Origin: Candidatus Saganbacteria bacterium | GTDB lineage: Bacteria > Margulisbacteria > WOR-1 > JAKLHX01 | Assembly (NCBI GenBank): GCA_026387835.1 | Contig: JAPLKZ010000004.1 | Coordinates: forward strand, 73,931-105,930 | Length of the DNA: 32,000 nt | Direction of reading: 5' to 3' | In this document: piece after piece, positions 1 through 32,000 of the stretch | Layout of the letters: the number at the start of each line of letters is the position of its first letter | Numbering within the stretch: the first letter of the stretch is position 1 | Translations under genes and position numbers: made by a program | The notes under the pieces: model-generated | What the model saw: the letters and a program-made list of their open reading frames with translations, nothing else | Database searches by the model: none | What the model was told of the DNA's origin: nothing

Positions 1-254
1 GGCAGGTCCTTATCCATCTTGTATGTCTCGATCTTCGGCGCTTCTTTCGGGAGCTGCCTGATCGGCGACAAGATCCTTTTTCCTATAAGAAAACTGACCC
101 AGAAGCTTCCCACCACGAGACAGACTATCAGAAGCACTATCCCTACGCCCTTCATCGAAAGATTGTTCTTTTTCTTCCTAATGCCCCTTGCAACGCCTAT
201 CTCATCGTTGTCGCGGGTCTTTTCCGGATCGTTGTTTTGATAGATATCTGGCAT
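1..254 (-). CDS. hypothetical membrane-anchored protein, truncated by window edge (first 84 codons visible)
   Basis: Hand-translated minus-strand ORF, absent from the track because it runs off the window. ATG at 254-252 gives MPDIYQNNDPEKTRDNDEIGVARGIRKKKNNLSMKGVGIVLLIVCLVVGSFWVSFLIGKR...: a basic stretch followed by one hydrophobic helix. It lies 18 nt downstream of folC on the same strand. The competing plus ORF 19..240 looks like a shadow frame. Confidence 0.4.
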   Translation of the reverse strand, partial: MPDIYQNNDPEKTRDNDEIGVARGIRKKKNNLSMKGVGIVLLIVCLVVGSFWVSFLIGKRILSPIRQLPKEAPKIETYKMDKDL

Positions 255-271
255 TTCAGTACCAATATATT

Positions 272-1540
272 TTACACCATCAAAGAACAATGCGTCAAAT
301 GACGGGGAAATAGCGCCAGGGCCTCTGCCGCGGTAAAAAGAGAGCCGCAAATTATCACCGTATCATCTTTTCCGGCTATTTTTATTGCGGCTGTTACCGC
401 CCTGCCGACCGTTGACAATTTTAATATTTCACAGCCTTTGCCTTTCACGTCGGCCCCCATCTCTGCTAATGTGCATGCGCCCTTCGCCATGGGTCTTGTC
501 AGTATCAGAGTATCAGCTGCGCTGCAAAGCATTGATAACATTTTCTTGTGGTCTTTGCGTCTCAATATCCCGGCGACAAAAATATCCCTGCCTGATCTAT
601 TTTTGAAAGCGCTGGCAGAATCAATAAGGGCTTTTATACCGGCAGGATTATGCGCGCCGTCGACTATCACGACGGGATCCCTTCTTAATATCTGGAACCT
701 CGCCGGCCATTTTGTCTTTGCGATCCCTATTCTTATATCACTGTCTGATATTTTATAACCGGACTTTCGCAGTTCGGCGACTGCCGCGACAGCTGTTGCC
801 GCATTGATCTTTTGATGCTGCCCGTATAAAGGGATACTTGCGCTTAAGTTCAGGTCCGGACCGCTTACGATCACCAGCCGGCCCTTTTTTTTAGCGGCTG
901 TTTTTTTGATGACGCTCAGCGCTTTGCCTTGCGCGGCTGTCACTACGGGAATATTATCCTTGATTATCCCGGCTTTTTCTTTCGCGATTAATTCGATCGT
1001 TTTGCCCAATACTTCCGTGTGGTCCAGGTCAACATTAGTGATAACTGATACCAGAGGTGTTATGACATTCGTGGAATCCAGCCTTCCTCCAAGGCCTGTT
1101 TCGATCACGGCGATAGTCACATTTTCATCAGCAAAATAGAGAAAAGCTATCGCTGTAAGTATTTCGAACTCTGTTGGAAGCTCCTCTCCTTTCTCATATT
1201 TATTTATTACCGCCCGCACTTTTCCGACATATCCGTTAAATTTATTTTCCGGAATATCTTTTCCGTTTATCTTGAACCTTTCCATGTATGTGAACAGATG
1301 CGGGGAAGTGAAAAGCCCTGTCCTGTATCCCGCTTCTCGTAATACCAATGAGACCATCGCGCAGACAGAACCTTTGCCGTTGGTGCCTGCGACATGGACC
1401 GTTTTGATCTTTTTTTGCGGATCGCCGAGCTCTCGGAGAAGTTTTTCTATCCTGTGAAGGCCGAGTTTGATGCCGAACTTCCAGAACGACTCAAGATATA
1501 AAACGGACCGGTCATGATCCATGGGATCATATCCCGACAA
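272..1540 (-). CDS. folC: bifunctional folylpolyglutamate synthase / dihydrofolate synthase (Mur ligase family)
   Basis: 422 aa with the Mur-ligase P-loop HVAGTNGKGS. TGLGGRLDSTNV and DGAHNP motifs are typical of FolC. Overlaps the upstream M50 protease gene by 14 nt. Confidence 0.9.
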   Translation of the reverse strand: MSGYDPMDHDRSVLYLESFWKFGIKLGLHRIEKLLRELGDPQKKIKTVHVAGTNGKGSVCAMVSLVLREAGYRTGLFTSPHLFTYMERFKINGKDIPENKFNGYVGKVRAVINKYEKGEELPTEFEILTAIAFLYFADENVTIAVIETGLGGRLDSTNVITPLVSVITNVDLDHTEVLGKTIELIAKEKAGIIKDNIPVVTAAQGKALSVIKKTAAKKKGRLVIVSGPDLNLSASIPLYGQHQKINAATAVAAVAELRKSGYKISDSDIRIGIAKTKWPARFQILRRDPVVIVDGAHNPAGIKALIDSASAFKNRSGRDIFVAGILRRKDHKKMLSMLCSAADTLILTRPMAKGACTLAEMGADVKGKGCEILKLSTVGRAVTAAIKIAGKDDTVIICGSLFTAAEALALFPRHLTHCSLMV

Positions 1541-2156
1541 AAAAGTTAAATATCATGTTCACTATGCCGGAGATGAAGATAGACGTCCCCGGGAACATCA
1601 AAAGAAGGATGAGAATAAAGAAGCCGTACCGCTCCATACCGTCCATTATCCTTACTCCCTCATAAGGAAGCACCGCCCTTAAAAGACGGGACCCGTCCAG
1701 AGGAGGTATCGGTATCAGGTTGAACACGCCTAAAAGCAGGTTTATCCTCACTGCAAATACGATCAGTTCCTGCAGCATACCCGTTAATTCGCCGGCCGGA
1801 AAAGGAACGAACCTGAGAAAAAGCGCCATGATAAATGCCAGAGTGAAATTGGCAAGAGGTCCCGCGAGCCCGACGATCGCCATGTCCTTGTCAGGGTCCC
1901 TGAAGTAATTAGGATTGATCGGCACCGGTTTTGCCCATCCGAACACGACCGGGGACCCTGAAAATATCAGGAGCAGAGGAAAAATTACCGTCCCCATAGG
2001 ATCGATATGGACCCTTGGATCCAGCGATAACCGCCCCATCATTCTCGGCGTACTGTCCCCGAAATACCCCGCCGCAACTCCGTGAGCAAGCTCGTGAAAG
2101 ATTATCGTGTACAAAAGGATGACCAATGATAGAACAAAAAATATTATACCGATCAT
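1527..2156 (-). CDS. site-2 protease family (peptidase M50) integral membrane metalloprotease
   Basis: 209 aa and polytopic, with an HELAHG zinc motif in the first TM helix and the LNLIPIPPLDG motif typical of M50/S2P proteases. Confidence 0.85.
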   Translation of the reverse strand: MIGIIFFVLSLVILLYTIIFHELAHGVAAGYFGDSTPRMMGRLSLDPRVHIDPMGTVIFPLLLIFSGSPVVFGWAKPVPINPNYFRDPDKDMAIVGLAGPLANFTLAFIMALFLRFVPFPAGELTGMLQELIVFAVRINLLLGVFNLIPIPPLDGSRLLRAVLPYEGVRIMDGMERYGFFILILLLMFPGTSIFISGIVNMIFNFFVGI

Positions 2157-2159
2157 TAT

Positions 2160-3026
2160 CTATGCCCTCGGATGCGCGCTTTTATAAACTTTTCTCAGTC
2201 TTTCCCTGCTCACATTCGTGTAGATCTGCGTCGTACTTATATTAGCATGACCGAGCATCTCCTGGACAGAGCGGAGGTCCGCTCCTTTTTCGAGAAGATG
2301 CGTCGCGAAGCTGTGGCGCAGCGTGTGAGGGGATGCCGAGCTTTTGACACCGGACTTTTTGACGTATTTTTTTACGATGAGCCAGGCCCCCTGTCTTGTG
2401 AGCCTTTTTCCGCTCCTGTCCAGGAAAAGGGCGTTCGATGTCTTTTTCTTCAGGAACCTGAGGCGCATTACCCTTACATAAAAAGACAACGCTTTTTTTG
2501 CCTCTTCCCCGACAGGCACTATCCGTTCTTTTGAGCCCTTGCCGATGCAGTTAATAAAACCGGATTCAAAATTCACATTATTGACGTCCAGCCCCGTCAG
2601 CTCGCTTATCCTCAGCCCGCACCCGTAAAGGGTCTCGAGTATGGCGCGGTCGCGCGAGCTCAGCTTGTCTTTTTTATCCGGCGACTCGACAAGCGCCTCC
2701 GCCTCGGCCATGGAAAGCGATCTCGGCAGTTTAAGCCCGAGCTTGGGAAAAGAGATGTCTTCCGTCGGATCGCTCTGCATCCGGCCCTCGCCGATCAGGA
2801 ATTTGCACAGTGATTTTATGGCCGCGAGGTTCCTTGATATCGATGAAGGGGACATGCCTTCCCTGCTCAGATCGCCGATAAAACTGCTGATCCCTTTTTG
2901 CGTCAGGGGATACTTTAAAATTTTTGACAGGTCGTTCCTGTATGACGAGACCGTATTCGGAGAATAGCCTTTTTCGACTTTTATGTATAGGAGAAACTCG
3001 TCGATGATCTTTTTATTGTCTTCCAT
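2160..3026 (-). CDS. site-specific tyrosine recombinase, XerC/XerD family
   Basis: 288 aa. N-terminal SAM-like core-binding region (FLLYIKVEKGYSPNTVSSYRNDL). C-terminal catalytic motifs RISEL, HTLRHSFATHLL and LGHANISTTQIYTNV. XerC and XerD cannot be told apart by eye. Confidence 0.9.
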   Translation of the reverse strand: MEDNKKIIDEFLLYIKVEKGYSPNTVSSYRNDLSKILKYPLTQKGISSFIGDLSREGMSPSSISRNLAAIKSLCKFLIGEGRMQSDPTEDISFPKLGLKLPRSLSMAEAEALVESPDKKDKLSSRDRAILETLYGCGLRISELTGLDVNNVNFESGFINCIGKGSKERIVPVGEEAKKALSFYVRVMRLRFLKKKTSNALFLDRSGKRLTRQGAWLIVKKYVKKSGVKSSASPHTLRHSFATHLLEKGADLRSVQEMLGHANISTTQIYTNVSRERLRKVYKSAHPRA

Positions 3027-4137
3027 CTGCCGCTTCTTGGATCGCCCCTATTAAAAGCTCGGTCCCCGTAACGAGGTCTCCGACGGCGATACATTCTTTG
3101 GCGGTGTGCAGGTTGTGAGCTCCGACCCCGATGATCACCGAGGGGATCCCCATTTCGTTGAAGATATTAGCATCACTTCCGCCGCCTGTCATTCCGGTCT
3201 TTATTTTTATCGATGACCTTCTCCCCGCCTCCCTGAAATATTTTACGGCGGGTGACGATTCTTTTATGCTGAAAGAATTATAGACGGGCTCGACCTTCAT
3301 CCTCAAAAAAGCCTTATGCTTCCTGCAGGTCTTTGAGAGGATCTTGGTCATATTGTTTATCTGTTGTTTCAGTTTTCTTTTGCTGTGGCTCCTGACTTCT
3401 CCTTTGATAAATACCCTGTCCGGGATTATATTGGTCGCGGTCCCGCCCTCGATGATCCCCACATTTGCGGTCGTGATCCTGTCGATACGCCCTATTTTCA
3501 TCTTTGATATCGCTTCGCTTGCCACTTTTATGGCGTTTATCCCGCGCTCCGGATGGACACCCGCATGAGCGGCCCTTCCATGGATATTCGCCTCAAAGTT
3601 AAGCTGTGAAGGAGCCGCGCACAGGATAGTTTCCACGGCCCCGCCGTCCAGGACATATCCGAAGTCGGCTCTCAGGTGCCTGAAGTCGGCGTTCTTTGCT
3701 CCTGTTATCCCGATCTCCTCCGCCACTGTAAAACATAATTTTATATCCCCGTGAAGTATATTTTTTTCTTTTAAGACCTTTAAAGCCTCAAGTATGGCGG
3801 CCACTCCGGCTTTGCAGTCTGCCCCGAGTATAGTGGTGCCGTCGCTGGATATCACACCTTTTCTGATGACGGGATGTATCCTGCCGTCGTGGACGACCGT
3901 ATCGATGTGCGCGTTCAGCAGTATACCGGGCGCTTCTTTTACCGTCCCTTTTACAGCGGCATACAGATTACCACAGTTCCCTCCGAAAACATCGCCCGCA
4001 TCGTCGAACCAGCTCTTGATCCCCAGCTTCGCCAGATATTTTTTAATGAACAGCCCCGCATTTTTTTCTCTTTTGGAAGGGCTTTCTATTTTTACAAGTT
4101 TAAGGAAAGTATTTATAAGCCGTTTTTCTTTGATCAT
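3013..4137 (-). CDS. M20 family metallopeptidase (peptidase T / tripeptidase-like)
   Basis: 374 aa with NAHIDTV, LGADCKAG, FTVAEEIG and GGGSDAN motifs characteristic of M20 PepT-like enzymes. Confidence 0.8.
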   Translation of the reverse strand: MIKEKRLINTFLKLVKIESPSKREKNAGLFIKKYLAKLGIKSWFDDAGDVFGGNCGNLYAAVKGTVKEAPGILLNAHIDTVVHDGRIHPVIRKGVISSDGTTILGADCKAGVAAILEALKVLKEKNILHGDIKLCFTVAEEIGITGAKNADFRHLRADFGYVLDGGAVETILCAAPSQLNFEANIHGRAAHAGVHPERGINAIKVASEAISKMKIGRIDRITTANVGIIEGGTATNIIPDRVFIKGEVRSHSKRKLKQQINNMTKILSKTCRKHKAFLRMKVEPVYNSFSIKESSPAVKYFREAGRRSSIKIKTGMTGGGSDANIFNEMGIPSVIIGVGAHNLHTAKECIAVGDLVTGTELLIGAIQEAADGRQ

Positions 4138-4145
4138 TATAGGAA

Positions 4146-4154
4146 ATTATAGCA
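4146..4154 (-). promoter_or_regulatory. extended -10 box TGCTATAAT (minus strand), 8 nt upstream of the peptidase ATG
   Basis: The plus strand reads ATTATAGCA, which is TGCTATAAT on the minus strand. It sits in the 38-nt gap between the thiC stop and the peptidase start. No SD fits between the box and the ATG, so the mRNA would be leaderless or nearly so. Confidence 0.45.
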
Positions 4155-4175
4155 CTATAGAAGCGGCACCGGTAA

Positions 4176-5402
4176 TTATCGGCTGACCTTCATAGCGCAG
4201 TAGTCGCCGCACATCGTGCACACGTCTTTTCTTTTTGAGGAAAGCCTTTTGTGGTAGGAACGCGCTTTTTCGCTGTCAAGCGCGAGTGAAAGCTGTTTCT
4301 GCCAGTCAAGGGCTTTTCTTGCCTTTGACATCTCGTAGTCCCTTTTTAACGCGCTTTTTATGCCTTTGGATATGTCGCCGATATGGGCGGCGATCCTTGA
4401 GACTATTATCCCTTCTCTCACATCGTCCGCAGTCGGGAGCCCCAGATGTTCTGCAGGAGTGACATAGCAAAGAAAATCGGCCCCGGCCGAAGCAGCAAGA
4501 GCGCCTCCTATAGCGCACGCCACGTGGTCATACCCAGCCGCGATATCTGTCGGAAGCGGACCAAGGACATAGAAAGGAGCGCCGGCGCAGATCTTTTTTT
4601 CCAGCTTCATCTGGTCGATGATTTGGTTTATAGGGACATGACCCGGACCTTCGATAATAACTTGGACTCCCGCCTTTCTTGCTCTTTCCGCCAGTTTCCC
4701 TAATATTTTCAGCTCCTCTATCTGCCCGGCGTCGCCCGCATCAAAGATCGAACCCGGCCTGAGCCCGTCGCCGAGGCTTATCACGACACCGTATCTCCTG
4801 CAGATATCAAGGACCCTGTCATACTGTTCAAAGAGAGGATTTTCTTTTTTGTGCTTTTCCATCCACGCGTAAAGGAGCGCGCCTCCCCTGCTCACTATCC
4901 CCATCAGTCTTTTTTTCTTTTTTATCTCCGCAACGGACCTTTTTGTGACCCCGCTGTGGATAGTCATAAAGTCGACCCCGTCAGCCGCTTGTCTTTCGAT
5001 GACGTCTAGCATTGTCTCCGCAGTGAGTTTTTCGATCCCGCCGGCTTCTATTACAGCTTGATATACGGGGACCGTTCCCAGAGGGACCGGACAATTTTCA
5101 AGTATTTTCTTCCTGATCCTGTCGATATTTCCTCCTGTGCTCAGGTCCATCACCGCGTCCGCTTTGTATTTTATGCAGACTTCGAGCTTCTTTAGTTCGC
5201 TGGCGAGAGAAGGGTAATCCTGTGAAGTGCCGATGTTCGCGTTAACTTTTGTAAGAAGACCTTTTCCCACACCGGCCGGTTTGCAGTTTTTGTGGAGCGG
5301 GCTTTTCAATATGACGATCGTCCCGTTCTTCAATCCCTGCTCGATCTGTTTTACGGGCAAGTTCTCGTCTTGAGAGATCTTTTTAATGTAGGATTTATTC
5401 AC
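4176..5402 (-). CDS. thiC: phosphomethylpyrimidine synthase ThiC (short anaerobe-type form)
   Basis: 408 aa. C-terminal radical-SAM cluster motif CTMCGDYCAMK, plus conserved IEGPGHVP, YVLGPLPTDIA and DHV blocks. The GTG start overlaps the upstream TAG by 1 nt. Confidence 0.9.
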   Translation of the reverse strand: MNKSYIKKISQDENLPVKQIEQGLKNGTIVILKSPLHKNCKPAGVGKGLLTKVNANIGTSQDYPSLASELKKLEVCIKYKADAVMDLSTGGNIDRIRKKILENCPVPLGTVPVYQAVIEAGGIEKLTAETMLDVIERQAADGVDFMTIHSGVTKRSVAEIKKKKRLMGIVSRGGALLYAWMEKHKKENPLFEQYDRVLDICRRYGVVISLGDGLRPGSIFDAGDAGQIEELKILGKLAERARKAGVQVIIEGPGHVPINQIIDQMKLEKKICAGAPFYVLGPLPTDIAAGYDHVACAIGGALAASAGADFLCYVTPAEHLGLPTADDVREGIIVSRIAAHIGDISKGIKSALKRDYEMSKARKALDWQKQLSLALDSEKARSYHKRLSSKRKDVCTMCGDYCAMKVSR

Positions 5403-5956
5403 TAATATGTGATGTGTTCTTTTTTAAGAAGCTTTTTCCAGAATTTCTTTCCTAATATTTTTTCCTTCTCCCGGACTTTTTTCGCCGCTTTTACCGCGAG
5501 TTCGACGGCCTGCTCTGGGGTCTTGACGTATTTTATCGGTATCCTTTTGTGCCCTTTCCGCATAAAATGCCAGGTGTTTATCCCGAACGTCGGTATCTTG
5601 TAGCTAAGCGCGTAAGCCATCTCGCAAAGTGTGCCGTAGCTTCCTCCGATCGCGATCACCGCCTGTCCGCTTTTTACGACAAGCTTGTTCCGGCCGTAAC
5701 CTATCCCGGTAACGACGGGGATATCAATATATTTGTTCGCCTCGTATCTTTTTCCACTGGGGAGTATTCCGACCGTTGTCGCGCCCGGATGTTTCTTTGC
5801 TCCTTTGCAGATCGCCTCCATGACCCCTATCCTTCCCCCGCAGAATATCACAGCTTTGTGTTTTGCGAGAAGTTCACCCACTCTTTCCGCTATCTTATAA
5901 TTCTCTTTTGAAGCAACGCTCTCGCCTATCACTGTTATAAAAAGTCTTTCTTCCAT
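5402..5956 (-). CDS. TIGR00725 / LOG-like (SLOG Rossmann) family protein
   Basis: 184 aa. GGRIGVMEA and GGSYGTLCE match the LOG-family GGxGxM...PGGxGTxxE pattern. SD AGGGAG lies upstream. Confidence 0.75.
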   Translation of the reverse strand: MEERLFITVIGESVASKENYKIAERVGELLAKHKAVIFCGGRIGVMEAICKGAKKHPGATTVGILPSGKRYEANKYIDIPVVTGIGYGRNKLVVKSGQAVIAIGGSYGTLCEMAYALSYKIPTFGINTWHFMRKGHKRIPIKYVKTPEQAVELAVKAAKKVREKEKILGKKFWKKLLKKEHITY

Positions 5957-5995
5957 GTTTTTCTCCCTTTGAAAGTTTATTCGTCGATTTCTTTG

Positions 5996-6004
5996 ATTAT
6001 AGCA
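5996..6004 (-). promoter_or_regulatory. extended -10 box TGCTATAAT for the LOG-thiC operon
   Basis: The plus strand reads ATTATAGCA. The box is followed on the minus strand by a leader of about 40 nt containing AGGGAG before ATG 5956. Confidence 0.5.
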
Positions 6005-6011
6005 AAAATGA

Positions 6012-6039
6012 GTGAAATTTCCAAAATATCGTGTCGATA
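6012..6039 (+). promoter_or_regulatory. bipartite ECF-like promoter motif GTGAAAT-N16-CGATA (copy 1)
   Basis: GTGAAAT at 6012-6018 and CGATA at 6035-6039, with an exact 16-nt spacer. It lies 34 nt upstream of the SDR ATG. An 18-nt block, TGAGTGAAATTTCCAAAA, is identical to copy 2. Confidence 0.45.
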
Positions 6040-6073
6040 TAGACTTGACTGAAAATAAAAGGAGAAAAGGAAT

Positions 6074-6910
6074 ATGGGATCATTAAGTGTTATGTTGCCG
6101 AAAGGTCTCGCAAGATTCAATCTGAGTGGAAAAACCGCTGTAGTCATCGGCGGCACAGGCGCGCTCGGAGGAGCTATAGCACAAGGATTGGGCGAAGCGG
6201 GAGCCAGGATAGCCGTACTTGGAAGGGACAATACTCGCGGAGATCTAAGAGTCAGATCGATACAGGAACAAGGAGGAGCAGCTGCTTTTTTTAAGGCGGA
6301 CGCGTTAGACAGGCTTAGTTTGGTGGATGCTCAAGGGATGATTGTTAAAAGGTTCGGCCAACCGGATATCCTTGTTAATGCGGCCGGAGGCAATAAACCC
6401 GGGGCTGTTTTAAAAGCAGATCTTCCATTTGGGAATCTTGCATTACATGATTGGGCTGAAGTATTCAATCTGAACCTCGTGGGTGGGGTATTTTACCCGT
6501 GCCAGGTATTCGGCACCGCGATGGCAAATCAAGGGCGGGGCAGTATCATCAACATCGCAAGTGTAGCAGCTCATCTTCCGTTGACAAACGTAATCGCGTA
6601 CTCTTCCTCTAAAGCGGCTGTTTTGAACCTCTCGCAGTTCCTTTCGACGGTCTGGGCCACCAAAGGGGTCAGAGTCAACACGATAACCCCGGGGTTCTTC
6701 CCGGCGGAACAGAACCGCAAATTATTGTTTGAAGATGATGGCTCACCAAAACCCCGGGCTAAAGCGATCTGGAGCCATACACCGATGGGACGTTTTGGCA
6801 AACCTGAGGAGCTGATGACCGCGGCAATATTTCTTGCGAGTGATTTCAGCAGTTTTACGACCGGTTCCGACATTCGCGTTGACGGCGGGTTCCTGAGCAT
6901 GACGATATAG
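6074..6910 (+). CDS. SDR family oxidoreductase (sugar-acid dehydrogenase/reductase-like)
   Basis: 278 aa. Dinucleotide motif GGTGALGGAIA, NAAG, and catalytic YSSSKAA (YxxxK). Strong SD AAAGGAG. Confidence 0.9.
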   Translation: MGSLSVMLPKGLARFNLSGKTAVVIGGTGALGGAIAQGLGEAGARIAVLGRDNTRGDLRVRSIQEQGGAAAFFKADALDRLSLVDAQGMIVKRFGQPDILVNAAGGNKPGAVLKADLPFGNLALHDWAEVFNLNLVGGVFYPCQVFGTAMANQGRGSIINIASVAAHLPLTNVIAYSSSKAAVLNLSQFLSTVWATKGVRVNTITPGFFPAEQNRKLLFEDDGSPKPRAKAIWSHTPMGRFGKPEELMTAAIFLASDFSSFTTGSDIRVDGGFLSMTI

Positions 6911-6941
6911 AATATATTTCTGTCATGAACAACCAACCTGC

Positions 6942-6968
6942 GGCAAGAGTGCTTGCCCCGAGTTTTCT
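6942..6968 (+). terminator. possible intrinsic terminator after the SDR gene
   Basis: GGCAAG-agtg-CTTGCC hairpin (6942-6957), followed a few nt later by a short TTTT run. The stem is short. Confidence 0.35.
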
Positions 6969-7060
6969 GATTATAAGCATGTATATAAAGCTTATATGCC
7001 GCGTAACTTCATTATTAATACTTTGAACATGAGATTCTAAATATTTGGCAATGATTTTGA

Positions 7061-7088
7061 GTGAAATTTCCAAAAAATACTTCCGATA
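7061..7088 (+). promoter_or_regulatory. bipartite ECF-like promoter motif GTGAAAT-N16-CGATA (copy 2)
   Basis: GTGAAAT at 7061-7067 and CGATA at 7084-7088, with a 16-nt spacer. It lies 51 nt upstream of the kinase ATG. Confidence 0.45.
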
Positions 7089-7139
7089 TATTGTCGTGCA
7101 AATATTAAATGCGCACAATATTAGCAGGAGGAGAAGAAT

Positions 7140-8276
7140 ATGAACACCGCGACTGTTTCGAGATACGGCCTGAATTTTCCGGAAAATTTCAGATGGGGCT
7201 GCGTCGGACTCGGTCATACCCGTGTAAGATTGAATCCCGGAACACAGGCTTACAGCCACTTGGATCCCGGAGCAAGGCTGCAGTGCATAGGCCCGACAGG
7301 CGGCGAAGCGAACGTTGCAATAAACCTTGCTGACAGCGCGGGGCTCAATACTACCATGCTGACCGCGCTGGTCAAGGGTGATCCCTGGTACGGAATGATC
7401 AAAAGAGGATACGGAGCCATGGGGGTTAATACGGACTATGCAAAAATATTTGATTATAAGCCGAGAGGTCCGGTACATGGCACTGTCTTCAGCCCTCTCG
7501 GGTACGGAGAAGAAAGCCCTGAGGTCACTTACCATGTAGCAGGCGAAGCAGCCGCACAGCTTGGACCTGCTGATTTTGACTTTGATCAGGTATTTTTCCC
7601 CGGTGCTGCATTCGCTCATACCGGCGGTATCTTTCTGACCGTCGGTGTTAATACACCGGAATTGATAATCAATTTTCTTGAGTCTGCCGGAAAAAATGAT
7701 GTCATCAGGTCGTTCGACCTGAACTGGCGTAAAAAACTCTGGGCCGATAATCCCAACCAAGCTAATGCGCAAAAGATCTACAGGGATATCGTCCAAAGAG
7801 TGGAGATCCTTGAAGGCAATAAAAGCGATCTGGCCGACGCGCTTGGCATCGAAGGATTTCAATCCGGGATGGCAAAAAAAACAGATCCTCTTGATCCGAC
7901 CCCGCACATGGTCATGATCACGGAGACCGTGAAACAATTTCCGAACCTTAAGGTCGTGCTGACGAACCTTCGCCATGAGATCGACACCAACCACCAGCTA
8001 TGGAGCGCTCTAGCATGGGTCAACGGCAAATTCTACCACGCCCCCAAAAAAGAGATATTCGTACTGGACCGCGTCGGCGGCGGTGACGCCACCACGGCAT
8101 ACTTTTTGTGGTCGATGCTTAACGGCAAGACCGAACAGGAAGCGATCGACATAGCATGGGCAGCCGGCGCGCTTAAAACGGCCACTGTCGGTGACACTTT
8201 AAAAGTCGGCCCTGAAAAAGTGCTTGCCAAGGCAAAGGCCGGAAGGTCCGGCGCAGCCGCGGAGATCGCGCGTTAA
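7140..8276 (+). CDS. PfkB family carbohydrate kinase (2-dehydro-3-deoxygluconokinase-like)
   Basis: 378 aa with the C-terminal PfkB signature DRVGGGDATTA. SD AGGAGGAG. Confidence 0.85.
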   Translation: MNTATVSRYGLNFPENFRWGCVGLGHTRVRLNPGTQAYSHLDPGARLQCIGPTGGEANVAINLADSAGLNTTMLTALVKGDPWYGMIKRGYGAMGVNTDYAKIFDYKPRGPVHGTVFSPLGYGEESPEVTYHVAGEAAAQLGPADFDFDQVFFPGAAFAHTGGIFLTVGVNTPELIINFLESAGKNDVIRSFDLNWRKKLWADNPNQANAQKIYRDIVQRVEILEGNKSDLADALGIEGFQSGMAKKTDPLDPTPHMVMITETVKQFPNLKVVLTNLRHEIDTNHQLWSALAWVNGKFYHAPKKEIFVLDRVGGGDATTAYFLWSMLNGKTEQEAIDIAWAAGALKTATVGDTLKVGPEKVLAKAKAGRSGAAAEIAR

Positions 8277-8303
8277 GCTGACAGTTTCATTTGTATTAAA
8301 AAG

Positions 8304-8330
8304 AGCCCCGGTTTCCCGGGGCTTGTTTTT
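8304..8330 (+). terminator. intrinsic terminator (bidirectional geometry)
   Basis: AGCCCCGG-tttc-CCGGGGCT hairpin followed by TGTTTTT. An A-run precedes it, so it could also terminate the convergent minus-strand small ORF. Confidence 0.7.
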
Positions 8331-8501
8331 CTATATACCTAAAAATACTAAAAGCAATCCAACTGCAAGTGAAAGTGTAAATCCGACAGGAATCAAAGAC
8401 TGGCTGATCGCCATTTTTTTAGATATCACATAAGATACCGAGCTCCACGTGAATATAAAAGAAATTATCAGAACGCAAAGCAGGACCGCTTTTCCGATCA
8501 T
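8331..8501 (-). CDS. small hydrophobic protein (56 aa, two predicted TM helices)
   Basis: Internal ATG of track ORF 8331..8624; the upstream part of that ORF overlaps the tRNA. Good SD AAAGGAGAAAG lies 5 nt upstream. Sequence MIGKAVLLCVLIISFIFTW...GLLLVFLGI. Confidence 0.45.
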   Translation of the reverse strand: MIGKAVLLCVLIISFIFTWSSVSYVISKKMAISQSLIPVGFTLSLAVGLLLVFLGI

Positions 8502-8549
8502 TTTTCTTTCTCCTTTATCATTTCGTTCGGGACAAACACGTGAAAATAT

Positions 8550-8622
8550 TAGCGCTAACGGGAGTCGAACCCGTGTCGCGGCCTTGAGAGGGCCGTGTCC
8601 TAGGCCACTAGACGATAGCGCC
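8550..8622 (-). tRNA. tRNA-Glu (anticodon CUC)
   Basis: Hand-folded cloverleaf. Acceptor GGCGCTA/TAGCGCT (G1-U72). D arm GTCT-AGTGGCCTA-GGAC. Anticodon stem CGGCC/GGCCG with loop CTCTCAA. T arm ACGGG-TTCGACT-CCCGT. No encoded CCA. Confidence 0.9.
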
Positions 8623-8635
8623 ATACAATAAAATT

Positions 8636-8644
8636 ATTATAGCA
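8636..8644 (-). promoter_or_regulatory. extended -10 box TGCTATAAT upstream of tRNA-Glu
   Basis: The plus strand reads ATTATAGCA. The hexamer ends 13 nt before the mature tRNA 5' end. Confidence 0.5.
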
Positions 8645-8645
8645 T

Positions 8646-9344
8646 TCAGGCCCTTAGCCTTTTTATTTCCTCTTCGGTCAAATGTCTCCATTTGCCGGTC
8701 ATGAGGTCCCCCAGTTCCAGCTCTTTTATCCTTATTCTTTTAAGTCTTACCACTTTCTTTCCTATCGCCTGGCACATCCTTCTTATCTGCCTTTTTTTGC
8801 CTTCTTTGATTATTATCCTGAAAGAATTTTTGCCGGTCTGTTTGAGTTTACAGGGTTTTGTCCTCCCCTCTTCAATGACCACGCCCCTTTCGAGCGACTT
8901 CAGCTCTTCAGCCTTTATCTCTTCAGCGTTTACTTTAACTTCGTATTCCTTCTCGCATTCGTATCTAGGATGCGTAAGGCGGTTCGCGAGCTCTCCGTCG
9001 TTCGTCAGGAGTATCAGGCCCTCGGAATCTTTATCCAAACGGCCCACGGGAAATACTTTCTCATTTATCTTGACAAGGTCAACAAGTGCCGCGCCCTGGG
9101 ACCTGGAACATGAAGATATATAACCCTGGGGTTTGTTAAGTGCAATATATATATTTTTCTGGCCAGGTTTTATAAGACGGCCTTTTACGGTGATCTCGTC
9201 TTTATCAGGATCGATGCTCTGCCCGATCATGGCAAGACGTTTGTTCGCGCACACCAGCCCGTCTTCGATCATCTTTTCGGACGCCCTGCGCGAAGCAACC
9301 CCGCACTGGGAAAGATATTTCTGGATGCGTATATTTTCTTTCAT
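8646..9344 (-). CDS. rRNA pseudouridine synthase, RsuA/RluB family
   Basis: 232 aa. N-terminal S4 domain (IQKYLSQCGVASRRASEKMIEDG) and catalytic GRLDKDSEGL motif. The start overlaps the DUF1667 stop by 4 nt. Confidence 0.9.
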   Translation of the reverse strand: MKENIRIQKYLSQCGVASRRASEKMIEDGLVCANKRLAMIGQSIDPDKDEITVKGRLIKPGQKNIYIALNKPQGYISSCSRSQGAALVDLVKINEKVFPVGRLDKDSEGLILLTNDGELANRLTHPRYECEKEYEVKVNAEEIKAEELKSLERGVVIEEGRTKPCKLKQTGKNSFRIIIKEGKKRQIRRMCQAIGKKVVRLKRIRIKELELGDLMTGKWRHLTEEEIKRLRA

Positions 9345-9703
9345 TCAATATCCCTTGTGAGGATGAGATCAAATCCGGTCCCAATAAAGTTTTTTTCAAT
9401 AACATCACCCGTTTTCCCCTGTGTTTTTATCCTGATATGTTTTATCCTTTCCATCGCATCGAACATCTTCTCTTTTGGTATCGGCTTGTTTGTCCTTACC
9501 GGCACCATCCTAAGTTCAAGGCCTTCCGCCAGTATCGTCGATGTCAGTATCCTCGCCGGACATTCTATTTCATTCTTCGCGTATGTCTCGCCTTTTTTGC
9601 ATTCATTGCCTTTTATGAACATGAACTTTCCCGACTCGGCCTCTATCTCGAGCCTGCAACTTTTGGGACATTCGATGCATGTTATCCGCTTGTTCTCTAC
9701 CAT
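9341..9703 (-). CDS. DUF1667 domain protein (small subunit of anaerobic-type glycerol-3-phosphate dehydrogenase clusters)
   Basis: 120 aa. N-terminal Cys cluster CIECPKSCRLE and the usual size and position downstream of two flavoprotein genes. Confidence 0.75.
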   Translation of the reverse strand: MVENKRITCIECPKSCRLEIEAESGKFMFIKGNECKKGETYAKNEIECPARILTSTILAEGLELRMVPVRTNKPIPKEKMFDAMERIKHIRIKTQGKTGDVIEKNFIGTGFDLILTRDIE

Positions 9704-9720
9704 ATTATCCTCAATTCAAT

Positions 9721-9805
9721 TAATGACTAATTACTAATGACTAATGTCTAATTAATGTAAAATATTATGATCTAATAATTATTCCTTAATTAGTCATTAG
9801 TAATT
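9721..9805 (+). repeat. AT-rich palindromic element, copy A (short variant, about 85 bp)
   Basis: The first 36 nt, AATGACTAATTACTAATGACTAATGTCTAATTAATG, are identical to copy B. The right arm is CCTTAATTAGTCATTAGTAATT. It fills the gap between two cistrons and contains the stop codon of gene 9786..10832. Confidence 0.85.
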
Positions 9806-10832
9806 TCCCTGATGCTCCAATATATTCTGCCGCCGTCCTCCCGGCTAAAATACTGTCTTTCGTCACAGAATCCGCTATATCATAGACTTTATACGAATTC
9901 CCGCAGCAAAATATTCCCGGGATAGATGTTTGATTTATCTGTCCGGAAACTGGGGAATTCGTGTTTTTATCTATCTGTGCACCGGCCATTTCCAGAAGTT
10001 CGTTCTCCGGTATTAGGCCTACCGACATCAGGACTGTGTCGCATCCGATATGGAATATCGAATCCGGAATATCTTTGAGGCTTTCATCGACATTAACCAC
10101 ATCAACACCTTCTACTCTGTCTTTTCCATAGATCCTCGAAACCCTGTGCCTGTAATAGATCGGGATATCAAAATCTTCTATACATTGGGAAATGTTCCTT
10201 TTAAGCCCCCTGCTCTCTTTAAGTATTTCGATGACAGCTTTTACTTTTGCTCCTTCAAGCGTGAACCTCCTCGCCATTATGAGACCGATATCCCCGGAAC
10301 CGATGATTACAACTTCCCTCCCAGGCAAAAGCCCTTCAATATTAATAAGCTTTTGGGCAAGTCCTGCCGAGAAAACACCTGACGGTCTCGTGCCGGGAAT
10401 ATGCGTCATCTCCCTTGTCTTCTCCCTGCATCCGGTCGCCATGATCACCGCTTTTGCTTTCACTTGCTCTAACCTTCCCGGCTTTATGTAAGTGATCACC
10501 TTTTCGCCCTCACCCTTCCCCTCTCCCAGAGGGAGAGGGTGGTTATCCATAGAATTGATTTCCAACTTCACCACGAACGACTTTAAGCTTATCTCGATCC
10601 CTTTAATATCCCTGACTTTTTTTATGAACCTGTCCGCGTATTCCGGGCCAGTTAAAATATCCTTAAAATATTCGAGTCCGAAACCTGTATGTATGCACTG
10701 GTTCAGTATCCCGCCAAGATACTGGTCTCTTTCAAGCAAAAGGATGTCCTTAATACCGCATTCATACGCAGAAATGGCAGCCGCCATACCAGCTGGGCCT
10801 CCACCGACGATTATTAACTCTCGTTGTTCCAT
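9786..10832 (-). CDS. FAD/NAD(P)-binding pyridine nucleotide-disulfide oxidoreductase (second flavoprotein of the G3P dehydrogenase-like set)
   Basis: 348 aa. N-terminal GGGPAG and a second Rossmann motif GSGDIG. The last codons KLLMTN and the stop lie inside repeat A. Confidence 0.85.
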   Translation of the reverse strand: MEQRELIIVGGGPAGMAAAISAYECGIKDILLLERDQYLGGILNQCIHTGFGLEYFKDILTGPEYADRFIKKVRDIKGIEISLKSFVVKLEINSMDNHPLPLGEGKGEGEKVITYIKPGRLEQVKAKAVIMATGCREKTREMTHIPGTRPSGVFSAGLAQKLINIEGLLPGREVVIIGSGDIGLIMARRFTLEGAKVKAVIEILKESRGLKRNISQCIEDFDIPIYYRHRVSRIYGKDRVEGVDVVNVDESLKDIPDSIFHIGCDTVLMSVGLIPENELLEMAGAQIDKNTNSPVSGQINQTSIPGIFCCGNSYKVYDIADSVTKDSILAGRTAAEYIGASGKLLMTN

Positions 10833-10841
10833 ATTATCTTT

Positions 10842-10942
10842 AAATGACTAATTACTAATGACTAATGTCTAATTAATGAAAATATTATTATTAAATAATT
10901 ACTCCTTCATTAGTCATTAAGAATTAGTCATTAGTAATTCTC
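10842..10942 (+). repeat. AT-rich palindromic element, copy B (101 bp)
   Basis: Differs from the reverse complement of copy C (29994-30094) at a single position (10922 A versus C). It contains the final codons RRITND and the stop of gene 10924..12396. Confidence 0.9.
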
Positions 10943-12396
10943 CTGCCCCCTTTTATCATCTCCGATCCTTTTCCTCTCTTTGTTATTTTGGTTATCGGGA
11001 TAAACATTTCCTCGGCCAAAATCTTCATCGCCCTTGTCGTGCAGAAGCTTCCGTGACATCTGCCCGACTGGCATCTCGTGCGGAACTTTATCCCGTCCAT
11101 CGTCCGCGCCCCGCGTTTCACGGCTTCCCTTATTTCTTTTGCCGACACCATCTCGCATCTGCAGATTATATCGCCGTACGAAGGATCCTTAGAGATAAAA
11201 TCTCTTATCTTTTTAAAAGGCATCTCAAAAATATGGACGGTCCTTTTTCTGTGTTTCTTAAAGAAAAGTTTTCTTCTCATAGACAGTCCGTTCTTTTTTA
11301 ATATGTCTTTGACCATCAGCGCTATCGCAGGAGCTGAAGTCAGCCCGGGTGACTGTATGCCGGCGACATTCACGAAACCCGGGACTTTATCCTCATGGCG
11401 GATTATAAAATCTTCGCCGGCTACAGGCCTGAGTCCCGCAAAATACGCGATTATGTCATTTTCGCTGATGGTCGGGATCATCTTCCGGACGCTTTCTATC
11501 ACCTTTTTCATTCCTTCATCCGTTGTTGAAAGATCTTCTTTTGAATCTACCTCTTCGGCGGTGGGACCTACCATCGGATTTCCATCTGCAGTCTTTATGA
11601 CAAGGATGCCTTTTGAGTTCTTTTGCGGAAGAGGAAAGAGCAAGTGTCTGGTTATATGCTCTTTTTTCTTATCGAGAATGAACTCCTCGCCTTTCCTGGG
11701 TTTGATCGTAAAAGTATCAATATCGACAAGTCTTGAAACATCATCAGCGTAAAGACCCGCACAATTGATCACAAACCGCGACCGGAAGGTTCCGTTTGAG
11801 GTGACGATCTCAAATCTGGGGTCATTGCTGCCGACATAATACGGGGATCTCTTTATGGAAACGACTTTTTCTCCGGTCAAAATCGTCACCCCGTTGGCAG
11901 CAGCGTTCTCCGCTATATCATAAACAAACCTGTACGGGCTTATTATGCCTGCCGTAGGAGCGAAAAGCGCCGCCACGACATCTCCAGTAAGATTTGGTTC
12001 ATTTGCTTTTAACCACGCGCGGTCAACTATCCGAAGTGACGGGACACCAAGCTTTTCCGCTTCGGCCTTGATCTCATTAAGACGTAATATATCTTCCTGT
12101 GAGGATGCAAGAATGAGCTCGCCGACTTCCCTGAAATCGACACCCAGCTCTTTCGCCCACTGCCTGACAAGTCTGTTTCCCTGCACGCAAAGCCTGCCTT
12201 TTAATGAGCCTGCAGGGTTCTGCGTTCCCGGATGGATTATCCCGCTGTTCGATTTTGATACTCCGAAAGCAAGCTCTTCTTCTTTTTCAAGGAGGGCTGT
12301 TGAAAGTCTATAGCGGGATAATTCTCTGGCAATCGCAGTACCTGTTACTCCCCCGCCGATTATCAGGACATCGTATATACCATTCATAGATGTCAT
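10924..12396 (-). CDS. FAD-dependent glycerol-3-phosphate dehydrogenase-like oxidoreductase with C-terminal BFD-like [2Fe-2S] domain
   Basis: DVLIIGGGVTGTAIARE dinucleotide fold. C-terminal CRCEMVSAKEIREAV...CQSGRCHGSFC is BFD-like. The start is uncertain: the track uses TTG 12423, and ATGs occur at 12396 and 12387. None has a clear SD. Confidence 0.85.
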   Translation of the reverse strand: MTSMNGIYDVLIIGGGVTGTAIARELSRYRLSTALLEKEEELAFGVSKSNSGIIHPGTQNPAGSLKGRLCVQGNRLVRQWAKELGVDFREVGELILASSQEDILRLNEIKAEAEKLGVPSLRIVDRAWLKANEPNLTGDVVAALFAPTAGIISPYRFVYDIAENAAANGVTILTGEKVVSIKRSPYYVGSNDPRFEIVTSNGTFRSRFVINCAGLYADDVSRLVDIDTFTIKPRKGEEFILDKKKEHITRHLLFPLPQKNSKGILVIKTADGNPMVGPTAEEVDSKEDLSTTDEGMKKVIESVRKMIPTISENDIIAYFAGLRPVAGEDFIIRHEDKVPGFVNVAGIQSPGLTSAPAIALMVKDILKKNGLSMRRKLFFKKHRKRTVHIFEMPFKKIRDFISKDPSYGDIICRCEMVSAKEIREAVKRGARTMDGIKFRTRCQSGRCHGSFCTTRAMKILAEEMFIPITKITKRGKGSEMIKGGRRITND

Positions 12397-12443
12397 TTTA
12401 ATGATGATGGCGGTATTTATCAACCGGTTGAGATCTAAATCGC

Positions 12444-12471
12444 GTGAAATTCCAGATAATTTTTAACGATA
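12444..12471 (+). promoter_or_regulatory. bipartite ECF-like promoter motif GTGAAAT-N16-CGATA (copy 3)
   Basis: GTGAAAT at 12444-12450 and CGATA at 12467-12471, with a 16-nt spacer. It lies 20 nt upstream of ATG 12492. Confidence 0.4.
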
Positions 12472-12491
12472 GATATAGTAGAGGGATATAA

Positions 12492-14699
12492 ATGGCTGTC
12501 TCGATGATCAACGGAGTAAGGGCAAATCCGCTTTACGTGAGCAAATCCGGCCCAAGATTCGCATGCATACAGACCCAGGGGATGGGACGTATTTTATTCG
12601 GTGCGCCTCCCGAAGTCATAAAGCATTTCATGCCTGACTTTTTTATTTCAAAAGACCCTTCCAAAATACCTACTACTCTAGTCGCTCCGAGGAATCTTTT
12701 TTCAAACGGGCATATTCTCCTTGAACCGGAGTTCCCTCAGTACGCTAATACGTATTTTGCGAACCGCAATCTCAGGATACTCGCGACCGGTGAACAGACA
12801 TCAAGGATAAAGACCATACTCGGAGAGGCAAATTTCGGACCTTTGGATATCATGCCTGCAGATATAAGAAGGGAGATAGAATATTTCGCGCCGAAGAAGC
12901 CCGACAGTACGATGAAGACCATAAACGACATGGTGGATTTTAGGGAACTGGATGAAAGATCGGAGTTCAAACTGAACGGAGTGACGATCAGGAACATCGG
13001 AGAGGGCGTTTTCAGGGTATCCGAGCACGGGAGAGAGATCGCCACTGTCGATACTTCGGTCTTTGAGAACAACGGTAACGGCAAGATCGAATTTGCCAAT
13101 CAGCCGTTCATACCGCCTGTGTTCGGGATGACATTCGTGGGCACGACAAGCGGATTTGATGCCTCCGGAAGGACTACAAGCATGATCCTGTGGGCCGGAA
13201 CAGGCAGGAAAGGCATCTTTATAGATCCTCTTTCAGACCCGCAAGCCGCGCTTGCTAAACTCGGGATAGAGGTGACCAGCATCCCTCACGTGTTCCTGTC
13301 GCACACGCATGCCGATCATGATGCGGGCGTGCTCGCAAGCGTACTGAACGGTAACAGGGTCAATCTCATAGCATCTGCCTTGACGTATGCAAGCTTTTTA
13401 AGGAAAGGACAAGCATACAGCGGGATCGACATCTCTCATCTAATAAGCTGGATAGAAGCTCGTTTTGGGGAGACGCTGAAGATCCCCGGAATGCCGGCGC
13501 TTGAACTCGATATATCAAGGGCCTTCCATTTTGTACCGACCACAAGGTTCATTGCGAGATTCACCGATAATATCCCCGGCCTGCCCAATCGCGAGAGATC
13601 GATCGCATACAGCGCAGATACCCTTTATGGTCGGGAAATCCTTGCCAAATGCAAGGAGATCGGCGTGATAAATACTGAAAGACACAGAGACCTCACGGAT
13701 TTTGTAGAAAAATGTCCGGCGGACAGACTTGTTCATGAAGCAGGCAATGTTCCCCATACGGACCCTTTGAATTTCGCGGGGCTTACGGACGAGATAAAAC
13801 GAAAGATGGTCCTGGTGCATACGGGCAAAGTTCCGGACGGCGTGAACATCCCTATCGCAAGGGAAAGAGAGACTATTCCGCTTATATCTTCAAGGGACGA
13901 GACCGCGGAAATATTCCAGGCTATGTCGGGCAATAGGATATTCGGCAGCCTTCCCGCACGCCTCATCTCGCAGGTCGCCCGGAATTCAAGGATGCGGCTT
14001 TTTATAGACGGGGAAAATATCGCCCGCGAGGGTGATCCCGGCGATAATTTTTATTTTATTATAAACGGCCATGCCAGTGTCGAGGCCAAAGGCATCCAGG
14101 CAGTGCTTAAAGCCGGGGACTATTTCGGGGAAGCAAGCCTTTTGACCGGACTTCCCAAGAACGCTACCATCAAAGGTCTCTCTTCGGGGTCTTTGATAGA
14201 GATCACGAGACATGATTTTGAGCTTATGATAAAAAAGGTCCCCGAACTGCGCAGCAGGCTCAAAAACGTTCTTGAAACAAGGCCTACACTTTCCCAGATC
14301 GTGTTCTTAAAAAACCTGAAAGCCGATGCCCTGGCCGACCTTTCGTCAAGGTTTGAAGTGAAACGCGCCAGAAAAGGACAGAAGATCATCAGGCAGGGAC
14401 AACAGGGAGATGCCCTTTACGTGATCAAAAAAGGACAGGTAAAGATCGTACACAAAAATGAAAAAGGACGGGTTGTACTGAAAGCTACTCTCGGTGAAAA
14501 TGAGGTATTCGGCGAAATATCTCTTGTAAAAAACATGAAATGCACCGCGACAGTAGAGATTGTTTCCGAAGGGGCGGAGTTGCTTCAGCTTCCCAGGAAA
14601 GAATTCGATGACATCAGGGAAGATATGCCGGGGCTGATCTTTCATCTCACCAGACTTGCGCAGCAAAGGCTTGATCAGCTCAACAAGAGCGCTAAATAG
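12492..14699 (+). CDS. multidomain protein: unknown N-terminal domain + MBL-fold metallo-hydrolase + two cyclic-nucleotide-binding (CAP_ED) domains
   Basis: 735 aa. HTHADHDAG is the MBL HxHxDH motif. Two CAP_ED-like segments follow (…YFGEASLLTGLPKNATI… and …VFGEISLVKNMKCTATV…). SD GAGGGA. Confidence 0.85.
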   Translation: MAVSMINGVRANPLYVSKSGPRFACIQTQGMGRILFGAPPEVIKHFMPDFFISKDPSKIPTTLVAPRNLFSNGHILLEPEFPQYANTYFANRNLRILATGEQTSRIKTILGEANFGPLDIMPADIRREIEYFAPKKPDSTMKTINDMVDFRELDERSEFKLNGVTIRNIGEGVFRVSEHGREIATVDTSVFENNGNGKIEFANQPFIPPVFGMTFVGTTSGFDASGRTTSMILWAGTGRKGIFIDPLSDPQAALAKLGIEVTSIPHVFLSHTHADHDAGVLASVLNGNRVNLIASALTYASFLRKGQAYSGIDISHLISWIEARFGETLKIPGMPALELDISRAFHFVPTTRFIARFTDNIPGLPNRERSIAYSADTLYGREILAKCKEIGVINTERHRDLTDFVEKCPADRLVHEAGNVPHTDPLNFAGLTDEIKRKMVLVHTGKVPDGVNIPIARERETIPLISSRDETAEIFQAMSGNRIFGSLPARLISQVARNSRMRLFIDGENIAREGDPGDNFYFIINGHASVEAKGIQAVLKAGDYFGEASLLTGLPKNATIKGLSSGSLIEITRHDFELMIKKVPELRSRLKNVLETRPTLSQIVFLKNLKADALADLSSRFEVKRARKGQKIIRQGQQGDALYVIKKGQVKIVHKNEKGRVVLKATLGENEVFGEISLVKNMKCTATVEIVSEGAELLQLPRKEFDDIREDMPGLIFHLTRLAQQRLDQLNKSAK

Positions 14700-14710
14700 A
14701 ATAGATTGTT

Positions 14711-16177
14711 TTATTTCTCCAGCGTTCTCTCAACCGCTTTCTTCCACCCCTCATAAAGTTCTTTTGACTTTGCAGTATTTTGAGGTTTAAATACTTTATC
14801 AGCTCTCCCGTATCTTTCAATTTCTTTCGTGCTTTTCCAGAAACCGACAGCCAGTCCCGCAAGGTAGGCCGCACCAAGAGAAGTGGTCTCTATGATTCTC
14901 GGTCTTATCACAGCTGTCCCGAGGATATCCGCCTGGAACTGGCATAGCAAATTATTGACCACAGCTCCCCCGTCAACCTTCAATCCATTGATCGTTAAGC
15001 CCGAATCCTTTTTCATGGCTTCGATGACATCCTTTGTCTGATAGCACATCGCTTCAATTGCCGCGCGGACAAGATGGGCTCTTTTTGTCCCCCTGGTCAG
15101 GCCGCAGATTAATCCTCTGGCTGCCGGGTCCCAGTACGGAGCGCCGAGCCCTGCCAGCGCAGGGACAAAGTAAACGCCTTCATTATCTTTTATTGAAAGC
15201 GCCAGTTTTTCCGATTCAGATGCTTTTGTTATCAATTTAAGGCCGTCCCTGAGCCATTGTATCGCTGCACCCGCTATGAAGACAGAACCTTCAAGAACAT
15301 AGACAGGTTCGCCTTTCGGGCCGCAGCCTAGAGTGGTGATAAGACCGTGTTTTGAATCTATTTTCTCCCTGCCGGTGTTAAGAAGCAGGAAAGCGCCCGT
15401 TCCGTAAGTGTTCTTGACCGTGCCAGGGTAAAAACACGCTTGGCCGAACAATGCCGCCTGCTGGTCGCCGGCTATTCCGCAGATTGGTATGCCGGCAGGC
15501 AGTTTTCCGGTCTTCACGGTCTCCCCGAACTTTCCTGATGAATTTTTAACTTCGGGAAGGATGCTTTCCGGAATGTTGAATATCTTTAATAGATCTTTGT
15601 CCCATTTTTTTTTTTTTATATTTAACAGCATCGTCCTCGACGCATTCGTATAATCCGTTGCATGGACCTTGCCGCCTGTCAATTTCCACAAGACCCATGA
15701 ATCAGTAGTCCCGAACTTTAATTGTTTAGATTTAAACTTTTTATCTCTTTTAAGTATCCACTCCGCCTTCGTCGCAGAAAAATATGCGTCTATCGGCAGA
15801 CCCGTCTTTTGTTTTATCTTTCTGCTTAAACCTTCAGCCTTCAACTTTTCACATCTTTTTGCCGTCCTCCGACACTGCCACACTATCGCGTTATAGACCG
15901 GTTTCCCTGTTTTTTTATCCCATACGATCGTCGTCTCTCTCTGGTTGGTTATACCTATCGCTGCTATCGATGAAGGATCGATCTTTGAAAGCACTTTTTG
16001 GATGGAATTATTCACGCTCTTCCAGATCTCTTCCGGCTTGTGTTCTACCCATCCTGGTTTTGGAAAATATTGGGGAAATTCCTCGTATGCGCTCGCAACG
16101 ATCGTCCCGTTCTTGTCATAGATGACCGCGCGGCTGCCTGTCGTCCCCTGGTCTATGGAAAGAATGCATCTTTTCAA
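14711..16177 (-). CDS. glpK: glycerol kinase
   Basis: 488 aa with canonical FGGY kinase blocks: [34 protein letters not shown]. Confidence 0.95.
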
Positions 16178-16178
16178 A

Positions 16179-17003
16179 TCAGTCCTCTTTTTTCAGCCAT
16201 TGCATAATATCGTCAAATACTTTTTCTCTTCCCTTTTCTATCGAAAGCGCGTGCAGCATCTCGGGATATTGTATAAGTTTTTTATCGTCGACCTTCAGTT
16301 TTTTGAATATCTTTTTCGCGGCCGGGGGGTCCACCAGAGTATCTTTATCGTCACCTGCCAAAAGGAACAATACGGGTATCTTTATTTTTTTCGCATTCAT
16401 CGCCGACAATATCTGAGCAAATATTATTTCAAGAAGAAGTCTTGGGGTTGCGAACCTGTGCTCGTCAGGATTCTGGTCCATGACATTTTGATACTGCGTG
16501 TCCCGCGTGCACATCTTTGAATTAAAAGGCACTATGAACTGCTTTCTCGGGGCAAATATCACTGAAAGCAATATCGATATCATCTGGCCAGGAGGGAATT
16601 TTATCCTGCTTGCGAACGCCGGAGAGATGCAGATCAGGCCGTCGAACAGGTCGCCATATGATATCGCTATCATGAAAGATATCAGCGCTCCCATGCTTTC
16701 GCCGAGGATGAATATCTTTTTTCCGGGATGATCCTTCTTTATCATCTTATAAAGCAAAAGTATGTCTTTATAATAGGTCCGCAGCGAATCGATATGGCCT
16801 TTTAATCCTTTTGTCCTGCCGAAACCTTTGAGTTCGACAGCATAAGATGAGACATTGTTTTGTTTAAAATACTCGGAGAGGAATTGCCACCTGCCCGTGT
16901 GAGCGCCGAGGCCGTGGACCAGGAGCAACACTGCCTGCGGGTCATCGCACTGTGATTTTATGTATTCTATGCCATCTTCTTTGATAAGCTGGACAACCTG
17001 CAT
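16179..17003 (-). CDS. alpha/beta hydrolase (monoacylglycerol lipase / lysophospholipase-like)
   Basis: 274 aa with an HGLGAH oxyanion region and a GESMGA nucleophile elbow. Its stop is 1 nt upstream of the glpK start. Confidence 0.85.
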
Positions 17004-17009
17004 GAGGGA

Positions 17010-17018
17010 ATTATAGCA
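17010..17018 (-). promoter_or_regulatory. extended -10 box TGCTATAAT, 6 nt upstream of the hydrolase ATG (leaderless geometry)
   Basis: The plus strand reads ATTATAGCA. Only TCCCTC separates the hexamer from ATG 17003. Confidence 0.5.
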
Positions 17019-17056
17019 TCTTTAAAAAGATCGGATAACCCGGCGGAAAGATAGGT

Positions 17057-17062
17057 TATAAT
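17057..17062 (+). promoter_or_regulatory. -10 box TATAAT, 6 nt upstream of the ABC ATPase GTG start
   Basis: GGTTATAAT-tgagtt-GTG, with no room for an SD. Confidence 0.35.
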
Positions 17063-17068
17063 TGAGTT

Positions 17069-17845
17069 GTGGAAGATAAAAATTGTTATTCGATAACTGC
17101 CAGGGACCTTTTTAAAGCCTTCGGCAAGACCATTGCCGTTGACCATATCAGTTTCGATGTCTCCTGCGGCCAGTGTTTCGGGCTTCTCGGGCCCAACGGT
17201 GCCGGAAAGACCACGACAATAAACATGCTTGTGACACTATTGAAGCCTACTTCTGGCAGTGCATCAGTAGCCGGATTCGACGTCATAAAGAATAAGAACG
17301 ACGTGAGAAAGAGCATCGGCATCGTTTTTCAGGAACCGGCGCTAGATTCAAAGCTCACCGGCAAGGAAAATCTCGAATTCCACGCAATGATGTACGGCAT
17401 CGGACCGAAAGAAAGGAACGCCAAGATAAAAGACCTCCTGGACCTTGTCGAGCTTACCGAAAAACAAGACGTTCTGGTAAGCAATTATTCGGGCGGCATG
17501 AAAAGGCGGCTTGAGATAGCAAGAGGCCTTATCCAGAAGCCCAAAGTCCTTTTCCTTGACGAACCGACGCTCGGTCTTGATTCGCAGACCAGAAGGCTTA
17601 TATGGGAATATATAAAAAAGCTCAACAAGGAAAAAGGCGTGACGATAATACTGACCACACATTATATGGAGGAAGCCGATTATTTATGCGACAGGATCGC
17701 GATAATCGATCACGGCAAGATCGTCGCGATCGACACACCCGACGAACTCAAAAAGCTTACTGGAAAAGAAGATCTGGAGGACGTGTTCATTCATTTTACG
17801 GGAAATAAGATTAGAAATATCGAAGAAAGGGAGAGATACTGGTAA
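17069..17845 (+). CDS. ABC transporter ATP-binding protein (ABC-2 / DrrA-like exporter subfamily)
   Basis: 258 aa. Walker A GPNGAGKTT, signature YSGGMKRR, Walker B LFLDEPT. GTG start. Confidence 0.9.
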   Translation: MEDKNCYSITARDLFKAFGKTIAVDHISFDVSCGQCFGLLGPNGAGKTTTINMLVTLLKPTSGSASVAGFDVIKNKNDVRKSIGIVFQEPALDSKLTGKENLEFHAMMYGIGPKERNAKIKDLLDLVELTEKQDVLVSNYSGGMKRRLEIARGLIQKPKVLFLDEPTLGLDSQTRRLIWEYIKKLNKEKGVTIILTTHYMEEADYLCDRIAIIDHGKIVAIDTPDELKKLTGKEDLEDVFIHFTGNKIRNIEERERYW

Positions 17846-18627
17846 TGATAGAACTGCGCGCCATCTATATACTCTGGCTTAGGGAAATGAAAAAATTCAC
17901 CCGCGCGAAGGAACGCATAATCGGTTCAATCGCGATGCCGTTCATGTTCCTGGCTTTTCTCGGGTTCGGGTTTGGCAAGATGTCCATTCCCGGACTCGAC
18001 AAGAACATCAGCTATATGAATTACCTCGTGCCCGGAACTATCGGCATGAACATGCTTTTCAGTTCGATGTTCGCCGGGATATCGGTCCTCTGGGACAGGG
18101 AATTCGGCTTCCTCAAGGAGATAATGGTCGCTCCCGTGAGCAGGATCTCGATAGCCCTCGGCCGCATAGCCGGAGGCGCTACTACGGGGATGATCCAGGG
18201 TATTCTGCTCTTTTTCGTCTCTTTCTCCCTCGGGTTCAATATCAGTTATCTCCCGCTGTACAGGATCGTCCCGGGGTTCTTCCTCATGATTGTCTTCATG
18301 GTCCTTATGGCCCTTGTTTTTCTTTCCCTCGGGCTGTCTTTTGCTTCCAATATGAAGGACGCACAGGGGTTTGAACTGATAATCAACTTCGTCATGTTCC
18401 CTCTTTTCTTTTTATCGGGCGCCGTATCGCCTATCAGCAACCTTCCCGTCTGGATAAGGGTATTTTCGTATCTTAATCCCCTGACGTACGGCGTCGACGG
18501 CATCAGGTGGGCTTTGCTCGGCTCGTCGCATTTCCACATCTTCTACGACCTGTTCATCAGCACCCTGGCGGCTTTTTTCATGGTAAGCCTTGCCTCGTAT
18601 TTCTTTGAAAGGAGCGAGGGTGTATAA
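17845..18627 (+). CDS. ABC-2 type transporter permease
   Basis: 260 aa with six predicted TM segments. Overlaps the ATPase stop by 1 nt. Confidence 0.85.
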   Translation: MIELRAIYILWLREMKKFTRAKERIIGSIAMPFMFLAFLGFGFGKMSIPGLDKNISYMNYLVPGTIGMNMLFSSMFAGISVLWDREFGFLKEIMVAPVSRISIALGRIAGGATTGMIQGILLFFVSFSLGFNISYLPLYRIVPGFFLMIVFMVLMALVFLSLGLSFASNMKDAQGFELIINFVMFPLFFLSGAVSPISNLPVWIRVFSYLNPLTYGVDGIRWALLGSSHFHIFYDLFISTLAAFFMVSLASYFFERSEGV

Positions 18628-18629
18628 TT

Positions 18630-19001
18630 ATGCTGATGCAGAAAAATAAGATAAATAACAGGCTTGTTTGTTATTCTGCTCTCATCGCTATTTTGGGAAT
18701 ATTCCTGTACGGGTGCAGCGCAACGCCCGTTCCCGCAGGTCCCCATTCCTTATCCGGGACAGTCAGCGGAGTAAGTCCGGTGACCGTAAATTTGTCCGGC
18801 ACTTCATCGGGCGCCACTACAACATCTTCATCGGGTTATTACAGTTTTACGGGGCTTGATGACGGTTATTATATCGTGAGGCCTTCAAAGACGGGATATT
18901 CCTTTACTCCTTATAGCAGGACTGTCACGGTCGCAAGCGCCGACGCCACGGGCATCAATTTTGATTTAAATGGTCCTCCTGAAACTTCTGAAGCAGAGTA
19001 A
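18630..19001 (+). CDS. lipoprotein with carboxypeptidase-regulatory-like (Ig-like beta-sandwich) domain
   Basis: 123 aa. Signal peptide with a lipobox-like FLYGC. YYSFTGLDDGYYIVRPSKTGYSFTP is typical of CarboxypepD_reg-type domains. The start is 2 nt after the permease stop. Confidence 0.65.
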   Translation: MLMQKNKINNRLVCYSALIAILGIFLYGCSATPVPAGPHSLSGTVSGVSPVTVNLSGTSSGATTTSSSGYYSFTGLDDGYYIVRPSKTGYSFTPYSRTVTVASADATGINFDLNGPPETSEAE

Positions 19002-19024
19002 AAGTCATGGCCCGGCGGCCAACA

Positions 19025-19312
19025 TTAAACCGGAAACTTATTTTTATTCCTGTGGATTTCCTGGACTAAGAACGAACCGGGGACTGAGTTCATTTTAGCA
19101 AGCAGCACGTTGAAAGATTCTTCGCCGCTCTTTTCGTTTGGGATATCCGGTTTGCTCTTCACTAAATTGACTATACTATCCGCCATATTTTTTACTTTGT
19201 TCACTGCGGATGAATAATATGCCGCAACCGTCTTTGGACCAACACTTTCTGTTTTTACCATGGGACAGGTCCTCTTATATTCCTGACTATCTATCGCATC
19301 CTTAAGAGACAT
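19025..19312 (-). CDS. hypothetical protein (95 aa; doubtful)
   Basis: Internal ATG of track ORF 19025..19486. The upstream 58 codons overlap the terminator of the preceding gene. No SD, no recognisable motif and no hydrophobic segment. Confidence 0.3.
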   Translation of the reverse strand: MSLKDAIDSQEYKRTCPMVKTESVGPKTVAAYYSSAVNKVKNMADSIVNLVKSKPDIPNEKSGEESFNVLLAKMNSVPGSFLVQEIHRNKNKFPV

Positions 19313-19461
19313 ACTTGCGTGTTTTTGGGCTGTTTCCCTGCCAATATTTTGTTCAGCCCGGCTCCTCAATCTTCTGGTGCCTGTGGCCGATGAGGCTGTA
19401 CACGCAGGGCGATTATATATAATGTAAGGACCGTCGAGACAAAAAGCGTTTAATTGAGGGG

Positions 19462-19496
19462 ATTTTAAAATAAATGAGGCTCTCATCAGAGAGCCC
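19462..19496 (-). terminator. intrinsic terminator of the outer-membrane protein gene
   Basis: The minus strand reads GGGGCTCTC-tgat-GAGAGCCTC, followed by ATTTATTTTAAAAT. It begins 27 nt after the stop codon at 19523. Confidence 0.65.
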
Positions 19497-19522
19497 CATT
19501 GTTATTCCTGAAAATTCAGATA

Positions 19523-20284
19523 CTAGAATTTGATCCCGTATCCGATCTTAAGATCGAGACCTTTCAATGCCGGCTGGTCAGCAGCGTATTTAAGTCCGCT
19601 GTAACCGAGCTCGAAATTGACTATTCCCATTTCCGGGACGTTATAGTTTGCACCAAGGTATGCTTCCACACCCCAGCTGCCTGTACTGCCACCACTGACT
19701 TTCACAGGATAGAGACCGGCACCTCCTACATACCATGTGAGCGGAACGCCCAAAGCCGGCATGAACGGAGTGATATAATAAACGGCGCCGAGCTTCGCGG
19801 AAACAACTTTAAAGCTGTCATTCCCGTTAGGATTCGTGCCTGAAAGATAATTGGCTCCTATCCTTACGCTTAAGCCCTGAACAACTGAACCTGACAGATC
19901 GTAATCAAGATTGCCTGCAAAGCCGATCAGACCTGCATCAAGCCCGCCGTTGATATAAAGACCGAGACCTCTGCCTGCTTTTGCAGGAGGAGTTACTATT
20001 ACAACCGGGGTGGGATTGACTATTATGGTAGCCGGTGTCGGCGCAACCACCTTCGACGCTTTTAATTTGTTCCAGCGAGCGAGAGTTGCAGCTTTTTCGG
20101 CATGTAACTGATTAACTTTTGCCGCGTCTGTGGTTTTCTTGGCCTTGGCAAGCTTCGCGTCAATTACATTCAGGTAATTCCTGACCGCTTGCGCTTCATC
20201 TTCCATGGCAGTACTGCCTAAAGTCACGCTGGCAACGGCTGCCACAAAAACTAAAGCAACGAAATAAATAACAAAATTCTTCAT
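19523..20284 (-). CDS. outer-membrane beta-barrel protein with N-terminal helical and Pro-rich periplasmic segment
   Basis: 253 aa. Signal peptide, a coiled-coil-like region (EDEAQAVRNYLNVIDAKLAKAKK...), then a PTPATIIVNPTPVVIVTPP linker. Alternating-hydrophobic strands end in a C-terminal aromatic (...IGYGIKF). Strong SD GGAGGTGA. Confidence 0.7.
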   Translation of the reverse strand: MKNFVIYFVALVFVAAVASVTLGSTAMEDEAQAVRNYLNVIDAKLAKAKKTTDAAKVNQLHAEKAATLARWNKLKASKVVAPTPATIIVNPTPVVIVTPPAKAGRGLGLYINGGLDAGLIGFAGNLDYDLSGSVVQGLSVRIGANYLSGTNPNGNDSFKVVSAKLGAVYYITPFMPALGVPLTWYVGGAGLYPVKVSGGSTGSWGVEAYLGANYNVPEMGIVNFELGYSGLKYAADQPALKGLDLKIGYGIKF

Positions 20285-20321
20285 TCTTTCTCACCTCCTT
20301 TTACATTAGATTTAGACATGT

Positions 20322-20774
20322 TTAATGCTTGTGTCCGCGGCCTTCATTACTACGGCCTTGATCATTACGATCTCCATTATTCTGGGACTGCTTTTTCCAC
20401 TGACCGTAATTAATGGGACGTTCTTTCTTATAGACTTCGCGGTAATTCTTAGGAACTTTGAACAAATACCCGGGCACATAGTTGCGTTGCACAACGCCCC
20501 ACGGACCATTATACTGCCTTGCCCTGTACCAGCTATTGCCTCTCGGAGACCACCAGTAGCCGTTATAGAAGAAGACGTCATAACTGATGCCCGGCACAAA
20601 GTAGATCCCATACTGCGGCATCATGACCACTTGCGGAGGTTCTGACACTACTATCGGCGGCGGACCTATATTTATGTTGACATTGACTTCCGCTTGAACC
20701 GTTCCCATTGACCCAATGACCATGAACGCGAATACTAAAACAAATCCAAATAAACCGCAAAGACTTTTTTTCAT
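20322..20774 (-). CDS. secreted hypothetical protein, aromatic-rich (Y/W) core and charged C-terminal tail
   Basis: 150 aa. Signal peptide MKKSLCGLFGFVLVFAFMVIGSMGTVQA. Core YFVPGISYDVFFYNGYWWSPRGNSWYRARQYNGPWGVV. A TAGTATAAT box and an AGGAAA SD lie upstream. Confidence 0.6.
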   Translation of the reverse strand: MKKSLCGLFGFVLVFAFMVIGSMGTVQAEVNVNINIGPPPIVVSEPPQVVMMPQYGIYFVPGISYDVFFYNGYWWSPRGNSWYRARQYNGPWGVVQRNYVPGYLFKVPKNYREVYKKERPINYGQWKKQSQNNGDRNDQGRSNEGRGHKH

Positions 20775-20806
20775 GTTTATTTTCCTTTCATTATACTATA
20801 TTCATA

Positions 20807-21223
20807 TTAGAAATAATAACCCGCCTGCAACTGCAGTCTTCCGGACCTGACTGCGTCTACGCCGACTTCAAGGAACAAGGGTGTCACATCGAGAAACCGT
20901 TCAAAAATAAGGGAAATATAAGGGCCGGCATCTGAATTATTGCCCAGATATCCCACCAGCCCGCCGCTCAAGAACATCGGATATCTGTTGTTTATATTGC
21001 TAAGGAAAAATTTCCCTCCGATAAAGATGATCCCCGGGTTATTTGACGTGCTGATTTCAGCCCCTAATCTTAACGTTGCGTTATTTGCGGGGCCGCTTTC
21101 GAGCATTATCCCCAGCGCCGCGCCGTCCCTTATCCCGCCTATCACTGCGGGCCTGAATGCCAGACACTGCGATCCAAACAAAAGAACAAACAAAACGGCT
21201 GCAAAAACTAGGCTTTTTTTCAT
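20807..21223 (-). CDS. small outer-membrane beta-barrel protein
   Basis: 138 aa. Signal peptide, amphipathic beta-strand pattern and C-terminal ...LQAGYYF. Confidence 0.6.
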   Translation of the reverse strand: MKKSLVFAAVLFVLLFGSQCLAFRPAVIGGIRDGAALGIMLESGPANNATLRLGAEISTSNNPGIIFIGGKFFLSNINNRYPMFLSGGLVGYLGNNSDAGPYISLIFERFLDVTPLFLEVGVDAVRSGRLQLQAGYYF

Positions 21224-21281
21224 TTTCCTTTTTCTTTTCCTTTCTTTACCGTCGGATATTTTTTCATTTCTTATTATTCTT

Positions 21282-21455
21282 TTAGATTCCGGTCTTAACT
21301 TTCTTAATTACTGTTTCGTTGGGAAGATAGCCGATCAATGCCTTTTCCACAAGATTAGTCAAAGTTAAATCCTCAACAACAGCCTGAGCTCTAGCGTGCT
21401 TAGCAATGGAAGGGTTAATAAAAAGGGTTAGCCGTTGTTTTTTATTAGTCGTCAT
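21282..21455 (-). CDS. ribbon-helix-helix (CopG/antitoxin-like) DNA-binding protein, 57 aa
   Basis: Taken from ATG 21455; the track ORF starts at TTG 21491. MTTNKKQRLTLFINPSIAKHARAQAVVEDLTLTNLVEKALIGYL fits a beta-strand, helix, helix RHH layout. Confidence 0.55.
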   Translation of the reverse strand: MTTNKKQRLTLFINPSIAKHARAQAVVEDLTLTNLVEKALIGYLPNETVIKKVKTGI

Positions 21456-21491
21456 ACTACATATACTACATCTAGTTGTAGTGGTTGTCAA
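21456..21491 (-). promoter_or_regulatory. sigma-70-type promoter TTGACA-N17-TAGTAT, ending 7 nt before the RHH ATG and overlapped by ACTACA/TGTAGT repeats
   Basis: The minus strand reads TTGACA ACCACTACAACTAGATG TAGTAT ATGTAGT ATG. The TGTAGT/ACTACA half-sites overlap the spacer and the -10 box. Confidence 0.45.
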
Positions 21492-21512
21492 GCGCTGATT
21501 GAAAAACCAAGC

Positions 21513-21791
21513 TTACTTCCGTTTTGAAGAGGCTTTCGGGATTTTTTTATCCTTTTTTATCAAAGCTAATTTTTTCGTTCTCGACCACCTTTTTATCTGC
21601 GCCTCTCTTTTTAAGGCTTTACTGCGGTTTTTGCAAGCTTCATGATAACGGATCTTTAAAGCCGGGTTATACGAAGTGTAATGTCCGCCTTTTCCCGTCT
21701 TGTGCTCGTTAAACCGCCTTTTGACATCGGTCGTGATGCCGGTATAAAGAGCTTTATTTTTGCATTCGATGATGTAGAGGAAGTATGGCAT
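21513..21791 (-). CDS. GIY-YIG nuclease family protein (UPF0213/YhbQ-like)
   Basis: YFLYIIECKNKALYTGITTDVKRRFNEHKTGKG matches the GIY-(10)-YIG ... R ... E/H motif series. ATG 21791 is preferred; the alternative TTG 21809 would overlap the kdpE stop by 8 nt. Confidence 0.8.
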   Translation of the reverse strand: MPYFLYIIECKNKALYTGITTDVKRRFNEHKTGKGGHYTSYNPALKIRYHEACKNRSKALKREAQIKRWSRTKKLALIKKDKKIPKASSKRK

Positions 21792-21801
21792 TCCTTCTGT
21801 A

Positions 21802-22485
21802 TTATTCAATACTTAATCTATATCCGACCCCTGGTTCGGTAATGATAATATTTGATAAAGAATATTTATCCAGCTTCTTTCTGAGCTGCCCAAAATAGAT
21901 CCTTAAATAATGAGACTGGTTAACAGCATTATTCCCCCATACCTCTTTAAGGAGATGTTTTTGAGTGACGATACGCCCTTCATTATGCGCAAGTATTTTT
22001 AAAAGGTCATATTCTGTTGCGGTAAGCTTAAGCAGTTCTCCGTTTATCCAAACACTGCGTGTGCCGAGATCGATCTTTAAGGGGCCGCTTTCAAATACCG
22101 GCTCTTTTTTAAGGTTAAGGCTGTGCCGGAGCGCGACCCTCACCCTGACGGAAAGTTCCTTAGCGCTAAAGGGCTTTGTCAGATAGTCATCTGCTCCGGC
22201 GTCAAGAAGCTGCACTTTATCGGAATCGGAACCTTTGACGGTAAGTATTATCACAGGCGTTTTCGATCTTTCCCTTATTTTGCCAAGAACATCGATCCCG
22301 TCCATATCCGGAAGGCCCAGGTCTAAAATAACGATATCCGGTCTGACGGAATCGAACTGTAAAAGACCGTCTTTCCCTGTCTTTGCAAGATAGATAGAGT
22401 ACCCGTCGGTTGAAAGGCTAACATCCAGAAGCCTGCGGATCGATTTCTCATCATCGATTACAAGTATCTTAGCTCCGCTATTCAT
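21802..22485 (-). CDS. kdpE: two-component response regulator KdpE (OmpR family)
   Basis: 227 aa. Receiver domain (ILVIDDE...LDLGLPDMDG) plus a winged-helix output domain (GVGYRL). Overlaps kdpD by 8 nt. Confidence 0.9.
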   Translation of the reverse strand: MNSGAKILVIDDEKSIRRLLDVSLSTDGYSIYLAKTGKDGLLQFDSVRPDIVILDLGLPDMDGIDVLGKIRERSKTPVIILTVKGSDSDKVQLLDAGADDYLTKPFSAKELSVRVRVALRHSLNLKKEPVFESGPLKIDLGTRSVWINGELLKLTATEYDLLKILAHNEGRIVTQKHLLKEVWGNNAVNQSHYLRIYFGQLRKKLDKYSLSNIIITEPGVGYRLSIE

Positions 22486-25204
22486 ATTGACCTGCCATCA
22501 TATCCGGCTGCTTTTCCACAGGCAGAGATATTTTAAATTCAAGGCCCCCGCCCTTTTTGTTAGCTGAAAATATAAAACCGCCGTGAGCTTCTATAATACT
22601 TTTTGTTAGTGTAAGCCCCAAACCTACACCTCCCGCGGGAGAACCTTTCACCCGGTAGAACTTTTCAAAAATATGCACAAGCTGGTCTTCACTGATACCC
22701 GGACCATTATCGGATATTTCAAGAATGAGATCATCATCTTTAAGAAATGATCTTATTTTTATCTCGGATCCTTCAGGCGTATAGTTGATCGCGTTTATCA
22801 ATATATTGCTCACGGCCTGTTCGAACAGGTTAAAGTCAAGCATTACAAGCGGAAGTCCTTCTTTTATTTCTATTGATAGTTTATGACCTTTTAGTTTTTC
22901 TCTCAACTGCTTCACCGACACATCAATGATCTCTCCTATGTCGTTCCATTCTCTTTTAAGGGTAAATGAGCCGGAGTTGATCCTGGACATATCAAGGATG
23001 TTCCCGACTACATTATTCAATCTGTCAACAGATTCAAGAAGCTCTTTTATCAGGTCTTCCCTCACGGTTTTATCCTGATTGATCTTTTCCTCGTTTAAAG
23101 CGGATGCTATCCCGCCTATTGAAGTTAGAGGGGTCCTCATTTCGTGCGAGATGCTCTCGAGTATCGTCTGCAGCATCTTCTCCGACTTTTCAAGCTCCTG
23201 GACTTGTTTTGACCTTTCCCTGAAAAGCTCTTTTTCAAGATATACAGCGATCTGTTTTGATATTGCCGCTATTAAGTTGGCCTGCTCCTGATTGAGTTTT
23301 TCTTCTTTATATGGCCTGTATGCCAGAATACCGACCGTCTCTGAAGGGCCTTTCAAGGGAATATAGATGGCTTTTGCGGACATCAAAGTTTCAGTGGACC
23401 ATCCTGCCGGAGTCCCTTTATCAAAAGACCATTTAGCCACGGAGAGCTCCTTTTTATCTGCGAATACGTCAGCTCTTCCTTCTATAGTTTTGTCAAATTC
23501 TTGCATGGCATCCTTAGCAATAATATAAAAATCTCCCGGAAGCATTGTGTTCATCTGTTTTTGTATCTCTTCTATGCAGGATCTTTTGTCAGCAGCTCCC
23601 GCAATCGTGTAAACGATCTTATAGATCGCGTCATTCCACGAAGACCGGACAAGAAGCATCTTTTCGTTAGTCCTTACCCTGTATGTCAGAAATCCCGCAA
23701 CTATCGCAGTGAAGAAAAATGTCAGGTGCATCAGGAGGTCTTCCGGTCTTGATATCGAAAGTGTCCCGAACGGCGGTATAAAAAAGAAGTTCCATGTCAG
23801 GGCACAGATAAGGGACGCGATCACTATCGGAATAAATGAAACGAACAGGCTGATAAATAATACTGCAAGAAGATATATGAACCCTATCGCCCTGTATCCG
23901 GTATAGGGGGCTAAGAGCAATGATACTCCGGTCACAAAAGCGACTACCCATAAGATCATGAAATATTCCATGAATGACGACCGGAAATCAACCTTGAATT
24001 TTATAGAGCTGTAACTTGGCTGCGGCGTCTCTCCTGATTCGGTCTTTAAAGGTATTACGTGCACGGCTATGTTCTTCGTCTCTCGCAGCAGTCTGTTTAT
24101 CAAAGAACCTCTGATAAAAGATTCAAAATAGTTTTTATCCGAATGGCCCAGGACTATTTGCGTTATATGTTTCTGCTTAGCGAACTTCAATATCTCGCCG
24201 AATATGCTCCTTCCCATCAACGTAACCGTTTTCGCCCCAAACTGCTCCGCCAGCGCAAAGTGGTTCTCGGTCTGTTCTTTTTCGCTCTGGCTCCACTTCC
24301 CGTAAAATACGTTCTCAAGTTCTACCGCCACGACGAACCAGTCGCATTTGTATCTTTTTGCCATTGCGGCACCGCGCCTGATAAGCTTGTTCGAATTGGT
24401 CCCCGGACCTATGCAGACCATTATCCTTTCGGTGGTCTGCCAGTTCTCGTTGATATTGTGCGCCTGCATGTACTGTTCAAGTTCTTCATCCACTTCCTGT
24501 GCTGTCTGCCGGAGAGAGATCTCCCGCAGCGCATTCAGATTACCTTTTCTGAAGAAGTTCGACAAAGCTTCGTCTATCTTATCGAGCTTGTAAACATCTC
24601 CCCGTTTCAACCTGTTGATGAGAGCTTCTATCGTGATGTCGACCGCGACTATTTCATCTGCTTTTTCGACGATCTTGTCAGGAATAGTTTCCCGGACGGT
24701 GACCCCCGTTATCTGCTTGATCGTATCCACAAGGCTTTCCATATGCTGCACATTAAGAGTGGTTATTACGTTTATCCCCGCATCAAGTATTTCCGCGACA
24801 TCCTCATAGCGTTTTTTATTTTTTGAACCGGGAACATTTGTATGGGCAAGTTCATCCACAAGAACACTCCGGGGATGCCGTTTGATGATGGCATCTGTAT
24901 CCATTTCCTCCAGGATTTTTCCCGAATATTCAATCTTTTTTTTAGGGATTATTTGAAGTTTACCGATCTGATTTTTCGTGTCCGGCCTGTCATGGGGTTC
25001 AAAATAGCCGATAACTATATCTTCTCCGCGAACCAGTCGCCTGTTGCCTTCATTGAGCATTGAATAGGTCTTGCCGACCCCCGGAGCGTATCCGATGAAT
25101 ATCTTTAACTTTCCTCTCTGCTCCTCCGGAGGGGTCGCGATCTTTAAAGCTTCTTCCGGTGTCAGTCTTTTTGAAAAGTCTTCCATATTATTTCTCAAAC
25201 TCAT
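22478..25204 (-). CDS. kdpD: sensor histidine kinase KdpD
   Basis: 908 aa. N-terminal KdpD domain with P-loop GYAPGVGKT, a Usp-like region, four TM helices, GAF-like region, HisKA (SHEMRTPL) and HATPase_c (DNGPGI, GGVGLGL). Confidence 0.95.
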   Translation of the reverse strand: MSLRNNMEDFSKRLTPEEALKIATPPEEQRGKLKIFIGYAPGVGKTYSMLNEGNRRLVRGEDIVIGYFEPHDRPDTKNQIGKLQIIPKKKIEYSGKILEEMDTDAIIKRHPRSVLVDELAHTNVPGSKNKKRYEDVAEILDAGINVITTLNVQHMESLVDTIKQITGVTVRETIPDKIVEKADEIVAVDITIEALINRLKRGDVYKLDKIDEALSNFFRKGNLNALREISLRQTAQEVDEELEQYMQAHNINENWQTTERIMVCIGPGTNSNKLIRRGAAMAKRYKCDWFVVAVELENVFYGKWSQSEKEQTENHFALAEQFGAKTVTLMGRSIFGEILKFAKQKHITQIVLGHSDKNYFESFIRGSLINRLLRETKNIAVHVIPLKTESGETPQPSYSSIKFKVDFRSSFMEYFMILWVVAFVTGVSLLLAPYTGYRAIGFIYLLAVLFISLFVSFIPIVIASLICALTWNFFFIPPFGTLSISRPEDLLMHLTFFFTAIVAGFLTYRVRTNEKMLLVRSSWNDAIYKIVYTIAGAADKRSCIEEIQKQMNTMLPGDFYIIAKDAMQEFDKTIEGRADVFADKKELSVAKWSFDKGTPAGWSTETLMSAKAIYIPLKGPSETVGILAYRPYKEEKLNQEQANLIAAISKQIAVYLEKELFRERSKQVQELEKSEKMLQTILESISHEMRTPLTSIGGIASALNEEKINQDKTVREDLIKELLESVDRLNNVVGNILDMSRINSGSFTLKREWNDIGEIIDVSVKQLREKLKGHKLSIEIKEGLPLVMLDFNLFEQAVSNILINAINYTPEGSEIKIRSFLKDDDLILEISDNGPGISEDQLVHIFEKFYRVKGSPAGGVGLGLTLTKSIIEAHGGFIFSANKKGGGLEFKISLPVEKQPDMMAGQYE

Positions 25205-25766
25205 TGTCCAACGTTAAATTGAGCTTCAGGACATTGATCCTTTCTTCACCGAACAGATCAAGGTCCCGTTTCTCCGTCATTTTGTTGATCAGCACTATCA
25301 GGTCGGCTTTTCTTGAAAGATCAAGCTTTCTTGCCTTTAATATCCTGTCTGTCTGGAATACCGCCGCAGACACGCTTATATGCGGGTCGAGGCCTGATCC
25401 GGAAGCATATAACATATCTGAAGGGATCTCATTTGCCGGTTTTGCAGGGTCTGCCTTTAAGATCATTTTCTCTCTTTCGGTTATCTGATCTTTTAATTGT
25501 TTGCTGGTCGCAGAAAGATTGCTTCCGCCGGATGAGAGCGTATTATAATCTACTGCCGACGGCCTCGGCCAGAAATATCTGTCATTATCAAATTTTTGTG
25601 CTATCAGATCCGAGCCGACCGTCTTTCCTTTCAATAAAACAAGGCTTCCGTTGGCTTTATCTTTAAAGAATATCTGCGCCGCGGCAGTGATGATCAAAGG
25701 ATATATTATTCCCGTTATCACCGCTGTGATCAAAAATAATTTTAAAGCCGCAATGAATTGTTTCAT
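25188..25766 (-). CDS. kdpC: K+-transporting ATPase subunit C
   Basis: 192 aa. Single N-terminal TM helix and conserved SGGSNL and ASGSGLDPHIS motifs. Confidence 0.9.
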   Translation of the reverse strand: MKQFIAALKLFLITAVITGIIYPLIITAAAQIFFKDKANGSLVLLKGKTVGSDLIAQKFDNDRYFWPRPSAVDYNTLSSGGSNLSATSKQLKDQITEREKMILKADPAKPANEIPSDMLYASGSGLDPHISVSAAVFQTDRILKARKLDLSRKADLIVLINKMTEKRDLDLFGEERINVLKLNLTLDNEFEK

Positions 25767-25776
25767 CTTATGCCTT

Positions 25777-27873
25777 TCAAGATATTATCCTGAAAAATAC
25801 CATCAACATATCTATCAATTTTATCCCGATGAACGGCGCGATCAGGCCTCCGAGGCCGTATATCTGTATATTGCGCCGCAAAAGCGAGCGCGCGTCCTCG
25901 CTGTGATATGATACCCCGCGCAGAGCAAGCGGTATCAAAATGACTATTATTATCGCATTGAATATAACCGCGCTGAGTATCGCGCTGTAAGGAGAATGAA
26001 GCCGCATGATATTAAGCACAGAGAGCGGCCCTTGCGTCGCGCCTGTTTCGGCATACAGCATCCCGAAAATAGCGGGGATTATGGCGAAATATTTCGCAAC
26101 ATCATTGGCGATGCTGAAAGTGGTCAGAGCCCCCCTTGTCATTAAAAGCTGCTTGCCTATCTCAACGATCTCGATAAGCTTTGTCGGATTACTTTCGAGG
26201 TCCACCATGTTGCCCGCTTCTCTCGCTGCCTGTGTCCCTGTGTTCATAGTGACCCCTACATCAGCCTGCGCGAGCGCCGGGGCATCGTTCGTTCCGTCAC
26301 CGGTCATAGCGACAAGACGGCCGCTTGCCTGCTCCTGACGTATCCTGTTCATCTTTGATTCAGGGGTTGCCTGCGCGATAAAATCATCGACTCCCGCTTC
26401 TGCGGCAATGGCCGCAGCTGTTAATTCGTTATCGCCTGTTATCATCACTGTCCGTATCCCCATTTTTCTCAGTTCTTTGAAGCGCTCTTTTATCCCGCCC
26501 TTGACCACATCTTTTAAATGAATTATCCCGAGGACTTTGTTCCCGTCAGATACTGCCAGCGGGGTCCCTCCGCTGCTCCCTATCCTGCTCACTTCTGCCT
26601 CAAGTCCGGGCGGGAACTTCCCGTTTATCGACTCGACATATCTTTTTATTGCGTCGACCGACCCTTTTTTGATCGACCGGTAGACATTTTTATCCCTATC
26701 GTGGAAGTCGATGCCGCTCATCTGAGTTGAAGCGGAGAACGGAATAAATGTAGCTTCGCTGGAATGAAAGCTCTGTGCCCGGAGACCGAACTTGTCTTTT
26801 GCGAGTACAACGATCGATCTTCCTTCCGGAGTTTCATCTGCCAGAGAAGAAAGCTGCGATACTTCGGCCAAAGCCTTTTCCTCTGTCCCGGACGCGGGGA
26901 TGAACTCTGATGCCATCCTGTTTCCCATAGTTATGGTGCCCGTTTTATCAAGAAGAAGAACATCTATATCACCCGCTGCTTCCACCGCGCGCCCGCTCTT
27001 TGCTATCACGTGGCGCCTGATCAACCTGTCCATTCCCGCTATCCCGATCGCGCTCAAAAGTCCTCCTATCGTCGTGGGGATAAGACAAACAAGAAGCGAT
27101 ACAAGGATCGGTACTGTCACCAGCAAAGAAAGGTCCTGTCCCGCAGCATTGCCGCTATAATCCGCAAAAAACTTCAGCGTGACGACGGCAAGGAGAAAAA
27201 TTATTGTAAGTCCTGCCAGTACGATACTTAAAGCGATCTCATTAGGGGTCCTCTGCCGTTTTGCTCCCTCTATCAGGGCGATCATCCTGTCTATGAAATT
27301 CCCGCCAGGATCGGATGTTATTCTGATAATTATCTTATCGCTTATCACTTTTGTACCGCCGGTTACTGCGCTGCGGTCCCCTCCGCTTTCCCTGATCACG
27401 GGAGCTGATTCACCGGTTATCGCTGATTCATCGACGCTTGCTATCCCCTCGATCACTTCACCATCGGAGGGGATAGTACCGTCCGCTTCACAAACGACCA
27501 CGTCGCCTTTTTTAAGCTGGCTCGCAAGAACCGATGTTTCTTTGCCGTTCGTCAGAAGTCTCGCGCAGACTTCTTTTCTCGATCGCCGCAGGCTTTCCGC
27601 CTGGGCTTTTCCCCGTCCCTCAGCCATAGCTTCGGCAAAGTTTGCAAAAAGCACAGTGAACCAGAGCCAGATGCTTATCATAAGTTCGAAGGAGGAGAAA
27701 ACTCCGTTCACAAAAAGATGCTTGAAGAAATATGCCGATGTAAGTGCGGACGCTACCATCGTGAGAAACATCACGGGATTGCGCATTTCTTCTTTCGGAT
27801 TAAGTTTAAGAAAAGAGTCTCTTACCGCCTCAAAAAAGATCTTATTTTGATCTCCATCAGTCTTTTTTGTCAT
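25777..27873 (-). CDS. kdpB: K+-transporting P-type ATPase subunit B
   Basis: 698 aa with P-type motifs DKTGTIT, TGDN and [10 protein letters not shown]. Confidence 0.95.
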
Positions 27874-27878
27874 GATGT

Positions 27879-29567
27879 TTAGAACGCCCTTCCTTTAAGC
27901 ATCAATAAATGCTCGATGATGGGTCCGAGAGAAAGTGCGGGGAAAAATGTCAAGACCCCGACTATTATTATAACTCCCACAAGAAGAGCCGCGAACAGAA
28001 AATTATCCGTAGTAAAAGTGCCGCTTGAGACAGGCGTTATTTTTTTTACCGCGAGGCTGCCGGCTATCACCATCGCGGGGATTATCACCCCGAACCTTCC
28101 TATGATCATAGCTATACCAAGAAGAACGTTATAAAAGACCGTATTCGCATTGAGACCCGCAAAAGCGCTGCCATTGTTCTGGGATGCCGAGGAAAAAGCA
28201 TAAAGCATCTCACTGAAACCATGAGGACCTTTACTGAGCAGACTTGAAAGGCCAGCCGGCAGAACACACGCTGCTGCCGTTCCAAGGAGTATCGCGGCAG
28301 ACGGAAGAAGTATCGAAAGTATGACCATCTGCACTTCTTTGCGCTCGATCTTTTTGCCGAGATATTCCGGTGTACGCCCCACCATCAGCCCTGCAAGGAA
28401 CACCGTGAGCAGGACCATGTGGAGCATTCCGTACATACCTGACCCAACGCCTCCGAATATTATCTCGCCAAGCATCAGATTGAACAGGGCGATTCCTCCG
28501 GTAATGGGCGTCAGAGACGAATGCATAGCATTTACCGATCCGTTGGAGACTGAGGTAGTGGCAGTTGCCCAGATCACGCTGTTTGTTATTCCCAGCCTCA
28601 TCTCCTGTCCTTCGTGTATCGTCGTGACAGCAGTATTCGAATATGAAAATTCGGAAAACAAAGCTACCCCGAGAGAAATGGCAAAAACAGCGAACATTAC
28701 ATAGAATAAAAGCCATCCGTGTTTTTTGTTACCGATCATCACTCCATATGTATATACCAGAGCTGCCGGCAGCATCAGAAGAGCAAGCATCTCAAGGAAA
28801 TTAGATAATGGCGTCGGGTTTTCATAAGGATGAGCGCTGTTCGCGTTAAAGAAACCTCCGCCGTTCGTACCCAGCTGTTTTATCGCGATCTGCGAGGCGG
28901 CCGGGCCCATCGGCAGCGTCTGCGAAGATCCCTGCACAGTAACGGCCGTCTTATATGGAGAAAAGTTCTGTATTACGCCCTGACCCGCGAGCAGGACCGC
29001 AAGGATCACTGATAAAGGCAATAATACATATATAAGAGTTCGGACAATGTCTACCCAGAAATTCCCCAGCGACTTCGCTGTTTTTGAGATTATTCCCCGA
29101 GTGAGCGCCAGGAATACTGCAAACCCAGTTGCCGCACTTAAGAAATTCTGTACAGCAAGACCCAGCATTTGTGTAAGATAGCTCATCGTCGACTCGCCGG
29201 CGTAACCCTGCCAGTTCGTGTTCGTCATAAAGCTCGCGGCCGTGTTAAACGCGCTGTCCCAGCTTACGTTTGCCAGATTTTGGGGGTTCAGAGGAAGATA
29301 GCGCTGCGTCAGTTGAAGGACAAAAACGAACAAAAACCCTATAAAGTTGAACCATAGAAGTGCTTTTGTATAATCTTTCCAGTCCATCTCCTCTTCTTCG
29401 TCAATCCCGCATACTTTATATATAAGTTTTTCAAGCCAGCCGAGCAAAACGTGCATGAAAGTCTTTTTCCCCTGAAAGACCTTTGCCATAAAAAGGCCCA
29501 GGACCGGGGTAAGCAATATGAGTGCGGCACAATAAACAATCACCTGAAAATAATCAATGCTTTTCAT
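27879..29567 (-). CDS. kdpA: K+-transporting ATPase subunit A
   Basis: 562 aa, polytopic, with KdpA selectivity-filter-like NTNWQ and GTNGGGFF blocks. Confidence 0.95.
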
Positions 29568-29576
29568 GAATATCCC

Positions 29577-29660
29577 TTAGAATTTCTCCGGGTTCATCAT
29601 CGCGTATACGAGATAGCCCAGCATAACGAGCGCTATCAGACCTGACAAAATAAAACCCAT
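29577..29660 (-). CDS. kdpF: K+-transporting ATPase subunit F (27 aa)
   Basis: Hand-translated as MGFILSGLIALVMLGYLVYAMMNPEKF. It resembles KdpF peptides (…LGYLVYAL.NPE.F). SD AAAGGAA. The stop is 9 nt before the kdpA ATG. Confidence 0.8.
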   Translation of the reverse strand: MGFILSGLIALVMLGYLVYAMMNPEKF

Positions 29661-29679
29661 ATTATATTCCTTTTGGTTG

Positions 29680-29688
29680 ATTATAACA
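29680..29688 (-). promoter_or_regulatory. extended -10 box TGTTATAAT upstream of kdpF
   Basis: The plus strand reads ATTATAACA. A 19-nt leader with an SD follows. A weak -35 (TTAAAT, overlapping the fuller TTTAAA reading) lies 17 nt upstream. Confidence 0.45.
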
Positions 29689-29700
29689 GGTTAACAGGCC

Positions 29701-29814
29701 TTATTTAAATCGTCCTGTCATCAACAATATTGTATAAACGATCGACATTCCGATCAGATAAACGGCACCGAATATGAAGACTATTACTACTATCCCTGCA
29801 ATAATACTTATCAT
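29701..29814 (-). CDS. possible 37-aa hydrophobic peptide upstream of kdpF (doubtful)
   Basis: Hand-translated as MISIIAGIVVIVFIFGAVYLIGMSIVYTILLMTGRFK, with a weak AGGA 9 nt upstream. Its 3' end overlaps the predicted kdp -35 region, so it may be a chance ORF in the regulatory DNA. Confidence 0.25.
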   Translation of the reverse strand: MISIIAGIVVIVFIFGAVYLIGMSIVYTILLMTGRFK

Positions 29815-29917
29815 GGATAAATCCTATCATCGTGTCAAGTCAAATTGGAGTAAAAAGGCAATCTCAACCCGTAAAAATAGCGTAAAATACCAAGGATATT
29901 TGTTCGAATGTTTATAG

Positions 29918-29991
29918 TGGCTGCGGGACTAGGATTCGAACCTAGACAGCCAGCTTCAGAGACTGGCGTCCTACCATTAGACGATCCCGCA
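29918..29991 (-). tRNA. tRNA-Gln (anticodon CUG), CCA encoded
   Basis: Hand-folded. Acceptor TGCGGGA/TCCCGCA with U1-A72 and discriminator G73, as is typical of bacterial tRNA-Gln. D arm GTCT-AATGGTA-GGAC. Anticodon stem CCAGT/GCTGG with loop CTCTGAA. T arm CTAGG-TTCGAAT-CCTAG. Confidence 0.9.
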
Positions 29992-29993
29992 AA

Positions 29994-30094
29994 GAGAATT
30001 ACTAATGACTAATGCTTAATGACTAATGAAGGAGTAATTATTTAATAATAATATTTTCATTAATTAGACATTAGTCATTAGTAATTAGTCATTT
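29994..30094 (-). repeat. AT-rich palindromic element, copy C (101 bp, inverted relative to copy B)
   Basis: Its reverse complement matches 10842-10942 at 100 of 101 positions. It starts 2 nt from the 5' end of tRNA-Gln and ends 20 nt from the stop of the four-helix-bundle gene. Confidence 0.9.
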
Positions 30095-30114
30095 TATTGA
30101 ACAAGAATATTATA

Positions 30115-30465
30115 TCAGGATTTCGACTTACGTATAATCGCGGCAAGTATCAATATAATCTCGCGGCATTCACTTGTAATGTTTTCAAGTTCTTTTTTGT
30201 TATCAGCATTGTTAATTAATTCGGCTTCTTTCATTATTTTAAGCCAATATTCGGTTTCCTGAGCCTCCTTTTTTGCTATAAAGACTTTATTGATAAAATC
30301 TTTCTTTGAACAGGCTGAATCGGCTTCAGTCATATTCGCTCCGATAGATGCGGCGCTCCTTAAAAGCTGATCATTGATAATGTTTATTGAGGGGTTCTTT
30401 GAAATACGTTTTATAAACTTAACTATTTGTACCGCAAACCGCAACGTCCTATCCTGTATTTCCAT
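30115..30465 (-). CDS. four-helix-bundle protein of the 23S rRNA intervening-sequence (IVS) protein family
   Basis: 116 aa. LRFAVQIVKFIKRI...QLLRSAASIGANMTEADSACSKKDFINKVFIAKKEAQETEYWLKIM matches the family hallmark (…QL.RSa.SI.aNiaEg….s.kdF…l.iA.gSl.E..ywL…). Confidence 0.85.
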   Translation of the reverse strand: MEIQDRTLRFAVQIVKFIKRISKNPSINIINDQLLRSAASIGANMTEADSACSKKDFINKVFIAKKEAQETEYWLKIMKEAELINNADNKKELENITSECREIILILAAIIRKSKS

Positions 30466-30479
30466 TTTACAATGATTTT

Positions 30480-30515
30480 CCTTAATTAGTTATTAGTCAT
30501 TAGAAATTAGTCATT
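30480..30515 (+). repeat. partial palindromic element, copy D (right-arm type)
   Basis: CCTTAATTAGTTATTAGTCATTAGAAATTAGTCATT. It lies between the four-helix-bundle start (14 nt away) and the stop codon of gene 30516..30764, which it directly abuts. Confidence 0.75.
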
Positions 30516-30764
30516 CTACACCGGCGGTTTCCACCATTGCGGCTGTGCGATCAGAATATATGCTCCGTATAACAATATAATAGCCGCAGCTGCTGCAAAA
30601 ACCCAAAAATTAATGTCGCGTTTCCTGCCGTTCTTTACCATGACAGCTGTGGCAATGAATGCTATAAGCGAAAGTATTATCAAAGCGGAACCTTTAAATA
30701 CCGGACTTTCGCTTATATACCTTATTATTTTAGAGCCGGTCTCAAAATCGATGAATTTTAACAT
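30516..30764 (-). CDS. small membrane protein (82 aa, two TM helices)
   Basis: Two hydrophobic helices (ALIILSLIAFIATAVMV and FWVFAAAAAIILLYGAYILIA) separated by a basic loop. No recognisable family. Confidence 0.5.
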   Translation of the reverse strand: MLKFIDFETGSKIIRYISESPVFKGSALIILSLIAFIATAVMVKNGRKRDINFWVFAAAAAIILLYGAYILIAQPQWWKPPV

Positions 30765-30777
30765 GTTCTTATAATGA

Positions 30778-30783
30778 TATAAT
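30778..30783 (+). promoter_or_regulatory. -10 box TATAAT, 10 nt upstream of the nadB ATG
   Basis: Tandem TATAAT boxes at 30770-30775 and 30778-30783 in the 29-nt divergent gap. No SD precedes ATG 30794. Confidence 0.35.
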
Positions 30784-30793
30784 ACATCTAATA

Positions 30794-32000
30794 ATGAAAG
30801 TTTTCAATTGTGATTTTCTTGTTGTCGGCGGAGGCATTTCAGGCCTGAGAGCGGCGCTCACGGCATCTAAATTCGGACAGGTCATACTGCTTACCAAGGG
30901 GAAGACCGAAGAGACCGCGACGGAAAAAGCGCAGGGAGGCATCGCGGCGGCTATCGACAAAGAAAAAGATTCCACCACCTTCCACCTTGAAGACACCCTT
31001 TCAGCCGGAGCGGGCCTCTGTGACAGCGATGCCGTAAAAGTCCTTGTCAACGACGGAGTTGAAAGGGTGAAAGAGCTCATCGAAATGGGCGCTGATTTTG
31101 ACCGCACGCCTTCGGGTTTCGAGCTCAATATCGAAGGCGCCCACAGAAGGCGAAGGATACTGCATGCCGGCGACTACACCGGAAGCGAGATCGCCAAGAC
31201 CCTTGCGGCAAAGGCCATCAAAGAAAAGAATATCAGGGTGATGAACTTTGTATTCGGAAAAGATCTTCTCGTAAAGGACGGAAAATGCTGCGGGATAGAT
31301 GCTTTTGACGCGAAGACCGATGAACTTATGAGATTTCTTGCTCCGGCGACCATCCTTTCGACCGGCGGTGTCTGCCAGATCTATCTTTACACCACCAATC
31401 CCGAATTTGCCACGGGTGACGGCATTGCAATGGCCTATAGAGCGGGAGCAGAACTTAGCGATATGGAATTCGTCCAGTTCCACCCTACCGCTCTTGTCCA
31501 GTTCAAAGGCCTCGGCGAAGAGGTCGCTTTCCCTCAATTCTTGATATCTGAAGCTGTCCGCGGCGAAGGCGCTCTGCTTCTGAACAAGCACGGAGAACGC
31601 TTCATGGATAAATATCATATACAGGCCGAGCTTGCTCCGAGAGATATCGTCTCAAGGGCCATATACGACGAGATGAAAAAGACCGATTCGGACCACGTGC
31701 ATCTCAATCTTTCCGGGATAGACCCTGAAAAAGTAAAAAAACGTTTCCCGACCATTTACAGGACCTGTAAAGAAGCAGGCATGGACCTCACAGCCGATGA
31801 TATCCCTGTGGCTCCCGCGGCGCATTATTTCATGGGCGGGATAAGGACAGATCTTGAAGCAAGGACAAATATAAAAGGCTTGTGGGCTGCGGGAGAAGTG
31901 ATGTCATCGGGAGTACATGGCGCGAACCGTTTAGCAAGTAATTCGCTATTGGAAGGAGTCGTTTTCGGTCATAGAGCGGCGTTGTCGGCAAAAGAGTATC
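30794..32000 (+). CDS. nadB: L-aspartate oxidase, 3'-truncated by window edge
   Basis: Hand-translated and absent from the track because there is no stop in the window. MKVFNCDFLVVGGGISGLRAAL...ATEKAQGGIAAA...FHLEDTLSAGAGLCD...ATGDGIAMAYRAGAELSDMEFVQFHPT...EAVRGEGALL...RDIVSRAI...HYFMGGI...GANRLASNSLLEG. These are canonical NadB/succinate-dehydrogenase flavoprotein blocks. Confidence 0.9.
   Translation, partial: MKVFNCDFLVVGGGISGLRAALTASKFGQVILLTKGKTEETATEKAQGGIAAAIDKEKDSTTFHLEDTLSAGAGLCDSDAVKVLVNDGVERVKELIEMGADFDRTPSGFELNIEGAHRRRRILHAGDYTGSEIAKTLAAKAIKEKNIRVMNFVFGKDLLVKDGKCCGIDAFDAKTDELMRFLAPATILSTGGVCQIYLYTTNPEFATGDGIAMAYRAGAELSDMEFVQFHPTALVQFKGLGEEVAFPQFLISEAVRGEGALLLNKHGERFMDKYHIQAELAPRDIVSRAIYDEMKKTDSDHVHLNLSGIDPEKVKKRFPTIYRTCKEAGMDLTADDIPVAPAAHYFMGGIRTDLEARTNIKGLWAAGEVMSSGVHGANRLASNSLLEGVVFGHRAALSAKEY

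Follow-up and report, generated by a model that had tools for sequence, protein, structure and literature searches.

In a Candidatus Saganbacteria genome, similar AT-rich palindromes lie in both intercistronic gaps of a three-gene flavoprotein operon, which raises the question of what kind of element this is and how it came to sit there. We examined it within a 32-kb window, by which we mean the whole stretch of DNA analysed, and all coordinates are positions in that window. The operon is encoded on the minus strand and consists of a GlpA-like FAD oxidoreductase with DAO and BFD [2Fe-2S] domains (cistron 1, 10924..12423), a Pyr_redox_2 flavoprotein (cistron 2, 9786..10832) and a DUF1667 protein (cistron 3, 9341..9703). 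As a sequence-only reading of this DNA had claimed, the two gaps of 91 nt (10833-10923) and 82 nt (9704-9785) are filled by palindromes, the former by copy B (10842..10942, minus strand) and the latter by copy A (9721..9805, minus strand). That reading also held that the upstream genes terminate inside the repeat, and this was borne out: the final four codons of cistron 1 (...GGRRITND*; ITND) and its TAA stop lie within copy B, and the terminal codons of cistron 2 (...GKLLMTN*; KLLMTN) and its TAA stop lie within copy A, giving repeat-derived tails of 4-7 residues. The downstream start codons are intact, that of cistron 2 lying 10 nt past copy B and that of cistron 3, which is preceded by GAGGA, 17 nt past copy A. 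One promoter-like site was found for the operon, upstream of its first gene, and neither promoter-like nor terminator-like sites were found within copy A or copy B; a promoter reading of the elements was therefore rejected.

Both copies are ORF-less hairpins whose arms consist of tandem heptamers of the TAATGAC type (AATGACT / AATTACT / AATGTCT), a feature which was overlooked in the first reading. The arrays of copy A span approximately 9721-9757 and 9786-9805 and enclose an AT-rich interior whose minus strand carries AAGGAA, while those of copy B span approximately 10842-10878 and 10907-10942, and here the minus-strand motif is AAGGAG. The Shine-Dalgarno-like loop motif previously described for the mRNA strand is thus present in both copies, and we also recovered the 36 identical nt shared by A and B (9722-9757 = 10843-10878) and the inverted-repeat arms, one pair of which matches over 25 nt at 92%. 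Within the 32 kb, Tandem Repeats Finder placed period-7 arrays only at the four loci of this repeat (A, B and two further copies described below), with 2.7-4.7 copies per arm; both upstream genes have their stop codons within such arrays. A 13-mer motif gave 19 matches at ≤ 2 mismatches compared to 0.64 expected. A 1141-nt unitig from 9 samples corresponds exactly to window positions 10868..9728 and ends within the arms of B and A, which counts against an assembly artefact; unitigs break within the arms of the elements.

The RNA folds of the copies had z-scores of −4.2 to −8.2 against shuffles. The AU-rich hairpin which had been predicted was found, but it is larger than the approximately 25 bp claimed, with 30-41 nested pairs around the centre. 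The stems are A+U-rich with neither a GC stem nor a T-tract, again as described. Fold energies were compared between strands as a test of strand asymmetry, a sign of RNA-level selection, and were alike, so no preference for the RNA strand is indicated. Stops do close all six frames, at 3-26 nt from an end rather than within about 15 nt. The heptamers hold the stops TAA and TGA, with TAG on the opposite strand, and their period is coprime to 3, so that every incoming frame is closed within approximately 26 nt; because of this rapid closure the upstream proteins lose little, exchanging their ends for a tail of 4-7 residues.

A search for further copies, which the earlier reading had proposed, found one full and one half copy near 30 kb, bringing the total in the 32-kb window to four, of which three are full and one is a half copy. 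Copy C (29994..30094, plus strand) is a complete hairpin of 101 nt which is identical to B at 100 of 101 positions (99%). It lies 19 kb away in unrelated flanks, in the opposite orientation to B and inverted relative to its neighbour genes. Half-copy D (30471..30518, minus strand) comprises an upstream heptamer arm and the TTAAGGAA ribosome-binding site of a gene for a 116-aa four-helix-bundle protein (30115..30465, minus strand), which is bracketed by D and C; copy C, half-copy D and this gene had all been overlooked in the first reading. The protein belongs to PF05635/TIGR02436, "23S rRNA intervening-sequence protein" (PF05635, E = 5.8e−20; TIGR02436, E = 2.5e−25), shows 100% identity to a Candidatus Saganbacteria protein and matches PDB 2RLD (E = 3.9e−20), a related uncharacterised protein with five chains deposited. 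PADLOC and PHROGs gave no match for it, and we know of no catalytic activity for the four-helix-bundle protein. Copy C sits between this gene and tRNA-Gln(CUG) (29918..29991, minus strand), which lies 2 nt downstream of it, and the tRNA-proximal arm of C doubles as the downstream arm of the cassette: it can pair with D (−23.0 kcal/mol) or with the other arm of C (−25.9 kcal/mol). Half-copy D begins at the stop codon of a small 82-aa ORF (...QPQWWKPPV*; 30516..30764, minus strand), which abuts the arm, and a promoter-like site (30807-30779) lies upstream of this ORF. The same layout of small ORF, cassette and tRNA-like sequence was also found in contigs L119 and L121.

We compared the three full copies to cassettes of related Margulisbacteria-group contigs (L119 and L117) from which the ORF had been deleted. 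Copies A, B and C were collinear with these, with a mean column identity of 75% in an alignment which takes in the arms, the ribosome-binding site and the 3′ untranslated segment. Judged by this alignment, the loop AAGGAG of the ORF-less copies is the ribosome-binding site of the cassette, and A and B are gene-less forms of a hairpin cassette which have lost the ORF and kept the ribosome-binding site and flanks. Descent could also have run in reverse, with a hairpin that was already present taking up the ORF.

The two closest orthologous operons in which both junctions could be read (L129, at 77% identity, and L131) have no gap; their cistrons overlap by 4-14 nt at both junctions and are presumably translationally coupled. 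This indicates that A and B are insertions. The C-terminal tails were also checked against orthologues, as had been suggested, and those of the ITND and LLMTN type were absent: most of the 40 closest cistron 2 orthologues aligned end 3-4 residues after AAEY-, with none carrying the GKLLMTN tail, and ITND was absent from both GlpA-like orthologues compared. The description of the element as mobile is thus supported by the 99% identical copy in unrelated flanks 19 kb away, the gapless orthologues and the missing tails. No clear target-site duplication was seen in the flanks of B and C, and the orthologues are too diverged for a base-by-base rebuilding of the empty site. The 32-kb window contains no transposase or other mobilising enzyme. 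A phage vector was rejected, with just 4 matches among 2.9 million viral contigs. In another related operon (L130), different hairpins occupy the same two junctions.

We also examined the flanks of four-helix-bundle genes in other bacteria. Across 22 loci from Saganbacteria and Margulisbacteria, Cyanobacteriota, Bacteroidota, Spirochaetota, Chloroflexota, Bacillota, Patescibacteria and Alphaproteobacteria, period 7 was the top flank periodicity in 21, with a mean flank self-match of 0.77 compared to a window null with a mean of 0.39 and a 99th percentile of 0.57. Ten loci were also tested for inverted complementarity between their flanks, and in 7 of them it was greater than in any shuffle. 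The heptamer sequence varies by lineage, including AATTCGC ×4 / GCGAATT ×4 in Nostoc, TCACTGG ×12 in Euhalothece and CCGCTCT in Treponema; Planktothrix provides a further example, and the Chondrinema cassette has AACTGTx arms which include TAACTGA. Stop codons were ruled out as the general cause of heptamer conservation, as AATTCGC (Nostoc), CCGCTCT and AGGTTGG contain none. The all-frame stops are a property of the TAATGAC-type variant and not of the architecture, as the Nostoc arms show.

TAATGAC-type hairpins were found in 112 stretches of species-representative genomes, and 107 of these 112 hairpins had at least 20 nested pairs. Among the 99 which were classified, 1 lay inside a predicted ORF and the others lay between co-directional (n = 53), convergent (n = 27) or divergent (n = 18) genes. 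The loops of these 112 hairpins from different phyla held no excess of motifs resembling a ribosome-binding site (19 observed vs 24.7 expected), so that descent from an ORF-bearing cassette is shown only for the Saganbacteria/Margulisbacteria family. One Rickettsiales MAG contains approximately two dozen hairpin loci and no four-helix-bundle gene at these. In L114-L116, a heptamer hairpin lies between genes which read as those of ribosomal proteins S13 and S11.

Several described systems resemble these elements in part. The D-ORF-C cassette has its ORF family, PF05635/TIGR02436, in common with the 23S rRNA intervening sequences (IVSs) of Leptospira and of the Coxiella burnetii S23p type. In the Coxiella IVS, tandem heptamers lie beside the ribosome-binding site of the S23p ORF, the stem is 28 bp and RNase III cuts at the first repeat, and IVS stems have been shown experimentally to be RNase III substrates (PMC4990558). 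Further likenesses are a ribosome-binding site just within the 5′ arm, tandem heptamers in that arm (GACAGAT ×2-3 in Coxiella), terminal inverted repeats which pair into a stem of > 20 bp (30-41 nested pairs here), the occurrence of short ORF-less forms and a reliance on host transcription (PMC4990558). However, our elements lie in a protein operon and a tRNA leader rather than in helix 25 or 45 of 23S rRNA (no rRNA gene is present in the window, where Rfam finds two tRNAs only), the heptamer arrays in their arms are longer, and RNase III excision would apply to them by analogy.

Intergenic tandem heptamer repeats also include the STRR sequences of cyanobacteria. The TAACTGA repeats of Beggiatoaceae, Cyanobacteria and Bacteroidetes are intergenic, stop-containing heptamer arrays (MacGregor 2015, PMC4679880) which agree with our elements in their period of 7, in units with TAA and TGA that close the forward frames, in extending a few codons into the ends of upstream ORFs, in lying near start codons and within operons, and in a patchy phylogenetic distribution. 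They differ in being direct repeats (in the BOGUAY genome, 169 sets are direct and one is inverted) which are predicted to be without RNA structure, and the searched text of that paper makes no mention of the four-helix-bundle protein (PMC4679880). Similar to MITEs, REP/REPIN and Correia elements, the hairpins are short, non-coding, multi-copy and intergenic, with inverted arms, and would be co-transcribed with their neighbours. Correia elements are RNase III targets. In contrast to MITEs, there is no transposase-encoding parent, as the only product of the parent which shares these arms is the 116-aa four-helix-bundle protein; target-site duplication is not clear, and the arms are tandem heptamers instead of unique terminal inverted repeats. 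In contrast to REP/REPIN elements, the flanked gene in the 32-kb window is a PF05635 gene and not a RAYT. The diversity-generating retroelement accessory protein Avd belongs to the same Pfam family, PF05635, but the neighbourhood contains neither a reverse transcriptase nor a template or variable repeat. No RNA family in Rfam matched the hairpins at the gathering or E-value thresholds. A match to the whalefall-1 family was at chance level and fell on an unrelated GC palindrome.

On balance we consider A and B to be non-autonomous, IVS-like, ORF-less hairpin copies which form long AU-rich RNA stems, a reading that we hold with reasonable though not high confidence. Weighed against this, it is unlikely that the hairpins arose or were retained in the host as regulatory structures of use to the operon, whether by stabilising the mRNA, by insulating the translation of its cistrons or by providing a site for an RNA-binding protein, with mobility being incidental. 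The other hairpins at both junctions of L130, the heptamer hairpin between the presumed S13 and S11 genes of L114-L116 and the location of TAACTGA arrays directly upstream of start codons, also in ribosomal-protein operons (PMC4679880), would suit such a role, but the two closest readable orthologous operons do without a gap, the same 101 nt recur inverted in an unrelated context, hairpins lie between divergent as well as co-directional genes and no benefit is visible in the sequence. It is quite unlikely that the hairpins are REP/REPIN-like and moved by a RAYT or an IS200/IS605-type single-strand transposase located elsewhere in the genome, the four-helix-bundle gene being a passenger or a frequent neighbour. 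While the elements resemble REP doublets (REPINs, PMC3116915) as short, multi-copy palindromes between genes, and hairpins far outnumber four-helix-bundle genes, the 32-kb window holds no RAYT or TnpA gene, and the arms are heptamer arrays instead of an imperfect palindrome of 20-40 nt in which one tetranucleotide is fixed. Moreover, A, B and C keep the ribosome-binding site and 3′ untranslated segment of the cassette, and the period-7 flanks at 21 of 22 four-helix-bundle loci are the type of association which linked RAYTs to REPs.

We give very little weight to simple-sequence expansion, in which arrays would have grown by replication slippage at AT-rich junctions without transposition. Heptanucleotides are the most abundant class of long simple-sequence repeats in many bacteria (Mrazek 2007, as cited in PMC4679880) and strains of Coxiella and Cyanothece differ by 7-nt copy-number steps; however, slippage cannot yield a 101-nt element with a non-repetitive loop which is 99% identical at two loci, and it leaves the collinearity with cassettes of other genomes unexplained. 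It probably does explain variation in unit number within arms, as a secondary process. Intrinsic terminators or attenuators inside the operon are similarly improbable: the hairpins are strong and 27 of the 98 intergenic ones lie between convergent genes, but the stems are not G+C-rich, no U-tract or terminator-like call was found at A or B, 18 hairpins lie between divergent genes, and the sites here lie between genes which overlap in related genomes.

On this preferred reading of A and B as IVS-like copies, the full-length form lies in the same window and runs from arm D through the TTAAGGAA ribosome-binding site and the 116-aa PF05635 ORF to copy C, and ORF-less copies have inserted at the two stop/start junctions of the flavoprotein operon. 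One RNA would still span the operon and its elements, and each element would fold into an AU-rich stem of 30-40 bp which, by its likeness to IVS stems, may be a substrate for RNase III. Such a processing role is suggested by analogy with rRNA intervening sequences, which have the same ORF family, stem and heptamers. Cleavage would divide the tricistronic mRNA into pieces which are translated and decay separately, and in the full cassette it would free the four-helix-bundle mRNA from its host transcript. More tentatively, and in our view possible rather than probable, PF05635 genes and heptamer-armed hairpins may together form pan-bacterial, promoter-less cassettes which travel within transcripts of the host (rRNA, tRNA leaders, operon junctions and defence operons), from which RNase III frees them. 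The rRNA IVSs would then be only the first-noticed case, the long-unexplained intergenic heptamers of cyanobacteria, Bacteroidota and other bacteria (such as STRR and TAACTGA) would be arms or relics, and the four-helix-bundle oligomer would be specific for its own heptamer variant.

The element had been said not to belong to a described family. This is true only in part, as the ORF family (from rRNA IVSs) and heptamer arrays (PMC4679880) were already known; what is absent from PMC4679880 and PMC4990558 is the inverted-array hairpin in protein operons and its link to the four-helix-bundle gene. A literature search by repeat string found no paper containing the repeat sequence, and searches for the IVS protein, S23p and TIGR02436 found nothing on copies outside rRNA.

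An orphan-looking palindrome thus gains a concrete identity, and "intervening sequences" are extended beyond rRNA to ordinary operons and tRNA leaders. Two puzzles which had been handled apart are joined: what the widespread, uncharacterised four-helix-bundle ("IVS protein") family does, and how intergenic heptamers arose. Annotators can also mark short C-terminal tails confined to one lineage, of which ITND and LLMTN are examples, as repeat-derived. By shutting all frames within a few codons, the heptamers show how overlapping junctions in a compact genome can accommodate insertions, and if RNase III cuts the hairpins, they would be natural devices which split polycistronic mRNAs into independently controlled pieces.

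The flavoprotein operon lies on the minus strand and consists of a GlpA-like DAO+BFD flavoprotein gene (12423..10924), a Pyr_redox_2 flavoprotein gene (10832..9786) and a DUF1667 protein gene (9703..9341). Copy B of the AT-rich palindromic element (10842-10942) fills the 91-nt gap between the first and second cistrons and copy A (9721-9805) the 82-nt gap between the second and third. The overall observation made on A and B by the sequence-only reading was confirmed: the copies occupy both gaps, share 36 identical nt and have inverted arms, and both upstream genes terminate inside the element, with translation giving ...GGRRITND* and ...GKLLMTN*, the tail codons and TAA stops of which are located in the repeat. 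Two of its estimates were revised: stops do close all six frames but at 3-26 nt from either end, not about 15, and the strong predicted RNA hairpin has more than the suggested 25 bp or so, with 30-41 nested pairs enclosing the centre of the copies (z-scores of all copies − 4.2 to − 8.2 vs shuffles). It had also missed that the arms are made of tandem heptamers (AATGACT, AATTACT, AATGTCT and similar). The occurrence of the motif is not due to chance (19 matches at ≤ 2 mismatches vs 0.64 expected), and Tandem Repeats Finder placed period-7 arrays only at these loci within the 32-kb window. No promoter-like or terminator-like signals were found in A and B. A 1141-nt unitig from nine samples is identical to window positions 10868..9728, both its ends falling within the arms of B and A; this confirms that the junctions are real and shows that the repeat breaks assembly graphs.

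We compared the operon to its orthologues. L129, the closest orthologous operon (77% identity), and L131, a Margulisiibacteriota operon, have cistron overlaps of 4-14 nt and zero gap. Of 40 aligned orthologues of the middle protein, most stop 3-4 residues past AAEY- and none carries the GKLLMTN tail, and the two GlpA-like orthologues compared end in ...GKGSE(I/V)..., without ITND. As these two orthologous operons lack the gaps and the aligned orthologues lack the tails, both gaps and both tails derive from the element. By inserting, it converted overlapping cistrons into separate ones. No convincing target-site duplication was found.

In L130, a third relative (72% identity), the same two junctions are occupied by hairpins that are unrelated and richer in G+C (1-70 and 1063-1186): one, ahead of the Pyr_redox_2 gene, is a stem of ~30 bp, and the other, before the DUF1667 gene, is made of AGCTTAC/CCGTAAG heptamers. 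Either the junctions were colonised repeatedly, or an old occupant has been replaced. Inside the Pyr_redox_2 gene of the window there is also a G+C-rich in-frame palindrome, CCCTCTCCC-AGA-GGGAGAGGG (10500-10545, minus strand), encoding a lineage-specific insert, roughly ...NHPLPLGEGKGEGEK..., which is missing from most orthologues; at that position some Margulisbacteria orthologues have an insert of 24 residues that differs from it. The palindrome, for which Rfam gave only a chance-level match (whalefall-1, E = 0.37), may represent another type of small palindromic insert, one that a coding region can tolerate.

Two further copies, overlooked in the sequence-only reading, lie 19 kb away. Copy C (29994-30094) is in the opposite orientation to B and identical to it at 100 of 101 nt, and copy D (30471-30518) consists of one arm only. 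Between D and C lies a gene of 116 aa (30465..30115) whose product matches PF05635 “23S rRNA-intervening sequence protein” (E = 5.8e−20), TIGR02436 “four helix bundle protein” (4HB; E = 2.5e−25) and PDB entry 2RLD; a 100% identical protein is present in a Candidatus Saganbacteria MAG, which identifies the organism of origin. Copy C ends 2 nt from tRNA-Gln, and its downstream arm has two possible partners, D (− 23.0 kcal/mol) or the nearer arm of C (− 25.9 kcal/mol). Thirteen contigs in all carry this 4HB gene, including Logan contigs L127 and L128, both of which stop 50 nt past the gene, inside copy C. That the population’s assemblies break at the repeat suggests that the genome has many near-identical copies of it.

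The same layout of heptamer arm, TTAAGGAG/TTAAGGAA, 4HB ORF and inverted heptamer arm was found in the Margulisbacteria-group loci L117, L119 and L121, the latter two sharing synteny with the window, in that a small ...QWWK.. ORF precedes the cassette and a tRNA-like sequence follows it. Once their ORF is taken out, these cassettes match A, B and C over the full length, with a mean column identity of 75%, across the arms, the ribosome-binding site and the 3′ untranslated segment. Because of this alignment, the AAGGAG already noticed in the loop by the earlier reading can be identified as the cassette’s ribosome-binding site. L124, a Saganbacteria-group contig, repeats the window’s order of arm, binding site, ORF and complete hairpin with a different heptamer (AATGTCC/AATTTCC), and L122 and Treponema have the mirror layout. 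L117, L119, L121 and likewise L124 contain a stretch between the ribosome-binding site and the 4HB ATG which is absent from copy D. Downstream of the cassette, after the tRNA-like sequence, a small GIY-YIG gene (85-91 aa) is found in L119 (3123-3380) and L121 (3124-3399), with short repeat arrays on either side of it (of GAGCGAA type in L121); the gene may be another small selfish gene using the same kind of site.

One genome per species was scanned for hairpins of the form TAATGACTAAT, 30-60 nt, then ATTAGTCATTA. The 112 matching stretches came from Planctomycetota, Verrucomicrobiota, Bacteroidota, Patescibacteria, Margulisbacteria and Saganbacteria, Cyanobacteriota, Proteobacteria and others; all have multi-unit heptamer arms and otherwise unrelated loops, and 107 have ≥ 20 nested pairs (median 36). 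Most nearly fill their intergenic gap. By a crude gene call, 53 of the 99 classified hairpins lie between co-directional, 27 between convergent and 18 between divergent genes, with 1 inside a predicted ORF. Motifs resembling ribosome-binding sites were not enriched in the 112 loops (19 observed vs 24.7 expected), so descent from an ORF-bearing form, as judged by alignment, is shown for the Saganbacteria/Margulisbacteria family only. Three metagenome contigs (L114, L115 and L116, ~100 nt seen on either side) have a heptamer hairpin at a conserved position between apparent rpsM (S13) and rpsK (S11), with arms that are only partly complementary (ATTAGxx vs xxCTAAA/CTAGxxx).

As an independent test, 22 4HB loci were gathered from fetched loci, protein-homologue lookups and tblastn against plasmids. 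Period 7 was the top flank periodicity in 21 of these (mean self-match 0.77; window null mean 0.39, 99th percentile 0.57), and of 10 loci tested, 7 had flanks with more inverted complementarity than any shuffle. The heptamer varies by lineage: AATTCGC ×4/GCGAATT ×4 in Nostoc; GTAATTC and GGAATTT in Dolichospermum; CCCAATC and GTAAATC/GATTTAC in Planktothrix; CAGTTAC/TCACTGG ×12 in Euhalothece; TTTAGAT/ATCTAAA in Gloeocapsa and Chlorohelix; CCGCTCT in Treponema; and AACTGTx, including TAACTGA, in Chondrinema. In plasmid loci L137, L138, L140, L141 and L143 the cassettes sit between two neighbouring genes of a defence or transport operon: hsdS|hsdR, DrmD|MmeI, RND adaptor|permease and, twice, DUF1156|Swt1-HEPN, where Gloeocapsa and Chlorohelix share the ATCTAAA variant. 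In Monoglobus the copy is a pseudogene. The location of 4HB genes between period-7 arrays appears, from these sequences, to be a wider regularity across phyla. In an Alphaproteobacteria MAG (L092), a hairpin with GAGTAGAA-like arm units of period ~8 (5368-5470) adjoins a 4HB gene flanked by AGGTTGG ×4, with a TAATGAC-type hairpin 1.5 kb off; this genome thus contains several repeat variants.

The Coxiella 23S rRNA intervening sequence (IVS) has the same anatomy as the window’s cassette: a PF05635 ORF (S23p), a terminal stem of 28 bp, GACAGAT heptamers repeated in tandem two or three times between ribosome-binding site and start codon, and RNase III cutting at the first repeat (PMC4990558). It differs in lying inside rRNA. 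TAACTGA heptamer repeats (PMC4679880) are likewise intergenic, close forward frames, overlap ORF ends and also occur within ribosomal-protein operons, but are described as direct and without structure; the text searched does not mention a 4HB protein. Neither of these two papers reports inverted arrays of heptamers within protein operons or connects such arrays with 4HB genes. The literature searched contained no paper with the repeat string, and no title or passage on IVS proteins or S23p concerned copies outside rRNA; Rfam held no family matching the hairpins. The element itself is an IVS-like hairpin that has heptamer arms and lacks the ORF; it belongs to a kind of PF05635 cassette already known from rRNA.

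These comparisons show that the copies and the cassette are of one family, that A and B inserted at junctions where cistrons formerly overlapped, and that they donate stop codons; folding predicts that the copies can form stems of 30-40 bp. All-frame stops are a trait of the TAATGAC variant and plausibly help tolerance at gene ends; they were rejected as the reason for period 7, since other heptamer variants lack them. The sequence-only reading had suggested a mobile insulator or processing element, which is partly supported, namely for mobility; its RNase III site and translational uncoupling would follow by analogy with IVSs. Transcription would continue through A and B, RNase III would act on their stems as it does on those of IVSs, and cleavage would split the mRNA and uncouple the cistrons. 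In the full cassette the same cut would free the 4HB mRNA from any host transcript, and such release would explain a promoterless 4HB gene in a tRNA leader.

Follow-up and report, generated by a model that had tools for sequence, protein, structure and literature searches.

The window, by which we mean the whole stretch of 32,000 nt that was analysed, carries a four-helix-bundle gene bracketed by short tandem repeats and set between a membrane-protein gene and a tRNA gene. All of these features lie on the minus strand. The upstream neighbour is a membrane-protein ORF of 82 aa (30516-30764), whose conserved C-terminus, PQWW.PP(Y/V), was used to define the empty site in relatives. A promoter-like site stands before this ORF (30807-30779, minus strand); it is a consensus match only, from a promoter and terminator scan that did no better than shuffles. 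The same consensus scan, with sites no commoner than in shuffled sequences, returned no promoter-like site between the membrane ORF and the four-helix-bundle gene.

The stop codon of the membrane ORF (30516-30518) directly abuts copy D (30485-30515), a 5' arm of 31 nt made of four to five 7-nt units. On the sense strand these read AATGACT, AATTTCT, AATGACT, AATAACT and AATTAAG, and the innermost starts 14 nt upstream of the ATG of the four-helix-bundle gene. A short 5'UTR (30466-30484) includes a Shine-Dalgarno-like AAGGA (30479-30483, 13 nt before the ATG), as well as a junction, CTAATTAAGGAA, that recurs in the loops of bare hairpins elsewhere. The gene itself, here called P1 (30115-30465), encodes 116 aa and was assigned to PF05635/TIGR02436 by profile searches.

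A 3' spacer of 20 nt (30095-30114), holding the 3'UTR remnant TATAATATTC, separates the P1 stop codon from copy C (29994-30094), a complete hairpin of the bare type. Copy C is composed of an inner arm (30053-30096), a loop (approximately 30034-30052) and an outer arm (29997-30033), with units ACTAATG/ACTAATT. It begins 2 nt past tRNA-Gln(CTG) (29918-29991, located with ARAGORN), the downstream neighbour, which is encoded on the same strand as the cassette. The whole gap from the membrane-gene stop codon to tRNA-Gln is taken up by arm D, the gene and hairpin C. The original prediction for this DNA had described a cassette wedged between these two neighbours. Its coordinates for the gene, copies C and D, the tRNA and the membrane-gene stop codon were all correct, and the gaps of 2 nt and 0 nt were confirmed on the sequence. 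Two further bare hairpins lie elsewhere in the window: copy B (10842-10942), at the junction of two co-directional genes, and the more diverged copy A (9719-9801), one arm of which contains the stop codon of the upstream gene.

Arm pairing and predicted RNA structure

Copy D repeats the gene-proximal arm of C in direct orientation (44 nt, 89%, spacing 422) and is complementary to the outer arm of C (24 nt, 88%). Copy C also contains an internal inverted repeat, which can be drawn as 42 nt at 79% or as 24 nt at 92%. With up to two mismatches allowed, the window contained 19 occurrences of ACTAATGACTAAT, where shuffles predict 0.64, and none of 100 shuffles reached 19.

Folding of the sense transcript paired arm D with the outermost 3' arm and enclosed the ORF in both the minimum-energy and the centroid structures, in line with the earlier proposal that the 5' arm can pair with the 3' arm around the ORF. 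The predicted closing stem measures approximately 40 bp and includes the AAGGA of the 5'UTR as a paired element. Hairpin C folded alone gave a predicted RNA fold of -29.6 kcal/mol (z -8.6). Throughout the genome, inverted pairs of heptamer arrays spaced 200-2500 nt apart were found only at its two PF05635 genes.

The encoded protein and its paralogue

Genes of the PF05635 type were first found inside rRNA intervening sequences (IVSs). Profile searches placed P1 in this IVS-protein family, as had been proposed. Residues 4-114 matched TIGR02436 with 88.8 bits (cut-off 24; E 2.5e-25), and the match to PF05635 reached 71.9 bits (cut-off 33.8). The nearest solved structure was PDB 2RLD (E 3.9e-20, or 1.2e-31 with a profile). 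2RLD was deposited with five chains, and a weak profile match (E 0.45) led to 2GSC, the five-chain structure of XCC0516. Sequence and profile searches from P1 against the PDB did not reach the Avd structures. P1 had no Pfam or NCBIfam match beyond PF05635/TIGR02436, and no transposase, recombinase or nuclease domain was found in the cassette; the absence of a recognisable transposase or recombinase had likewise been noted in the original prediction.

The 1.5-Mb genome under study (designated G000; other G-numbers denote relatives, from a set of 41 related genomes) contains only one other PF05635 gene. This gene, P2, encodes a protein 52% identical to P1 and lies in a cassette with the order 5' arm, gene, direct copy of the 5' arm, loop and inverted arm. 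The suggestion that paralogues would be flanked by the arms seen at P1 held in part. P2 has analogous inverted arms, but their units are TCCAATG/ACCAATG and not ACTAATGACTAAT. Because the P2 arms use TCCAATG-type units, the link of the family is to a repeat-array design rather than to one sequence.

For P2, dN/dS between G000 and G007 was 0.034. For P1, dN was 0.12 and synonymous sites were saturated. Judged by these rates, both proteins are under strong purifying selection, and we infer that their function is retained. The 5' arm of P2, together with the ribosome-binding site and a small stem, was approximately 94% identical between G000 and G007, where synonymous sites differed at 61%.

The arms also have a polarity. 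Among cassettes of the P1/P2 subfamily the sense-strand 5' arm was A-rich and G-poor in 46 of 56, and in another clade it was purine-rich in 19 of 21. Arm mismatches on the sense strand were G:U in 59 cases versus A:C in 37 (p = 0.03), a modest excess that strand composition could explain. This count was used in place of a covariation alignment of the hairpins, which was abandoned since, among repeated units, the alignment register is ambiguous. Arm polarity, arm conservation and the G:U excess, taken together, point to a putative strand-specific role for the arms, most simply in RNA.

The tRNA-Gln site and a second site in related genomes

Throughout the class tRNA-Gln, the membrane gene and nadB keep this order, which allowed the site to be compared between genomes. 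It was empty in G006, G015 and G011, members of three families, with 5-10 nt from the membrane-gene stop to the tRNA. These empty sites confirm the insertion beside tRNA-Gln that had been proposed. Bare hairpins or arrays of other units occupied the site in G008, G005, G003, G002, G004, G013, G022 and G018, and a gene-bearing cassette did so in G009, G007 and G001.

G009 shares its order with G000 but comes from another family. Its cassette is built from the unit found in G000. It also has TGATATAATGTTC at the position matching the 3' spacer of the G000 cassette, a remnant common to both. Its protein is 78% identical to P1, and nadB is 81% identical. Since these two values are close, the P1 cassette is old at this site, and we place its arrival before the divergence of G000 and G009. 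The cassettes of G007 and G001 have other units and encode proteins only 44-46% identical to P1, while nadB is 79-81% identical. This disparity indicates that the cassette was replaced at the same site, as inferred from the identities.

States of the site differed even among close relatives. One genus presented all three, with G007 filled, G003 holding a bare hairpin and G006 empty. In a second genus, G009 was filled and G008 had a bare hairpin of a different unit. Comparison of the filled G007 with the empty G006 set the limits of the insert at exactly its two arms, the last two codons of the membrane gene being displaced. No target-site duplication was found at this junction, nor at the flanks of hairpins B and C. 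The filled and empty states could in part have come from repeated precise loss, and movement was not directly observed.

P2 occupies a site between an aminotransferase gene and an FAD oxidoreductase gene. This site was empty in G005, with 4 nt between the genes. In G008 it contained the 5' arm, UTR and initial codons of a G000-type cassette, and after these came a second arm with another, different four-helix-bundle gene. By this arrangement of parts, the G008 site holds a nested or replaced cassette. TCCAATG arms also flank the P2 orthologue of G007 (91% identical), which is found nearby but not at the same position, and a P2-like gene in G027. P1-type genes (58-60% identical) with ACTAATG or ACGAATG arms were located upstream of murE in G025 and G022. 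Protein subtype and repeat unit stay together while the site changes, because the murE-side P1-type genes and the displaced P2 orthologue have kept their units. We conclude from this comparative evidence that the unit appears to move whole.

Bare hairpins and their relation to the cassette

Filled and empty states were seen at two sites and span several families, and the hairpin family shares its arms with its cassette. Hairpins of the ACTAATG type number approximately 10 full copies in the genome (A, B and C plus some seven others) and four half copies. These were aligned to the simple arm-gene-arm cassette of G009, which served as reference since the cassette of G000 itself includes hairpin C. 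The bare hairpins matched it in two blocks, with the ORF skipped. Block 1 covered the 5' arm and 5'UTR to approximately 5 nt before the ATG (32/34, 46/53 and 41/46 identities), and block 2 covered the 3' arm. The bare hairpins of G009 retain features of their own cassette, namely the AAGGAA junction, the small stem-loop ATCGCGCAGCGAT and the irregular 3' arm CATTAGTGGCATTAG.

In G008 and G002 the gene junctions occupied by hairpins A and B were both empty, and in G003 that of hairpin A was. The two hairpins are insertions, given these vacant junctions in relatives. The distribution of the repeat across genomes followed that of the gene. Exact copies of ACTAATGACTAAT numbered 17 in G000, 8 in G009, 8 in G022 and 6 in G025, against 0-2 in each of the remaining 37 genomes. 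Outside G000, the three best P1 homologues belonged to exactly G009, G022 and G025. G008, of the same genus as G009, was without the P1 subtype and without multi-copy ACTAATG hairpins. This pattern fits a putative spread of hairpins only where the cognate gene is present. Two caveats apply to the link between gene and hairpin: the gene and its arms share descent, and the threshold was picked after the data had been seen.

The idea that gene-less copies are the short form and the cassette the long form of one element, much as a MITE relates to an autonomous transposon, was thus largely supported by the two-block alignments, the G009 hairpins, the empty A and B junctions and the co-occurrence in four genomes. 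These comparisons, made on sequence alone, show the dispersed bare hairpins to be ORF-less derivatives of the P1 cassette type that were inserted at other gene junctions.

Hairpin C requires a separate history. The original prediction had the gene flanked by a complete element. That element is present, but it was not part of the original design. In the orthologous cassette of G009, which is without hairpin C, a small stem-loop stands before a plain 3' arm, and the ancestral form is accordingly read as arm-gene-arm. Because of this plain 3' arm, and because C is 99% identical to copy B 19 kb away (one base different in 101), hairpin C is a recent addition at the 3' arm, by insertion or gene conversion. 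The P2 cassette gained a direct copy of its own 5' arm relative to the G007 orthologue, and the layout arm-gene-arm-loop-arm recurs at four loci of the survey (L004, L013, L026 and L091). If the two direct arms recombined, the gene would be lost and a bare hairpin would remain.

Armed family genes in relatives and other phyla

PF05635 is a very large family, with genes in 37 of the 41 related genomes and up to 14 copies in these genomes of 1.5-2 Mb. We scored inverted arms by gapped local alignment around 32 family genes (the best per genome and the two of G000), with neighbouring genes as controls. The score exceeded all 25 neighbour-gene controls in 24 of the 32 family genes and in 0 of the 25 neighbours. 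A stricter filter, demanding 7-nt periodicity and ungapped arms, had passed 12 of 32 only and was replaced by the gapped score. It undercounts because some arms use 8- or 9-nt units and hold indels.

Each armed gene had its own unit. About two-thirds of the periods were 7 nt and the rest mostly 8 nt, and arms typically comprised 4-5 units (range 2 to 10). Several other family genes had an array on one side only, or a complete hairpin downstream. Arms were also present in a cross-phylum sample of the subfamily drawn from Patescibacteria, Chloroflexota, Planctomycetota, Gammaproteobacteria, Bacteroidota and others, in which 37 of 72 loci exceeded the 99th percentile of a cross-locus control, with a period of 7 in 29 of 31. 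Across phyla the P1/P2 subfamily used A-rich units with motifs such as CAAAT and TCCAA, and the other clade used purine-rich units.

Arrays can persist alone, as many heptamer arrays in G000 are without a cognate four-helix-bundle gene. Small GIY-YIG genes were considered as a second cargo and rejected; three occur in the genome, one of them in the window, and none has heptamer arms.

Discussion

We consider it probable that the locus holds a small insertable gene cassette of the design known from ORF-bearing 23S rRNA IVSs, located in a transcribed spacer between an mRNA and tRNA-Gln. Such a cassette would consist of one PF05635 gene, equipped with a ribosome-binding site of its own and flanked by two inverted arrays of 7-base units. 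It would be co-transcribed with its neighbours, an inference made without expression data. The genome has an RNase III gene, and by analogy with the in vitro behaviour of the Coxiella IVS we infer that host RNase III may cut the approximately 40-bp arm stem or the local hairpin C. Cutting would free the cassette RNA from both the upstream mRNA and the tRNA precursor. The insert may do little harm because this inferred cutting would separate the three RNAs. Stop codons in all frames of the arms would end read-through translation. The protein appears to be functional, and it probably acts on the arrays, since its subtype travels with its repeat unit; there are no binding data.

How the protein might act is a matter on which we can offer only a tentative suggestion. 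It could be a trans-acting factor that assembles as a ring of identical subunits, each reading one unit of its cognate arrays in single-stranded RNA or DNA, and that thereby drives the copying, insertion or retention of the cassette and the bare hairpins. On this suggestion, cassette and hairpins would be the autonomous and non-autonomous partners of an element that does without a transposase. Subtype and unit are paired across families and sites (P1 with ACTAATG, P2 with TCCAATG), and unit motifs are subfamily-specific across phyla (CAAAT and TCCAA versus purine-rich units in the other clade). Only the four genomes with the P1 subtype have its cognate hairpins in multiple copies. Arms typically comprise 4-5 units, 2RLD was deposited with five chains, the polarity of the arms is fixed relative to the gene, and protein and arms are both strongly conserved. 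However, co-descent of gene and arms would explain the coupling without any binding. The family is without a catalytic motif, binding or oligomer data are lacking, and arm lengths range from 2 to 10 units. Arrays without a cognate gene in their own genome are numerous, and in G009 there are CCAAT arrays where no P2-type gene passed the threshold that was applied.

We regard as improbable a reading in which nothing is mobile and the arrays are structural or regulatory repeats of the host, hairpins of the STRR or REP kind serving transcript stability or termination, that the resident gene merely uses, e.g. as a translational switch. Heptamer hairpins between genes are known as STRRs in filamentous cyanobacteria, this phylum is a sister of the cyanobacteria, arrays stand at many junctions without a gene, and the predicted closing stem would hide the ribosome-binding site, all of which such a reading accommodates. 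It has difficulty with the filled and empty states at two orthologous sites, even within a genus, with the same subtype and unit at unrelated sites, and with cassettes that are nested or replaced. Nor does it account for hairpins that are ORF-less cassette copies inserted in a lineage-specific manner, or for an association with one gene family far above controls.

Movement by known machinery (an integron/attC-like hairpin, REP/RAYT, or a reverse transcriptase with an Avd-like cofactor) is very hard to credit: a gene with one complete downstream hairpin in some relatives superficially resembles an ORF with attC, Avd is reported under PF05635 (PMC10053308) and the genome has a decayed DGR, but no Y1 (RAYT-type) transposase was found in the genome, no more than 12 of the 41 relatives have a reverse transcriptase and the cassette-rich G005, G010, G013, G018, G032 and G037 are not among them, the arms are tandem 7-8-nt units rather than attC boxes, and the cassettes are single and scattered at gene junctions rather than arrayed at one attI. 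The reverse-transcriptase matches of G000 lie on other contigs, and its decayed DGR has a separate Avd-like gene elsewhere in the genome. REP/RAYT-like and retro-mobility readings were set aside on the absence of Y1/RAYT and of reverse transcriptase from most relatives.

An insertable cassette of IVS design brings three loose ends together at one locus: the origin and mobility of rRNA IVSs, the function of PF05635 and the excess of 7-base tandem repeats in bacteria. The evidence is unusually clean, with a multi-state orthologous site, traceable short forms and a genome-by-genome link between gene and hairpin. Binding, RNase III cutting and movement become testable questions in cultivable bacteria that bear such cassettes. 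The cassettes are also relevant to annotation, as they split operons and abut tRNA genes.

Comparison with known systems

The closest parallel is the IVS of 23S rRNA, an insertion in helix 25 or 45 of that gene. In Coxiella burnetii an IVS in helix 45 carries an S23p ORF, and such elements are also found in Leptospira (Warrier et al. 2016, PMC4990558). Between the ribosome-binding site and the ATG, the Coxiella IVS has a 5' arm composed of GACAGAT heptamers, 2-3 copies and one degenerate copy; its 28-bp heptamer stem is cut mid-way by RNase III in vitro, and its ORF is reported as decaying (PMC4990558). Our cassette resembles these IVSs in having the same protein family inside the element, a total length of approximately 430-540 nt and terminal inverted repeats that close a long RNA stem (here predicted) around a PF05635 ORF. 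It differs in its position, which is an mRNA/tRNA spacer here and ordinary operon junctions in relatives, and not rRNA; no LSU/23S rRNA gene was present in the assembly. Further differences are the strong purifying selection on the protein, compared to the decaying Coxiella ORF, and the dispersed ORF-less hairpins with an extra complete hairpin at the 3' end.

Pairs of MITEs and autonomous transposons offer a second parallel. As in such pairs, terminal inverted arms are common to both forms, the long form without its ORF gives the short form, copies are many and dispersed, and relatives are polymorphic for presence and absence. The short forms are likewise multi-copy only where the gene type of the long form occurs. 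Unlike MITEs, the elements described here showed no transposase-like domain and no target-site duplication, their arms are tandem arrays of 7-8-nt units, and the arms differ between cassettes of one genome.

PF05635 is also cited for Avd, the accessory protein of DGRs (PMC10053308). P1 and Avd are alike in their reported Pfam family and as small helical-bundle proteins. This locus, in contrast, is without a reverse transcriptase, template or variable repeat, and 29 of 41 relatives are without a reverse transcriptase.

Tandem heptamers have been described under other names. The STRR hairpins of filamentous cyanobacteria consist of 7-bp repeats whose function is unknown, with a proposed role in transcript stability (PMC2670836). 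Arrays of GGGAATC/GGGGA(C/T)T heptamers in Xanthomonas and Nostoc usually have four units and occur, with strand polarity, less than 50 nt from a start or stop codon; they make up 70-75 convergent pairs and are mostly beside hypothetical genes (Rehm et al. 2015, PMC4692102). One of these arrays, #15, overlaps the start of XCC0516 (PMC4692102). The published reading of such arrays is as G-quadruplex or transcript-stability elements, with no gene family named and no link to mobile elements (PMC4692102, PMC2670836). The terms 'S23', 'intervening' and 'helix bundle' are absent from the text and supplements of the heptamer-array literature that we compared (PMC4692102). Full-text literature under the family names likewise gave no description of cassettes of this type outside rRNA. 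New here are the multi-state site (empty, hairpin or cassette), the tracing of the short forms to the cassette and the gene-hairpin link across genomes.

The arms at our locus share with the STRR and the Xanthomonas and Nostoc arrays the tandem 7-nt units, often about four in number, the placement less than 50 nt from a start or stop codon with strand polarity, mostly beside 'hypothetical' genes, and the convergent pairs capable of forming hairpins. They differ from STRRs in their host, which its nearest database relatives place in Margulisiibacteriota/Saganbacteria, a sister phylum of cyanobacteria. The units here may be equivalent to cyanobacterial STRR2 (TTGGTCA). A much broader proposal may be formulated, although we would not expect all of it to hold. 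Heptamer-armed cassettes would form a widespread, transposase-free class of mobile elements in which a protein ring recognises its own arms, one unit per subunit, and promotes the copying or retention of the cassette and its hairpins. The 23S IVSs, the STRRs and the Xanthomonas arrays would then all be manifestations of this one class.

Other cargo of the heptamer arrays

In G000, the genome carrying the window, two gene pairs other than four-helix-bundle genes were found associated with heptamer arrays, both outside the window (coordinates give contig number, C, and position). A toxin-antitoxin unit lies inside GCAGTAC-type arrays (G000:C12:237808-238480) and comprises a Phd/YefM-like antitoxin (114 aa) and a RelE/ParE-like toxin (83 aa). 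Its order is arm, antitoxin/toxin genes, direct arm, and inverted arm, with a TTGACA-N17-TATTAT promoter directly internal to the 5' arm. The cargo of the array platform is therefore not limited to four-helix-bundle genes. A nucleotidyltransferase/HEPN-like gene pair with a similar promoter is flanked by direct GCAGTNN arrays (G000:C10:139395-140475). This pair is inserted into the 5'-terminal part of a patatin-like gene. The first ~45 nt of that gene occur twice, with one copy on each side of the insert (~75% alike).

Inverted GTTATCA-type heptamer arms (G000:C12:135679-135920) enclose a segment of ~190 nt in which tRNA-Gly(GCC) is preceded by a GC-rich stretch. Many cassettes of relatives (loci L088 and L091-L098) carry a small GC-rich stem-loop directly internal to one of their arms, located in the 5'UTR in some cases and 3' of the stop codon in others (e.g. 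GTCGCCTGTGGCGAC, ATCGCGCAGCGAT, and CCCGCGAAGCGGG). Between the orthologues of P2, the second four-helix-bundle paralogue, in G000 and its relative G007, the stem of this element is conserved while the loop varies.

Arrays and small elements outside cassettes

Two relatives of one genus, G009 (L041) and G008 (L043), have a second, CCAAT-type array (CCCATTGG(T/A)CATTGG...GGAAATTTCCC) in the divergent promoter region that separates nadB from the start of the membrane gene. No CCAAT-type array was found in this interval of the G000 window.

Tandem heptamer tracts also occur within long ORFs at four G000 loci: TTTCGGA x4 (G000:C5:64523-64560), CTTCAGC/CTTCCGC (G000:C3:231105-231139), CGAAATC (G000:C9:71674-71707), and AAATCGC (G000:C10:172733-172763). 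The reading frame is intact across the first two, the only ones checked. Tract translations read KSEIRNPKSE in a transketolase-like ORF and KAKAEGGRLKAEEG in a tgt-like ORF.

Heptamer arms were absent from all three small stand-alone GIY-YIG genes of G000 (85-99 aa; window 21570-21785, minus strand; G000:C3:300108-300314; G000:C3:198794-199003). The gene at C3:300108-300314 is flanked by direct copies of ATTGCCGGATCGGCTAACGG and adjoins an apparent tRNA-like sequence.

G000 also contains a decayed diversity-generating retroelement (G000:C9:117890-119650; L034 160-1923). Its Avd-like gene (112 aa) was not detected by PF05635 at E 0.01, its reverse transcriptase is truncated (218 aa), and its target gene has an N-rich C-terminal variable region.
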